Made by a program: the position numbers and the translations under genes. The notes below the pieces were generated by a model. It was not told the origin of the DNA. It searched no databases and saw nothing but the letters and a program-made list of their open reading frames with translations. Positions 1 to 64,000 of a stretch of DNA of 64,000 nt are shown piece after piece (position 1 is the first letter of the stretch; the number at the start of each line of letters is the position of its first letter). This DNA is from Nitrospirota bacterium (GTDB lineage: Bacteria > Nitrospirota > UBA9217): the NCBI GenBank assembly GCA_963790205.1, contig CAWBNQ010000001.1, positions 1,131,560 through 1,195,559 of the forward strand. Reading direction: 5' to 3'.

Positions 1-107
1 GAGTAGCTCCTGACCGGATGCTGGAAAAAACCTCGCCCCCAAAGGAGATTATGCCGGCTGCTCTTCCCTCCGCGTCCTCTGCGAGCCCTGTGGCACATAG
101 GTTTTTT

Positions 108-1382
108 ATGAACGACCTTCACGTCATATCCTGGAACGTTACCAGGCGGTGCAATCTCGAATGCGCCCACTGCTACCTTCCCGCGACCACCAGAAAAGAG
201 CGTCCCGGACTCTCATCCGCAGACGAACTCACCACGCAGGAGGCCTTTCAGCTTATCGACCGGATCGCATCCGTCAATCCCGAGGTCATGCTGATCCTTT
301 CCGGGGGCGAGCCCCTCCTGCGGGAGGACATTTTTGAGCTGTCGACGTATGCATCGGGCAAGGGAATGATGGTCGTTTTGGGGTCCAACGGCCTCCTTAT
401 CAATGAAGCCGCGGCCCGCATGATGAAACAGAGCGGGGTGTCCGGGATAAGCATCAGTCTCGATTCCGTCAACCCCGAAATTCACGATGCCGTTCGCTCG
501 CACACGGGCGCGTGGGAAAAGGCGGTTTCGGCAATCACGATCTGTAAAAAGGAAGGGCTGTCAGTCCAGATCAATACGGTCGTTACCGGAAAGAACCATG
601 ACGAGCTGCCGCAATTGATCGCCTATGCCCGCGACCTCGGGGCGAAGGTCTTCAGTCCTTTTTTCCTGGTCTGCACCGGCAGGGGAGAAGAGATGACGGA
701 CCTCTCTCCGCTGCAATATGAAAAAGTCCTGTCGTTGATCGCCGAAGCGCAGGAGAAGCGCGATGATATCATGATACGGACACGGTGCGCACCCACGGTA
801 AGACGGATCCTGCATCAGAAAAAACCCGGGTCGCGTCTTCTCACGATGGGCGCGGGCCGCTGTCTTGCGGGACGATCCTATTGCAGGATCACGCCCGAAG
901 GGGACGTTACCCCTTGCCCGTATTTGCCCCTTTCAACGGGGAATATCCGGGAGCAGGACTTCGGCGACATCTGGCAAAATTCCGCGGTCTTTAATTCCCT
1001 GAGAAACCCCTCGCTCAAGGGCAAATGCAAAAAATGCGCATACCGGCTTCTCTGCGGCGGCTGCAGGGCGAGGGCGTACGCCGCCGGTCATAACGATTAC
1101 CTGGGAGAAGATCCGTGGTGCGACTACCTGCCTCAAGGAGGAACTGTGATAAAATCGCCGACCTTTGAAACGAATGCGGAAGCAGCAGAGTCCGCGACAT
1201 CAACACCCCTCTGGACCGCAGAGGCGGAGGAGCGCCTGAAAAAGGTCCCCTCGTTCGTCCGAAATATGGTGCGAGGCGCCGTCGTGCGCTATGCGGTCGA
1301 ACATAAATGCCGGGAAATCACCCCGCAATTGATGGATGAAGTCCGGAAAAAGTCAGGAATGGGAGGAATGCATGGACATTGA
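108..1382 (+). CDS. Radical SAM/SPASM protein of the NirJ/AhbC/AhbD heme-biosynthesis-like group with a C-terminal PCP_red-like helical domain
   Basis: CNLECAHC radical SAM motif and SGGEPLLR; SPASM Cys cluster (CLAGRSYC..PCPY..CKKC..CGGCRARA..DPWC); C-terminal WTAEAEERLKKVPSFVR segment. The start is probably ATG 108 (the ORF is open from 18). Confidence 0.8.
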   Translation: MNDLHVISWNVTRRCNLECAHCYLPATTRKERPGLSSADELTTQEAFQLIDRIASVNPEVMLILSGGEPLLREDIFELSTYASGKGMMVVLGSNGLLINEAAARMMKQSGVSGISISLDSVNPEIHDAVRSHTGAWEKAVSAITICKKEGLSVQINTVVTGKNHDELPQLIAYARDLGAKVFSPFFLVCTGRGEEMTDLSPLQYEKVLSLIAEAQEKRDDIMIRTRCAPTVRRILHQKKPGSRLLTMGAGRCLAGRSYCRITPEGDVTPCPYLPLSTGNIREQDFGDIWQNSAVFNSLRNPSLKGKCKKCAYRLLCGGCRARAYAAGHNDYLGEDPWCDYLPQGGTVIKSPTFETNAEAAESATSTPLWTAEAEERLKKVPSFVRNMVRGAVVRYAVEHKCREITPQLMDEVRKKSGMGGMHGH

Positions 1383-1653
1383 CGGTCTCTTAACAGAACA
1401 GGAAAAAACGTTTTTCCACCGAGTGGCAAAGCGGAAAATGCTTTTCCTGGCGTCAAGCATTGCGACGGTCGTCGTTGCCGCATCAATCCTTGTATATCAC
1501 GGCCTGGTCGCTCACGACATGAACGACCTCCGGTTCGCCATCATAATCATCCTCCTGCTCTCCGGCCGCGCATATATGAGGCTTTATAAGAGCGCCGTGA
1601 TCTTCAGCAAGCTGAAACCCGGGCCGGTCACAGAACAGTCGAAACACGTTTGA
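1372..1653 (+). CDS. Small two-TM membrane protein, hypothetical
   Basis: GGAGGA RBS before ATG 1372; overlaps the upstream stop; two hydrophobic stretches. Confidence 0.65.
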   Translation: MDIDGLLTEQEKTFFHRVAKRKMLFLASSIATVVVAASILVYHGLVAHDMNDLRFAIIIILLLSGRAYMRLYKSAVIFSKLKPGPVTEQSKHV

Positions 1654-1716
1654 TGCATTCCTGAAAAGCACGTTTGCCACGGAGACACACCCTGCTGTTG
1701 CCAAAACGCGGGTGCA

Positions 1717-1741
1717 GGCAGAGACACGGGGTCCCTCTACA
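1717..1741 (-). repeat. GTAG-type REP-like element (single copy)
   Basis: Minus strand reads TGTAGAGGGACCCCGTGTCTCTGCC, similar in layout to the REP pair at 58778-58835. Confidence 0.4.
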
Positions 1742-1797
1742 GATTCCCCGCGCTCTCTTCTCGCCGCCGCCCGCTGTAAAATTCTATCAGAGCAACA

Positions 1798-2247
1798 ATG
1801 ATGAGAAAGCCGATCATAGCCATAGTGGCAGTTTCGCTCGTCATCGCCGGCGTCTATTATCTTCACCGCGGTCCAAGCGCGGTGCCGGACGATAAGAAGG
1901 GAAAGATAGAAAAATTCATAAGAGCACTGGCTGCCGATACCTTGGAACAGGATTACCGAAGTCACGGCATCACTATTACTGTTCTGGTAACCAACGTAAC
2001 GATCGACCGTATAACAAAAAAAGAAACAGAGCAGGACAATGTGTATTTTGCCCAGGGGAAAATCTCTTATATCATAAAAGGGAAACGAACGTGGCGGGAC
2101 AAGGAGGGGAACCTTATACAGCTTGGACCCGAGCAGGAGATCACCCACTGGTACACCTGCGGCGTTCTTGAAGACAGGTATCTCGGCGCTCTCTTCAAAG
2201 ACGACAGAAATCGTCTCCAGTTTTACGCCGACAATCCCATGCAGTGA
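1798..2247 (+). CDS. Hypothetical exported or membrane-anchored protein
   Basis: 149-aa ORF with a basic N-terminus and a hydrophobic helix (RKPIIAIVAVSLVIAGVYYL). Confidence 0.65.
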   Translation: MMRKPIIAIVAVSLVIAGVYYLHRGPSAVPDDKKGKIEKFIRALAADTLEQDYRSHGITITVLVTNVTIDRITKKETEQDNVYFAQGKISYIIKGKRTWRDKEGNLIQLGPEQEITHWYTCGVLEDRYLGALFKDDRNRLQFYADNPMQ

Positions 2248-2265
2248 TATATTCTCCTCCATTCC

Positions 2266-2351
2266 GCAATCCGAAATCGCCAATCCGCAATCGAATAAAT
2301 CCCCATCGAATTGCTTGACAAAAACAGGCCGTATACTATAATCGATCAGAA
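2266..2351 (+). repeat. Direct repeat copy 1: heptamer micro-repeats plus sigma70 promoter (TTGACA 2315-2320, 16 nt, TATAAT 2337-2342)
   Basis: Near-identical to 4172-4256 (about 6 differences counted by eye). Confidence 0.85.
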
Positions 2352-2397
2352 CTACCCACGAAAGAAGAATTACTTTCCCCTGGATTTGAAAGTATTG

Positions 2398-2709
2398 ATG
2401 CTGGGAGAGCGAAAATTGCTGGTCCCGAATGCTGAAAAGGTGAACATCACAAGGGACACCCTCACCGTTGACTTGAGCGACGGAAGGACCATTTCCGTTC
2501 CGCTCGCATGGTTCCCTAGACTGCTCCATGCCACGAACCAGGAACGCAAGCATTGGAAGCTTATCGGCAAGGGGCAGGGCATCCACTGGGAGGACATCGA
2601 CGAGGACATCAGCGTCGGAGGACTGCTTACGGGAAGGCCGTCAGGGGAAACGCAAGAATCTTTCAAGAAGTGGCTGGAGCGGCGACAAACCAAGCGCAGG
2701 GCGCATTGA
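2398..2709 (+). CDS. DUF2442-family protein (putative antitoxin, usually paired with DUF4160)
   Basis: LTVDLSDGRTISVPLAWFPRLLHAT..GQGIHWEDIDEDISV signature; start uncertain. Confidence 0.8.
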   Translation: MLGERKLLVPNAEKVNITRDTLTVDLSDGRTISVPLAWFPRLLHATNQERKHWKLIGKGQGIHWEDIDEDISVGGLLTGRPSGETQESFKKWLERRQTKRRAH

Positions 2710-2733
2710 CGCAAGTCTGAGTCAGGTGAGACG

Positions 2734-3390
2734 ATGCTGCGATTTCAAAGACCGCCGGATGCTGTGTTTCAGGCTATACTGCGCGATAGCATGGATTTTT
2801 CAATCGACTTTATCCATATTCTGATTGAGAATAACGAATACGACGAGTCGCGCGCGAGAGAAGACATGAAGTCGGATTGCCCCGCGATGGCAAAAGTATT
2901 CACTCCGTCGCTTGCCCGGACCACGCTGCTGAAATTAAGAAAGTGTCTGGACAGGCCTGAAATATATTCTCTGAATAACTACCATTATCTCCTCCTCTTT
3001 GACGCAATTGCTTATTATGCCGACATACACAATGATATGATTCCAATGGCGGAAAGCAGGGGAGAGAGAAAAGAAGCGTCCTTTGTGGACCCATTTTACA
3101 TTGAAACAATTGACGTGGACGGCCTTCTTGGGTTGTATTTTTTTGACACGGATTTTTTAACCGACGCGGAAACGATGCTGAATGTTCCGGACTGGTTTAG
3201 AGCTTCATACAGCCCGGAAACGTTTGGTTTGTCTCTGGGAATGTTGCCGCATGACGAGGAATTGGAACTGAAAATCGATACGGATGAAGATGCGGGCTTG
3301 TATAAGGTGACTCCGTCCGATTACTTCGGCCCGAAATCAAAGGTATATCCTGATTTTGATTATTGCCATGACCAGCATCCTGAAAAATAA
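2734..3390 (+). CDS. Hypothetical acidic protein
   Basis: 218-aa ORF with an AGGTGA RBS-like sequence; no motif recognised. Confidence 0.65.
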   Translation: MLRFQRPPDAVFQAILRDSMDFSIDFIHILIENNEYDESRAREDMKSDCPAMAKVFTPSLARTTLLKLRKCLDRPEIYSLNNYHYLLLFDAIAYYADIHNDMIPMAESRGERKEASFVDPFYIETIDVDGLLGLYFFDTDFLTDAETMLNVPDWFRASYSPETFGLSLGMLPHDEELELKIDTDEDAGLYKVTPSDYFGPKSKVYPDFDYCHDQHPEK

Positions 3391-3449
3391 AGCTCATGCG
3401 GCGTTTGGCCCCTTTAGAATCCTTTGACGATAAAGACCGCGCGCCCTTC

Positions 3450-3478
3450 TTGACAATATCATTTAAATGATATAATAT
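3450..3478 (+). promoter_or_regulatory. TA operon promoter with a perfect 18-bp palindromic operator ATATCATTTAAATGATAT (3456-3473)
   Basis: TTGACA at 3450-3455 and TATAAT/TAATAT at 3471-3478; the palindrome lies between and over them. Confidence 0.7.
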
Positions 3479-3504
3479 TGCGAATGCGGTAACAAGGAGG
3501 CCCC

Positions 3505-3777
3505 ATGCCGGTGATAAAACCCATTTCCGACCTGCGCAACAAGGCGAACGAGATCTCGGACCTCGCCCACAAGCTGAATGAACCCATCTTTATAACCAAA
3601 AACGGCGAGGGCGACATGGTCGTTATGTCCATGGCGCGATACGCGCAGTTTCAGTTGAAGCTCGACCTTTTCAGCAAACTTGCCGTGGCCCAAAACCAGA
3701 TCGCCTCCGGCGACAAGGGGAGAACGCTCAAGCAGGTCATGACGGACCTCAGGAAAAGGCTTCATGAGCCCGCGTAA
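3505..3777 (+). CDS. Phd/YefM-family antitoxin
   Basis: IKPISDLRNKANEI..EPIFITKNGEGDMVVMS motif; AGGAGG RBS. Confidence 0.9.
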   Translation: MPVIKPISDLRNKANEISDLAHKLNEPIFITKNGEGDMVVMSMARYAQFQLKLDLFSKLAVAQNQIASGDKGRTLKQVMTDLRKRLHEPA

Positions 3778-4072
3778 GCTTGCGGTCAAGCTCCTCAGGA
3801 TCGCGGAAGACGATCTCGCCGAAATCATCACGTTTATTGCGGAGGATGACATAGTCGCCGCCGAAAAGCTTGCCGACAAAATTGAGACCCGGCTTGCACG
3901 GCTCGCGGACCATCCCGCTCTTGGCAGAATCCCGGCTGAAGAGGAGCTCGCCCGGCTTGGCTACCGCTATCTTGTCGTTGACAATTATCTTGTTTTCTAT
4001 ACCGTGAGCGCACAGACAGTCCTTATCCACCGGGTCATTCACGGCGCGAGAGACTACGTCAATCTGCTTTAG
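3764..4072 (+). CDS. RelE/ParE-family toxin
   Basis: AEDDLAEI..HPALGR..YRYLVVDNYLVFY..IHRVIHGARD; overlaps the antitoxin. Confidence 0.9.
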   Translation: MSPRKLAVKLLRIAEDDLAEIITFIAEDDIVAAEKLADKIETRLARLADHPALGRIPAEEELARLGYRYLVVDNYLVFYTVSAQTVLIHRVIHGARDYVNLL

Positions 4073-4171
4073 CGGGGCGCTGGAAATATTCCGCATTCCG
4101 CATGACAGTCGTCTTGCGTTTGAGCTTCCTGCACTCTGAACTCTGAACTTTGAACTGCAATTAGCCAATCT

Positions 4172-4256
4172 GCAATCCGAAATCGCCAATCCGCAATCGA
4201 ATAAATCCCATCGAATCTCTTGACAAAAGCAGGCCGTGTACTATAATCGACCAGAA
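4172..4256 (+). repeat. Direct repeat copy 2: heptamer micro-repeats plus sigma70 promoter (TTGACA 4220-4225, TATAAT 4242-4247)
   Basis: Near-identical to 2266-2351. Confidence 0.85.
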
Positions 4257-4276
4257 TTGCATTGGGAGGTAAGTTC

Positions 4277-4597
4277 ATGAAGATCGACATTACTCAGCTT
4301 GCCGAGGATGAACTCATTGATCTCCACCGCCGAATCACCGAACGCTTGCGTTTTCTGAGTCAAACACGGGCGCACCATAAGATGCTGGAATTCAAGGTGG
4401 GAGATCGGGTGAGCTTCAAACCGGACGACCGTCCTGCGCTTTGTGGCGTGCTGACCAAGTATAACAAAAAAACAGTCACGATCATTACCGACAACGGGGA
4501 GCACTGGAACGTCGCATCGGGGCTCCTGACGTTGGCGAAGGAAGTGAAAGCTTCGGAAAGTAAGCAGTCAAACGTCATTCAAATGCCCAAGCGGTAA
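4277..4597 (+). CDS. Small hypothetical protein with an N-terminal helix and an SH3/KOW-like beta region
   Basis: GGGAGG RBS; FKVGDRVSF..GVLTKYNKKTVTI..WNV pattern. Confidence 0.7.
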   Translation: MKIDITQLAEDELIDLHRRITERLRFLSQTRAHHKMLEFKVGDRVSFKPDDRPALCGVLTKYNKKTVTIITDNGEHWNVASGLLTLAKEVKASESKQSNVIQMPKR

Positions 4598-4706
4598 GGA
4601 GTGAGCGCAACGCGTGCAACAACGGGTTGCCCCGATATACTTTTCTGAAATACACAACAGTTCATACTGAAGCTTGTGAATTACCTTTGATCAGGCTACA
4701 ATTCTA

Positions 4707-7700
4707 ATGGGAATTAAATTGCATGAACTGTTAATTAACAAGGATTCATCAAGCGTAAAAGCATATCTGCAGGAATTGCCCTCGCACGAAAAGGGGGATG
4801 CATTCGAAAAACTCCTCGCCGAGCTTTACCGGGGCAATGGCTGGCTCGTTTCGGTCCAGGGCGGTCGGGGCGACGAAGGCGCGGACATTCTTCTCTATCA
4901 TCCCAAGTCTCCTCAGACCGTTTCCTTCATCGTTCAAGCCAAGAACCACGCAAAACCTCTCACCCTGGACCAGACTCGCATCGAGCTCATTAAATTTGAA
5001 CAACAGGCGGCACCCCGCTACAAGTGTCAGCAGTTCCGTATCGTCGCGATTAACGGTTTCGTTCAAGAGGCAGACAAACTGGGACAATTCAATATTCTGC
5101 TCGACTCCTGGAGCTATGTAGAATCTCTGCATAAACGTTACGACCCGGGCATGAACGCAGAGCCCAAAATTGAGTTGTACGCTCACAACCGCGCAACATA
5201 TGAGAATATCCAGGACCTTTGGCAGGATAATGATCATGTCGCAGTAATACAGGCCACCGGCACAGGCAAGAGCTTTCTGATCGCGCAGCCTTTGGCCGAC
5301 TTCCAGGGTAAACGCAAGATCGTCCTCGCCCCGTCTCATTTCATACTCGACCAGCAGAAATCCAAGGCGCCTTGGGCCAATGAAAAAACTACATACTGGA
5401 CCTATGCGGGCCTTGCGCAAAAGAGTGAAACTGCGGTTAAAGCCCTCAAGTGCGCCCTTATCGTGCTCGATGAGTTTCATCGGTGTGGTGCCGATGTGTG
5501 GGGCAAGAGTGTTCAGATGCTGCTCGATACTCATCCTGATGCAAAGGTCCTCGGTACAACAGCAACACCCATCCGCTACCTGGATGAGAACCGGAACATG
5601 GCTGAAGAGCTTTTCGACGGTGTGGTGGCAACAGAGCTTTCCCTTGCCGAAGCTATCGTCAAGCGTATCCTGCCAGCCCCGACGTACATTAGTGCCCTTT
5701 ATACAATGGAAGAGGAGGTTCGCAATCTTCTCACTGATATAGAGGCAAGCAAAAGACCTGAAGAAGAAAAGGTGGCGCTTAGGGCTGAGATACAAGCTCT
5801 CAAAGTCGATTGGGAAAAGACCTCGGGTATACCCGAGATACTAAAAAAACATCTGCCCTCTGGCATCAATAAACTGATAGTTTTTTGCAGAGACCAGCAG
5901 CATCTCGACGAGATGGAGATTGAGGTGCAGAAGTGGTTCCAGAAGGCCGGGGTGCACCATTTTAGGGAAAAGTATCGGGTCATTAGTGCAGACCCGGCGA
6001 GTAAGAAAAACCTGCAATGTTTCAAGGATGCTGACGACAAGGATACTGTACATCTACTCTTCGCCATCGATATGCTGAACGAGGGTTTGCATATACCTGA
6101 AGTCGGCGCAGTTATCCTCCTCAGGCCCACAGTGAGCCCTATAATATTCTACCAGCAGATCGGTAGATGCATCGAGGTAGGCAAGGACCACACGCCGATT
6201 ATTTTCGATTTGGTCAATAACTTCCAGAACCTCAGGGTGACGGATTTTCTTGTAGATCTTCAAATAGCAAAAGAGGAAGAGAAGCGGAAGCGGTCAGCAT
6301 TCGATTTGGAAGATTATGCTCCTGGAATCCACATAGAAGAACTTACCCGGCCGATCGAAGCGATATTCGAGTCTATTTACGAGCGCCTTAGCCCATGGGA
6401 GACGCAATTTGCCGCGCTGCTAACATTCAAGGAAAAGCACGGACACTGCAATGTTCCTCAGTCCTATGCCGATAATCCTGCTCTCGGTACATGGGTTAAT
6501 AATCAGCGTGCATTGAAGAAAAAGAATCGTTTGCCAAATGACCGCATACACCGATTAGAGACAATCGGCTTCGTCTGGGGTCCGCTTGCTGATACTTGGG
6601 AGCAGATGTTTGTGATGCTTCTCGCATTCAAGGAAAAGCACGGACACTGCAATGTCCCTCAGTCCTATACCGATAATCCTGCTCTGGGTCCGTGGGTTAA
6701 TACGCAACGTGCATATAAGAAAAATAATCGATTGCCAGAAGACCGCTTGCAACGGTTGGAGAAAACCGGCTTTATTTGGGATCTGCTCGATGACGCTTGG
6801 GAGCAAATGTTTTCTGAGCTCCACAAATTTAAGGAAAAACATGGGCACTGCAATGTTCCTCAGACGTATGATGATAATCCTGCTCTCGGGACATGGAGCA
6901 ACAATCAGCGTACATTGAAGAAAAAGAATCGATTGCCAGAAGGTCGTGTGCATCGTTTGGAGGAAATCGGCTTCATCTGGGGTCCGCGCGATGATGTTTG
7001 GGAGCAAATGTTTGCTGCACTTCGCGCATTTAAGCAAAAACTGGGACACTGCAATGTTCCGACGGTTTATAACGATAATCCCGTTCTCGGCAGATGGGTT
7101 GATATGCAGCGCCAGATGAAGAAAAAGAATCGATTGCCAGAAGAACGTGTTCAGCTGTTGGAAAAAATCGGCTTCATTTGGGATCCGTACGATGACGCTT
7201 GGGAACAAATGTTTGCGGCACTTCGCACTTTTAAGGAAGAACATGGACACTGCAAGGTTTCTAAGTCCTATGCCGAGAATCCTGCTCTTGGTACCTGGGT
7301 GGGTACGCAGCGTGTGCGAAAGAAACGACTGCCAGAAGACCGCGTACAGCGATTGGAGGAAATCGGCTTCATCTGGAATCCGTACGATGACGCATGGGAG
7401 CAAATGTTTGTTGCGCTTCGCACGTTTAAGCAAAAACAGGGACACTGCAATGTTCCTGCGGTTTATGACGATAATCCTGTTCTCGGTAGATGGGTTAATA
7501 CTCAGCGTTCGATGAAGAAAAAAAATCAACTGTCAGAAGACTACATGCGGAGACTGGAAGACATCGGCTTCATTTGGGATCTGCTAGATGACGCCTGGGA
7601 GCAGATGTTTGCTGCACTTAGCACGTTTAAAAAAAATAATCGACACTGTAATGTTCCGGCTTTGTATACCGACAATCCTGTTCTCGGTTCATGGGTTAAT

Positions 7701-7808
7701 AGGCAACGTTCGATGAAGAAAAAGAATCGATTGCCAGAAGACCGCGTTCAGCGACTGGAGGAAATAGGATTTGCTTGGACTCTGCGAGAAATAAGTAAGA
7801 AGACGTGA
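4707..7808 (+). CDS. Mrr-like restriction endonuclease + SF2 (ResIII/DExH) helicase + 7 helicase-associated (HA) repeats
   Basis: FEKLLAELY..GDEGADI..VQAK (Mrr_cat); ATGTGKS, DEFH, GTTAT, QQIGR helicase motifs; seven WEQMF..HGHCNVP..LG.W...QR..L...GFIW units. Confidence 0.9.
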   Translation: MGIKLHELLINKDSSSVKAYLQELPSHEKGDAFEKLLAELYRGNGWLVSVQGGRGDEGADILLYHPKSPQTVSFIVQAKNHAKPLTLDQTRIELIKFEQQAAPRYKCQQFRIVAINGFVQEADKLGQFNILLDSWSYVESLHKRYDPGMNAEPKIELYAHNRATYENIQDLWQDNDHVAVIQATGTGKSFLIAQPLADFQGKRKIVLAPSHFILDQQKSKAPWANEKTTYWTYAGLAQKSETAVKALKCALIVLDEFHRCGADVWGKSVQMLLDTHPDAKVLGTTATPIRYLDENRNMAEELFDGVVATELSLAEAIVKRILPAPTYISALYTMEEEVRNLLTDIEASKRPEEEKVALRAEIQALKVDWEKTSGIPEILKKHLPSGINKLIVFCRDQQHLDEMEIEVQKWFQKAGVHHFREKYRVISADPASKKNLQCFKDADDKDTVHLLFAIDMLNEGLHIPEVGAVILLRPTVSPIIFYQQIGRCIEVGKDHTPIIFDLVNNFQNLRVTDFLVDLQIAKEEEKRKRSAFDLEDYAPGIHIEELTRPIEAIFESIYERLSPWETQFAALLTFKEKHGHCNVPQSYADNPALGTWVNNQRALKKKNRLPNDRIHRLETIGFVWGPLADTWEQMFVMLLAFKEKHGHCNVPQSYTDNPALGPWVNTQRAYKKNNRLPEDRLQRLEKTGFIWDLLDDAWEQMFSELHKFKEKHGHCNVPQTYDDNPALGTWSNNQRTLKKKNRLPEGRVHRLEEIGFIWGPRDDVWEQMFAALRAFKQKLGHCNVPTVYNDNPVLGRWVDMQRQMKKKNRLPEERVQLLEKIGFIWDPYDDAWEQMFAALRTFKEEHGHCKVSKSYAENPALGTWVGTQRVRKKRLPEDRVQRLEEIGFIWNPYDDAWEQMFVALRTFKQKQGHCNVPAVYDDNPVLGRWVNTQRSMKKKNQLSEDYMRRLEDIGFIWDLLDDAWEQMFAALSTFKKNNRHCNVPALYTDNPVLGSWVNRQRSMKKKNRLPEDRVQRLEEIGFAWTLREISKKT
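6396..7778 (+). repeat. Seven intragenic tandem repeats of 201 bp (one of 195 bp) encoding HA domains
   Basis: Conserved Trp codons at 6396, 6597, 6798, 6999, 7200, 7395 and 7596. Confidence 0.95.
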
Positions 7809-7842
7809 CACGTTCGATAAAGGTTTACGTTTAAGTAAAATG

Positions 7843-7869
7843 AAAAAGCCGGGCATAGTGCCCGGCTTT
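7843..7869. terminator. Bidirectional intrinsic terminator
   Basis: AAAGCCGGGCA-tag-TGCCCGGCTTT with an A5 run on the left, between convergent units. Confidence 0.8.
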
Positions 7870-7881
7870 AAATTAGATGGT

Positions 7882-8145
7882 TCAATGTAGAAATTTCTTC
7901 TTAGACCATAGGAGAAAAATAATTGTTATCAACGATGCCAATATTTTGATGCTATAATCCTCATTTTCAAAAATCGTTAAAAAGGCAATATGTTCTGCTT
8001 TATAAATGTACAGAGCCAAGTTCAGGAGAAGAACTCCTATCATTGTTCTCCTGAGATCATCCGTCGAGGCAAATTCTATGCCCCAACCTTGGCCCCAATA
8101 AATCAAAATAACAAACAATTTGATCGATTGAGGCCGCCTTATCAT
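7882..8145 (-). CDS. Small hydrophobic membrane protein, hypothetical
   Basis: 87-aa ORF with 2-3 hydrophobic stretches; GAGG just upstream; ends before the terminator. Confidence 0.5.
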   Translation of the reverse strand: MIRRPQSIKLFVILIYWGQGWGIEFASTDDLRRTMIGVLLLNLALYIYKAEHIAFLTIFENEDYSIKILASLITIIFLLWSKKKFLH

Positions 8146-8148
8146 GGA

Positions 8149-8190
8149 TTAACCTCTTGCCCATGTAGGCGGCAGTAGTCTTTGAACCAT
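8149..8190 (-). CDS. Putative 13-aa micropeptide MVQRLLPPTWARG
   Basis: AGGGAGG Shine-Dalgarno 7 nt upstream of the ATG; stop is 3 nt before the next ATG. Confidence 0.45.
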   Translation of the reverse strand: MVQRLLPPTWARG

Positions 8191-8321
8191 TTTTGTGCCT
8201 CCCTAGTTTTTGAATTAAACTTAAGGAAGTATTGTCAGCGATTCCAAATGACCACTTATATGGTCAATGCATGTTCACCCCCTTTTCTGCGACAGAATAT
8301 ACTTCATTAAGAATTGCAACC

Positions 8322-8350
8322 ACTATAAAGCAGAATCGTCATCTTGTCAA
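8322..8350 (-). promoter_or_regulatory. Sigma70-type promoter TTGACA-17-TATAGT on the minus strand
   Basis: tgtcaa at 8345-8350 and actata at 8322-8327, 17-nt spacer. Confidence 0.65.
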
Positions 8351-8541
8351 TTTTTTAAGTTTATTTAAGCTTTAAGATAAAATGGCAATAGTTACATGAA
8401 GATATGATTGGTGTCATCTTTCATTTATCATAAGCTGGTCTGCTTTCCGTTGTTCCGAAAATCAAGTCCGACCTTGCTTTTTCAACGATTTTAAGGTACT
8501 GTCTTTTCACCGAAAACGATTCATTTATTAGAGAAAACACC

Positions 8542-10746
8542 ATGTCCATCGAAAAGAAATTCGACATATCGTTCATCTCATCCCTTGCCCTGCGTGAAAA
8601 ACAGATACAGCAGAATTACCGGCCCATCATCGCCGTGCATAAGTGGTTTGCGCGGAGGCCGGGGACGTTGTTTCGCGGGCTGATTCTTTCCGAGTTCGGA
8701 GACAAACCTCTCCGGGATACGTTCTATTCGTCCAACAATCTCTCCGGTCTTACGATACTCGATCCCTTCATGGGTGGCGGCACTCCTCTTCTTGAAGCGA
8801 ACCGTCTTGGCTGTGATGTGATTGGCTATGACATCAATCCCATGGCGTATTGGATTGTGCGGCAGGAGATCGAGCATCTGGACTTGCAGGCTTATCGCAA
8901 GGCGGCGGATGATCTCATCAAAGGGCTGGAGCTGGAGGTCGGGAGTTATTACAAAACGACCTGCCTTGAGTGCGGATCGAGAGCAGCCGATGTTAAGTAC
9001 TTTCTCTGGGTAAAGCAACATACCTGCACTAGCTGCGGCAAGGCGAACGATCTCTTCCCTGGTTATCTTCTTTCTGAAGACAGACGGCATACGGAGAATG
9101 TGTATGTGTGCGCAGCCTGCGGCGAGCTTCACGGCGCAAAGGACCGGGCCAAACCGGGCAAATGCAAGTCCTGCGGAGAACGGATCGTCATCGAAGGTCC
9201 GGCGAAAAGAAGCAAATATGAATGCAAGCACTGCGGCAAAGCAAACTCATATTCATTCAAGCCTGAGCATCCGCCGATTCACCGGATGTATGCCATGGAG
9301 TATCACTGTAAAAAATGCAAATCGCAGCACGAGGGAAGGTTTTTTAAGAAGCCTTCGCGGATGGATCTGGCCAAATATACGGTGGCCTCAAACCGGTTGA
9401 GCAGTATGAAGACCTTGTTTGTGCCCGATGATGTGATATTGGGGGGCGATGAGACAGCACGGCTCCATCGATGGGGGTACCAGAAATATAATGAGATGTT
9501 CAATGCGCGTCAGCTTCTCGGGCTGGAGCTGAGCTGCCGTGTAATTGCGAAAATTACAAATGAGCGCGTGCGTAATGCGGTTGCTACCAATCTTTCGGAC
9601 TTGCTTCGATATCAGAACATGCTTTGCAGGTATGATTCAATGGCGCTTAAGTCCCTCGATATCTTTTCGGTCCACGGTTTCCCCGTCGGGCTTGTGCAGT
9701 GCGAGTCGAACATTCTTGGGATCGTTAACGGCGGCGGGGTGAACATCGGGAGCGGCGGGTGGGGCAACATCATCGACAAGTATTATAAGGCCAAAGCATA
9801 TTGCGATGCGCCTTTTGAGATACGGCACGAAGGGGGACGCAAGATCCAGGTCCCTATCCCTGATGAATGGATCGGGGACCGGCGTAATGGGACTGTCCCT
9901 CTGAGCAAACGTCATGCCCGGCTTCATAGCCAAAGCTCCATGGAGGCGGACATTCAACCTGGGTCAGTAGATGCTGTCTTTACCGATCCGCCTTATTACG
10001 GGAACGTGCAGTATGCTGAGCTGATGGATTTTTGTTACGTCTGGCTCCGGAAACTTATTGACGATCCTGCATTTAAACACCACACGACACGGGACCAGCA
10101 GGAGCTTACCGGCAACGTTAACATGGAACGGGGGCTCGATCATTTCACCGAAGGACTGTCAAACGTGTTCCAGAAAATGGCCCTGGCCTTAAAGCCCGGC
10201 CACCCTTTAGCGTTCACCTATCATCACAACACTCTCGAAGCCTACTATCCGATCGCTATTGCCATGCTCGATTCAGGCCTGGTCTGTTCCGCGTCCCTGC
10301 CGTGCCCGGCCGAGATGGGGGCTTCGATCCATATCAGCGGGACGGGATCATCCATTGTCGATACGGTCTTCGTTTGCCGGAGCACAGGCTCTGTGCCTTC
10401 CCAATGGCTCGCAAAGACCGCGGGCGCCCTTGCCGGGTTGGTGAAAGACGATATCGAAAAGCTGCGGAAAGCGGGTCTGAAAGAAACACGCGGCGATGTT
10501 CGGTGCATTATCTACGGACACCTTATCCGACTTGCTGTCTGGGACCTGCGCCACGGATGGGACAAGACGAAACCAACAAAGGAAAAAACAGCGGCAATCG
10601 CAGCGCAGATACAAGAGTTCGGAGGGTTATTAGCGGTCGAAGAGTCTTTAAGCGAGGGTATGGAGCAGCCGGCCTTGGTACGAACTTCCGCTGTCAGGGA
10701 AGAAACTCAAAAGTATGGAGCGAGCGACGATGAAATTTCCTTTTGA
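8542..10746 (+). CDS. Amino (probably adenine) DNA methyltransferase with Zn-ribbon insertion (DUF1156-like)
   Basis: HKWFARR, motif I DPFMGGG, six CxxC pairs, catalytic DPPY. Confidence 0.9.
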   Translation: MSIEKKFDISFISSLALREKQIQQNYRPIIAVHKWFARRPGTLFRGLILSEFGDKPLRDTFYSSNNLSGLTILDPFMGGGTPLLEANRLGCDVIGYDINPMAYWIVRQEIEHLDLQAYRKAADDLIKGLELEVGSYYKTTCLECGSRAADVKYFLWVKQHTCTSCGKANDLFPGYLLSEDRRHTENVYVCAACGELHGAKDRAKPGKCKSCGERIVIEGPAKRSKYECKHCGKANSYSFKPEHPPIHRMYAMEYHCKKCKSQHEGRFFKKPSRMDLAKYTVASNRLSSMKTLFVPDDVILGGDETARLHRWGYQKYNEMFNARQLLGLELSCRVIAKITNERVRNAVATNLSDLLRYQNMLCRYDSMALKSLDIFSVHGFPVGLVQCESNILGIVNGGGVNIGSGGWGNIIDKYYKAKAYCDAPFEIRHEGGRKIQVPIPDEWIGDRRNGTVPLSKRHARLHSQSSMEADIQPGSVDAVFTDPPYYGNVQYAELMDFCYVWLRKLIDDPAFKHHTTRDQQELTGNVNMERGLDHFTEGLSNVFQKMALALKPGHPLAFTYHHNTLEAYYPIAIAMLDSGLVCSASLPCPAEMGASIHISGTGSSIVDTVFVCRSTGSVPSQWLAKTAGALAGLVKDDIEKLRKAGLKETRGDVRCIIYGHLIRLAVWDLRHGWDKTKPTKEKTAAIAAQIQEFGGLLAVEESLSEGMEQPALVRTSAVREETQKYGASDDEISF

Positions 10747-11758
10747 AGTTCCTTTCGAGGAAGTGCAGGCGGACCTGGACCAGTATGTAACAGCCGTGTT
10801 CTCCGGGCTGGAATCGGAATTTCTGACCATGCCCAAGGGGGCCGGGTTCATCGATTATCCGGTATTCGAGCAAGGCTATGAGGCCCTCAAGCAGGCGACA
10901 GCAGGGTTCCGCAACTTCACGCCCGAGGCTGTGAAGAGTTGTGTGCTCTCGAATCCCATATCCCTGATCGTCATTCGCACCATGCTGGGCTTTACTCCGC
11001 CGGAGTGGGCTTATGTGGCCTCGCAGCATGCGAAAATAGACGTGCCCCAGAATTTCGTCCGCACTCTGGACAGGAAAGTCCGCGTGACCCCTCTCTCGCC
11101 GCTCAAGGCCAAGGGCGCGACAGCTGAGCGGCTGGAAGCATTGGTGAACGTGGCGTGTTCATTGCTCTCGGCAGGCGTTCCATCCACGAGCCCTGACAGG
11201 CTTCATCGACTCGACAAGGCGGACACCAGGTCGGGGCTGGACAGCATCAGGGCCATGGCGGATTTGGGCGCGCCTTATGCTATGCTCCTCTATGAGCGGT
11301 TCCTCGGCAGGCCCTTTGCCGGACATCGAGATTCGGTGAGCGAACTGATCGGCGACATTCTCGAATCGGCAATCGAGAACGTATTGCACAAAGCAGGCAT
11401 TACGGCCAGGAAAACGAAGCGGGCTGAAAAAATCCAGGGCTTTGATCAGTCTCCGGATTTCATCATCCCGAGCGAGTTCAACCCGCAAATCATTATCGAA
11501 GCGAAGATCACAGAAGACGATGGAACGGCCCGCGATAAAGTTACGCGCATCCAGCATTTGGGCGAGCTGAGCATGGCAGGCCAGCCGAAGGGAAAACCGA
11601 AATATGAAGTCATCGCCTGCATAGCGGGCCGAGGGTTCGGGGTCCGCAGGGAAGACATGAAAAAGATGCTTCTCGCCACGCGAGGGAAGGTATTCACGCT
11701 GCAGAACCTGGATAAGCTTGTGGAATGTACAAGGCTGAAGGAATTCAAAACAAAGTAA
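10730..11758 (+). CDS. PD-(D/E)XK restriction endonuclease, cognate of the upstream MTase
   Basis: PDFIIP..IIIEAK..DDGTARDK; overlaps the MTase stop. Confidence 0.8.
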   Translation: MKFPFEVPFEEVQADLDQYVTAVFSGLESEFLTMPKGAGFIDYPVFEQGYEALKQATAGFRNFTPEAVKSCVLSNPISLIVIRTMLGFTPPEWAYVASQHAKIDVPQNFVRTLDRKVRVTPLSPLKAKGATAERLEALVNVACSLLSAGVPSTSPDRLHRLDKADTRSGLDSIRAMADLGAPYAMLLYERFLGRPFAGHRDSVSELIGDILESAIENVLHKAGITARKTKRAEKIQGFDQSPDFIIPSEFNPQIIIEAKITEDDGTARDKVTRIQHLGELSMAGQPKGKPKYEVIACIAGRGFGVRREDMKKMLLATRGKVFTLQNLDKLVECTRLKEFKTK

Positions 11759-11763
11759 GGTGG

Positions 11764-11796
11764 CTGATAAGCCCTTCGCTCCGGCTCATCAGTTTT
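11764..11796 (+). terminator. Intrinsic terminator
   Basis: CTGATAAGCC/GGCTCATCAG stem followed by TTTT. Confidence 0.55.
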
Positions 11797-12015
11797 CAAT
11801 TGCGTTATTCGTGCATTTATAGTAGTCTCACTTCACACGGGAGGCCCTTCTTTAGAGCAAGAGCGGTTTTACCGGCACGTCTTCCTCCTCCCCTTGCATG
11901 ACCGCTTTACCCGATTTTTCTTTAAGAACGACCAGGAAGCACTACCCGGTTTTTCGCGAATTCTGCTGCAGCTTTTTTGTCTCATCGTTGACTGATGGAA
12001 GAGGAGCGTGTCGCA

Positions 12016-13296
12016 ATGGCGAAAGGCATAGTGGTCGGAGACGGGGCGAGGCTCGATTATGCGACCCTGCGCTTTCTGGACGATCCCGCGGTCGAGCGGG
12101 CCTTCCTCGACGACTATTACCGCAGGTCCATCAACCAGATGCGGATCGCCATTGTTCTGGCGATCGTGCTCACCGCGGCCTTCGGGTTCCGCGACGTGTG
12201 GATCACGCCGGCGGTGAAAGAGAGGCTCTGGTTCGTCCGCTACGCGGTCATGTGTCCGTTCTTCCTTGCCGTGCTTCTCTTTTCATTTTCATCCTTTGCG
12301 AGACGTTTCATGCAGCTCGGCATCTCGCTCGGCATGCTTGTATGCGGCCTCGGGATCATTGCGATGATCGTCATCGCTCCCGCCCCGGGGAATTACCTGT
12401 ATTATGCCGGCTTGCTCATGATACCCATGTTCCCCCCGACCATCAGGGTGCGGTTCATCTATTCAGCGGCCATATCGTGGACGATTATCGCAGCCTATGA
12501 GATTGCGGCGATCCGGTTCACCGACACCTCTCTGCCGGTTCTCATCAACAATAATTTCTTTTTGCTTACGTCCACGGCCATCGGCATGATCACCAACTAT
12601 ATGCTCGAACTGTATGCGCGCAAGAATTTCATCCAGCAGATCCAGCTCGAAGAAGAGCGGGAAAAGTCCGAGCGTTTGCTGCTGAACATTCTGCCCGCCT
12701 CCATCGCCGAGCGGCTCAAGCAAAAGCAGGAGACCATCGCCGACGGGTTCGCCGAGGCCACGGTCCTGTTCGCCGACATCGCGGGGTTTACCCGGCTGGC
12801 AGCGAGCCGGTCTCCCCGGGAGGTCGTCGGCATGCTGAACGACATCTTCTCCGAATTCGACCGCCTTGCCGAAAAACACGGCGTCGAGAAGATCAAGACC
12901 ATCGGGGACGCGTACATGGCGGTTGCCGGGCTGCCGGTCAACACGCCGGACCACGCGGCGGCAATCGTCGAGCTCGCGCTCGACATGCAAGACGCGGTCG
13001 CCCGGCGCGGCGCCGTTGGGGACGGGCCGATCTCTCTCCGCATCGGGATCAACACGGGCCCCGTCGTGGCCGGCGTCATCGGAACGAAAAAATTCATCTA
13101 CGACGTGTGGGGTGATACGGTGAATACCGCAAGCCGGATGGAGTCCCACGGGGTGGAGGGAGGGATACAGGTCACCGAAGAGACCTACCGGAGACTGAAG
13201 CACGCGTATCGTCTGGAGGAGCGGGGGCCCTTGAAGATAAAAGGCAAGGGAGAGATGCGCACCTACCTGCTCTCCGGGAGAATGGGCTCGGCATAA
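12016..13296 (+). CDS. Membrane-bound class III adenylate cyclase
   Basis: About six TM helices; LFADIAGFT, KIKTIGDAYM, YDVWGDTVNTASRMES (Lys/Asp pair indicates ATP specificity). Confidence 0.9.
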   Translation: MAKGIVVGDGARLDYATLRFLDDPAVERAFLDDYYRRSINQMRIAIVLAIVLTAAFGFRDVWITPAVKERLWFVRYAVMCPFFLAVLLFSFSSFARRFMQLGISLGMLVCGLGIIAMIVIAPAPGNYLYYAGLLMIPMFPPTIRVRFIYSAAISWTIIAAYEIAAIRFTDTSLPVLINNNFFLLTSTAIGMITNYMLELYARKNFIQQIQLEEEREKSERLLLNILPASIAERLKQKQETIADGFAEATVLFADIAGFTRLAASRSPREVVGMLNDIFSEFDRLAEKHGVEKIKTIGDAYMAVAGLPVNTPDHAAAIVELALDMQDAVARRGAVGDGPISLRIGINTGPVVAGVIGTKKFIYDVWGDTVNTASRMESHGVEGGIQVTEETYRRLKHAYRLEERGPLKIKGKGEMRTYLLSGRMGSA

Positions 13297-13545
13297 GCGC
13301 ATGCTTGCCGCTGTTTTTATTCTGTGAACGGTGAAAACCCAGGGGGCGGGGCTGGGGTATGAGCAGGAGTACGGCGATACTCGAAGCAATTTTCAGTTTA
13401 CAATTTATTGTCCCGGCTCGTCCGAGTCGGGTTGACACCTGGGCTTCATAACTATTTGACTTTTAAGGCCGTTGGCTATACTCTTTCGGGGTCTCAGCTT
13501 CATCCGCGGTGCGGGCTGCCTGCCATGATAAAAAAAGGAGCTGTC

Positions 13546-14538
13546 ATGCTTTCCTCGGAACGTCTCGTCACTGCCGTTCATGATCTTCTTCGCATTGCCC
13601 TCGTATCAATCCCCGCCCTGCTTCTGTCCTGCTCTTCCCAACAGGAGAGCGAACAGATGTTCACCATCACGGCCGAAGAGCTGCAAACGCAGAAGCTCGC
13701 CTATTATTCAGATTACTTTTCCTTTATCGGCAGCGACGACCGGGGGATGGTCGCCTTTGCGCTGGACAACAACCGGGGACGGGACGGCGACTCGTGGCAG
13801 GCCGAGCACTTTGTGGCGCTGCACGATGAGAAGACGGGGTGGCAGGCCGTCACCGGCAGCGGCCCCTATTATAATGTTACGAGACAGCTCGAAACCATTC
13901 CTAACTCACCCGATTTTTCATTCGAGGGGACCGCAAACACCGGGCTGAAGATCCTCAGCGGAACGAATGTGCTCGAACTCAAGATCGCGCCGGAGAAGGT
14001 CCAGATCGCCGAGAAAAGGGGCCTGGCTGAATACCGTCTTGGTTCGGCGGAGGCGACCCTTCTCTGGAGGGAGCGAACGCTCACGGGCCGCGTCATTCAC
14101 GAATATCTCTTCGTGCCCGCCTTTAACCGCCTGACCCGGAAATACGCCGGCGAGTTCAGCGATTTTCACGGCATCTATGCCTCGATTCAGAATGTCGGCG
14201 ACCTGTATATTCATACGCAGAAAAGCAGGTTCTTTTCGCCCCTGATCGCGAGGCAGGAAGGGTTCCTGTTCCTCAACGGGCGGGGATACCGTTTGTCGTC
14301 ACTGGGCGTGAGCGTTCGAAAAACGTCCTTTGCCCCGGGATTCTACCGGTGGCCGGCAGGGTGGGAGGGCAGTTTTGCGGCAGGTCTCGATCATTATGCG
14401 TTCACCGGCCGGATCACGGACAGAAAGACGATCAGCAACTGGGTGACCGGCGGCTTCGCCATGGGGATCGTGAAAGGGAGCCTGGTTTCCGCTCACGAGA
14501 CATGGACGCTGTACGGTTTGGGAGAGCTGATCATGTAA
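13546..14538 (+). CDS. Hypothetical beta-rich lipoprotein
   Basis: AAGGAG RBS; lipobox-like LLSC; no family recognised. Confidence 0.65.
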   Translation: MLSSERLVTAVHDLLRIALVSIPALLLSCSSQQESEQMFTITAEELQTQKLAYYSDYFSFIGSDDRGMVAFALDNNRGRDGDSWQAEHFVALHDEKTGWQAVTGSGPYYNVTRQLETIPNSPDFSFEGTANTGLKILSGTNVLELKIAPEKVQIAEKRGLAEYRLGSAEATLLWRERTLTGRVIHEYLFVPAFNRLTRKYAGEFSDFHGIYASIQNVGDLYIHTQKSRFFSPLIARQEGFLFLNGRGYRLSSLGVSVRKTSFAPGFYRWPAGWEGSFAAGLDHYAFTGRITDRKTISNWVTGGFAMGIVKGSLVSAHETWTLYGLGELIM

Positions 14539-14698
14539 TCATCGCCTTTTGAATTTCCCCCACTCCGCCGGGAGATGGCCGGGTCGGGGACTGTTTTACC
14601 TTCGCATTGCGAAGGCAGGTTGTCATGATGCCCGGGAATTTAAGGAGAGGTCCTGATTCCTTGATTTAAATCGAGCGCCTTTTCCGGAGAGAGCAGCC

Positions 14699-15538
14699 AT
14701 GGGAGTTATTGACTATTTCAAACCCGTTGAAACGATGACCGCTGAGGAAGTGCGGGAATTCCTCCGGAGCCGGGACCCCCGCGAGTACAATCTCATTGAC
14801 GTTCGCCAGCCCGGGGAGTACGAGCAGGGCCATATCCCCGGCGCGAGACTCATCCCCGTGGCCGAGCTTCCGGGCAGGCTCGCGGAGCTGGACCCCGGCA
14901 AGCCAGTCATAACGTACTGAGGATCGGGCATGCGCAGCCGTGCCGCTGCGTCAATGCTCCAGACCGCGGGGTTCGCGACCGCCCGCAGCATGCTGGGCGG
15001 CATCCGGGCCTGGGAGGGGCTGACTGCGCCGGGCCAGCCCGAGGCGGGCATGGCGTACTTTACGATAGCGGCGCGAGCGGAGGAACTCACGGCCCTCGCG
15101 TGGCTTTTGGAGGAAGGCTCCCGCAGGTTCTACGAAGAGGCACAACGGTCCCGTGCGGACAGCGACGTTCAAAAGCTCCTTTCCGGCCTTGTCTCGGCGG
15201 AAAAGCATCACAAGGCATCCCTGGAAAATCTCTATCAGACACTCACCGGCTCCCGGCCGGGACAGGGATTCCCCTCGTCGCTTTTGCCCGATGCGATGCC
15301 GGGAGACTACCTGGAAGGCGGCGTGCGGGTGAGCGAGGCGCTCGCGTGGGCAAAGGGAAAAAGCACAAAGGAATTCCTGGAACTGGCGATGTCCCTTGAG
15401 GCGGCTTCCTACGACCTGTACATAAAAATGGAGCGGCGCGTTGAAGGGGAAAACTCTAAAAAGGTCTTCGGCCTCCTCGCCAATGAAGAGAAGATGCACC
15501 TCGAGAGCCTCGCGTCGCTCCTGGACAGGAAGGTTTGA
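14699..15538 (+). CDS. Rhodanese + ferritin/rubrerythrin-like fusion, probable selenoprotein (UGA 14918-14920 = Sec)
   Basis: ORFs 14699-14920 and 14930-15538 are in frame; the TGA sits at the catalytic Cys position (VITY-U-GSGMRS); ExxH diiron motifs downstream. Confidence 0.85.
14926..14959 (+). promoter_or_regulatory. Putative bacterial SECIS hairpin
   Basis: GGGCAT/ATGCTC lower stem, CGCAGC/GCTGCG upper stem, G-containing loop CGTGCC, starting 5 nt after the UGA. Confidence 0.65.
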
Positions 15539-15894
15539 GGAAGATCGAAGAGGGGGCGCCGTGGGTTTCAAGGAAACAAGGCCCGGGCTGCTTGCGGACA
15601 ATCCGTTCACGGGACGCCCGTCCCTGCGGGTACGACGGCGTCCTTCAAGGTCATGACGGGGACCTCTTATGGCGCTCTTGCCATTTCCGGGAATATCTTT
15701 TGCGCTTCGTAAGAACCTGCAGTGTTCATCAGGCAATGCCCGCGAAAGCATCCGGGACAAGAACGCCCGAACGCCCGCGCCGGGGGAATGACCTCACTCC
15801 TTTGCCGATCTCCTGCTATAATTCAAGGAGAGAGAAGTCATACCGCTGCCCAATACAGGCGAGCTTCCCATAATCCGGATTATGGAGGTCCCCG

Positions 15895-16809
15895 ATGGCT
15901 GAAACCAGAAAGATCCGAAAAGTGATCAAGGGCAAACCCACACTCGAAGGCGCGGGTGTGCATCTCAGGCGCGTATTCGGGAACAGCGAAGTCCCGTTGT
16001 TCGATCCCTTCCTGCTGTTCGACGATTTCCGCAACACCGATCCCTACCAATACATTAAAGGCTTCCCCTGGCACCCGCATCGGGGGATCGAGACGATCAC
16101 CTACGTGCTCAAGGGCGATGTCGAACACGGAGACAGCATGGGAAACAAAGGAGTCATCTCCTCGGGCGACACCCAATGGATGACCGCGGGGAGCGGCATC
16201 ATCCACCAGGAGATGCCGAAGGGAGACGATGAGGGCGTGATGGAGGGCTTTCAGCTCTGGGCCAATCTCCCGAAGTCCCGCAAGATGATGGGCCCCCGGT
16301 ACCGCGACATACAAAGCTCGCAGGTCCCGGAGGTGGTGACGAAGAGCGGCGCGAAGATCAAGGTCATCTGCGGGACCGTGGAGGGGACGCAGGGCCCGGT
16401 CAGGGACATCGTCATCGACCCGGAGTATCTCGATGTCACGCTGCCGGCCCTCTCGGAGTTCGTCCATAGGACCACGCGGGGCCACACCGTGTTTGCCTAC
16501 GTCATCGGCGGCAAGGGCGTCTTCTGCAACGAGAAGGACCCCTTCGCCTACGACGCCGGGGGGGTGAACTACTTCGACATGGAGCGCGATGCCTACATCC
16601 GCAACGGGACGGCGGTCCTCTTCGACGACGGCGACCAGGTAACGGTCGCGGCGCAGGGTGAACCGGTCCGCTTCCTGCTCATCTCCGGCAAACCCATTGG
16701 CGAGCCCGTGGCCTGGTACGGCCCGATCGTGATGAATACGGAGGAGGAACTGCGGATAGCGTTTGAGGAGTACCGGGCCGGCACGTTCATCAAGTACAAA
16801 AAACAGTAA
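15895..16809 (+). CDS. Pirin family protein
   Basis: DPFLLFD, GFPWHPHRGIETITY, QWMTAGSGIIHQE, GFQLWANLP. Confidence 0.95.
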   Translation: MAETRKIRKVIKGKPTLEGAGVHLRRVFGNSEVPLFDPFLLFDDFRNTDPYQYIKGFPWHPHRGIETITYVLKGDVEHGDSMGNKGVISSGDTQWMTAGSGIIHQEMPKGDDEGVMEGFQLWANLPKSRKMMGPRYRDIQSSQVPEVVTKSGAKIKVICGTVEGTQGPVRDIVIDPEYLDVTLPALSEFVHRTTRGHTVFAYVIGGKGVFCNEKDPFAYDAGGVNYFDMERDAYIRNGTAVLFDDGDQVTVAAQGEPVRFLLISGKPIGEPVAWYGPIVMNTEEELRIAFEEYRAGTFIKYKKQ

Positions 16810-17133
16810 ACTCAAGGTCAGAACACAAGGCAGCCCCGTCGGCTACGGCGTACGGAGAACGATCACAAATTTTTTTTATGGAGTTTCCCGGCCGGCGTTG
16901 CGGCAATAATTTCAAACTCTGCCTGTCAGCCTTTTTTGACATTGCCTTATTGCGGCGGCCTGCGTGTCTTTGTTCGGAAGATCAGGCCCATCCTTTTTCT
17001 CACCGGGCCCATGAGGTCCCGTCCTCGCCGTCAGGTCCTCCCCTGGTCCCCCCGGAAATATCCTCTTGATTTTAGAAAAGAATCAATGGTACTATCGCCC
17101 ATTGTGCGAACGGAACACGCCTTGAGGGCCCCC

Positions 17134-18009
17134 ATGCAAAACAATCGTACGCGCCGGAAGACGGAGATGCCGGACTTCCCCTTGAGGTCGATCTGTTTGC
17201 CCTTGCTCTTCGCAGTGCTCCCGCTGTTGTTTTTTTGCCCGTCGAAAGCGCATGCCGCTGATTATCTTACCGTGAGCGGGTGTTCCATAAGCAATGTAGG
17301 CTATTTGACCGATCTTGCCGATGAATATGAAAGACGAACAGGCGTAAAGATATTCGTCAGGGGGGGCGGCAGCGTCGTGGGCATAGAGGACCTCAGGAGC
17401 GGCAAGATCGATTTTGCCGCGTCGTGCAGGCCCAGGGCCGCGGGAGATCCCGCGGACATCACGTACATCCAGGTCGCCTGGGACGCGCTGGCCTTCATCG
17501 TCCATAAGTCCAATCCGGTGGAAAACGTCACGCTCGGCGAGGTGCGGTCGATCTATGCCGGCAAGGTGACCAATTGGAAGCAGCTCAAGGGCCGCGATGC
17601 CCCGATACAAGTATTCATTTCCCGGACGGGGAAAGGCCTCTCCGGCGTGGAAGCGTCCACCAAACAACTGGTCCTGAACGGGAAGGAACCCCGGGGGTCC
17701 GCGAACACCGTTTTTGTCGCGTCCTCGGGCATTGTCGAGCAGATGGTGGAAGAAAGCCCCGAAGGCTTTGCCACCACGGGCGTCACGAGCGCCAGGAAAC
17801 GGAACGTAAAGATCCTGAAGGTAAACGGCGTCACCCCCACGAACAAGGCCATTATCGATAACCGGTATTCCCTGAAGCGGCCGCTCTTCATCCTCATGCC
17901 GAAAAACCCCAAGCCGGAGGTGAAAAAGTTCGTTGATTTCACCCTGAGCAAAGCGGGACAGCGGTTCATACAATCGTTGAACGTCATATCGATTCTGGAC
18001 GTTAAATGA
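17134..18009 (+). CDS. PstS-like periplasmic binding protein
   Basis: GGGSVVGI..DFAASCR..VAWDALAFIVHKSNPV..IYAGKVTNWKQL..RPLF; start is 17134 or 17167. Confidence 0.85.
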   Translation: MQNNRTRRKTEMPDFPLRSICLPLLFAVLPLLFFCPSKAHAADYLTVSGCSISNVGYLTDLADEYERRTGVKIFVRGGGSVVGIEDLRSGKIDFAASCRPRAAGDPADITYIQVAWDALAFIVHKSNPVENVTLGEVRSIYAGKVTNWKQLKGRDAPIQVFISRTGKGLSGVEASTKQLVLNGKEPRGSANTVFVASSGIVEQMVEESPEGFATTGVTSARKRNVKILKVNGVTPTNKAIIDNRYSLKRPLFILMPKNPKPEVKKFVDFTLSKAGQRFIQSLNVISILDVK

Positions 18010-20222
18010 ATTCCTCACTGCACAAAAGGGTAACGATATTCATAACGCTGGTAATCTTCATGAGCGGCGCCCTCAGCACGTATCTCTTTACCTCGGCCTT
18101 CAGCCGCAGCAAGGAACGGGGACTCATTCTCCGGGGTACGACGCTCTGCACTTCGCTCTCCAAGGCCGCGGAGGAGGGCCTTGCCAAAGAAGACCTCAGC
18201 CTCATTAAAAAAGCCTCCCATATCATACAAGCGCCGGACGTCACCCTGGCACAGGTGTATTCGAACATTTGGGAGCCGCTCGATTCCTACCCCGTCAGCA
18301 GCTGGAAAAATCCCCCGCTTGCGGAGGCCGTCAGTCATTTCAAAGCCGGCTCAGCGCCGTTCCACACGAAGATTGCCGGCGGGTATGACTTTTACAGCCC
18401 GATCTTGTTCAGCGCTTTTGAGGAATCACCGCCCACCACCATCGGCTATGTCCGGGTCACCCTGTCGTCCGCCGCGTTTCACAGGGAGGTGAGGACGCTC
18501 GCCGCCATCAATATCGCGGTTTCGATCGTCATCATGTTCTTCGCGATCCTGTCGCTCAACATCCTTATCCAGCGCTTTGTGGTAAGGCCCGTCATGGCCC
18601 TCCACCAGTCGATCTCGCGGTTTAAGAGCGGCGCCCCGGCCGGGGACGCGATCATCCCCGGGGGGACCACAGGTGAGATCCGCGAACTTGCCCTGGAATT
18701 CAACCGGATGTGCGCAACGGTCAAGGAAAATGAGAATAAGCTCGTTGAGTCGGACCGGCGCATACGGTCGCTCTTTGACCGGGTCGAACATGCCATTTTC
18801 AGGACCGACAAGGACGGCGAGATCGTGGAAGCGAACAGCAGGTTCCGCAGGATGTTCGGCAAGGTGACGGGGCTGTGCGACATCATGATCGGAGACCTGA
18901 ACGCCGCCACCTGCCTCAGAAAAGCGGCCTCGGAAAAGGCGCTTCATATCGAAGACAAGGCCGCCGCGTGGAACGGGGAAGAGCTCGTTATCTCGCTGTC
19001 CTTGTATCCCGAGCGGGACGACGGCGGCGACGTCAAGGGTTTTGACGGATATATCATCGATATCACGGAAAAGAAGAGGCTGGAAGAACGGCTGATGCGG
19101 TCCCAAAAGCTGGAAGCGGTCGGCACCCTTGCGGCCGGCATGGCCCATGACTTCAACAACCTCCTGACGGCCATACTCGGCTATTCCGGGATCCTGCTGA
19201 AAATGGTAAAGGAGGGCGACCCGTTCTACAAGCCGACCTCCGTGATCCACGCTGCCGCGAAGCGGGGCGCGGAACTGGGAAGAAAGATCCTCGCCGTCAC
19301 CCGCAAGGAGAAAATGGCGACAAAGCCGGTGAACATCAACGACATCATCCTGCACTCCATGGACCTGCTCCAGAGAAGCCTCCCCAAGGACATCGAGATC
19401 GTCATGAAGCTCAAGGACGCCCTCCCGATGACGAACGCGGACCCGTCGCAAATGCAGCAGGTGATCATCAATCTGGCGGTAAACGCCCGCGATGCCATGC
19501 CCGGCGGGGGCAAGCTGATCATAGAGACCTCGGTGGCCGGCCCGGCGAACGGTACAGGCGACCATGCCGGCGCGGACGGGTCCGGGTTCATCAAGCTGTC
19601 CGTGTCGGACACGGGCGAGGGCATCGATTCCGAGACGCAGGCAAAGATCTTCGATCCGTTTTTTACGACCAAAGAGGTTGGAAAAGGCACGGGACTCGGC
19701 CTCTATATCGTGCACTCCATCGTAAACAACCACGGCGGATACATCAATCTCTACAGCGAACCGCAGAAGGGAACGCGGTTCAACATCTATCTTCCCATCG
19801 CGAAAGGCGACGCAGTGGAAGCGCCGCCTGAGGCCGTGGACGTGAGGGGCGCCGGGACGATCCTCGTTATCGACGACGAGCCCGATGTCAGGGAACTGTG
19901 TAAAGACGTACTGGCCCCCCTCGGCTACACGGTCCTGCTTGCGGAAAATGCCGGCGCGGGCATCAACCTTTACCGGGAAAAGCAGAACGAAATCGCCCTG
20001 GTCATTCTGGACATGATCATGCCCAGAATGGGGGGCACCGAGGTGTTCCACGCGCTCCGGACGATCAACAGGAACGTCAAGGTCCTCCTGTACTCGGGCT
20101 ACGGCCACGTCAATTTTGCCGGGATCGACGAACTGCTGAAACAAGGCGCAAACGGATTCATCCAGAAACCGTTCTCAGCCCAGGACATCGGCATTGCCAT
20201 AAAAAACGTTCTCTCGGAATAA
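18006..20222 (+). CDS. Hybrid sensor histidine kinase (periplasmic domain, HAMP, PAS, HisKA, HATPase, REC)
   Basis: [34 protein letters not shown], receiver LDMIMP. Confidence 0.95.
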
Positions 20223-20250
20223 GTCCGAGCAGCGCCCCGAAGGAAGATCG

Positions 20251-20421
20251 AGGTTCTTTGCTCCTGGTTTCCCCATAGTGCTATTCACTTCAGAGTGGAT
20301 GGAACATCACACCACAATCAAACTTGGCTCATCAAGATACATGATGGACGTTTATTTCTTTTTTCAATTTTTCATTACTGGTCTTCTTACAAGTGCATTC
20401 GCGAGAAACTTTTCGAGGTGA
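20251..20421 (+). pseudogene. 3' remnant of an AT-rich cassette gene ending just before attC
   Basis: Open frame ..PIVLFTSEWMEH..FFITGLLTSAFARNFSR* with no good start; stop is 5 nt before attC1. Confidence 0.4.
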
Positions 20422-20426
20422 AATGA

Positions 20427-20484
20427 ATCTAACCTGTCGTTCCTTACGCCGACCGCTTCGCGGCGTGTGAACTCATCGTTAGCC
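20427..20484 (+). mobile_element. Integron attC site (58 bp)
   Basis: ATCTAAC ... GTTAGCC cores; arms GTTCCTTACGCCG / CGGCGTGTGAAC with an extrahelical base. Confidence 0.8.
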
Positions 20485-20517
20485 TTCTGACATTGATACA
20501 CGCGACAGCTGAAAAAA

Positions 20518-21162
20518 ATGGTGACCTCCGCGTACATATTCTTCGGTTTAATCGGCTTCGCTCTATTCGCCGGCGCCACATGGCGCTTCTCTTCCCGTCG
20601 TCATTCACTCCCCTGTCCCTCGTGGTTGCGCTGGCTTGTCGAATTGGACAATCCTTTCACTAAGACCAATCGGGCGGCGTTTATCGTCCAGCATTTGGAC
20701 CTTGAACAGGGCATGGCCGTATTGGATGTCGGCTGCGGTCCCGGGCGGCTGACCATCCCGGTCGCCAAACGTGTCGGCCCGCGGGGCGCAGTGGTGGCTA
20801 TGGATATCCAGCCCGGCATGCTTTCCCTGGCTCGGGGAAAAGCACAGGCTGCGAATCTGGCTAATATTCGATTTCTTCAGGCCGGGGCGGGCGAAGGCGC
20901 ATTGGGGCGTAATCAGTTTGACCGGGCGCTGCTCGTGACGGTATTAGGCGAGATTCCGGATAGGAAAACCGCGCTGAAAGAGATTTTTGATGCCTTAAAT
21001 CCCGGCGGCATACTGTCCGTGACGGAAATCATATTTGATCCCCATTTCCAGGGCCGCCCCACAGTAGTGCGCCTTGCTGGCGAGGCAGGGTTTCGAGAGA
21101 AAATGTTCTTTGGGAATCGTATTGCGTTTACTGTGAACTTTGAGAAACCGCAGAGCGTCTAA
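20518..21162 (+). CDS. Class I SAM-dependent methyltransferase (gene cassette)
   Basis: VLDVGCGPG motif I; N-terminal TM helix; the stop TAA lies within the attC inverse core. Confidence 0.9.
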   Translation: MVTSAYIFFGLIGFALFAGATWRFSSRRHSLPCPSWLRWLVELDNPFTKTNRAAFIVQHLDLEQGMAVLDVGCGPGRLTIPVAKRVGPRGAVVAMDIQPGMLSLARGKAQAANLANIRFLQAGAGEGALGRNQFDRALLVTVLGEIPDRKTALKEIFDALNPGGILSVTEIIFDPHFQGRPTVVRLAGEAGFREKMFFGNRIAFTVNFEKPQSV

Positions 21163-21241
21163 CAACGCCATCGACTCGGAGAGGAAGAAGCTGCGCTCCC
21201 TCGTGGAGCCGCTCTCGATGCGGTTATGGCGGACGTTATCC
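21157..21241 (+). mobile_element. Integron attC site (85 bp)
   Basis: GTCTAAC ... GTTATCC; arms GCCATCGAC / GTTATGGC. Confidence 0.75.
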
Positions 21242-21252
21242 GCCACCATCTA

Positions 21253-22236
21253 CTATAGATAATCCTCCCGCCTTATGACGCCGGCGACCGGGTCCCCTTT
21301 TAAAAACCGTTTTATGTTTTCAGCAGCCCTGCGCGCGCCATCGTCGCTTATACCGGGGACCATGGCCGAATTATGCGGTGAGCCCAGGACGTTGGGCAGC
21401 GCAAAAAAAGGGTGGTTTATGCGGAACTCGCCATACTTGAACGGTTCGATCCACCAAGCGTCGATGCCTGCCGCAAAATCAGGATGACTGGCGAGATGCT
21501 CGTAGAGAGCGCGTTCGTCGACGATATCTCCCCGCGCAACATTTATGAGGATCGCGTCCGGCTTCATCCACTCGAGTTCGCGTTTCCCGATCAGCCCGCG
21601 CGTCGCCTTGGCCAGCGGAAGCGAAATGACCACGACGTCCGATACGGAGAGGACCTGCTTCATATCTTTGAGCGTGCCGATAAATTCCACCGGCTCGTCA
21701 GTCCTGCCGCTGGTGTTCACGGCATGGATGCGGACGCCGAAGTTCCTCATCAGGCGGGCAACAGCGCGGCCGATGCCACCGAAGCCGAGAATGCCGCAGA
21801 CCGAACCGCGCAGCATACGATTGAGCCTTGCCTGGTTGAACTCGCCCCGCGCCATTTTTTGATGCTCCCGGAAAAGGCCTTTTGCCAGGGCGAGCGCCAT
21901 GGCGAGGACGTGCTCCGCCATGGGCTCCGCATAGGCGCCGGCGTTGCTTGCGATCATGATGTCCCGGGGCAAACCGGCGAACGGCACCTGGTCCGCGCCC
22001 GCGGACAGGAGCTGGATCAGGCGGACGTTCCGGAGCAGGCCGAACTCGCTCGGCCCCAGCTCTTTTGGCGGGTTCCACGACAGAAGGATGGTTGCTTCGA
22101 TGAGTGTTTGCTCCCGGAGCCCCGACGGCATATCAGCAAGAAAGGAAAGCCTCGCCTCCCCGCCGAAGAGCCCTTGCAGCTGCGCTCGTCTTGCTTCCCC
22201 GGCGGCAGGGGTGACGACGATGTGATGGTTTTTCAT
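21253..22236 (-). CDS. D-isomer-specific 2-hydroxyacid dehydrogenase
   Basis: GILGFGGIG, LINVARGDIVDE, SPHNS. Confidence 0.92.
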   Translation of the reverse strand: MKNHHIVVTPAAGEARRAQLQGLFGGEARLSFLADMPSGLREQTLIEATILLSWNPPKELGPSEFGLLRNVRLIQLLSAGADQVPFAGLPRDIMIASNAGAYAEPMAEHVLAMALALAKGLFREHQKMARGEFNQARLNRMLRGSVCGILGFGGIGRAVARLMRNFGVRIHAVNTSGRTDEPVEFIGTLKDMKQVLSVSDVVVISLPLAKATRGLIGKRELEWMKPDAILINVARGDIVDERALYEHLASHPDFAAGIDAWWIEPFKYGEFRINHPFFALPNVLGSPHNSAMVPGISDDGARRAAENIKRFLKGDPVAGVIRREDYL

Positions 22237-22340
22237 GGTTTTTCTCCAGGGCGTTCATTATGAAGTGCCGAGCGTTTATACCGTATATTATAGGACAATT
22301 ATGAGAAGGATGTGGACAAGACAACGGCTGTGGGCTGGTT

Positions 22341-22465
22341 AACGACACCGTCAAGGTGACGCTCTCTGAAAAAATCGAGTGTTGAATCCCTCAAGAAAAA
22401 GGCCGAGCAGCATCACACGTCGCATCAAAAAATGATACGCCAGCTTGTTGACCGGCACGCCTCCG
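22341..22465 (+). pseudogene. Remnant of a CopG/ribbon-helix-helix antitoxin
   Basis: With one frameshift near 22366 it reads DTVKVTLSLKKSSVESLKKKAEQHHTSHQKMIRQLVDRHAS; no start codon. Confidence 0.55.
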
Positions 22466-22581
22466 TCATCAGAAAGGCGCCTGGCAAATCAATGTCGTTG
22501 GGTCGGAAAAACGCAGCGCAGCCGCCCCTTGCGGCCGGTTTCTTTCTTTACATTCACACCTCGATGTGCTAATAAATTCCC

Positions 22582-25335
22582 ATGAAATCGTTCGGCCTCA
22601 TGGCGGCGGCTTTGTGTCTAGTGCTTCTTGCAAGGCCCGTCCCGTCCTTCTCTTCTCAATTCTCCGGCCTGCCTATAACCCAAGTCGTGATCCAGGACGA
22701 CGAGGGGCGTCCCTGGCCCCACCCCGAGCAGCTTGCGCCGCTCCTCAACGTGAGGCCCGGCGATACGTTCTCGAGCGAAACCATCGGGAACGGCATATCA
22801 TACCTCTACCTGAAGGGACTGTTTAAGGACATTCGCGTTGACGGATTTCCCGACAACGGCGGCGTCAAGCTCGTGTACACCTTGTTCCCCATCACCGTGG
22901 TGGAGAAGGTCGTGATCGAGGGCAACCATGCCCTGTCGGAATCGAAGATCAGGGACGCGATTCCCCGGGTCGAAGGCAAGGAGCTGCGTGAGAACAGGTT
23001 CCCAGACTACCAGTCCGCGATCACGGCGCTGTACCAGTCCGACGGATACTACGATACGACCATGGACTTCCGGGTGGAGAAGCTCCCGGAACCCCATCGC
23101 GTGGCCCTCCGCATCGATATCCATGAGCCTCGGCCCCTGGTCATTGGAGCGATCGTTTTCCCGGGCAACACCGTATTCACGGAGAGGCAACTGCAAGGGG
23201 TGATGAAAAACAAAGCAGGGAAGCCGTTCAGGAGGGACGTGCTCCTTGATGCGGACCTGGAGGCAATCCTCGAAAAATATACCGGGGCCGGGTATCCGGC
23301 GGCAAAGGCGGGGCCGGTGGACGTCAGCTTCCGGGCCGGCAAGGCTTATGTCAGCGTTCCCATTGCCGAAGGGCCGAACGTGACGGCCCGGTTCTCCGGG
23401 AACCACGCATTCAGCGACAGCGCGCTCCGGAAGCAGGTCCTGATCTGGTCCGAGCACGATATCTCGGATGCCATCATCGACAGCAGCGCGGACAAGATCA
23501 AGAACCTCTATAAGGACAACGGGTACGCGAATGTCACGGTAACGGTGAAGAAGACCGAGGCGCCCGGCAGGCTCGAGCTGGCCTTCGATGTCCGTGAAGG
23601 GCAGCGGATAACGGTGAAGAAAATCATCGTCCGCGGCAATACGTACTTTACGTCGAAACAGATCAAGGCCGAAATGTCCCTGCGGGAGCCGGGCTGGTTC
23701 ACGTCGAGCCCCTACCGGGAAGACCTGCTCGACAAGGACGTGGAATATATCCATGACCGCTACGAGAGCGAGGGGTTCCTCGATGCGAGCGTGAAGAAGA
23801 AGGTCGATTATGCGGACAACGGCGTCAAGGCCCTGATCGAGGTCGATATCGACGAGGGGCCGCAGACCCGGGTGGGGCAGGTGGCCTTTGAAGGCAACGC
23901 GGCCTTTACAACAGAGCAGTTGACCGCCATGCTCAGCCTGAAGCCCGGCGCCCCCTATAGCGAGCAGCTGGCGGACGAAGACCGCTACCGCATCCTGTCC
24001 GCCTATTCGAACAAGGGGTACCTCTACGCCCGGGTGGAGGTTGAGAAGAAAATCACCGATGCGAGCGCCAGCATCAAATACAAAATAACCGAGGACCGGC
24101 AGGTCAGGATCGGCAGGATCATCCTGCGCGGGAACGAGCGCACGAAAGACAGCGTGATCATGCGCGAACTGCTCTTGAAGCCCGGCGATCCTTATGACTA
24201 CGGCAAGATACTGATGAGCCAGCAGCGGATCTACCATCTCGGCTACTTCGGACAGGCGAAGTTCGAGCCGGTCCATCCCGGCGAGAAGGAGTACGTGAAG
24301 GACATGCTTCTATCCGTCGAAGAGCGGCCCGCGGGCGCCGTGGAAGTCGGCGTGGGGTACGGCGACTTCGACCACGCGCGGGGCTTTGCCGAAGTGTCCT
24401 ACCGCAACCTCTGGGGCCGCGCAGAGCGTGCGAGCGTGAGAGTGGAGGAGAGCGGCATCGTCAAGCGCGCTGTCTTCAATTACCACCAGCCCTGGTTCCT
24501 GGGCTATAAAGTCGAGAGCAATCTCGGCATCGAGTGGTCCAACTTGAAGCGGCTGAACCAGGACACCCGCGAGATCTATTATCAGACTCGCAGGACCGCC
24601 GTTTCCTACGGCCTCGAGAAGACGATCAACAGGCTCAAAACATCGCTCACCTACCAGTTCGAAAACGTAAACAACCATGACGTGCTGCCCCAGGCGATCC
24701 TGTCGCCCGATGACGTAGGTCGTGTGCGGGTGAGCAGCCTCACGCCCGCCCTGGTCTGGGACCTCCGGGATGACATCTTCAACCCCCGTAAAGGATCGCT
24801 CCACGGGATCGCGCTGAAAGAGGCGCTGTCCGAACTGGGCTCCCAGGCGGATTTCACCAAGCTTACGGCCCAGAGCAGCTGGTATGTCCCCATAAGCGCC
24901 GGCATCCTCACTGCGCTGTCCGCCCGGGCAGGCATGACCTGGCCCCATCGGGAGACCAGCGAGGTCCCGATCCACGAGCGGTTCTATCTGGGCGGCAGCA
25001 CCACCATCCGGGGCTATACCCAGGATTCGGTCGGGCCGAGTTCCATCGGGCCCGACGGCCAGCCGATCCCCCTGGGCGGGGCGAGCATGGCCGTGTTCAA
25101 CGCCGAACTGCGCCTGAACCCGAGCGAGGGGTTCGGCTTTGTGCTGTTTAGCGACGCGGGCAACGTGTGGAGCGGCCAGGAGATACTGCTTGACGACCTG
25201 CGCGCTTCCTTCGGCGCCGGGATCCGCTACGGTACTCCCGTCGGCCCGCTCCGCATCGACTACGGCCAAAAGATCCACCGCCGGCCCGGCGAAAGTCCGG
25301 GCGAGCTCCACTTCAATATCGGCCATGCGTTCTGA
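22582..25335 (+). CDS. bamA: Omp85/BamA-family outer-membrane assembly protein with about 7 POTRA domains
   Basis: Repeated I..I...GN POTRA starts; FYLGGSTTIRGY; GPLRIDYG; terminal Phe. Confidence 0.85.
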   Translation: MKSFGLMAAALCLVLLARPVPSFSSQFSGLPITQVVIQDDEGRPWPHPEQLAPLLNVRPGDTFSSETIGNGISYLYLKGLFKDIRVDGFPDNGGVKLVYTLFPITVVEKVVIEGNHALSESKIRDAIPRVEGKELRENRFPDYQSAITALYQSDGYYDTTMDFRVEKLPEPHRVALRIDIHEPRPLVIGAIVFPGNTVFTERQLQGVMKNKAGKPFRRDVLLDADLEAILEKYTGAGYPAAKAGPVDVSFRAGKAYVSVPIAEGPNVTARFSGNHAFSDSALRKQVLIWSEHDISDAIIDSSADKIKNLYKDNGYANVTVTVKKTEAPGRLELAFDVREGQRITVKKIIVRGNTYFTSKQIKAEMSLREPGWFTSSPYREDLLDKDVEYIHDRYESEGFLDASVKKKVDYADNGVKALIEVDIDEGPQTRVGQVAFEGNAAFTTEQLTAMLSLKPGAPYSEQLADEDRYRILSAYSNKGYLYARVEVEKKITDASASIKYKITEDRQVRIGRIILRGNERTKDSVIMRELLLKPGDPYDYGKILMSQQRIYHLGYFGQAKFEPVHPGEKEYVKDMLLSVEERPAGAVEVGVGYGDFDHARGFAEVSYRNLWGRAERASVRVEESGIVKRAVFNYHQPWFLGYKVESNLGIEWSNLKRLNQDTREIYYQTRRTAVSYGLEKTINRLKTSLTYQFENVNNHDVLPQAILSPDDVGRVRVSSLTPALVWDLRDDIFNPRKGSLHGIALKEALSELGSQADFTKLTAQSSWYVPISAGILTALSARAGMTWPHRETSEVPIHERFYLGGSTTIRGYTQDSVGPSSIGPDGQPIPLGGASMAVFNAELRLNPSEGFGFVLFSDAGNVWSGQEILLDDLRASFGAGIRYGTPVGPLRIDYGQKIHRRPGESPGELHFNIGHAF

Positions 25336-25547
25336 CACGCCGGCCGCTCAAATGCAGGTCCCTCCCGGGCGTACGCTAAAATTTACTGCCGGTCTCTCTG
25401 GACGGATATCGCTATCAGTGGTATCATTGCTTAATGGCACGATAGCAAACCGGTCCATTCTCTAGAAATAAGGGCCAGGTCAGGCCTGCTCAACTGAGGT
25501 GTCAGCGCGTCCGGTTTCTACCTTTAGCGCCGGCTCCAAGAGAGTTC

Positions 25548-27485
25548 ATGAAAATACAGAAAAGGCTCATAGCGCTGGTAGGACTCGGGATGCTGCTCAT
25601 CATGACGATCACGGTCTTATCGCTCCTGGACATCGCTTCCTCATTCTCCCGTACCACGAGGGACGTCAGGCAGGTCTCCACCGAGTTCCAGCGAATTTGG
25701 GACATCGAGAAGAACATCAATGACATGTCCGTCGCCGTGCATAACTACCTTGAGAACGGCGGTAACGGCGGGTACCGGCAATCCTACGAAACATCGCGAA
25801 TCGCGGTGCATAAGACGCTGAACGAGCTCGCCAGCCTCGACCTCGACCGGAAAGAGACGGCCCTTATCAATTCCGTGACCGGCGACCTGGACCAGATGGA
25901 GAAGAAAGCAGGACGCATATTTTACCTGCGGTCTCCCGCCGGCAGGGACAAGGCGCTGGCTACCGACCTCGTGACCGAACTGGACAGCCTCCTCGTCTGG
26001 ATGGGTCGTGACATCGAAAAATATCAGCAAGAGAACGCGAACGAGATGGACTCGGTCCTGAACAAACTTTTAAAGCACAAGGCGATGACCAATGTTTTTT
26101 TTCTCATAACGCTGATCACCTCCGTCAGTTTTCTTCTCGCTTTCGGCCTGTACATTCACCGCAAGGTCTCTGTTCCGCTGAACGACCTCTGGGCCGGCAC
26201 CGAGGCGATCAGCCGGGGCAATCTCGATTTTCAAATGCAGGTGCACGGTGATGGCGATATTGCGCGGCTCGGAGAACGATTCAATGAGATGGCCCAAAGG
26301 CTCAAACAATCTTATGCCGAGCTCGAACTGAGGCTGTTCGACCGCACCCGGGAGCTGGCCGCGCTCGATGCGGTGGCGCTTACCTTGAGCCAGGCCGGCA
26401 CTCTCAAGGACGTGCTCGACAAATCGTTGGCGAAGATCCTCGACAGCCTGGCGGGTATCGAGCCCAAGGGGGGCGTGTTCCTCTGCGATCCGGGCGGGGA
26501 AACCCTGCACCTGACGGCGCACAATGGGCTTTCACCGGAGTTCGTGGAGAACGAGGCCGTGATCAAAATGGGAGAGTGTCTCTGCGGCATGGTGGCTCAG
26601 AGCGGGGAGCTGCTGTTTACGGAGAACAGCTGCGACGTTCCAGCCCATACCCGCGGCCCCCGGGGAGAAGGACATTCGCACATCATTATCCCGATCAAGT
26701 CACGAGGCATCGTGCTCGGCGTCATCTTCGTTTATCCCCGGAAAGACTTCAAACTCAAGCCGTCGGACGTTCAGATGCTCGATGCGATCGGCGTCCAGCT
26801 CGGCATGGCCGTCGAGAACTTCCGCTTCTACGCGGAAGTGAAGGAGTCCAGCGAAAAGTTCTGGGATCTCTTTGAGAACTCCCGTGACATTCTCTTTACG
26901 ACGGACAGTTCGGGCAAGCTGACCGCGGTAAACAAGGAAACAGAGAAATTTACCGGCTACTCCAAGGTCGAGCTCTTCGGCAAAAGCATCCTCGATTTTC
27001 TCGCGCCTGACGGCGCCGAGCGCGCCAAAGAGATGCTCGCCGGCAGGGGGAAGGGCGGGACGAGCAGGCTTCCATGGGCCGAGTTCGAGATCGTCAAGCG
27101 CGACGGCAGCCGGGCCTTCATCGAGGTGAGGGCGCGGCAGATCATGAAAGGACGGGGAACTGGCGGGCTTCCAGGTTTCGGCCCGGGACATGACGGAGCG
27201 GAAAAACCTCCGTGAGCTTCTGGTCAAGGCCGAGCGCCTCGGCGCCATCGGCCAGGTAGGGGTCGCCGTTCGGCACGAGATCAACAACCCCCTTACGACG
27301 GTCATCGGCAATATCGAGCTGTTGATAGAGCGCTACGAGGACAAGGACGGGAACTGACGGCGCGGCTCGGGACGGTCCTCAACAATGCCCTCAGGATCAG
27401 CGAGATCGTCAAACGGCTCCAAGACATCAAGCAGGAGAAGATCGTGGACTATCTCAAAGGCGTCAAAATGACGGACCTGAAGTAG
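25548..27485 (+). CDS. Membrane sensor (HAMP-GAF-PAS-HisKA, no HATPase), interrupted by two compensating frameshifts
   Basis: Shift +1 near 27150 gives DGELAGFQVSARDMTERK..RHEINNPLT; shift back near 27350 gives ..RISEIVKRLQDIK..DYLKGVKMTDLK*. Confidence 0.8.
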
Positions 27486-27490
27486 GGAAC

Positions 27491-28168
27491 ATGCGACGAT
27501 TGCGGATTTCAAATCGCGGATTGCGGAATGAGACACGGAAAACAAAGGGAAGCGTCGGGGGCCTGACGGGGATTGCCCTTCTTCTGGCCATGCTCATCTC
27601 TCCTGCGGCTGCGCGCGCGGAGCTCGTTGACCGCATCGTCGCGTCGGTCAACAACGAGGTGATCACGTTGAGCGAGCTCGATCGGGCAGTGAGCTTCAAC
27701 CTCGCGTTCGGCGGTAAAAACGGGGACAAGCTCAGGAACGAGACGCTCGAAGGGCTGATCAACCGGCATCTGCTCATCCAGGAGGCGTACCGCCTCAAGT
27801 TTGTCGAAGTGTCCGACCAGGACATCAATGCGGAAATAGAAAAACTCAAAACGCGGCTCGGATCGGACGAGGCCTTTGCCGGTTTTTTGGCGCGGCTGGA
27901 CATCACCAGGGAGCAGCTGGGCCGCATGCTCGGCGAGCGGCTTCTCGTGGAGAAGTTCATCGAGAAAAAAATAGGACTGTACGTTCGCGTAAGCCGCGAC
28001 GAAGCGCGGGACTATTTCAACAACCATCCCGCGGAGTTCAAGGATAAACGCTTTCAGGAAGCGCAAAAGACGATAACGGCCATGCTCACGGACCAGAAGC
28101 TCGAACAACAGGTGGCACAGTATCTCGCCGAGTTGAGGAGTAAAGCCGACATTCGGCTGGACCCCTGA
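27491..28168 (+). CDS. SurA N-terminal domain chaperone
   Basis: AELVDRIVASVNNEVITLSEL..LINRHLLIQEA..LRSKADI. Confidence 0.85.
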   Translation: MRRLRISNRGLRNETRKTKGSVGGLTGIALLLAMLISPAAARAELVDRIVASVNNEVITLSELDRAVSFNLAFGGKNGDKLRNETLEGLINRHLLIQEAYRLKFVEVSDQDINAEIEKLKTRLGSDEAFAGFLARLDITREQLGRMLGERLLVEKFIEKKIGLYVRVSRDEARDYFNNHPAEFKDKRFQEAQKTITAMLTDQKLEQQVAQYLAELRSKADIRLDP

Positions 28169-28238
28169 GGGGTTTGAATGCGGAGTGTCGAATGCGGAAT
28201 GGGTAAAACAGAAATGAAGACGGGAAACGGAGGAGACG

Positions 28239-29180
28239 ATGAAGACAATTATTCAAATTTTTTTAACTGTTCTACTGCTGACCGGCCTCTCCGCTTGCTT
28301 CGTCATCAAGGTAAACCTCGCACCGGAGACCCAGCCCCTTGAAGAGCAGGCGATTGAGGGCAAGGGAAAAGACAAGATCGTGCTCATGGACATAACGGGC
28401 GTCATTTCGAGTGAAGATGCCGGTTCGGTCCTGGGCGGCAGGAAAGAGCCGGGAATGCTCGCCCGGGTGCGGGAACAGCTCGACCGTGCGCGTCTCGACA
28501 AGAACGTAAAGGCACTGGTGATCCGGATCAACAGCCCCGGCGGCGGGGTGACCGCCTCGGACACGCTTTACCACGAGATCAAAAAATACAAGGAAGAAAC
28601 GGGGGTCAAGATCGTCGCCCACTTTCTTGACACGGGAACATCCGGCGCGTATTATGCGGCGCTTGCCGCGGACCGGATCACGGCGCAGCCCACGAGCATC
28701 ACCGGCAGCATCGGCGTCACCATGCTCCGCATAGACGCAACGGGGCTGATGCAGAAAATAGGCGTGCAGGCCCTCGAGATATCATCCGGCGCGGAGAAGG
28801 GCATGGGCTCGCCGTTCCGCCCGGTCTCTGTCGAGGAGAGAAAAATATTTCAGGGAATGATCGACAGCATGTACGGCCGCTTCGTGGGTGTTGTCGCCGA
28901 GGAGCGAAAGATGGACCCGGAGCGGGTGCGGCAGCTTGCCGACGGCCGCATCTACACAAGCCAGGAAGCGCGGGAAGCGGGACTCATTGACGGGATCGGC
29001 TATCTTGAGGACGCTTTCAAACAGGCGAAGATTCTGGCGAACCTTGATCAGGCAACGATCGTCACCTATCTGAGACCGGGCGAATACCGGTCTAACATCT
29101 ACTCCCTGAACCTGGTCAACATCAATTTCGGCGACCTCGCCGGCCCCGGGGTCAGGTTCGCCTATCTGTGGCTGCCGTAA
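28239..29180 (+). CDS. sppA: Signal peptide peptidase SppA (S49), lipoprotein
   Basis: IRINSPGG, SGAYY, TGSIGV, ADGRIYT..GLID. Confidence 0.93.
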   Translation: MKTIIQIFLTVLLLTGLSACFVIKVNLAPETQPLEEQAIEGKGKDKIVLMDITGVISSEDAGSVLGGRKEPGMLARVREQLDRARLDKNVKALVIRINSPGGGVTASDTLYHEIKKYKEETGVKIVAHFLDTGTSGAYYAALAADRITAQPTSITGSIGVTMLRIDATGLMQKIGVQALEISSGAEKGMGSPFRPVSVEERKIFQGMIDSMYGRFVGVVAEERKMDPERVRQLADGRIYTSQEAREAGLIDGIGYLEDAFKQAKILANLDQATIVTYLRPGEYRSNIYSLNLVNINFGDLAGPGVRFAYLWLP

Positions 29181-29186
29181 GGAGCT

Positions 29187-29225
29187 GTGAATTCCGGAGT
29201 GAGCGCATTCCCCGCGTATGCCTGT
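29187..29225 (+). repeat. Dispersed repeat GAATTCYGGAGTGAGCGYATTCCCCGCG.ATGCCT, copy 1
   Basis: Matches the reverse complement of 30229-30267 and the copy at 34604-34640. Confidence 0.75.
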
Positions 29226-29485
29226 GAACAACCCAAGGCGTTTACCCGTGCAGTGAAGGCGTTCGTAAAGAACTGGTGAAGAAGCTAAAACAGTTTTGTC
29301 TCGCCCCGGTAAGTGCGGCATTTGCAGAAAGACTTTATTTTTAAGATGGTTAGCTCTGCGTGCGCTGCAGCAATTCTATTTTTTTCGTTCTCTCGTGTCG
29401 CAGCCCCCAGCTTTTTTTCAAAGATAGTTCTTGAACAAGTCCCCTTGTTGTGGTAAATTTGCTACAGTTTCGCCGGGGAGGTAGT

Positions 29486-30046
29486 ATGGGAAAAAGTCTT
29501 TTGGTTTTATTTCTCATTATGCTCCTGTCATGCAGTTCGTCATACGCGTCGAACACCTCAGCCGCTTCCCGGGATTACCGCATGGCGAACAATCTGTATG
29601 CTTCCGACCAGTTCCAAGACGCCATCAGCCTGTATCAGAAGCTTCTTGCTTCTCCGCCTCACGGTGTTACCGCAAGCGAAATTCATACCAGGATCGGAGA
29701 CAGCTATTTCCATCTTGGCTCTTTTAACAACGCACTTGACGCGTACCGCGCTGCGCTCAGGGACCAGAAGGAATCAGAGCGGCCGGTGACCCAGTACTGG
29801 ATCGGGTTCTGCTGTTTTCTTCTCGGCAGGGATGCCGAGGCGGTGACTGAATTTTTGAAAATACCGCAACGCTATCCCGGGGCGGGGATGTGGGTCGGCA
29901 CGGCATATTACTGGGCAGGCAGGGCCAGCGAACGCATGGGAAAGACCGAAGAGGCCTCGAGATATTACCGCAAGGCGGGAGGGAACGGCCGCTCCACGCA
30001 GGGCAAGTTCGCGTTCAAGAAAGCCGCGGCAGTCAAAAGGCCGTGA
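29486..30046 (+). CDS. Exported TPR-repeat protein (CpoB/BamD-like), possible lipoprotein
   Basis: GGAGG RBS; LLSC; TPR helices (IGDSYFHLG, YWIGFCCFLLG, YYWAGRASERMG). Confidence 0.8.
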   Translation: MGKSLLVLFLIMLLSCSSSYASNTSAASRDYRMANNLYASDQFQDAISLYQKLLASPPHGVTASEIHTRIGDSYFHLGSFNNALDAYRAALRDQKESERPVTQYWIGFCCFLLGRDAEAVTEFLKIPQRYPGAGMWVGTAYYWAGRASERMGKTEEASRYYRKAGGNGRSTQGKFAFKKAAAVKRP

Positions 30047-30120
30047 GGGGTCAGGCGTAAGGGGTGAGGAGAGCAGGTTTTCCCCTTCCGCCTGCGTCTC
30101 ACGCCACACGGATTGAATCT

Positions 30121-30267
30121 CCCAGCAGCAAATGAAGGTTCGAATAGGCATCTGCAGGGAATCTCGATTCTTAAGGGTAGAACATAATTGTATTCGCTCG
30201 CGAACCCCGCAACAAATGAAGGTTCGTATAGGCATCCGCGGGGAATACGCTCACTCCAGAATTCAAA
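30121..30267. repeat. Two ~45-bp direct repeats upstream of recN; the second merges with the dispersed repeat family
   Basis: CCCAGCAGCAAATGAAGGTTCGAATAGGCATCTGCAGGGAAT versus CCCCGCAACAAATGAAGGTTCGTATAGGCATCCGCGGGGAAT. Confidence 0.8.
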
Positions 30268-30268
30268 G

Positions 30269-31969
30269 ATGCTGAAAGAACTAAACATCAAAAACTTTGC
30301 CATTATCGACCAGCTCCGCGTTGAATTCACGGCGGGACTGAACGTGTTCACCGGCGAGACCGGCGCGGGCAAGTCCATCGTTGTTGACGCGCTGAACCTC
30401 GCGCTCGGCGAGCGCGCGAGCGCCGACCTCATCCGCACGGGTTGCCTGGAGGCGGTGGTGGAGGCCGCCTTTGAACTCAACGGCCGCGGTACTGCGGACG
30501 TGACGGCATTGCTTTCCGGACAGGGCATCGAGATGAATCCCGGCGAGGACCTGATCGTGCGCAGGGTGCTCTCCTCAGCGGGAAAGAACAAGGTCTACAT
30601 CAACGGGAGCCTGGCGAACCTGGCGACGCTCTCGGCGCTCGGCGCGAGCCTCGCCGACATCCACGGTCAGCACGAGCACCAGTCCCTCCTTTCGCTTGAA
30701 CGCCAGATGGAGATGCTTGATTCCTTCGGCGGACTCGGGCCGCTTCACGACGCCTTTTCTCATGCATACCACCGGCTCCAGGAAGTCCGGAAGGAATTGG
30801 GCGAGCTTGAGGCGGGCGAGCGGGACCGGGCGCATCGCGAAGACATGCTCCGCTTCCAGAAGAACGAGATCGAGGCGGCGATGCTCAAGCCCGGTGAGGA
30901 CGCCGGGCTCGCGAACGAGCAGAAACTCCTGGCCAATTCGGAAAAGATCGCCGGGCTTTCGCGGGCCGCGGACGAAGCACTCTATTCAGCGGACAATTCC
31001 GTCCTGTCCGGGCTCAAAAAGGCCATAACGGGCATGAAAGAGATCGCGGCCATCGACAACCGGCTTATGCCGGCGCTCGAACTGTGTGAAGCGGGCAGGG
31101 CGCAGATCGAAGAGGTTGCGCGCGAGATGTCGGCCTATGCCGATCGCGTGGAGTTCGATCCCGACCGGCTTGAACAGATCGGGGACCGGCTCGACCTTAT
31201 CCAGAAGCTCAAGAAGAAGTACGGCAGCACCATCGAGGAGATCATCGAATTCGGCGCCAAAGCGGCGGCCGGGCTCGAGCGCATGGAACGGAGCACCGAG
31301 GAGATCGAGCGGCTTAACAAGGAGATTCAAGCCGTCAAGTCCGGGCTGACCGCTGGCGCGCAGGAGCTTACGAAGAAGCGGGCGGTTGCTGCGCGGGAGC
31401 TCGAAAAAAAGATCGAGACCGAGCTCGCTCACCTCGGTATGGCGAAAACGACCTTTATCGTGAAGATCACGCAGGAACCGGGCGACGACACCCTCGACGG
31501 CCATAAACTCGGGCCGCGCGGCGTGGACCGTGTTGAATTCCTTATTTCGCCGAATCCGGGCGAGGACCCGAAGTCTCTTGCGAAGATCGCCTCCGGGGGA
31601 GAGCTTTCCCGCATCATGCTTGCGCTCAAGACGATCCTCGTGGAAGGCGACAACATTCCCACGCTTGTTTTCGACGAGGTGGATGCCGGCATCGGGGGCG
31701 CGGTCGCGGAAGAGGTCGGCAAGAAGCTCAAGCGGGTAGCGGTCAAGCGGCAGGTCTTTTGCATCACCCATCTGCCTCAGATCGCGAGCATGGCAACGAG
31801 CCACTACGGCGTCTCAAAGTCGGTGAAGAAGGAGCGGACGAACACTGAAGTGCGGCTGCTCGGAACGAAAGAACGTATGAACGAGATCGCGCGCATGCTT
31901 GGTGGAAAAATTATTACCGAGGCGACACTCAGGCATGCCGAAGAGATGATCAATCGGGGAACTGCATAA
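30269..31969 (+). CDS. recN: DNA repair protein RecN
   Basis: LNIKNFAII, TGETGAGKS, DIHGQHEHQ, ASGGELSR, FDEVDAGIGG, CITHLPQIA. Confidence 0.97.
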   Translation: MLKELNIKNFAIIDQLRVEFTAGLNVFTGETGAGKSIVVDALNLALGERASADLIRTGCLEAVVEAAFELNGRGTADVTALLSGQGIEMNPGEDLIVRRVLSSAGKNKVYINGSLANLATLSALGASLADIHGQHEHQSLLSLERQMEMLDSFGGLGPLHDAFSHAYHRLQEVRKELGELEAGERDRAHREDMLRFQKNEIEAAMLKPGEDAGLANEQKLLANSEKIAGLSRAADEALYSADNSVLSGLKKAITGMKEIAAIDNRLMPALELCEAGRAQIEEVAREMSAYADRVEFDPDRLEQIGDRLDLIQKLKKKYGSTIEEIIEFGAKAAAGLERMERSTEEIERLNKEIQAVKSGLTAGAQELTKKRAVAARELEKKIETELAHLGMAKTTFIVKITQEPGDDTLDGHKLGPRGVDRVEFLISPNPGEDPKSLAKIASGGELSRIMLALKTILVEGDNIPTLVFDEVDAGIGGAVAEEVGKKLKRVAVKRQVFCITHLPQIASMATSHYGVSKSVKKERTNTEVRLLGTKERMNEIARMLGGKIITEATLRHAEEMINRGTA

Positions 31970-32127
31970 TTACGGAATTCGCCCTGCACTCGCGCTGAAC
32001 ACAATACTTAAACCCATTGTCGTACCATCTCGCCGGGAATCGCGAGACGGGAATCAAGGGCCTCATAAACGCTGTGTGCAGGCGGATCGCGGAACACGGA
32101 ATGAAAGAAAGAAGGCAGGTCGCAGAG

Positions 32128-32334
32128 ATGGGCAAAGTCGTCATCAGGAGAGAATACTGCAAGGGGTGCGAGCTCTGCACTACAGCGTGCGCAAAGAAGC
32201 TTTTGAAGATCGGCACGGAGTTCAACAAGAGCGGGTATTATACCGTCGAGTACTGCGGCGAGGAGGGCGCGTGCACGGGCTGCGCGCTCTGCGCCGAGAT
32301 GTGCCCTGATATCGCGATTGAGGTGTGGAAGTGA
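32128..32334 (+). CDS. 2x[4Fe-4S] ferredoxin (2-oxoacid oxidoreductase delta subunit)
   Basis: CKGCELCTTAC and CTGCALCAEMCPD. Confidence 0.9.
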   Translation: MGKVVIRREYCKGCELCTTACAKKLLKIGTEFNKSGYYTVEYCGEEGACTGCALCAEMCPDIAIEVWK

Positions 32335-32531
32335 GGAGCGCGAGACACATAAGAACGATCGCAACATAAATTTCAAAACTCCGGATTTCGACCATTTGAA
32401 CAGTTTGTTTTTTGAGTGTTGGCACTTCGGGTTTGTTCGAGATGCGGTGTCTGTGAATTGAGAATTGAGGAAGAAGGCAGCGCGGGTTTTTAGCCCGTGT
32501 GAGTTTATCATACGCCAGAGGGAACGAAAGA

Positions 32532-33623
32532 ATGTCCAAACTGCTCATCACCGGAAATGAAGCACTGGCCGAGGCCGCTGTACGCGCAGGCTGCCGCCGT
32601 TATTTCGGCTACCCGATCACGCCGCAGAACGAGATACCGGAATACCTCTCCCGCCGTCTGCCCGAGGTCGGCGGGACCTTTGTCCAGGCCGAGAGCGAGA
32701 TCGCTGCGATCAATATGGTTTACGGCGCCGTAGCCGTGGGGGAGCGCGCCATGACCTCCTCATCCAGCCCCGGCATCAGCCTCATGCAGGAGGCCCTCTC
32801 GTTCATGGCCGCGTCGGAGCTCCCGGCGGTCATTGTGAACATGCAGCGCGGCGGGCCGGGGCTCGGCAATATCTCGCCGTCCCAGGCCGATTATTTTCAG
32901 GCCGTGAAAGGCGGCGGCCACGGGGATTACAAGCTGCTCGTCTATGCTCCGTCGACCATCCAGGAGATCGTGGACCTGACCGTGCGCGCCTTTGAGAAGG
33001 CGGACGAGTACCGCAACCCGGTGATGATCCTCGGCGACGGCGTGCTGGGACAGATGATGGAGCCCGTGGAACTTCCCGACATCAAGCCCAAGCAGGTGGA
33101 CAAGCCCTGGGCGCTGACGGGCGCTGCGGGCAGGCCGGGCAAGGTCATCCGTTCGCTCTACATGCTGCCCGGCGAAGAAGGCGGACTCGAGCGGCAGAAC
33201 TATAAGCTGAAGGCCAAGTACGAGCGTATGGCAGAGCACGAAGTAATGTATGAGACCGTCCTGACCGATGATGCCGAGATCGTGGTGGTGGCCTTCGGCA
33301 CGTCGGCGCGCATCGCGAAAACAGCAGTGAACCTCGCGCGGAATGAGGGGATCAAGGCCGGGTTGATCCGGCCGATCACGCTTTTCCCGTTCCCGGAAAA
33401 GATCATCGCAAGCATTGCCGAGCGCGTTGAGCGATTCCTTGTTGTGGAGATGAATATGGGCCAGATGGTCGAAGACGTCCGGCTCGCGGTGAACGGCAAA
33501 GCACCCGTTTCGTTCTACGGCAGGCCGGGCGGCGCCATGCTCGCGGTCGAAGATATCCTGAGCGCCGTCCATAATTGTGTCCGCGGGGACGCGCCGCAGC
33601 CGATTCACGCCGGTTCCGAATAA
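32532..33623 (+). CDS. vorB: 2-oxoacid:ferredoxin oxidoreductase alpha-type subunit (VorB-like)
   Basis: [46 protein letters not shown]. Confidence 0.88.
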
Positions 33624-33654
33624 GTCGGGGACACTCCGGGAAGAGGAGCCTCTT

Positions 33655-34590
33655 ATGCCGAAGGTAAAAAACATACTCGATCTGATAGGGAACACGCCGA
33701 TGCTGAAGCTCACCAAGCTAACGGCGGAAGACCATGCCGAGGTCTGGGCGAAGCTCGAGGGGTTCAATCCCGGCGGGAGCGTGAAGGACCGGCCGGCGCT
33801 CGCGATGATCGAGGATGCCGAGAAAAAGGGCAAGCTCAAAAAGGGCATGAAGATCGTGGAGCCCACGAGCGGCAATACCGGCATCGGCCTCGCCATGGTC
33901 GCCTCGGTCAAGGGCTATCCCGTCATCCTCACGATGCCCGAGTCCATGACCCTTGAGCGGCGCAGACTGCTCCAGGCCTACGGCGCAGAACTCGTGCTCA
34001 CACCCGCGGACAAAGGCATGAAGGGCGCCATTGCAAAGGCCGACGAGATCGTCGCGTCAGGCACGGAATATTTCAAGCCCGACCAGTTCGGGAACCCCGC
34101 GAATCCGGCGGTGCACCGCAAGGTGACGGCAAAAGAGATCATGAAACAGATGGGCGCGAAAAAAATAGACGCCTTCGTCTCGGGCGTGGGCACCGGCGGC
34201 ACGATCACGGGCGTGGGCGAGGCGCTGAGGAAAAAATTCAAAAACATTAAAATATTCGCCGTAGAACCCGCTGCCTCGCCGGTCCTTTCCGGCGGCCAGC
34301 CCGGACCGCACATCATCCAGGGCATCGGCGCCGGTTTTGTTCCAACGATCCTGAACACGAAGGTATACGACGAGGTCATCCAGGTGACGAACGACCAGGC
34401 CGCTGAGACGGCGCGGCGCCTGGCCCACGAAGAAGGCCTGCTGGTGGGAGTCTCTTCCGGGGCCGCCTGCTGGGCGGCGCTTCAGGTGGCCGCGCGGCTC
34501 GGAAAGGGCAAGAGGATCGTGACCGTGTTCCCCGACGGCGGCGAACGCTACCTGACCACCGGAGTGTTCGAGCGAAAGAGCGGGGCATGA
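33655..34590 (+). CDS. cysK: Cysteine synthase A
   Basis: [32 protein letters not shown]. Confidence 0.95.
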
Positions 34591-34603
34591 GCGAGTATTT
34601 TTT

Positions 34604-34640
34604 TTGAATCCAGGAGTGAGCGTATTCCCGGCAGCCTGTC
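34604..34640 (+). repeat. Dispersed repeat family, degenerate copy
   Basis: TTGAATCCAGGAGTGAGCGTATTCCCGGCAGCCTGT. Confidence 0.6.
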
Positions 34641-34665
34641 ACAAGGAGCGTCAAAGAAAGCATTC

Positions 34666-35259
34666 ATGAAATCCCTCCTGCTTCGTGCAAAAAATATTCT
34701 CATTCGTCCCCGGGAAGAATGGCTGGTGATCAAGGAAGAGCCGGCAACGTATTCGGGCATCATCTTCCGCTACGTCGGTGTTCTTGCCGCGCTCCCGCCG
34801 GCAGCAGCCGTGGCGGGCAGGTTTATATTCGACAGAAATATTCAGGACAACAAGGTCGCTTTTTCTTTCACGTACGTTCTGCTTACGGACCTGCTCTGGT
34901 ACTGCATGTATGTCCTCAATGTTATGATAACCGGGGCAATCGTCACCGCGATTGTGACAGCTCCTGCTTCTCGATTGAACGGCATCCAGGGGCTGAAGAT
35001 CGCCGCCTACTCGTTCACGCCGCTTGTCTTCGCAGGCTTTATCGCGGTTATCCCGGGGACGGGCTGGATTTTTGATGTCGCTATCGTATACAGCATGTAT
35101 CTCCTGTATCTCGGCATTGTCTCTCTGGCGTCAATAGGGAAAAAGCAGGCGGCATGGTATGCGGTCGCTTCATTTCTTTCCGCGGGGGTCATTGTCGGCG
35201 TTATGGATATGCTGGAATATTTTTTTGAATCCCTCATCATGAACAGGATCGTATCCTGA
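34666..35259 (+). CDS. Yip1-family membrane protein
   Basis: RAKNILIRPREEWLVIKEE, IAAYSFTP, YSMYLLYLG. Confidence 0.85.
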   Translation: MKSLLLRAKNILIRPREEWLVIKEEPATYSGIIFRYVGVLAALPPAAAVAGRFIFDRNIQDNKVAFSFTYVLLTDLLWYCMYVLNVMITGAIVTAIVTAPASRLNGIQGLKIAAYSFTPLVFAGFIAVIPGTGWIFDVAIVYSMYLLYLGIVSLASIGKKQAAWYAVASFLSAGVIVGVMDMLEYFFESLIMNRIVS

Positions 35260-36380
35260 TGAAACCCGTCTATCTCGATTATAACGCAAGCACGCCGGTC
35301 GCCCCAAAGGTGCTCGATGAGATGCTGCCGTACCTGAAAGACAGATTCGGCAACCCGTCGAGCGCTCACCCGTTCGGCGTCGCGTGCCGGGCCGGCATAG
35401 AGCAGGCGCGGGAGCGGATGGCGATGCTTCTCGGGTGCGAGGCCTCGGAGCTCATATTCACGAGCGGGGCCACGGAATCGAACAATATGGTGATCAAGGG
35501 GATCGCCAAGGCGGCAGGAAAAGGAAAGCATTTCATCACCTCCCTGATCGAGCACCCGGCGGTGCTGGAACCGTGCCGCCATCTCGAACGCTTCGGATAC
35601 CGGGTGACCTATCTGCCGGTTGACCGGTTTGGAATGGTGGATCCCGCTGATCTCGAGAATGCCATCACGCCGGACACCGCGCTCGTGACGATCATGCACT
35701 CGAACAACGAGGTCGGGACGATCCAGGACATTGCCGAGCTTGCCCGGATAGCATTGTCCCGCGGAGTGCTGTTCCACACGGATGCCGCGCAGAGCGTTGG
35801 CAAAGTGCGTGTCCAAGTGAAGGACCTCGGCGTGGACTTCCTGACCGTGGCTGGCCACAAGTTCTATGCGCCGAAAGGGATCGGCGCTCTGTACATCAAG
35901 AACGGCCGCAAACTCCTGCCGATGCTGCACGGCGCCGGACATGAACATGGCCTGCGGCCCGGGACGGAGAATGCCGCCTTCATCGTTGGACTCGGCGCAG
36001 CGGCAATGATCGCGGCGCCGATCCTCGATACCGAAGGCTCGCGCCAGATGAAGCTGGGGAAGAGGCTGTTCGAGGGATTGCAAAAGGCCGGACTGAAAGT
36101 GCATCTGAACGGCCATCCCGAAAAGAAGCTCCCGAACACCTGGAACATCAGCTTTGAAGGATTTACCGCGATGGACGTGATGGATGCCCTCGGCAGAGAG
36201 ATAGCTGTTTCTCCTGGCGCAGCCTGCCACGGCGACCTCGTGGAACCATCGCATGTTCTTGTTGCCATGGGAATTGATCCTTCTCTCGCACGTGGGGCCA
36301 TTCGCTTCAGTTTCGGCAGAGAGACGACGGAAGCTGAAATTGATACTGTTGTGCAGACGGTGAAAAACAGTCTGCGTTAG
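35259..36380 (+). CDS. Group I cysteine desulfurase (NifS/IscS-like), possibly selenocysteine lyase-like
   Basis: YLDYNAST, FTSGATESNN, HTDAAQ, GHKFYAPKG, SPGAACH. Confidence 0.9.
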   Translation: MKPVYLDYNASTPVAPKVLDEMLPYLKDRFGNPSSAHPFGVACRAGIEQARERMAMLLGCEASELIFTSGATESNNMVIKGIAKAAGKGKHFITSLIEHPAVLEPCRHLERFGYRVTYLPVDRFGMVDPADLENAITPDTALVTIMHSNNEVGTIQDIAELARIALSRGVLFHTDAAQSVGKVRVQVKDLGVDFLTVAGHKFYAPKGIGALYIKNGRKLLPMLHGAGHEHGLRPGTENAAFIVGLGAAAMIAAPILDTEGSRQMKLGKRLFEGLQKAGLKVHLNGHPEKKLPNTWNISFEGFTAMDVMDALGREIAVSPGAACHGDLVEPSHVLVAMGIDPSLARGAIRFSFGRETTEAEIDTVVQTVKNSLR

Positions 36381-36454
36381 GTGAGCTTCCGATATGACTT
36401 CTCGCATTTTAGCGTGATATCAAGGTTTGCTCAATTAGTTATCTTCGCACAAAT

Positions 36455-36853
36455 ATGAAAACTAATTCTTTTAAAACCATTTTCTTGATTAGCCTTCTTG
36501 GCGCATTTGTAACAGCAGCCGCATACGTACTTGCGATATACCTTCGGATGCCGTCTTCAGACGGTGCTTATCAAATTGGATTTCATAAATTACTCGGCGA
36601 TCCGTTTGTCATGACGATAGCTCTAACTTTTGCTATTCTCATTGGCCTCGTCGTTTCTCCAATCCTATATTTCTTTTTACGTCAGAAGAATCTGAAAATA
36701 GCGTATCCTGTCATTCAACTTCTCGTGGTTATCGCGATATTTATTATTCCTGATAACGGCAAAGACGTGATCATAGGCGCATGCATAGCTATGATAAGCT
36801 CGGCATTTATATTATGGCTTAGTCCAATTGCAAAATTGAATCCTCCGAGCTGA
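36455..36853 (+). CDS. AT-rich four-TM hypothetical protein (gene cassette)
   Basis: Low-GC ORF; GTTATCT core at 36438 upstream and attC downstream. Confidence 0.7.
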   Translation: MKTNSFKTIFLISLLGAFVTAAAYVLAIYLRMPSSDGAYQIGFHKLLGDPFVMTIALTFAILIGLVVSPILYFFLRQKNLKIAYPVIQLLVVIAIFIIPDNGKDVIIGACIAMISSAFILWLSPIAKLNPPS

Positions 36854-36861
36854 TATCAACA

Positions 36862-36918
36862 CGATAACAACTCCGTCGAGCGGGTCGCTGAAAAACGCGC
36901 CTCACGTCGGCGTTCTAT
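36862..36918 (+). mobile_element. Degenerate attC site (57 bp)
   Basis: CGATAAC..CGTCGAG / CTCACG..GTTCTAT with an extrahelical C. Confidence 0.6.
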
Positions 36919-36965
36919 TTGTAAGTTATAAACCCCTTGTTGATATGAGAACGTAAGGAAATAAT

Positions 36966-38351
36966 ATGTCCGGAGAAACCATACTCATAGTTGACGACGA
37001 GGAAAGCGTGCGCAAGAGCCTTGCCGGTGTCATGCGGGACGAGGGGTACGAGGTCGTGACCGCGGCTTCGGGCAAAGAGGGGATCGAGCTGCTCTCTGAG
37101 GCGCAGCCGTCGATCGCCCTGCTCGATATCGCCATGCCCGACATGGACGGGATCGCGACGCTGCAGAAGATCCGGGAGCTCAAGCCGGACCTGCCGGTGA
37201 TCATGGTCACGGGGCACGGGACCATCGAGACCGCGGTCAAGACCACGAAGATGGGCGCGTACGATTTCATTGTGAAGCCGCCGGCGCTGGAGCACCTCGC
37301 GCTGGTGGTGAAGCACGGGCTCGAGGAATCGCGGCTGCGCGAGGAGAATGAGTCGCTCAGGAAAAGCATCGAGCGGCACAGCGAGCTCGTGGGCGAGAGC
37401 GGGAAGATCAAGGAGCTCAAGCGCCAGATCTCCCTCGCGGGACCCACGAACGGATGGGTACTGATCCACGGCGAGAGCGGCACGGGCAAGGAGCTCGTGG
37501 CGCGAGCCATCCACCGCGCAAGCAAACGGGAGGGCGGCCCCTTCGTGGAGGTGAACTGCGCCGCCATCCCCCAGGAACTTATCGAAAGCGAGCTGTTCGG
37601 ACACGAGAGGGGATCTTTCACCGGCGCGACCGGCATGAAGCGGGGCAAGTTCGAGCTCGCCCACAACGGGACCATATTCCTCGATGAGATCGCGGACATG
37701 AGCATGGCCACGCAAGCCAAAGTGCTTCGCGTGCTCGAAGGGCAGGAATTCCAGCGTGTGGGCGGGGTTAAGACGCTCAAGGCCGATGTGCGGGTGATCG
37801 CCGCATCGAACAAGAACCTTGCCGATGAGATCAGGAGAGGCACGTTCCGCGAAGACCTCTATTACCGCCTCAACGTGATCCCCCTGGAGGTCCCCCCGCT
37901 CCGCGAACGGAAAGACGACATCCCCCGGCTGGTGCACTATTTTCTGCAGGAGTTCTCGACCGAGTACGGACAGAAGTCGAAGACCATCGACGATGATGCC
38001 CTCGCCTTCTTTGTCCGGTATCGGTGGCCGGGCAACGTGCGTGAGCTGAGAAACATCATCGAACGGCTGATCATCATGGTCCCCGGCCCCGTGCTCAGGG
38101 CCCAGGACGTGCCGCCTCCCCTCAGCTCGCTCCCGCAGGAAGGCCGTGCCCCGGTCCTTTCGAACGGAGGCCGGGCCGGTCACGACCATGCCACGCTCAA
38201 GGACGCCCGCGCGGAGTTCGAGCGGGAGTTCATCGCACAGAAGCTCAAGGAATACGGCGGCAACGTGAGCAGGACCGCCGACGCCATCGGCGTGGAGCGC
38301 AGCAACCTGCACCGAAAGATCAAGGCGCTGGGGATAGAGCTGGAAGACTGA
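36966..38351 (+). CDS. Sigma54-type response regulator (NtrC family, NtrX-like)
   Basis: REC (LDIAMP), GESGTGKE, GSFTGA, DEIADM, WPGNVREL, C-terminal HTH. Confidence 0.93.
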   Translation: MSGETILIVDDEESVRKSLAGVMRDEGYEVVTAASGKEGIELLSEAQPSIALLDIAMPDMDGIATLQKIRELKPDLPVIMVTGHGTIETAVKTTKMGAYDFIVKPPALEHLALVVKHGLEESRLREENESLRKSIERHSELVGESGKIKELKRQISLAGPTNGWVLIHGESGTGKELVARAIHRASKREGGPFVEVNCAAIPQELIESELFGHERGSFTGATGMKRGKFELAHNGTIFLDEIADMSMATQAKVLRVLEGQEFQRVGGVKTLKADVRVIAASNKNLADEIRRGTFREDLYYRLNVIPLEVPPLRERKDDIPRLVHYFLQEFSTEYGQKSKTIDDDALAFFVRYRWPGNVRELRNIIERLIIMVPGPVLRAQDVPPPLSSLPQEGRAPVLSNGGRAGHDHATLKDARAEFEREFIAQKLKEYGGNVSRTADAIGVERSNLHRKIKALGIELED

Positions 38352-38451
38352 GGGAAAGCAGGTGAAGCAGGCTGAGGTTAAGGGTAAGCCTGATAAGTTT
38401 TCAACCTAAACCTTAGCCTCAGCCTGCATTCATCCCTGACACAATACACCC

Positions 38452-39291
38452 GTGATCGAGACCACCAACCTCACCAAATACTTCGGATCCCTCGGCGCCG
38501 TCCAGTCCGTCAGCTTCACCGTCGGCAAGGGAGAGGTCTTCGGGCTTCTCGGCCCGAACGGCGCGGGCAAGACAACGACGATCCGCATGCTGACCACGCT
38601 GCTGTCGCCGACGTCCGGCAGTGCGCGTGTTGCGGGACACGACGTGCTTTCGGACCAGCTCGGGGTCAAACGCTCGATCGGCGTGGTGCCGCAGATGCTG
38701 AACCTTGACATCGACCTCACCTGCGCCGAAAATCTCGAATACCACGGCAGGCTCCACAAGATGACGCCGCCGGACAGGAAAGCGAGGATCGAGGAACTTC
38801 TCCGGTTCGCCGGCCTGTGGGAAAAAAAAGACACGCCCGTGGAGCATCTCTCGGGCGGCATGCGCCGCAGGCTTCTGATCGCCCGGGGCTTGATGCATCG
38901 TCCTGCTGTTGTTTTCATGGACGAACCCACCGTCGGCCTGGATCCGCAGGCGCGGCGGCTTATCTGGGGCCTGATCGGGGAACTCAAACGGAGCGGGATC
39001 ACCATCCTGCTCACGACGCATTACATTGAAGAGGCCGACGCGCTTTGCGACCGCGTGGCGATCATGCGGCAGGGCCAGATCATAGCTCTCGATACGCCGG
39101 CAGCGCTCAAGGCAGGCGTGGGAAAATTTTCGCTTGAATGCATCGGTAACCGCGATGTCCCGCGGAAGTTCTTCCAGACGCGGGAAGAAGCGATCGACGC
39201 GGGCCGCGCTACCGGCTGCGACCTGCTGGTCCGCGAGTCGACGCTCGAGGATGCGTTCATCAGTCTGACCGGAGAAAGAATAGAAACATAA
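38452..39291 (+). CDS. ABC-2 exporter ATP-binding subunit
   Basis: GPNGAGKTT, LSGGM, MDEPT, TTHY. Confidence 0.93.
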   Translation: MIETTNLTKYFGSLGAVQSVSFTVGKGEVFGLLGPNGAGKTTTIRMLTTLLSPTSGSARVAGHDVLSDQLGVKRSIGVVPQMLNLDIDLTCAENLEYHGRLHKMTPPDRKARIEELLRFAGLWEKKDTPVEHLSGGMRRRLLIARGLMHRPAVVFMDEPTVGLDPQARRLIWGLIGELKRSGITILLTTHYIEEADALCDRVAIMRQGQIIALDTPAALKAGVGKFSLECIGNRDVPRKFFQTREEAIDAGRATGCDLLVRESTLEDAFISLTGERIET

Positions 39292-39377
39292 GTTATAGGT
39301 TGAGGATGAGGTTAAGGTTTAGCGAAGACCTTAGAAATCCTCCCTCCTCAGCCTGAAACCTTAGCCTAAGGTCCTTT

Positions 39378-40106
39378 ATGAATTTTTATCCGATCATTTG
39401 GAAAGAGATGCTGCTTATCCGCAAGAAGCCCTGGCGGTTCCTCGCGTCGAGCCTGGTCATGCCGGTCCTCTATCTCGTGACCTTCGGCTGGGGGCTGGGC
39501 CGCGGGATGAACGTGAGCGGCGGAAGGTATCTGGAATTCGTCCTGCCCGGCATCCTCGCGCTCTCGGCCATGAACAACAGCTTCGGCCCTGTTTCGACGT
39601 CGCTCAATATCAGCAAGCTCTATACCAAGACGCTGGAGGAGGTGCTTGTCTCGCCCGTGAGCCCCTGGGACATCACGCTGGGCAGGACCCTCACGGGGCT
39701 TGCGCGGGGAATGTTCTCGGCGCTCATGCTGATGCTGGTCGGGCTCGCGTCGGGAGTGCATTTGCATTATTCTCCGGGCTTCTTTATCGTACTCGCGCTC
39801 ACCGCGGCCTGCTTCGGAGCCGCAGGCGTGGCCGCGGCCATGCTCGCCCGTACGCACGAGGACATGGCGAATTTCAACAGCTTCTTCATCATTCCCATGT
39901 CGTTTCTGGCGGGGACGTTCTTTTCGCCTGACCGCCTCCCGGAGCCGTTCATGAGCCTCGTCCTGGCCTATCCGCTCACGCACGCGAGCCTGCTCTTGCG
40001 GGCGCTTGCTTCCGGCGGCAATCCGTCCACGGGCTCTATGCTCGTGCTCGCGGCGTATACGGTCGTATTTTTTTACCTCGCGGGAAGACTGGTGAGGAGG
40101 TCTTAG
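39378..40106 (+). CDS. ABC-2 type permease
   Basis: Six TM helices; YLEFVLPGI, PMSFLAGTFF..LP. Confidence 0.9.
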   Translation: MNFYPIIWKEMLLIRKKPWRFLASSLVMPVLYLVTFGWGLGRGMNVSGGRYLEFVLPGILALSAMNNSFGPVSTSLNISKLYTKTLEEVLVSPVSPWDITLGRTLTGLARGMFSALMLMLVGLASGVHLHYSPGFFIVLALTAACFGAAGVAAAMLARTHEDMANFNSFFIIPMSFLAGTFFSPDRLPEPFMSLVLAYPLTHASLLLRALASGGNPSTGSMLVLAAYTVVFFYLAGRLVRRS

Positions 40107-40190
40107 GTTCAGGCTTAGGTTCAGGCTTAGGTTAAGGTTGAGGTTCAGGCTTCTCTCAACCTTTCCCTTGACCTCAAACTTTTTAAACTC

Positions 40191-40745
40191 ATGGCATCTG
40201 CATTCACTCATATATTTTTCGGAGAAGCCCTCGGCAAGATCTACACCGAAGAGAGGATGCCTGCGAAGTTCTGGGTCCTGGCAGGGGCATGCTCCGTCGT
40301 TCCCGATCTCGATATCATCGCTTTCTATCTGCGGGTCCCCTACAGCCATGTGTTCGGACATCGGGGATTTACACACTCCCTCCTGTTTGCGGCGATCGCG
40401 GGAATGCTGACGGCCCTCCTTGCATTCCGCGATGTGCCCCGCTGGTCCGGGAAGTGGTGGAGGCTCACGCTCTTCTTTTTCCTTGTCACCGCGTCCCACG
40501 GCATTCTCGACGCCATGACGAACGGCGGGTACGGCATCGGGTTCTTCATCCCCTTTGACACCACGCGCTACTTTCTGCCTTGGCGGCCGCTCGTGGTCTC
40601 GCCCATCGGCGTCCACGGCTTCTTCAGCCGGTGGGGCTGGGACGTGATGAAGAGCGAGTTCATCTGGGTCTGGCTGCCGATGACCGCGCTTTCTGCCTGG
40701 GTGATCGTTTTCCGGAAAAAGAAGAAAAACAATCTCTCTTCCTGA
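40191..40745 (+). CDS. YdjM-like inner-membrane metal-dependent hydrolase
   Basis: FTH, PDLD, HRGFTHS, SHGILDAMT. Confidence 0.9.
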   Translation: MASAFTHIFFGEALGKIYTEERMPAKFWVLAGACSVVPDLDIIAFYLRVPYSHVFGHRGFTHSLLFAAIAGMLTALLAFRDVPRWSGKWWRLTLFFFLVTASHGILDAMTNGGYGIGFFIPFDTTRYFLPWRPLVVSPIGVHGFFSRWGWDVMKSEFIWVWLPMTALSAWVIVFRKKKKNNLSS

Positions 40746-40893
40746 CCGCCTTCTCTCTGCACCCGCATTTGTCGTGATCACCCTGCATGAAAGCCCTCTT
40801 TTCCTGTTTTCGATTGACTTTTCGCGGCCAGGGGGCTAATATTTCAGTCTGTATTCCCGTCAAACCATCAGGAAACTCAAGGGTTCCGGACCA

Positions 40894-43089
40894 ATGCCCA
40901 AAGTACAATTCATCTTTGCGATCCATAATCACCAGCCGGTCGGGAATTTCGATTTTGTCGCGGAAGAAGCGTACCAGAAATCCTACCTTCCGTTCGTCAA
41001 GCTTCTGGAGAAGCATTCGAAGATCAAGATCACGCTGCACTACACGGGTATTCTCTACCATTTTTTCGAGCGGCACCATCCTGATTTCATCGATATGCTC
41101 AAGAGGCTGGTGGCCGAAGGCAGGGCGGAGATCCTGTCCGGCGGGTTCTATGAGCCGATCCTCGCGGTGCTGCCCGATGACGACAAGGTCGGCCAGATCA
41201 GGATGCTTACGGACTACGTCCGCCGGACGCTGGGCTACGATGCCGGGGGCATGTGGCTCGCGGAGCGGGTCTGGGAGCCGCACCTGCCGAAGTCCATTGT
41301 CGCGGCGGGCATCAACCACGTGGTGGTCGATGACTTTCACTTCAAGATGGCCGGGCTCCGCGACGACGAGCTCGACGGTTACTACCTCACCGAGGAGCAG
41401 GACGGTGTCCTCCGCATCTTTCCCGGGAGCGAGCGGCTCCGGTATCTGATCCCCTTCCGCCGGCCTGAGGAAACGGTCGAGCTTCTCGCCTCCCTGCGGT
41501 CGACGGAGCGGAACAGGCTCGCGGTCATGGCCGATGACGGAGAAAAGTTCGGTGTCTGGCCCGAGACGTATCGCACCGTGTATGAAGAAGGGTGGCTCGA
41601 CCGGTTCTTTACGCTGATCGAACAGAACCACGAGTGGCTCGAGACCACGACCTTTTCCGAATATCTGAAAAAAGAGCCGCCCCGCGGCAGGGTCTACCTT
41701 CCCACGGCGTCCTATATGGAGATGGGCGAATGGTCTCTTCCGACGCGGGCCATGAAGGAATACGACGAGGCCCTGGCAAAGGTGAAGAATTCGCCTGAGT
41801 TCGACGGTCTGCGGCCGTTCATCAAGGGCGGGTTCTGGAGAAACTTTCTCGCGAAGTATTCCGAGAGCAACCACATGCACAAGCGGATGGTGATGGTAAG
41901 CCGCAAGGTCCGCGAGGCCCTGGACGCTCCTGAAGGCCCGGGCGCCGGAAAGACCGTGCCGACGTCGCGTATGGTCGACCACCTCTATCAATCACAGTGC
42001 AACGACTCCTACTGGCATGGGGTCTTCGGGGGGCTCTATCTTCCGCACCTTCGCTCTGCGGTGTACGAGCACCTGATCCAGGCGGAGTACCTGGCGGATA
42101 CGATACTGAACCGACGAGGGACGAGGGACGAAGGACGAGGAAAAAAAAAGAATAATAATTCGGCATCCTGGCTGGAAATTGAAACGGGCGATTTTGACTG
42201 TGACGGAAGCGAAGAAGTGATGCTCAACTCCGAGCTCCTGAACATATTCATCGATCCGGCGGAGGGCGGCAGGATCTCCGAACTCGACTGGAAGCCCCGT
42301 TCGTTCAACCTTACGAACACGCTTACGCGCAGACGCGAAGTCTATCACGAAAAAATTCTTCAGATGGTCAAGGACCAGTCGGCCGTTTTCACGGAAGGCG
42401 GGGCGAAGACGATTCACGAACGGGTGGCGGTGAAGGAGGATGGTCTGCAGTATCACCTCCTCTACGACTGGTACACGCGCGGATCGCTGCTCGACCATTT
42501 CCTGGGATCGGGCGTGGACCTGGCGAGCTTTATGCGGTCCGAATACTATGAGGCGGGAGATTTCGTCCTCGGCGCTTACGGCGTGAAGAAAAACAGGGCG
42601 AACGGGCGGGCGGGCGTTATCCTTGAGCGCAGTGGAAACGTGGCCGGGCTCGGCGTGAAGCTGCAGAAGGAGCTGTCCCTGCGCAGCGCTCTGCCCGGTT
42701 TTACGGTCAAGTATGCGATCACGAACCTGAGCGCTGAAGAGCTGAACACCTCCTTCGGACCCGAGTTCAATTTTTCGCTCCTTGCGGGCGATGCTCATGA
42801 CCGGTACTACGACATCCCCGGCCATGTTCTGGACAGGAGAAACCTTGCGTCGATCGGTGAGACGAACAACGTGAACCAGGTGGGCCTCGTCGACGAGTGG
42901 CTCAAACTCAGGCTCTCTCTCGTCTTCAGCCAGCCCGCGGTGCTCTGGCGCGCGCCGGTCGAAACGGTCTCCCAGTCCGAAGCGGGCTTCGAGCGGGTGT
43001 ATCAGAGCTCGATGGTGATGCCGATCTGGCGCATTTCGCTCGGGCCGGGAGCGTCCTGGCAAGCCGAGATCACGGTGAAGGTCGAATAG
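40894..43089 (+). CDS. GH57 alpha-amylase/4-alpha-glucanotransferase
   Basis: HNHQPVGN, YEPIL, WLAERVWEP, DDGEKFG, QCNDSYWHGVFGGLY. Confidence 0.93.
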   Translation: MPKVQFIFAIHNHQPVGNFDFVAEEAYQKSYLPFVKLLEKHSKIKITLHYTGILYHFFERHHPDFIDMLKRLVAEGRAEILSGGFYEPILAVLPDDDKVGQIRMLTDYVRRTLGYDAGGMWLAERVWEPHLPKSIVAAGINHVVVDDFHFKMAGLRDDELDGYYLTEEQDGVLRIFPGSERLRYLIPFRRPEETVELLASLRSTERNRLAVMADDGEKFGVWPETYRTVYEEGWLDRFFTLIEQNHEWLETTTFSEYLKKEPPRGRVYLPTASYMEMGEWSLPTRAMKEYDEALAKVKNSPEFDGLRPFIKGGFWRNFLAKYSESNHMHKRMVMVSRKVREALDAPEGPGAGKTVPTSRMVDHLYQSQCNDSYWHGVFGGLYLPHLRSAVYEHLIQAEYLADTILNRRGTRDEGRGKKKNNNSASWLEIETGDFDCDGSEEVMLNSELLNIFIDPAEGGRISELDWKPRSFNLTNTLTRRREVYHEKILQMVKDQSAVFTEGGAKTIHERVAVKEDGLQYHLLYDWYTRGSLLDHFLGSGVDLASFMRSEYYEAGDFVLGAYGVKKNRANGRAGVILERSGNVAGLGVKLQKELSLRSALPGFTVKYAITNLSAEELNTSFGPEFNFSLLAGDAHDRYYDIPGHVLDRRNLASIGETNNVNQVGLVDEWLKLRLSLVFSQPAVLWRAPVETVSQSEAGFERVYQSSMVMPIWRISLGPGASWQAEITVKVE

Positions 43090-43139
43090 ATATTGAAAAT
43101 TGTTGGATGCTTGCAGAGAGAAAAGGGGTCAACGAATAC

Positions 43140-44912
43140 ATGAAAAAAACAATCGCGATGTTCCTGCTGGTATTGTCATTCGGCGCTTCCGCCGTTTCCG
43201 CTGAAAAGCCGCTGGGTATCGACGAGTTCAATTCCGTCGACGAACTCGCGGGCGCCATTGCAGCGTACTTTCCCAAGGTACAGGGGGTGGTAACGGCCAT
43301 ACAGAATGACAAGCTCACGCTTACCCTCAGCAATAAGGATGGACTGACACCCGGGATGGAACTCACGCTCTGGAGGGACGGCAAGGAAATCCTCCACCCC
43401 GTTACCGGCGCGGTGATCGGCCACATGGAGGACGAGGTGGGCTCGGTCGAAGTGGTCTCCGTCAACGACACGTCATCCACGGCCGTTGTGAGGAAAAAAC
43501 TGCGGGAACCGAAGCCGGGCGACAAGGCGAGGATCACGCCGAAGAAGATCAACCTGGCGATCGTTCCGCTGACAGCGGCGCGCCCGGAGGTCGTGCAGGG
43601 ACTGTCCGATCGGCTGACCGACTACGGCCGTTTCACGGTGCTCGACAAGGAAAAGGTCGCCGGGTTCCTCAAAGACAGGAAACAGCGCGACACCTCGCTG
43701 ATCAGGGAGATGGGCCGGCAATTTAACCTCGACGCCGTCGCGACGCTCGGCATTTATCCTACCGAGGGCAAGGTTCTGGTGGTGGCCAGGATTTTTTACG
43801 CCGCGGACGCCAGCCCGCTCGATACGATCATTGCCACGATCGAGCTGAAATCCAAAAAAGACACGCTCGGCGAGATCAAGCCGTTCTTCATGCCGGCGAA
43901 GGAAGAAAAGAGCATCACGCCGGAGCTTCCCTTCGACGCCCGGTATTTTACGGCGGCTGATTTCGAGGGGGACGGCAGGCTCGAGTACGCCTTTTCCGAC
44001 GGGTCGAAACTGCATGTGTACCGCCACGAGCCCGCCGGATGGCGCGAGGTTTGGACAGAGACCGTTCCGTCCGCATCAGAAGGCATACAACACATCAATA
44101 TCGACTCAGCGGACATCAACGGTAACGGCAAACCGGAGATTTTTGTGACCGCCATGCTGAACGGGAGCGTGTTTTCCTATGTTGTCGAGTTTCAGGACGG
44201 CTCATTTCGCCGCATTGCCGACGTCCCGGGGTTCCTCAGGGTCGTCAGCTATCCCGGCAAAAATCCGATGCTTCTGGGCCAGGCCTACGATCCGAAAACG
44301 TTCTATACCGGCCAGCCCCGGCTCTATTCATGGCAGGACGGGAAATACGTCCCCGGTGCCGAATTCCCCCTTCCCAAGGGAGTGGTACTGTACGGGTTTA
44401 CCTTTGCCTCGCTCGGGGAAGAGCGGCCGCTCCTCGTTGCATTCGATGATGATGACTACCTTCTCGTCTATTCAAAAGACGCTGTCATCTGGAAAAGCGG
44501 GGAAAAGTACGCGGCTGCGGTCACCTCTGTTTACAAGCCCCCGACCGGCATAGGCGCCGTCCTGTCCAAGGATGCGATCCAGGGAGACAAGTCCCTGCGG
44601 GTGCGGATACCGGGCAGGGTCGTTGCTGCCGACATCAACGGCGACGGCAGGGACGAGATCATCGTCCCGAAGAACATCGGGGACACGTTCCTGGGCATCG
44701 GCGCAATCAAAGAGGCAGAGGTGGTAAGCCTGAACTGGACCGGGGCGCGGCTCGAGCAGCGTTGGAACATCAAAGACATTCCCGGCGCCGTGCTCGACTT
44801 TCAACTCCTGCGGACGGACAAGGGCGGGACACAGATTCTCACCCTCGTGCGGACCAAGGGCAGTCTCTTCACCAAGGACCGGCAGCAGGTGATGAGCTAT
44901 TCAATGCGGTAA
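43140..44912 (+). CDS. Exported FG-GAP/VCBS-repeat protein
   Basis: Signal peptide; ADFEGDG, ADINGNGKPEI, ADINGDGRDEI repeats. Confidence 0.8.
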   Translation: MKKTIAMFLLVLSFGASAVSAEKPLGIDEFNSVDELAGAIAAYFPKVQGVVTAIQNDKLTLTLSNKDGLTPGMELTLWRDGKEILHPVTGAVIGHMEDEVGSVEVVSVNDTSSTAVVRKKLREPKPGDKARITPKKINLAIVPLTAARPEVVQGLSDRLTDYGRFTVLDKEKVAGFLKDRKQRDTSLIREMGRQFNLDAVATLGIYPTEGKVLVVARIFYAADASPLDTIIATIELKSKKDTLGEIKPFFMPAKEEKSITPELPFDARYFTAADFEGDGRLEYAFSDGSKLHVYRHEPAGWREVWTETVPSASEGIQHINIDSADINGNGKPEIFVTAMLNGSVFSYVVEFQDGSFRRIADVPGFLRVVSYPGKNPMLLGQAYDPKTFYTGQPRLYSWQDGKYVPGAEFPLPKGVVLYGFTFASLGEERPLLVAFDDDDYLLVYSKDAVIWKSGEKYAAAVTSVYKPPTGIGAVLSKDAIQGDKSLRVRIPGRVVAADINGDGRDEIIVPKNIGDTFLGIGAIKEAEVVSLNWTGARLEQRWNIKDIPGAVLDFQLLRTDKGGTQILTLVRTKGSLFTKDRQQVMSYSMR

Positions 44913-45060
44913 GAGCGGCGCTGCTTCATGCCGTGAACAAAAAACCGCCCAGACCGTCGGGGGCGGCGTAAACCGTTCTGCAGAGGGCGCTTTGACTCCG
45001 GCGTTTCTTGTCCCTGCCCGGCCTCCTGTGCGTTGTTACGAAGTGGAGAAACGAAAGAGC

Positions 45061-45831
45061 ATGAAGAGTAAAAATACGACTGTTGAAGAACTCCGCGCGA
45101 GCGTTGAGAGGAACAATATCCCGAAACACGTCGCCATCATCATGGACGGCAACGGAAGGTGGGCGCTCCGGAGGGGATTGCCTCGGATCGCCGGACACAA
45201 GAGGGGCGCAGACACCGCACGGCGCGTGACGGAGCACTGCAGAAAGCTCGGTGTCCCGGTGTTGACCCTTTACGCTTTCTCCGACGAAAACTGGGGCAGG
45301 CCGAAGGAAGAAGTGGGCTTCCTCATGGACATGCTGGGGTCCTTCCTGAAGGCCGAGATCGCGGCGATGAAAGCGAATGGCATCAGGTTCCGCACGATCG
45401 GCAGGATCGAGCGTTTCCCCTCGTCGGTGCGAAGGTGGATCGAAAAAGCGGTGTCCGAGACCGCGGACAATGGGGGGCTGGTCCTGAACCTCGCGCTTTC
45501 CTACGGGGGCAGGGGAGAAATCCTGGAAGCGATCAAACGCATGAACCTGGCGAAGGGAGCCGCGGACAAGCTTACCGAAGAGGTCTTTTCGTCGTATCTC
45601 GATACTGCGGACCTGCCGGACCCCGACCTGATCATCCGTACGAGCGGCGAAAAACGCATCAGCAACTTCCTCCTCTGGCAGGCCGCGTATGCCGAGCTCT
45701 ATTTCACCGATACCCTCTGGCCGGACTTTGAAGAAAAGGACCTCCTCGCCGCCATCCTCGATTACCAGGGGCGTCATCGCCGTTTCGGCCTGACGCAGGA
45801 GCAGCTCGCCCATACGAACGGACGGCGATAG
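45061..45831 (+). CDS. uppS: Undecaprenyl diphosphate synthase
   Basis: HVAIIMDGNGRWA, YAFSDENW, PDLIIRTSGE.RISNFLLWQ. Confidence 0.97.
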   Translation: MKSKNTTVEELRASVERNNIPKHVAIIMDGNGRWALRRGLPRIAGHKRGADTARRVTEHCRKLGVPVLTLYAFSDENWGRPKEEVGFLMDMLGSFLKAEIAAMKANGIRFRTIGRIERFPSSVRRWIEKAVSETADNGGLVLNLALSYGGRGEILEAIKRMNLAKGAADKLTEEVFSSYLDTADLPDPDLIIRTSGEKRISNFLLWQAAYAELYFTDTLWPDFEEKDLLAAILDYQGRHRRFGLTQEQLAHTNGRR

Positions 45832-45862
45832 CCAGGGAACCAGGCCATTATTGCCATTACTT

Positions 45863-46672
45863 ATGAAGAACAACCTTTACATACGGATCATTACAGGACT
45901 CCTGTTCCTCCCCATTTTTTATTTCGTCGCGTGGAAGCTCCCGATGGCCTATTTCACGGCGCTGGTGATGGCAGCCGCAGCCGTCGGACAGTACGAGTTC
46001 TACCGCATGGCGTACATGCGGGGTTTTCATCCGAACAAGGCGCTCGGCATGGTGCTTGGCGCGCTGGTTGTCATGGAGTTCTATCACCGGCTGGCGTCTG
46101 GCCCGGGCCCGGTCCTTTCGATCACCGCATCCACGATCCTGGTCCTGATCGCACGGCTGTTATCTTCCCGCCCCGTCGATGGCGCGATCGAGGACATCTC
46201 ATCGACGTTGTCGGGGATATTCTACGTGGCCTTGCTGTTTGCCTTCCAGGTATCGATCCGCGCCGGGATGCACGGCAGGCAGTGGCTCGTATTCCTCTAC
46301 TTTGTAATTTGGGCATCGGACATCGGCGCTTACTCCATCGGCATCCCTTTCGGCAAGCACCGGCTGTACGAGAAAATAAGCCCGAAGAAGAGCATTGAAG
46401 GGCTTATCGGCGCCCTGGCCGCGGCCGCGGGCATGGCGCTTCTCTGCAGGAGCTGGTTCATGCCTCCGGTCAGTACGGGGGAGGCGATTGCGCTGGGGCT
46501 TGTATTGGCCTCTGTCGGCACGCTCGGCGACCTTGCGGAGTCGCTCTTCAAACGCGCGGCCGGAGTCAAGGATTCGGGCGGCATTATCCCCGGCCACGGC
46601 GGGATCCTCGACCGCATGGACAGCATGCTGTTTGCCGCGCCGGTTTTGTACTTCTATCTCGGGATAAGATAA
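45863..46672 (+). CDS. cdsA: Phosphatidate cytidylyltransferase
   Basis: ISPKKSIEG, GDLAESLFKR..KDSG..IPGHGGILDR.D. Confidence 0.96.
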   Translation: MKNNLYIRIITGLLFLPIFYFVAWKLPMAYFTALVMAAAAVGQYEFYRMAYMRGFHPNKALGMVLGALVVMEFYHRLASGPGPVLSITASTILVLIARLLSSRPVDGAIEDISSTLSGIFYVALLFAFQVSIRAGMHGRQWLVFLYFVIWASDIGAYSIGIPFGKHRLYEKISPKKSIEGLIGALAAAAGMALLCRSWFMPPVSTGEAIALGLVLASVGTLGDLAESLFKRAAGVKDSGGIIPGHGGILDRMDSMLFAAPVLYFYLGIR

Positions 46673-46714
46673 CCCGATGCGGAATTCTGGATTCGGAGTG
46701 CGGAGTTATCAGGA

Positions 46715-47881
46715 TTGAAGAACATTTCCATACTGGGATCTACAGGCTCGATCGGGCAATCGACGCTTTCCGTGGTCGAGATGTTTCCCGACCGCTTCAA
46801 GGTCGTAGCGCTTGCAGCGGGGAATAACGTCGACATCCTTGAAAGACAGGTACGGCAGTTCAGGCCCGCGATGGTCTCCGTTGTGAGCCCCCTTGCCGCC
46901 GAGAACCTCAAAAAACGCTGCGCCGACGTGAACCTCCGCGTCCTCTCCGGCGTTGAAGGCATGATCCAGGTGGCGGCGGCGGAAGAAGCCCAGATAACCG
47001 TCTCCGCCATTGTCGGGACCGCCGGGCTCGTGCCGACCCTGGCCGCGATCCGCGCGGGGAAGACGATAGCGCTTGCAAATAAGGAAGTCCTGGTGACCGC
47101 CGGCGAGCTCGTCATGGCCGAATGCAAGAGCCGGGGGGTCAAGCTCCTCCCGGTGGACAGCGAGCACAGTGCAATATTTCAGTGTTTGAGCGCAGGTGCG
47201 AACAAGGACATCCGCAAGCTGATCCTGACGGCCTCGGGTGGACCGTTCCGGAGCTTTTCAAAAAAGGACCTCGCAAAAGCGACCCTGGCGCAGGCGCTCA
47301 AGCATCCGAACTGGAGCATGGGCAGGAAGATAACCATCGATTCCGCCACGCTTGTGAACAAGGGACTCGAGGTGATCGAAGCCCGGTGGCTTTTCGACAT
47401 GAAACCGGAAATGATCAAGGTGCTCGTGCACCCGCAGAGCATCGTCCATTCCATGGTGGAATATGCCGATGGCGCGGTCATGGCGCAGCTCGGCATGCCC
47501 GACATGAAAGGGCCGATCGCCTATGCGCTCTCGTATCCCGAGCGGCTCGACAAGGTTTCGCCGGCGCTCGACCTCGCCGCCGTGGGCACGCTCACTTTTG
47601 AGGAACCCGACCTGGAGCGGTTCCCCTGTCTGTCCTATGCCTTTCACGCGCTCGGGGCGGGGGGCAGCATGCCGGCGGCGCTGTCGGCGGCAAACGAAGT
47701 GGCGGTTAAATATTTTCTGGACGGAAAGATCGACTATACGGACATCGCCCGGGTGATCAAAGCAACGATGGACGCCCATACGCCGTCGCCGATCAGGACC
47801 GTTGAGGATGCGCTCAAGGCGGACCTCTGGGCGCGGCAGGAAGCGGAGAGAGTGATTGCGGAAGTGGTGAGTGGAAAGTAA
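46715..47881 (+). CDS. dxr: 1-deoxy-D-xylulose-5-phosphate reductoisomerase
   Basis: LGSTGSIG, LANKE, PVDSEH, HPNWSMG; TTG start. Confidence 0.97.
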   Translation: MKNISILGSTGSIGQSTLSVVEMFPDRFKVVALAAGNNVDILERQVRQFRPAMVSVVSPLAAENLKKRCADVNLRVLSGVEGMIQVAAAEEAQITVSAIVGTAGLVPTLAAIRAGKTIALANKEVLVTAGELVMAECKSRGVKLLPVDSEHSAIFQCLSAGANKDIRKLILTASGGPFRSFSKKDLAKATLAQALKHPNWSMGRKITIDSATLVNKGLEVIEARWLFDMKPEMIKVLVHPQSIVHSMVEYADGAVMAQLGMPDMKGPIAYALSYPERLDKVSPALDLAAVGTLTFEEPDLERFPCLSYAFHALGAGGSMPAALSAANEVAVKYFLDGKIDYTDIARVIKATMDAHTPSPIRTVEDALKADLWARQEAERVIAEVVSGK

Positions 47882-47956
47882 GAAGTACGAAGTAATGAAG
47901 TACGAAATAGCTGTTACTGTCCAGTTTTTACATTTTACGATTCTGAAGGAGTCAAC

Positions 47957-49240
47957 ATGACGTTAATTTATTTTCTCATCGTGATCGGCATCCTCGTATT
48001 CGTGCACGAGTTCGGTCACTTTATCATGGCAAAACGGGCAGGTGTGCGCATCGAGAAATTCTCGCTCGGCATGGGGCCGAAGCTCTTCGGCTACAAGAAA
48101 GGCGATACGGAGTACGTCATCTCGGCGCTCCCGCTCGGCGGCTACGTAAAGATGGCCGGTGAAAACCCCGATGAGGAGCCGACGGGCTCGCCGGACGAGT
48201 TCCAGTCGAAGACCGTGTGGCAGCGCGCAAAGATCGCTTTCACCGGGCCTCTCACGAACATTGTGCTCGCTTTTCTCGTGATGCCGATCGTTTTCATGGT
48301 CGGGACCTATACCATGGGGCCGGCGGTGGTGGGGTTCGTGGAAAAGGGGTCGCCGGCTGAACTGTCCGGTATCAGGGTCGGCGACGTCATTGAGAAGATC
48401 AACGGAAGAACCATCGTCGACTGGGAAAAGGCCGAGATGCTGATTGCCGTCAATCCCAACACGGACATCAAGGTCGTGATCGATCGAAACGGCGAAAAGA
48501 AGATACTGATTCTGCGGCCGAAGCTCGATCCCCAACACAATATCGGGACGTCCGGGCTGTACCCGGATATTCCCGTGGAAGTCGGCAAGCTGAAAGCGGG
48601 GTTCCCCGCAGAGAAGGCGGGTTTAAAGGTCAACGACAAAGTCCTGTCCGTGGACGGCCGGACGGTATATTACTGGAACCAGTTTTCCTCCCTCATAAAA
48701 GACAGCCGGGGGAAAAAGCTCGAGCTTATGGTTGAGCGCGACGGAAAGCGTTTGCCGATCTTCGTTGTCCCGGTCATGGACAACGGACGATACGTCATCG
48801 GCGTCGAGCCGGTCGTACGGATGATCTTCAAAAAGTACGGGTTTGTCGAGTCACTGGGCCTGGGGTTCGATAAGACCATCGAGTTTATCGATCTTACGTT
48901 TATCACGCTCAAGAAATTGCTGACGTTCAACCTTTCGATCAAGACGCTCGGCGGCCCGGTGCTGATCGCGCAGATGTCGGGTCAGGCGGCCTCAGCCGGG
49001 CTTTCGTCCTTTCTGTCGTTCCTGGCCATGATCAGCATCTCGCTCGGCATTCTGAACCTGATGCCCATTCCGGTCCTGGACGGGGGGCTTATTTTGTTCC
49101 TTATTATTGAGGCGATCAGGAAAAAGCCCTTGAAGCGTAAAACCATGGAAATAGCGCAGAGCATCGGCGCAGCGGCGCTGATCACGCTGATCGGGGTGGT
49201 GTCCTACAATGACGTTATGAGGATGTTCTTCAGTAAATGA
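47957..49240 (+). CDS. rseP: RIP metalloprotease RseP
   Basis: HEFGH, PLGGYV, two PDZ domains, NLMPIPVLDGG. Confidence 0.96.
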   Translation: MTLIYFLIVIGILVFVHEFGHFIMAKRAGVRIEKFSLGMGPKLFGYKKGDTEYVISALPLGGYVKMAGENPDEEPTGSPDEFQSKTVWQRAKIAFTGPLTNIVLAFLVMPIVFMVGTYTMGPAVVGFVEKGSPAELSGIRVGDVIEKINGRTIVDWEKAEMLIAVNPNTDIKVVIDRNGEKKILILRPKLDPQHNIGTSGLYPDIPVEVGKLKAGFPAEKAGLKVNDKVLSVDGRTVYYWNQFSSLIKDSRGKKLELMVERDGKRLPIFVVPVMDNGRYVIGVEPVVRMIFKKYGFVESLGLGFDKTIEFIDLTFITLKKLLTFNLSIKTLGGPVLIAQMSGQAASAGLSSFLSFLAMISISLGILNLMPIPVLDGGLILFLIIEAIRKKPLKRKTMEIAQSIGAAALITLIGVVSYNDVMRMFFSK

Positions 49241-49244
49241 TGTT

Positions 49245-49328
49245 TCCCCTCACCTCGGTCCTCTCCCCGGCGGGGAGGGGAGGCCGATTGCGCCCTCGCC
49301 CAAAGAGGAGAGGGAAGGGTGAGGGGGA
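49245..49328. repeat. Palindromic intergenic element CCCCTCACC...GGTGAGGGG with internal CTCTCCCC/GGGGAG hairpins
   Basis: Terminal inverted repeats and nested stems between rseP and ispG. Confidence 0.75.
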
Positions 49329-49335
49329 TTTCTCA

Positions 49336-50431
49336 ATGAACGTGAGCAATACAATAGTACGAAAAAATACGAGACAGATAACCCTCGGGACCGCCAGGAT
49401 CGGCGGCACCGCGCCCGTGGTCGTCCAGTCCATGTGCAATACGGACACTCGCGATGCAACGAGGACGCTCGAACAGATCAGCCGTCTCGAACAGGCGGGC
49501 TGCGAGATCGTGCGCCTGGCGGTCCCTGATGAAGCAGCAGCGAAGGCGCTGGGCTCGATCAGGAAGGGAACGAGGATCCCGCTGATCGCCGATATCCATT
49601 TCGACTATCGTCTTGCGCTCGAAGCCGTAAAGCAGGGCGTTGACGGACTCAGGATCAATCCCGGCAACATCGGCGGAAAGAGCAAAGTTTCAGAAGTGGT
49701 GCGCGCGTGTAAGGACCGGGGCATCCCGATCCGTATCGGCGTGAACGCGGGTTCGCTCGAAAAGGACCTGCTCGAAAAGTATCAGCCATCCTACACCCGA
49801 GGCCATTGTCGAGAGCGCCTTCGGGCATATCAGAATTCTCGAAGACCTGAATTTTACGGACCTCAAAGTTTCGCTCAAAGCCTCGGACGTGCTCACCACG
49901 GTTGCGTCCTACCGGTTATTCTCGGAGAAATCGGACTATCCGCTCCACATCGGCATCTCGGAGGCAGGCACGCTCTTTTCCGGCACGATCAAGTCGAGCG
50001 TGGGACTCGGGATACTTCTTGCCGAAGGCATCGGCGATACGATGCGGGTATCGCTCACCGCTGACCCCGTCGAAGAAGTGCGTGTCGCATGCGAGATCCT
50101 GAAGTCGCTCAAGGTCCGCCAGCGCGGAGTGAACATCATCTCCTGTCCGACCTGCGGCAGGACCGAGATCGACATCATCGGTCTTGCCCAGGAAGTGGAG
50201 AAGCGGCTTGCGCACATCAAGGAGCCGATCACCGTCGCGGTCATGGGCTGCGTGGTGAACGGGCCGGGCGAGGCGCGCGAGGCGGACGTGGGCATCGCCG
50301 GCGGTAAGGGCGTGGGCCTTTTGTTCAAGCACGGCGATATTCTCAAAAAGTTCGACGAGAAGGAACTGGCTGACGTGCTGGTGAAGGAAGTGGAAGAGAT
50401 CGTACATAAGCAAGTAAACAGCAAGAAGTAG
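49336..50431 (+). CDS. ispG: HMBPP synthase IspG, one +1 frameshift near 49783
   Basis: VQSMCNT, ADIHFD, RINPGN, RIGVNAGSL; then HPTPEAIVESA..SCPTCGR..MGCVVNGPGE in the shifted frame. Confidence 0.93.
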
Positions 50432-50512
50432 GGAGTAAACAGCGAGGCAAATTTATTTGCCTACTGCCTACTGCGTACTTCATACTGTATTTTACTCGAC
50501 CGGAGGTTAATA

Positions 50513-52205
50513 GTGCGCTATTCCCATCTCTTCATTCCGACCTTGAAGGAGGCTCCGTCCGAGGCCGAGGCGGTGTCGCACAAGCTCATGGTGCGCGCGG
50601 GCTATGTGCGCCAGCTTGCGGCGGGGCTTTATATCTATCTGCCCTTAGGCCAGCGGGTTATGCACAAGATCAACCAGATCATCCGGGAGGAGATGAACGC
50701 CATCGGCGGCCAGGAAGTGACCATGCCGGTGCTGAACCCCGCCGAGGTCTGGCAGCAGACCGGGCGGTGGGACGCGATCGGCGACGAGATGTTCAGGCTC
50801 AAGGACCGCGGCGACCGCGACATGTGCCTTGCCATGACGCATGAGGAGACCATGACGTGGCTGGCGGCGCACGATCTCCGGTCTTACCGCGACCTGCCGC
50901 AGATCTGGTACCAGGTCCAGACCAAGCTTCGGGACGAGGCGCGGCCCAAGAGCGGCATCCTGCGCACCCGCGAGTTCACCATGAAAGACTCATACAGCTT
51001 CGATTGCGACGAAGCGGGTCTCGATAAGTCCTATCAGCTCCACCTCGAAGCGTACAAAAAGATTTACAGCCGGTGCGGCATCAAGTTCTACGTGGTCCAG
51101 AGCGACACCGGCATGATGGGCGGCTCCATGGCGCACGAGTACATGGCGCCCTCCCCGGCCGGCGAGGATGACGTGGCGCTGTGCGACGGCTGCGGCTACG
51201 CGGCGAACGTGGAACTGGCGTTGTCCGTGCCGAACTTGCCGAATGTTCCCGATTGGAAGTATGAAGAAGTCGCGACACCGGAAAAACGGACCATCGAGGA
51301 GGTGACGCGCTTCTTAAAGGTCGACGCCCGACCTTTTGATCAAGTCCATCCTTGTGATAAGCGATAACGGACCCGTCCTTGCTCTGGTGCGCGGCGACCA
51401 GATGCTTCATGAGAAAAAACTGTCGAAGCTCATCGGCCCTCACCGCCCGGCGCAGAAAGAAGAAGTGAAGGAACACCTCGGCGTGCCTGCCGGTTTCATC
51501 GGCCCCATGGGCCACACGATCAGAAAGATCGCCGATCCATCCCTCAAGGAAGGGTCCTTCATCGCCGGCGCAAACAAGGAGGGCTATCACGTAAAGGGCG
51601 TGAGCGCGGACAAGCATTTTGCGGACGCCGAATTTGCCGATATCCATGTTGCGGCCGCGGGCGACGCCTGCGCTCAGTGCGGCAAGCCGCTCCGGATCGA
51701 GCGCGTGATCGAGATCGGCAATATCTTCAAGCTCGGGACGAAGTATTCCGTTCCCCTCAAGGCGAATTATCTCGACGAGAACGGCGCGGAGAAGCCGATC
51801 ATCATGGGCAGCTACGGCATCGGGCCGGCCCGGATCGCGGCCGCGGCCATCGAGCAGGGGAACGACGAGAACGGCATGATCTGGCCGCTTGCGATCGCGC
51901 CCTATCAGGTGATGGTCCTGCCGGTGAACGTGAAGGACGCGAAGTCCATGGATATCGCGGAAGAGCTGTATGCCGCCCTGGAAGAAAAAGGCTTCGAGGT
52001 CCTGATGGACGACCGCGACGAGCGCGCGGGCATCAAGTTCAAGGACGCGGACCTTATCGGCATCCCCTACCGCATCATCATCGGCGAGAAGAACCTGAAG
52101 GAGGGCCTGGTGGAGGTGAAGGAGCGAAAGACGGGCCGGGTCGAAAAGATAAGGATCGAAGAGGCTGTTGAGAAAATGGCGAAGACGCTGGTGCTGGAAG
52201 GATAA
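50513..52205 (+). CDS. proS: Proline--tRNA ligase, one +1 frameshift near 51332
   Basis: [30 protein letters not shown]; then [29 protein letters not shown]. Confidence 0.95.
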
Positions 52206-52343
52206 AAAAGTCAGGAGTTCAGAGTCCATAGTTCGTAGCACAGCGGCATAGAGGGCGTGCGGGCTGGCAGCTTAATTTCGCTGGGAGGAACAGATAATTG
52301 TGGTTGATAAAAAATCCGTACTATGCTCTCGAAATAAAAGAAC

Positions 52344-52372
52344 TTGAATTTAGCCTGGAAAGCTCCTATAAT
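52344..52372 (+). promoter_or_regulatory. Sigma70 promoter TTGAAT-17-TATAAT
   Basis: Consensus spacing, upstream of GGAGG and ATG 52397. Confidence 0.6.
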
Positions 52373-52396
52373 GCGAGTTTATGGAGGGTTCGCTTA

Positions 52397-52624
52397 ATGG
52401 AAGAGATCGTCAAACTTGCCCTGACCCCGCATCAGACTGCAGAAATTAAAAAACAGATCGGATTTGAGCTCCGGGAAATCTATCTTACGAAGCGCTCCCT
52501 CAATAAGCTTCGGGTTTTTCGTCTCCGTTTGAATGAAGAACAGCAGCAGGTCATGGAAGAGCAGCTTGGCCAGAAGGTCAAGGAGCTAACGGTGACCCGC
52601 TCGGTGGCGACGAGGATCCTCTAG
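52397..52624 (+). CDS. Small hypothetical protein with an internal duplication
   Basis: RBS and promoter; two L.L...Q......Q.G....E...T units. Confidence 0.6.
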   Translation: MEEIVKLALTPHQTAEIKKQIGFELREIYLTKRSLNKLRVFRLRLNEEQQQVMEEQLGQKVKELTVTRSVATRIL

Positions 52625-52714
52625 GGGCCCCGGCCACATTTTTTATAAATAAGAACGCGGTTCCTTCTGGTTTGCTTTGCACATTATTATATGCCCGAAA
52701 GGAGGTGAATATTC

Positions 52715-52906
52715 ATGAAAAGATATATTGCAATCATTTTGGCCCTCGTATTTGCATTCACGGTCGCCCTCGTTGGCTGCGAGAAAAAGCAGGAAGCCCC
52801 GAAACCCGCTGAACAGCCCGCGATGACGCCGCCGGCGCCTGCGCCAGCCCCGACCCCGGCAGTTCCTGCACCGGCCCCGACCCCGGAAAAGCCGGCCAAG
52901 AAGTAA
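52715..52906 (+). CDS. Small Pro/Ala-rich lipoprotein
   Basis: AAGGAGGTGA RBS; LVGC lipobox; PAPAPAP tail. Confidence 0.8.
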   Translation: MKRYIAIILALVFAFTVALVGCEKKQEAPKPAEQPAMTPPAPAPAPTPAVPAPAPTPEKPAKK

Positions 52907-52944
52907 GTTTATGGTCCTCAGAAACACGAAATATATCGACACAT

Positions 52945-52968
52945 GGCCCCCTTTTGAGGGGGCCTTTT
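52945..52968 (+). terminator. Intrinsic terminator
   Basis: GGCCCCCT-tttg-AGGGGGCC-TTTT. Confidence 0.8.
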
Positions 52969-53069
52969 ATTTGGGACCAAAAGGCTTCATGCATTATCCT
53001 CAGCAGCGCTGTGCCGCGACGAGGAGATTTTTTTGCTTAAAATTGCGCTTTAATCTATGATAATCCCAT

Positions 53070-54866
53070 ATGACTAAGCTCACGACGGACTTTCTCTGCG
53101 AAATCCTGCTCAAGGCGGGGAAACTATCCCCTGAGCAGGTCCGCGAGACAAGGGCCAAACAGGACGTACAGCGGATGAAGCTTCTCAAGGCGAGAGGCGA
53201 GACCCTGCGCCGAGGAAGGATGCACATCGAAGACGAAGTATCGGCCATCGAAGTCGCCGCGTCGCTTGATTTTGAGGTCCCGGGCGCTCCCGGCCAGATC
53301 CTGACTGAAGACGTCATCACCGAGACCGTGGCAAAATTTGCGGGCCTGCCGTTCAAAAAGATAGATCCGCTCAAGCTTAACCCGGAAGTCACCACCCAGG
53401 TCCTTTCGCGGGCCTTTGCGCGCAGGAGCGTTTCGGTCCCCATCGAGCGGGATGACGACAAGCTTACGCTTGCTGTCGCGGATCCCTATAATATAGAAGT
53501 GGTCGAGAACATCGAGCACATGGGTTACAAGGTCTCCCGGGTGGTCACGCCCAAGACCGACATTCTCAAGATCATCACCGAGTTCTACGGGTTCCACTCT
53601 TCGGTGACCGCTGCCGCCAGGGAGATGACCTCCGAGGTCGATCTCGGAAACCTCGAACAATTCGTCAAGATGAAGTCCGTGTCCGAGATCGAGGCCACGG
53701 ACAAGCACATTGTGAATGCCGTGGAGTTCCTCTTCCGCTATGCTTTCGACCAGCGTGCCAGCGACATCCATATCGAGCCCAAGCGGGAGGCGGGCGAAGT
53801 GCGGCTTCGGATCGACGGCATGCTCCACACCATCCACATGATACCCAAGGCGGTCCACCCGGCGTTCGTATCGCGCATCAAGATGCTCTCGCGCATGGAC
53901 ATAGCCGAAAAGCGGCGGCCCCAGGACGGGCGGATCAAGACGGAATACAAGGGCCGCGAGGTCGAGCTCCGGGTCTCCACCATGCCGACGGCCTTCGGGG
54001 AGAAAGTGGTGGTCAGGATCTTCGACCCCGACATCCTTCTCCAGGACCTCGAGGAGATCGGGTTTGCGTTGAGGGAATACGAGCTCTTCCGTTCCTTCAT
54101 CGCCAGGCCGCACGGCATCGTGTTGGTGACCGGCCCCACGGGGAGCGGCAAGACCACGACGCTGTACTCGGCGCTCAAGACCGTTGCCACGCCCGAAGTG
54201 AACGTGGTGACCATCGAAGATCCCATAGAAATGGTCCACGACCGTTTCAACCAGGTGAGCGTCCAGCCGCAGATCGGCGTTACCTTCGGCAGCGCGCTCA
54301 GGACGATCCTCCGCCAGGACCCCGACATCATCATGGTGGGCGAGATCCGCGACCTTGAAACGGCCGAGAACGCGGTCCAGGCCGCGCTCACCGGCCACCT
54401 CGTTTTCTCAACACTGCACACGAACGATGCGGCGAGCTCCATGACGAGGCTCCTCGACCTCGGCGTGGCGCCGTACCTTATTTCCTCGACGATCATCGGC
54501 GTGATGGCCCAGCGTCTTGTGAGAAAGATCTGCAAGCACTGCGAGAAGACCTACGAACTGCTGCCCGAAGAGGGCCAGGCCGTGGGACTCGCCTCGGACC
54601 GGAGCCGGAAAATTGTGGTAAAATACGGCGAGGGGTGTCCCCAATGCCGGGGTACGGGCTACCTGGGCAGGACGGGCATCTTCGAGGTCATGGAAGTGAA
54701 CGAGAAGATCAGGTCGATCATCAAAGAGAAGGCCGATGCGGACCTCATTGGAAAAGCGGCGATAGCCGACGGCATGGTCGTCCTGCGCGAGGCCGCGGTC
54801 AGGAAGATGTTGAACGGCGAGACGACCTTCGATGAAGTGATCCGGGTGACGGGAGAGAAAAGCTGA
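53070..54866 (+). CDS. GspE/PilB-family secretion or pilus assembly ATPase
   Basis: ASDIHIEP, PQDGR, GPTGSGKTT, EDPIE, RQDPD, CxxC pairs. Confidence 0.93.
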   Translation: MTKLTTDFLCEILLKAGKLSPEQVRETRAKQDVQRMKLLKARGETLRRGRMHIEDEVSAIEVAASLDFEVPGAPGQILTEDVITETVAKFAGLPFKKIDPLKLNPEVTTQVLSRAFARRSVSVPIERDDDKLTLAVADPYNIEVVENIEHMGYKVSRVVTPKTDILKIITEFYGFHSSVTAAAREMTSEVDLGNLEQFVKMKSVSEIEATDKHIVNAVEFLFRYAFDQRASDIHIEPKREAGEVRLRIDGMLHTIHMIPKAVHPAFVSRIKMLSRMDIAEKRRPQDGRIKTEYKGREVELRVSTMPTAFGEKVVVRIFDPDILLQDLEEIGFALREYELFRSFIARPHGIVLVTGPTGSGKTTTLYSALKTVATPEVNVVTIEDPIEMVHDRFNQVSVQPQIGVTFGSALRTILRQDPDIIMVGEIRDLETAENAVQAALTGHLVFSTLHTNDAASSMTRLLDLGVAPYLISSTIIGVMAQRLVRKICKHCEKTYELLPEEGQAVGLASDRSRKIVVKYGEGCPQCRGTGYLGRTGIFEVMEVNEKIRSIIKEKADADLIGKAAIADGMVVLREAAVRKMLNGETTFDEVIRVTGEKS

Positions 54867-54936
54867 ATTTCGGATTTCGGATTGCAGATTTCTGATTTTA
54901 ATCCGCAATTCGCAATCTGCAATCTGCAATCGACAC

Positions 54937-56214
54937 ATGAACACCTTTTTGTCATTCATAGCCGACTACTGGCCGCTGCTCGGTCTGTCCGGCGTAAGCG
55001 TGCTCCTTGCGGCGTTCTTTGCCGCGTCGGAGACGGCTATTGTGTTCGCGAACAAGGCGCACCTTCGCGAGATGGCCGAAGCCGGAAATCAGCGCGCCGT
55101 CGTTGCGCTCAGCCTCCTTGAGGAACGGGGCGGCTTGCACAGTACGCTGCTGCTCGCTGAGAACTTTTTCATTGTGCTCGCCGCAGCGCTCGGTACGGTG
55201 ACTGCCATGCGGCTCTTCGCTGACACGATCGTTGCCGTGATCGTTTCGACGGTCGTCTCGAGCGTGCTCGTGGTGCTCGTGTCCAAGCTCGCTCCCAAGG
55301 GGCTCGCAGCCAGGAACCCCGATCGGCTTGCGCTTATCGTGGCCCATCCCATGCGGTTCGTCATGCGGCTTATCTCCCCTGTTGCCCGTCTGCTCGCCGT
55401 TGTGGCGGATTTCGTTGCCGGCCCCGGGCCGCAGGGTATGTCCTGTACGGCCGTGGTCACCGAAGAGGACATCAAAGCCATGATCAATCTCGGAGAAGAG
55501 GGCGGCTCGCTCAAGGAGGAAGAGAAGGAGCTGCTTCACAAGGTGTTCGAGTTCGGCGATACCCTCTCGGCGGAAGCCATGCGGCCGCGGACCGAGATCG
55601 TCAGCGTGCCGTCGAATGCAACGCTCCAGGACGTGTTCAGCCTCGTATCCGAGTTCGGGTATTCGCGCTACCCGGTGATCGAAGACACCATCGATACGGT
55701 CATCGGCATCCTGTACATCAAGGACATACTGGTCGCCATGTCGGCCGGCGAAGTGAAGCGCGGGGACGGCATCCAACGGTTCATCAGGCCGGCGTACTTC
55801 ATCCCGGAGAACAAGCGGGTGAGCGAGCTTCTTTCCGAAATGCAGCGGGAGCGGTTCCAGATCGCCATCGTCATCGACGAGTACGGCGGGACTGCGGGGC
55901 TCGTGACGCTCGAGGACCTGATCGAAGAGATCGTCGGAAGTATCCACGACGAACTTGAAACAACGGAGAAGGAAGTCGAGATCGTTGATGAGAAGAACTT
56001 TATGGTCTCCGGCCAGTCGGCCCTCGATGAAGTGAATGAGCTGCTCGGCACGAACCTTCAATCCAAGGATTTTAACACGCTGGGCGGCTTTGTATTCGGG
56101 CTCTTCGGCAGGATGCCGAAGGTCGGGGAGCAGCTCAAGTACAAGAACCTCAAGCTCGAGGTCCTGGAGCTCGAGGGACGAAAGATCGACAAGGTGAAGA
56201 TAACGAAGCTGTAG
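54937..56214 (+). CDS. CNNM/HlyC-CorC family transporter (DUF21, CBS pair, CorC)
   Basis: [36 protein letters not shown]. Confidence 0.92.
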
Positions 56215-56297
56215 TGAAATACGGTTCAAACTGTTCAATCGGTTTAAACCGTTCAAACCGCTTAAACGGCTTGAACATTATCCTTGGAGGTGTTGCA

Positions 56298-57221
56298 GTG
56301 CGGAAGAAAGTAACGGTAGTGGGAGCGGGCCATGTCGGCGCGACCCTGGCGCAGCGGATCGCCGAGGCCGAGCTGGCGGACGTGGTTCTCGTCGATGTCG
56401 TGGAAGGCGTGCCGCAGGGCAAGGGGCTCGATCTCCTGGAGGCGGGACCGGTGCTCGGATACGATTCCCGGATCACGGGTTCGAACGGGTATGACGAAAC
56501 AACAGGGTCGGACATTATCGTGATCACGGCGGGTCTGGCGCGCAAGCCCGGCATGAGCCGCGATGACCTGCTCGCGGCGAACGGCGACATCGTGAAAAAG
56601 GTCGCCCAGGAGACCGGGCGCCGCTCTCCACATGCGATCATGATCGTGGTCACGAACCCCATGGACGTCATGGCCTTCGTGGCCTTGAAAGCGAGCGGGT
56701 TCAAACGAGAGAAGGTCATCGGCATGGGCGGGGTGCTCGATTCCGCCCGGTTCAGGGCCTTTATCGCCCTGGAGCTCGGCGTCTCCGTGGAGAACACCCA
56801 TGCTTTCGTGCTCGGCGGGCATGGGGACAGCATGGTGCCGCTGCCTCGTTACTCCACGGTGGCCGGCATTCCCATCACGGAACTCATGAGCGCGGACCGG
56901 ATCAGTCGGCTCGTCGAGCGCACGCGGAACGGCGGCGCCGAGATCGTCGCCCTGCTCAAGACGGGAAGCGCCTACTATGCGCCGTCGGCGGCAACGCTCG
57001 AGATGGTCGAGGCCCTGCTCCTGGACAAGAAAAAGATCCTTCCCTGCTCCACCTGGCTCGAGGGGGAATACGGCGTCAAGGGCGCCTTTGCCGGCGTACC
57101 GGTGAAACTCGGCGCCTCGGGCGTTCTGCAGGTGATCGAGATCCAACTGGGGGTTGATGAGCAGGCGGCGTTCATGAAGTCCGTGGACGCAGTGAGGGCG
57201 GGATGCGCGAAATTCATGTAG
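56298..57221 (+). CDS. mdh: Malate dehydrogenase (LDH-like)
   Basis: [37 protein letters not shown] then GTG start. Confidence 0.95.
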
Positions 57222-58042
57222 AAGAGATCAGGGACCACGTCGCCCAGATCTGCATCGATGCGGCGTACAACCTGAGCGACGACGTGCTCACGGCCTTTGA
57301 CCGCGCGATCGAGACCGAGACCGCGCCGGGGGCCAGGGAGATCATCGAACTCCTGAAAGAGAACGCCCGCATCGCAAAAGAAGACCATATTCCGATCTGC
57401 CAGGACACGGGTGTTGCCATTTTTTTCGTCGAGATCGGCCAGGACCTCAGGATCAGGAACGGTTTCATCGTAGACGCCATCAACGACGGCGTGCGCAAGG
57501 GATACAAGGAAGGCCATCTCAGGAAATCCGTTGTGGATCCCCTCACGAGAAAAAATACCGGCGACAACACGCCGGCCATCATCTATACCGAGCTTGTGCC
57601 CGGGGACAAGCTCAAGATATCCTTTATGCCCAAAGGCGCGGGGAGCGAGAACATGAGCGTGATCCGCATGCTGCGGCCCACCGAGGGCGTGGAAGGGATC
57701 AGGAACTTTGTGCTCGAGTGCGTGCAGAAGGCCGGCGCAAACCCCTGCCCGCCGGTGGTCATCGGCGTGGGCATCGGGGGCGATTTCGAAAAGGCCGCGC
57801 TCATTTCGAAGAAGGCGCTTCTGCGGCCCATCGGCAACCCGAACCCGAAGCTGGAACTCGCCTCCCTTGAAGAGATGCTGCTCAAGGCCGTGAACAAGAC
57901 CGGCATCGGCCCCGAAGGTCTCGGCGGAAAAGTGACGGCCATGGCCGTGCACGTCGAGAGCTTCCCGTGCCACATCGCGAGCCTGCCCGTGGCGGTGAAC
58001 ATCAACTGCCACGCGGCGAGACACAAGACGATCATTCTTTGA
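57203..58042 (+). CDS. Class I fumarate hydratase, alpha subunit
   Basis: [32 protein letters not shown]. Confidence 0.93.
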
Positions 58043-58147
58043 AATTCGAAGTTGGAATTTCGAAGCACTCAATAAATTTTGAAATTGCAAATTCGAATTT
58101 ATTTCTGATTTCGATATTGGAAATTAGAAATTAAAGGTGCTATCGTC

Positions 58148-58729
58148 ATGACCGAACCGATTAAACTGACACCTCCTCTGACGGATGAAGTCGTCATGAA
58201 GCTCAAAGCCGGCGACCGAGTGGTCATCACCGGCGTGATCTACACAGGCAGGGACATGGCGCACAAGTATATGGTCGAGGGACATTTGAAGGGCGAGAAG
58301 CTTCCCTTCGAGCTCAAAGGCCAGATCCTGTACTACACCGGTCCTACGCCTGCGCCTCCGGGCAAGCCCATCGGCTCGGCCGGGCCGACGACGAGCTACC
58401 GCATGGATAAGTACACGCCAACCCTGCTTGAGCTGGGGCTCAAGGGTATGATCGGCAAGGGACCGCGCGGCCAGGAAGTGAAGGACGCGATCAAGAAATA
58501 TAAGGCCGTCTACTTCGCGGCCATCGGCGGCGCGGGCGCGCTCATCTCGAAAACGATCAGAAAGGCCGAGGTGCTCGCCTATCCCGAGCTCGGGACCGAA
58601 GCGGTGATGCGCCTGGAGGTCGAGGACTTCCCCGCCGTGGTCGTGAATGACGTGCACGGCGCGGACCTGTACCGGATCGGGGTGGAGCAGTACAGGGAAG
58701 CAGGGGCTGTTGAGGACGAGTCCTGCTGA
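58148..58729 (+). CDS. Class I fumarate hydratase, beta subunit
   Basis: RDMAH, GPTTSYRM, GMIGKG, GGAGAL. Confidence 0.93.
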   Translation: MTEPIKLTPPLTDEVVMKLKAGDRVVITGVIYTGRDMAHKYMVEGHLKGEKLPFELKGQILYYTGPTPAPPGKPIGSAGPTTSYRMDKYTPTLLELGLKGMIGKGPRGQEVKDAIKKYKAVYFAAIGGAGALISKTIRKAEVLAYPELGTEAVMRLEVEDFPAVVVNDVHGADLYRIGVEQYREAGAVEDESC

Positions 58730-58777
58730 AAACATGAGAACATTTTCACCGCAGAAGACGCAGAGGTTTTACCCTTT

Positions 58778-58835
58778 GTAGGCGCGGTCCTGCGTGGCCG
58801 CCCATTTCAGGGCAACCACGCAGGGTTGCCCCTCC
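58778..58835. repeat. REPIN-like inverted pair of GTAG-type REP sequences
   Basis: GTAGGCGCGGTCCTGCGTGGCCGCCC, then the inverted GGGCAACCACGCAGGGTTGCCCCTCC. Confidence 0.75.
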
Positions 58836-58859
58836 GTTAGAAAATTGAAGGAGAGAAAC

Positions 58860-59393
58860 ATGCCGATCAAGTCGAAGATCAGGACCATTCCCGATTACCC
58901 CAAGAAGGGCATCTTGTTCCGCGATATCACCACGCTGATCAAGGACCCCGTAGGCTTCCGGCTGGTGGTCGACACGCTGACCCAGCGGTATATTCATGCC
59001 AGTTATAAATTCGATACGATAGTCGGCATCGAGTCGAGGGGCTTCATCATCGGCGCCGCGATGTCATATGCGCTCGGGAAGGGCTTCATCCCCATTCGCA
59101 AAAAAGGCAAGCTCCCCGCGGCCGTGGAATTTCAGGAATACGCGCTTGAGTACGGCACGGACAGGATCGAGATCCATAAGGACGCGTTGAAAAAGGGCGA
59201 GCGGGTGCTGCTCGTGGACGACCTTCTCGCCACCGGCGGCACGGCAATGGCCGCGGCCGCACTCATCGAGAAACTCGGAGGCGTGGTCGTGGAGATGGCG
59301 TTCATTGTGGACCTGCCGGAAGTAGGGGGGCGGAAGAAGCTGGAGAGTAAAGGCTACAAGGTTTTCTCCCTCACGGAGTTTGAAGGGGAATAG
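58860..59393 (+). CDS. apt: Adenine phosphoribosyltransferase
   Basis: IPDYPKKGILFRDIT, ESRGF, RKKGKLP, VDDLLATGGT. Confidence 0.97.
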   Translation: MPIKSKIRTIPDYPKKGILFRDITTLIKDPVGFRLVVDTLTQRYIHASYKFDTIVGIESRGFIIGAAMSYALGKGFIPIRKKGKLPAAVEFQEYALEYGTDRIEIHKDALKKGERVLLVDDLLATGGTAMAAAALIEKLGGVVVEMAFIVDLPEVGGRKKLESKGYKVFSLTEFEGE

Positions 59394-59419
59394 CGTCTGG
59401 GAGAAAGAGACTGTTGCTG

Positions 59420-59452
59420 AAAAAGGCATTGTCTATTGGCAATGCCTTTTTT
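59420..59452. terminator. Bidirectional intrinsic terminator
   Basis: AAAAAGGCATTG / CAATGCCTTTTTT. Confidence 0.85.
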
Positions 59453-59522
59453 GTTTAGTTCTACAAGCTTGCATCACAACCGATAAATAAAGGGTGCAAA
59501 ATACCGGTAGTAACTTGGTACA

Positions 59523-59579
59523 CATGAACGCCAAGGGTCAGGCGCGCTGTTAAGCGTCGCCTGCACCCTCTTGTTAGTT
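59523..59579 (-). mobile_element. attC site (57 bp), minus orientation, downstream of katG
   Basis: Minus strand: AACTAAC AAGAG GGTGCAG ... CTGACC CTTGGC GTTCATG with an extrahelical G. Confidence 0.7.
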
Positions 59580-59630
59580 TTCGTTTTATCGCCGCCCTGT
59601 CAGAAGCTCTCGAAGACGTTTATGCTACGA

Positions 59631-61865
<2,235 letters not shown>

Positions 61866-61869
61866 CTAC

Positions 61870-62205
61870 TTATGTGTCTCCGACTGCTGCCGAAAAAGTC
61901 TCAACTACCTCATATATTCCGGGCTCGAACTTGGCGAGTGCGAGGGCCTGCTGCAGGTAAGGTAGAGGAGCAGGATTCTCACGCATGGCTCGATAGTCCT
62001 CGATACTGCGCCATTGAGCATACATCGCGACCTTGGTGCCATCTAGGCTGCGATGAAGGCTGGCGGAAATAAAACCTGGCACATGGCGCACAGAGGTTTC
62101 AGTCGCACGGGCAAGCAAATCAAGAAGTTGTTGCTGGTTTGCGGGCTCAACGGTGAAAACGTTGATGAGCGTAACAAGCCTGTTACTCTTGGAGATCGTT
62201 ATCAT
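61870..62205 (-). CDS. Antibiotic biosynthesis monooxygenase (ABM) family protein
   Basis: LINVFTVEP..PGFISASLHRSLDG..YAQW. Confidence 0.88.
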   Translation of the reverse strand: MITISKSNRLVTLINVFTVEPANQQQLLDLLARATETSVRHVPGFISASLHRSLDGTKVAMYAQWRSIEDYRAMRENPAPLPYLQQALALAKFEPGIYEVVETFSAAVGDT

Positions 62206-62522
62206 AAGCAGTCCTGCAGATTGTGATAGTTTGAAAACATTCGATCAATGCAGCCACGACTGATTAGTTTTTCTCGAGAAAGGATTAGATGCCTACCACG
62301 TTATTGAAGAGTTTCTCTACTGCTTTTGATATTATATCAGAAAGGATGAAATACATTAGGCCAATAATGTCGAGTTAATATTCTAAGCAGTAGAAATTAA
62401 CAGATTCCGAATGAAAAGTGCAATAATTCGAATAGTCGAAACTACCACAACTTCAGAAAGAAATTGCAACTTCGGCACTGTCTCAACTGTAGTGTTCTAC
62501 CTTTTGATCCTGGGGAGCTCCC

Positions 62523-63383
62523 TCATAGGCCACTCCTATAAAGCAGAAACACACCAACAGAAGCACATACACAATATATTCCGAATAGATGCCAGCGGCC
62601 GCGCTCCAGCCAATTGGAAAGCCACGTAAGAGCTAAAATTCCAGAAGCAAAGCTCAGCACCATACCCAACAGGCTGGGATAAAAGAGACCCATCATGCTC
62701 GTCACATTACCTGAAGATACAGGGTGTGCCTTCAGCAATCGTAAGACTTCTCGGACGATGACAGGCGGGGTAAGAACAACGGCAAGGGCGAAACTAAATT
62801 CCTCGACCCTTTGTTTGGCTACCCCCAAAAGAAGTCCGGTGGATATAGTTGCCCCGGAACGCGAAAATCCTCGAAACGGCAGGCAGATCCCCTGCACAGC
62901 TCCGATCCAGCAAGATTCCCTTATGCCCAACGTGACTTTCTTACCGGGACGACGGCTTTTCCAACCAGCGAAAATGATTAAAAGACCAACTGCTGCAAGG
63001 GCTGCTGAGATCAAAATCATGTTGCCAAAGAGAAGTTCAATCTCCGCATGGGGGACATCCCCTAATGCAAATTTCTCAATAAAATATTTCAGCAATAAAC
63101 CTATAATACCCGTCAGAAAGGTAGCTGCTGCAATAAGCTTTACTGAATGCCAAATAATTTTTCGTGAAGAAAAAAAGGTTATTTTCCACGATTTCCAAAA
63201 AAAGAAGATGACCGCAAACATAGTGCCCGTGTGAAGCATCACCAGAAGAAGCGTCATCTCCGGACTGGTTGGGTCGAGTCCCATCAATTTTTCTGCTACG
63301 ATAACATGGGCGGAACTTGAGATTGGCAGCAGCTCAGCAGCCCCCTGGACTATAGCGAGAATGAGAATTTTAAATATGGTCAT
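62523..63383 (-). CDS. uppP: Undecaprenyl-diphosphate phosphatase (BacA/UppP)
   Basis: VQGAAELLPISSSAH, LHTGT, GFSRSGATI. Confidence 0.92.
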   Translation of the reverse strand: MTIFKILILAIVQGAAELLPISSSAHVIVAEKLMGLDPTSPEMTLLLVMLHTGTMFAVIFFFWKSWKITFFSSRKIIWHSVKLIAAATFLTGIIGLLLKYFIEKFALGDVPHAEIELLFGNMILISAALAAVGLLIIFAGWKSRRPGKKVTLGIRESCWIGAVQGICLPFRGFSRSGATISTGLLLGVAKQRVEEFSFALAVVLTPPVIVREVLRLLKAHPVSSGNVTSMMGLFYPSLLGMVLSFASGILALTWLSNWLERGRWHLFGIYCVCASVGVFLLYRSGL

Positions 63384-63639
63384 AGAATTAAACCTCTGAG
63401 TAATCTGCGAAGTGATGGGAAGCCCCGTTTCTGAAAGACCGCCTCCCTGAAGAGGGTACTCTAAGGGAACAATCATTGCAAGAACTTTGGCACGGTTTGT
63501 CAATGATGTCGAATGAGTCTTTTATGGGTAGCCGCCAACGAATATAGGTTGATAATTAGTGAGTTTATGAGAACGGAAACTACAAAAGAAACAGGAAGCA
63601 ATCAACTCCAGATATTTCGTTTCCGAAATAACCGCTCTC

Positions 63640-63888
63640 TCAGGTGAGTGATGATGTATTTTTTTGATAAACCGTCGCTCTGATTACTTTCAGGATGTAA
63701 TCATATCCGTCTTCAGTGTGGGGAAGAACACAACTCGAACAATCTTTGATCTCATTCTTCATCGTGAAATTTCCACCACAATCGAGCAGATAAAGCGGAC
63801 ACCAGCAAAAAAGACATGATTTCCATTCCTGAAGATCATGGCAGGGGAAAAAACTGCACTCATGGTGAATAAAATACTTATAGTTCAT
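63640..63888 (-). CDS. Cysteine-rich small domain (zf-like) protein
   Basis: CSFFPCH..CLFCWCPLY..CGG..KDCSSCVLPH; AGGAG RBS. Confidence 0.85.
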   Translation of the reverse strand: MNYKYFIHHECSFFPCHDLQEWKSCLFCWCPLYLLDCGGNFTMKNEIKDCSSCVLPHTEDGYDYILKVIRATVYQKNTSSLT

Positions 63889-63975
63889 CGACCAACTCCT
63901 CCCGCGGGGATTTAACATTGTTTTTGACAGGTCTTCCGGCTCAGGGCTTGATCCTGCTTGCCCGACTTTAAAACC

Positions 63976-64000
63976 GTCATTCCTGCGAAGGCAGGAATCT
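63976..64000. repeat. GTCATTCC...GGAAT palindromic repeat (dRS3/RPE-like)
   Basis: GTCATTCCTGCGAAGGCAGGAATCT at the window edge. Confidence 0.6.

Follow-up and report, generated by a model that had tools for sequence, protein, structure and literature searches.

The stretch of DNA analysed here (the window, 64,000 nucleotides) carries on its forward strand, at 4707..7808, an open reading frame (P0001) for a protein of 1033 aa. A sequence-only reading had described it as a single chain of an Mrr nuclease, an SF2 helicase and seven HA repeats, and the open reading frame and Pfam matches confirmed this architecture. The Mrr-family PD-(D/E)XK nuclease domain (Mrr_cat) occupies aa 30-125 (4794..5081) and was recognised by Pfam and by its motif residues. 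It is followed by an SF2 helicase-like ATPase at aa 155-505 (5169..6221) with Walker A K188, DEFH, TAT and motif V, where ResIII, DEAD and Helicase_C Pfam matches cover aa 155-489. A predicted helical linker at aa 506-563 (6222..6395) would take the position of the Type ISP coupler. The following part, aa 564-1027, consists of HA repeats, and no methylase match was found in P0001. All these features lie on the plus strand.

The HA profile (PF03457) matched P0001 in seven stretches with 519 bits (E 1.3e-159) against a cut-off of 28.4, and single repeats scored 78-87 bits. Six repeats are spaced at 67 aa, and repeat 5 is two residues shorter (65 aa). Each repeat carries a variable patch of two loop residues and five helix 2 residues. 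In order along the plus strand these are repeat 1 (aa 564-630, 6396..6596; QS / T,N,N,A,L), repeat 2 (aa 631-697, 6597..6797; QS / P,N,T,A,Y), repeat 3 (aa 698-764, 6798..6998; QT / T,N,N,T,L), repeat 4 (aa 765-831, 6999..7199; TV / R,D,M,Q,M), repeat 5 (aa 832-896, 7200..7394; KS / T,G,T,V,R), repeat 6 (aa 897-963, 7395..7595; AV / R,N,T,S,M) and repeat 7 (aa 964-1027, 7596..7787; AL / S,N,R,S,M). The residue strings reported earlier were all present in the sequence, but repeat 5 has V-S and not V-P. The GC content of the reading frame is 48.4% compared to 55.1% for the genome, and P0001 is the only HA gene found in its own genome.

Toxin-antitoxin and restriction-modification genes had been named as neighbours, and both were found in the window. 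A Phd/YefM antitoxin and ParE toxin pair (3505..4072, plus strand) provides island context only. A methyltransferase (8542..10746, plus strand) and a DpnII/BanI-like restriction endonuclease (10715..11758, plus strand) form a restriction-modification pair (8542..11758) that is separate from P0001 and was not found beside its homologs. A perfect sigma-70 consensus (12/12; 4220..4247, plus strand) lies 5' of a small open reading frame of 111 aa without family match (4262..4597, plus strand), and transcription could possibly read through from this predicted site into the P0001 gene. The small frame is outside the system and was not found beside homologs. Directly past the P0001 stop codon there is a terminator-like hairpin of 11 pairs (7845..7869, called on the minus strand). 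No tRNA was found in the window, and no long inverted repeat was found flanking the island.

Of 66 aligned homologs, 65 keep the nuclease residues E34, D56, D60, Q77 and K79, and the remaining one is without the N-terminus. The Mrr motif set (motif I Glu, D-x-G-x-D, Q-x-K) is complete in P0001, including G58, and its five residues have LlaGI E38, D74, D78, Q92 and K94 as motif counterparts in the LlaGI report (PMC2790908). In a set of 120 homologs the nuclease motif was kept in 116, and 106 combined it with at least two HA repeats. Walker A, DExH, motif III, motif V and the first Arg of motif VI were invariant in all 66 aligned homologs. Canonical SF2 motif VI carries a second Arg. At the corresponding position, three residues after R487, Arg was found in 0/120 homologs (Q 97, E 13, K 4, other 6). 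Outside motif VI, at Walker A, DEFH, TAT and motif V, the earlier description of the helicase as intact holds. As the second Arg of motif VI is absent in 120/120, motor activity is not assured.

The repeat scaffold had been called nearly invariant. It is conserved, but this was an overstatement, as 26 of 64 repeat columns are identical across the seven repeats of P0001 and the repeats are 61-75% identical in pairs. The seven patch columns hold 115 of 437 pairwise differences within P0001 (26%; p = 0.0006 against random sets from the 38 variable columns, with patch columns picked post hoc in the same gene), and columns 25, 62, 56 and 9 vary as much as patch columns in this protein. Across 690 repeats from 120 homologs the highest within-protein diversity among 67 columns was found in exactly columns 22, 23, 32, 35, 36, 39 and 40 (0.83-0.89), with column 64 next (0.82). 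This bore out the earlier claim that much of the variation falls in two patches, at the same seven positions, and the variable residues are not spread evenly. Its description of the W-xxx stretch as variable holds for the outer x positions but not for the middle x (column 34), a conserved core residue with V in 75%.

In the structural model, columns 32, 35, 36, 39 and 40 share a single face of helix 2, on the side away from the conserved core, and columns 22 and 23 form the loop preceding this helix. Acidic residues (D+E) make up 5.8% of the helix 2 face and 8.7% of the loop, versus 28.5% and 34.6% of the helix 1 and helix 3 surfaces. The residues N/Q/R/S/T/H account for 55% of the patch versus 27-30% of the other surfaces, and K+R for 19% of the helix 2 face versus 21-29%. 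Whole repeats are only mildly basic (K+R 9-12, D+E 6-10). A model of two repeats (pLDDT 96) showed three helices per unit, and its fold search matched only HA itself (2KTA, Z 8.0, rmsd 3.1, 70 aligned), so that groove reading rests on composition and analogy. In the Atlas search, the HA model had no usable match outside PF03457. The W-x-x-x-Q-R spacing of helix 2 may resemble that of the homeodomain recognition helix. A homeodomain-like fold was not borne out, with no Foldseek match at E <= 0.001 and no homeodomain in the VIA-align top 50; both searches follow residue order along the chain and could overlook a permuted version of the fold.

The repeats had also been proposed to read bases in the manner of TALEs. 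The TALE code uses four main residue pairs. Columns 35/36 held 218 distinct residue pairs in 1005 repeats, of which the top four made up 15.2%, and because of this lack of a small vocabulary a TALE-type cipher was rejected. Four-residue combinations were similarly numerous (816 distinct among 985 repeats), and no strong covariation was found among patch columns, the best pair being 22/35 (z 2.8).

In young duplicates (16 disjoint repeat pairs from 11 genes) pS was 0.37, while pN reached 0.38 for the helix 2 face and 0.48 for the loop, compared with 0.27 and 0.19 for the remaining two surfaces and 0.08 elsewhere. In this per-site comparison the patch was the fastest part of the repeat, changing at about the silent rate, but its pN was not significantly higher than pS (95% interval -0.10 to +0.12), so that the exposed face may be under relaxed constraint. 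In a set of 11 genes carrying young arrays, the seven patch columns had pN/pS of 1.10-1.27 and were all within the top eight, ratios that are inflated because this gene set was chosen for low pS. Compared with each of the remaining surfaces in turn, the helix 2 face was ahead in 50 and in 59 of 60 genes. Between orthologous repeats (41 pairs) the face had a pN of 0.28 and a pS of 0.65, which indicates purifying selection; in these pooled pairs it was conserved no better than the other surfaces. In a clade of eight proteins with 11 repeats the face differed by 0.89 between repeats and 0.28 between orthologs (p 0.016-0.04), whereas the same test on a gut set with four repeats was not significant (p 0.08-0.24). 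Extra conservation between orthologs was thus seen in that one clade. An apparently hypervariable repeat 3 in the gut alleles was rejected, as this repeat is degenerate and misaligned and its differences lie elsewhere in the unit.

When repeat number and order were compared among homologues, as the sequence-only reading had suggested, arrays were found to be duplicated, deleted and shuffled. Relatives carry 0 to 14 HA units, and the nuclease is joined to no more than three repeats in some genes (L033, L042) and to 11-14 in others. Repeat blocks are shared at shifted positions in P0059/P0105 and P0018/P0033, and in P0069/P0075 the array is enlarged around a common block. P0027 has lost one repeat unit and P0002 has a fresh duplication. 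The seven repeats of P0001 cluster together, apart from those of P0002 (92/87), the P0002 core being 83% identical.

The P0001 gene was found in 1/64 genomes of its family and 1/301 genomes of its phylum that were searched. Among 8000 scored proteins, 3771 matched the nuclease-motor part at E <= 1e-20. Relatives were detected on large plasmids (5 of 72,556 plasmid records), surrounded by small uncharacterised genes, and also on viral contigs. A sister family without the nuclease has the same motor and HA repeats (36% identical over 710 aa), and in gut Clostridia its gene comes first in polysaccharide operons that follow an invertible segment. HA arrays are common and were seen in viral and eukaryotic proteins too. 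TniQ was found in 11/401 genomes, and 0/16 TniQ matches carried HA.

None of nine window neighbours recurred as a partner gene in 235 loci, except for one weak Phd match, and no cognate methylase or other partner gene was found across these loci. A defence gene was present within 8 kb in 7-9 of 29 loci versus 0/10 regions drawn at random from a single genome (p = 0.10 for 7/29 versus 0/10), which is suggestive of a weak defence-island enrichment of the homologs. The three matches in control regions were RecQ, a Clp ATPase and a DEAD-box helicase, and a DrmD match in L044 was an IS21 IstB and was dropped from the defence tally. No system listed in PADLOC corresponds to the Mrr-motor-HA family; the mREase_IV match to P0001 covers aa 250-523 only, in the helicase part (E 6.4e-19).

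Our main reading, to which we give a probability of roughly 0.45, is that P0001 is a single-chain Mrr nuclease and SF2 motor in which the HA array likely replaces the methylase and TRD and likely reads DNA sequence. From its sequence, P0001 is probably a defence enzyme that can be retargeted. In Foldseek, the full model matched best the Type ISP enzyme LlaBIII on DNA (4XQK, E 2.6e-13; TM 0.26 and 15% identity over part of the chain only), above RadD and SauUSI. In this modelled comparison the HA array sits where LlaBIII has its methylase and recognition domains. In its build the chain would correspond to the first half of a Type ISP restriction enzyme, and foreign DNA with a long site that is missing from the host would be cut. 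In each repeat, helix 2 (columns 32, 35, 36, 39, 40) and the loop (22, 23) would face the bases, with the invariant R38 contacting the backbone, and recognition would be context-dependent and zinc-finger-like, not one residue pair per base. Binding of the site would turn on the ATPase and, as in LlaGI and LlaBIII, the motor would travel along double-stranded DNA, with the nuclease cutting at a distance from the site. Repeat duplication followed by fast patch change would create new specificities, after which useful arrays would be kept. Counting against this explanation, a short site read by three repeats would be self-toxic without a methylase, and a site for 14 units would be implausibly long. 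The single-chain retargetable defence nuclease proposed earlier keeps partial support in that the gene stands alone, the nuclease residues are conserved and the arrays are reshuffled, but loses the TALE-type cipher.

P0001 could also be a defence nuclease-motor whose HA arm senses modified bases, DNA ends or an invader protein, like the type IV enzyme SauUSI, with a patch that varies by tracking changing modifications or escaping inhibitors. We consider this rather unlikely, although the methylase-free lifestyle is a type IV habit and SauUSI is the best sequence match of P0001 among solved structures (E 6.2e-23). Sensing of a feature would also explain why arrays of both 3 and 14 units are tolerated. 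A published fusion joins HA to a PLD nuclease, with PLD-HA listed among modification-dependent nucleases with variable sensors, and Streptomyces HA proteins (TtrA and some TniQ) have been tied to telomeres; a 2024 preprint states that whether HA arrays read features or sequences needs further study. However, no known modified-base reader domain was detected in P0001, the 816 four-residue combinations greatly outnumber the known DNA modifications, and the position-specific retention of patches along the 11-unit array fits an ordered linear target better.

A role outside defence appears less likely still. The motor and HA repeats would then serve mobile elements or gene control by tracking along DNA or RNA, in transfer, processing or transcription processivity, with the nuclease added on for processing. 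The sister family lacks exactly the nuclease domain and leads polysaccharide operons, TtrA is an HA helicase linked to conjugation, relatives lie on large plasmids and viral contigs, and about 20 of 29 loci have no clear defence neighbour. Against this, 116 of the 120 closest relatives keep the nuclease motif, the gene occurs sporadically across phyla and a search of 300 further genomes from its own phylum did not find it, there is no conserved operon, and P0001 lies in a low-GC stretch with toxin-antitoxin and restriction-modification genes. It seems improbable that the HA arm tethers DNA non-specifically, with the patch as its most tolerant exposed face and with repeat number and order drifting by unequal recombination without a role in targeting. 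Neutrality predicts the similar patch pN and pS of young duplicates, and neither a recurring vocabulary nor strong patch covariation was found, but the face is under purifying selection between orthologous repeats and outruns the other surfaces in most genes, and it is acid-depleted without the K+R enrichment on helix 2 of a plain electrostatic tether.

In its fullest form, sequence reading would make P0001 a restriction enzyme that needs no methylase and has its target encoded in the HA array, each unit reading a short base stretch via seven residues, reprogrammed by duplication and shuffling, with long host-absent sites replacing methylation. This complete version we regard as doubtful. If true, P0001 would represent an evolvable prokaryotic immune nuclease programmed by protein, and HA would join zinc fingers and TALEs as a third natural scaffold for modular DNA reading, common to TniQ-HA transposon targeting and the nuclease-less operon leaders. 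If the array reads sequence, a restriction-type motor can dispense with a methylase, and the 67-aa repeat would be a compact programmable DNA-binding module; if it does not, P0001 still represents an uncharacterised stand-alone nuclease-motor family. HA recognition has become directly testable, with seven named positions, about 1000 distinct natural repeats and a predicted cleavage read-out.

Among known systems, P0001 resembles the Type ISP enzymes LlaGI and LlaBIII in its single chain, with an N-terminal Mrr nuclease with matching catalytic motifs, an SF2 ATPase, a helical linker and a C-terminal module. In LlaBIII, according to the published account (PMC7049714), the C-terminal MTase-TRD reads the target and turns on the ATPase. 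P0001 differs in having neither methyltransferase nor TRD but a tandem HA array in their place, no methylation self-marking and no second Arg in motif VI. With SauUSI-type enzymes (type IV, PDB 7CLG) it shares a stand-alone nuclease, SF2 motor and C-terminal recognition region without a methylase, but the similarity to SauUSI is confined to the helicase, and these enzymes have a PLD nuclease and another C-terminal domain (as in L035) instead of Mrr_cat and HA. The repeats are the same three-helix module as HA (PF03457, 2KTA), likewise in tandem copies. DNA binding by HA has been reported for another member (Mills 2013), and in published TniQ-HA fusions HA sits where target-selecting DNA-binding domains sit. 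Unlike P0001 as read here, TtrA helicases and TniQ-HA serve DNA transfer or transposon targeting. A literature search found no paper that maps HA specificity to repeat positions or treats an Mrr-helicase-HA fusion. The HA fold is unrelated to C2H2 zinc fingers and TALEs, and HA is without the small residue vocabulary of TALEs, but a possible functional likeness lies in tandem modules on a fixed scaffold with a variable helix face (i, i+3, i+4, i+7, i+8), where repeats diverge, orthologs appear constrained and recombination reshuffles the array.

The window gene (4707-7808, + strand) encodes a 1033-aa product in which Pfam detected Mrr_cat, ResIII/Helicase_C and seven HA domains, and it was the only HA gene detected in its genome. 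The nuclease residues E34, D56, D60, Q77 and K79 were present in 65 of the 66 aligned proteins, and they correspond to residues that the Type ISP enzyme LlaGI requires for cleavage, according to an excerpt of PMC2790908. The sequence-only reading had described the helicase as intact, which holds for Walker A, DEFH, motif III and motif V, none of which varied among the aligned proteins, but not for motif VI (6153-6182, aa 483-492), where position R487+3 was not Arg in any of 120 proteins. As this second Arg is canonical, ATPase activity of the window protein is likely, judged from its sequence, but not assured. R259, R290, R296 and R473 were invariant in 66/66 proteins, and any one of them may compensate. 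The patch residues previously listed for the seven repeats were correct. The scaffold was indeed conserved, but "nearly invariant" was too strong, with 26 of 64 columns identical and repeats 61-75% identical; 115 of the 437 pairwise repeat differences in the array fell in the seven patch columns.

The GC content of the gene was 48.4% vs 55.1% for the genome, and it lies within a low-GC stretch with DUF2442, Phd-ParE, methylase and DpnII/BanI-like endonuclease neighbours. Except for a single weak Phd match, none of nine window neighbours recurred across 235 related loci, indicating a one-gene unit for which the adjoining methylase is not a conserved partner. The gene was present in one of 64 family genomes and one of 301 phylum genomes, with relatives in Bacillota, Bacteroidota, Verrucomicrobiota, Planctomycetes and Proteobacteria. 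A perfect sigma-70 consensus was observed ahead of a 111-aa ORF without family match (4220-4597), and at 8542-11758 the gene of a 734-aa methyltransferase (Cys-rich insert, weak DUF1156 similarity) overlaps the DpnII/BanI-like endonuclease gene.

Flanks were scanned at 29 of the 34 nuclease-bearing loci, several with short flanks; 147 near ORFs were compared with Pfam and PADLOC, and 150 of 155 far ORFs with PADLOC. Clear defence systems were found at seven of the 29 loci (Dsr1-like; GmrSD, twice; CBASS and type IIG; type IIG; DarTG and Gabija; DRT3 and type IV), and an AIPR/AbiU-like or Fic gene at two further loci. ABC-ATPase, kinase, DEAD-box, intron-RT and candidate PDC matches were not counted as defence, and one match was dropped as an IS21 IstB. 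At locus L014 (9237-12982) a Dsr1-like protein was split over two adjoining ORFs, a SIR2 part and the remainder. Of 11 random 16-kb regions drawn from the gene's own genome, ten were used (143 ORFs), and no defence system was found in them. Enrichment in defence islands is suggestive only: the Fisher test (7/29 vs 0/10) gave p = 0.10, and the control was small and came from one genome.

Across 690 repeats, within-protein diversity was highest at columns 22, 23, 32, 35, 36, 39 and 40, the same seven positions that had been singled out in the window protein, and variation was thus unevenly spread. A two-repeat model (pLDDT 96) places helix 2 at residues 28-42. When this helix is drawn as a wheel, its conserved positions L30, W33, V34, Q37 and column 41 gather near 0 degrees, and columns 32, 35, 36, 39 and 40 at 140-280 degrees, from which we infer that the latter form an exposed face. 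D and E made up 5.8% of this face, compared with 28.5% and 34.6% for the variable surfaces on helix 1 and helix 3, respectively; for N, Q, R, S, T and H the share was 55% vs 27-30%, a composition as expected where nucleic-acid bases are met. In the linker between repeats (columns 60-64), pN/pS in young arrays came to about 1.1 at columns 63 and 64 as well; these two were well retained between orthologs and may act as a third variable patch or as a spacing element.

Kin were non-independent in all tests of patch evolution. In 16 disjoint young duplicate pairs, picked by scaffold similarity, pN was 0.38 on the face and 0.48 in the loop at a pS of 0.37, an excess that was not significant; pN of the other surfaces (0.27 and 0.19) was significantly below pS. 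In 11 genes with pS < 0.6, a choice that inflates pN/pS, all seven patch columns ranked in the top eight by this ratio, and in the top nine with or without the window gene. Over 41 orthologous pairs face pN was 0.28 at a pS of 0.65, equal to other surfaces. The face was better retained than other variable columns in an 11-repeat clade of eight proteins (p 0.016-0.04), and not in a gut 4-repeat set (p 0.08-0.24). The pattern is one of rapid change after duplication and then constraint, typical of specificity positions, without establishing positive selection.

The shuffling of repeats envisaged by the sequence-only reading was seen when repeat number and order were compared among homologous proteins: blocks stood at displaced positions (P0059/P0105, P0018/P0033), the array was enlarged around a common block (P0069/P0075), unit 1 of 11 was missing from P0027, and P0002 showed a recent duplication. 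A pair of genes from a single assembly, their cores about 89% identical, differed at nearly all patch positions (pN 0.68). The window repeats formed a group of their own, separate from the P0002 repeats (92/87, with bootstrap unsettled), despite 83% core identity, so the array was built anew from a single unit at about the time of the split or later. P0011 and P0021-P0039, of two core clusters (below the 70% cut-off for cores), have a common 11-unit patch signature, which suggests a long-lived fixed target. Young arrays at two loci of one genome (L055:7956-11292 and L047:7111-10235) had a patch pN of 0.56-0.59, well above pS (0.30-0.37), but the first or second of these genes is broken into three parts and its counterpart is preceded by an IS transposase.

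A nuclease-less sister family (36% identical) leads polysaccharide operons downstream of an invertible segment, so that motor and HA together need not mean defence. In many gut Clostridia loci (among L049-L075 and L121-L166; examples L124:3511-8576 and L142:1797-8531) the first gene, ahead of a sugar transferase, encoded a helicase that had four HA repeats and no nuclease; the transferase was matched in 59 of 235 loci. Upstream was a tyrosine recombinase flanked by perfect 37-nt or 26-nt inverted repeats; among copies with 96% or higher identity to the L124 copy, 10 were in plus and 10 in minus orientation. No report of this arrangement was found in a literature search. Further nuclease-less helicase-HA genes (L096-L112, L167-L174, L072, L082, L084) occurred in many copies whose arrays differed within single metagenomes, in tandem pairs, and also on large viral/plasmid-like contigs amid small unknown genes.

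A code in the manner of TALE was rejected, as columns 35/36 held 218 pairs among 1005 repeats and the top four made up only 15%. The fold search gave no match other than HA itself. Nuclease genes with three and with 14 repeats both occur, which a simple long-site model leaves unexplained; different parts of an array may read distinct sites, or something other than plain sequence may be the target. We give a probability of roughly 45% to HA being a sequence-reading arm on a defence nuclease. An arm sensing modification, structure or protein, to which this spread in repeat number also speaks, is rather unlikely. A non-defence role of the motor is improbable. That HA is a neutral tether is very doubtful.

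HA binding of DNA is stated in the title of Mills 2013, and excerpts of other reports describe TniQ-HA (10.1101/2025.07.27.667033; 10.1101/2024.11.13.623437; PMC11406308) and PLD-HA fusions (PMC12191111). The literature search, which covered few subscription papers, found no study of Mrr-helicase-HA proteins or of HA specificity at the level of positions. The proposed idea of a sequence-reading HA is partly anticipated, and the Mills abstract reportedly suggests that specificity differs across the HA family. The positions and assays able to settle sequence reading by HA are now specific.

A full-length model of the window protein (pLDDT 85.5, pTM 0.55) matched, best first, Type ISP LlaBIII, RadD and SauUSI; sequence comparison instead ranked SauUSI nearest. 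The nuclease motif was kept in 116 of the 120 best homologs, 106 of the 120 additionally having at least two HA units. HA units per protein ranged from 0 to 13, with 14 at L020, part of the low counts being due to contig truncation. HA was absent in seven of the 120, and the five of these scanned against Pfam had a long C-terminus without match on the same nuclease-motor, so the C-terminal slot is exchangeable. Such a region replaces HA in P0050, where it appears repetitive, and in P0053, P0054, P0057, P0064, P0083, L021 and L046. We conclude that the window protein represents a real and widespread variant, as yet uncharacterised, in which the Type ISP plan lacks its methylase. In Type ISP enzymes, as described in an excerpt of PMC7049714, the C-terminal methylase and TRD recognise the target and activate the ATPase, and cutting is by converging motors; in the window protein the HA array occupies the methylase/TRD position.
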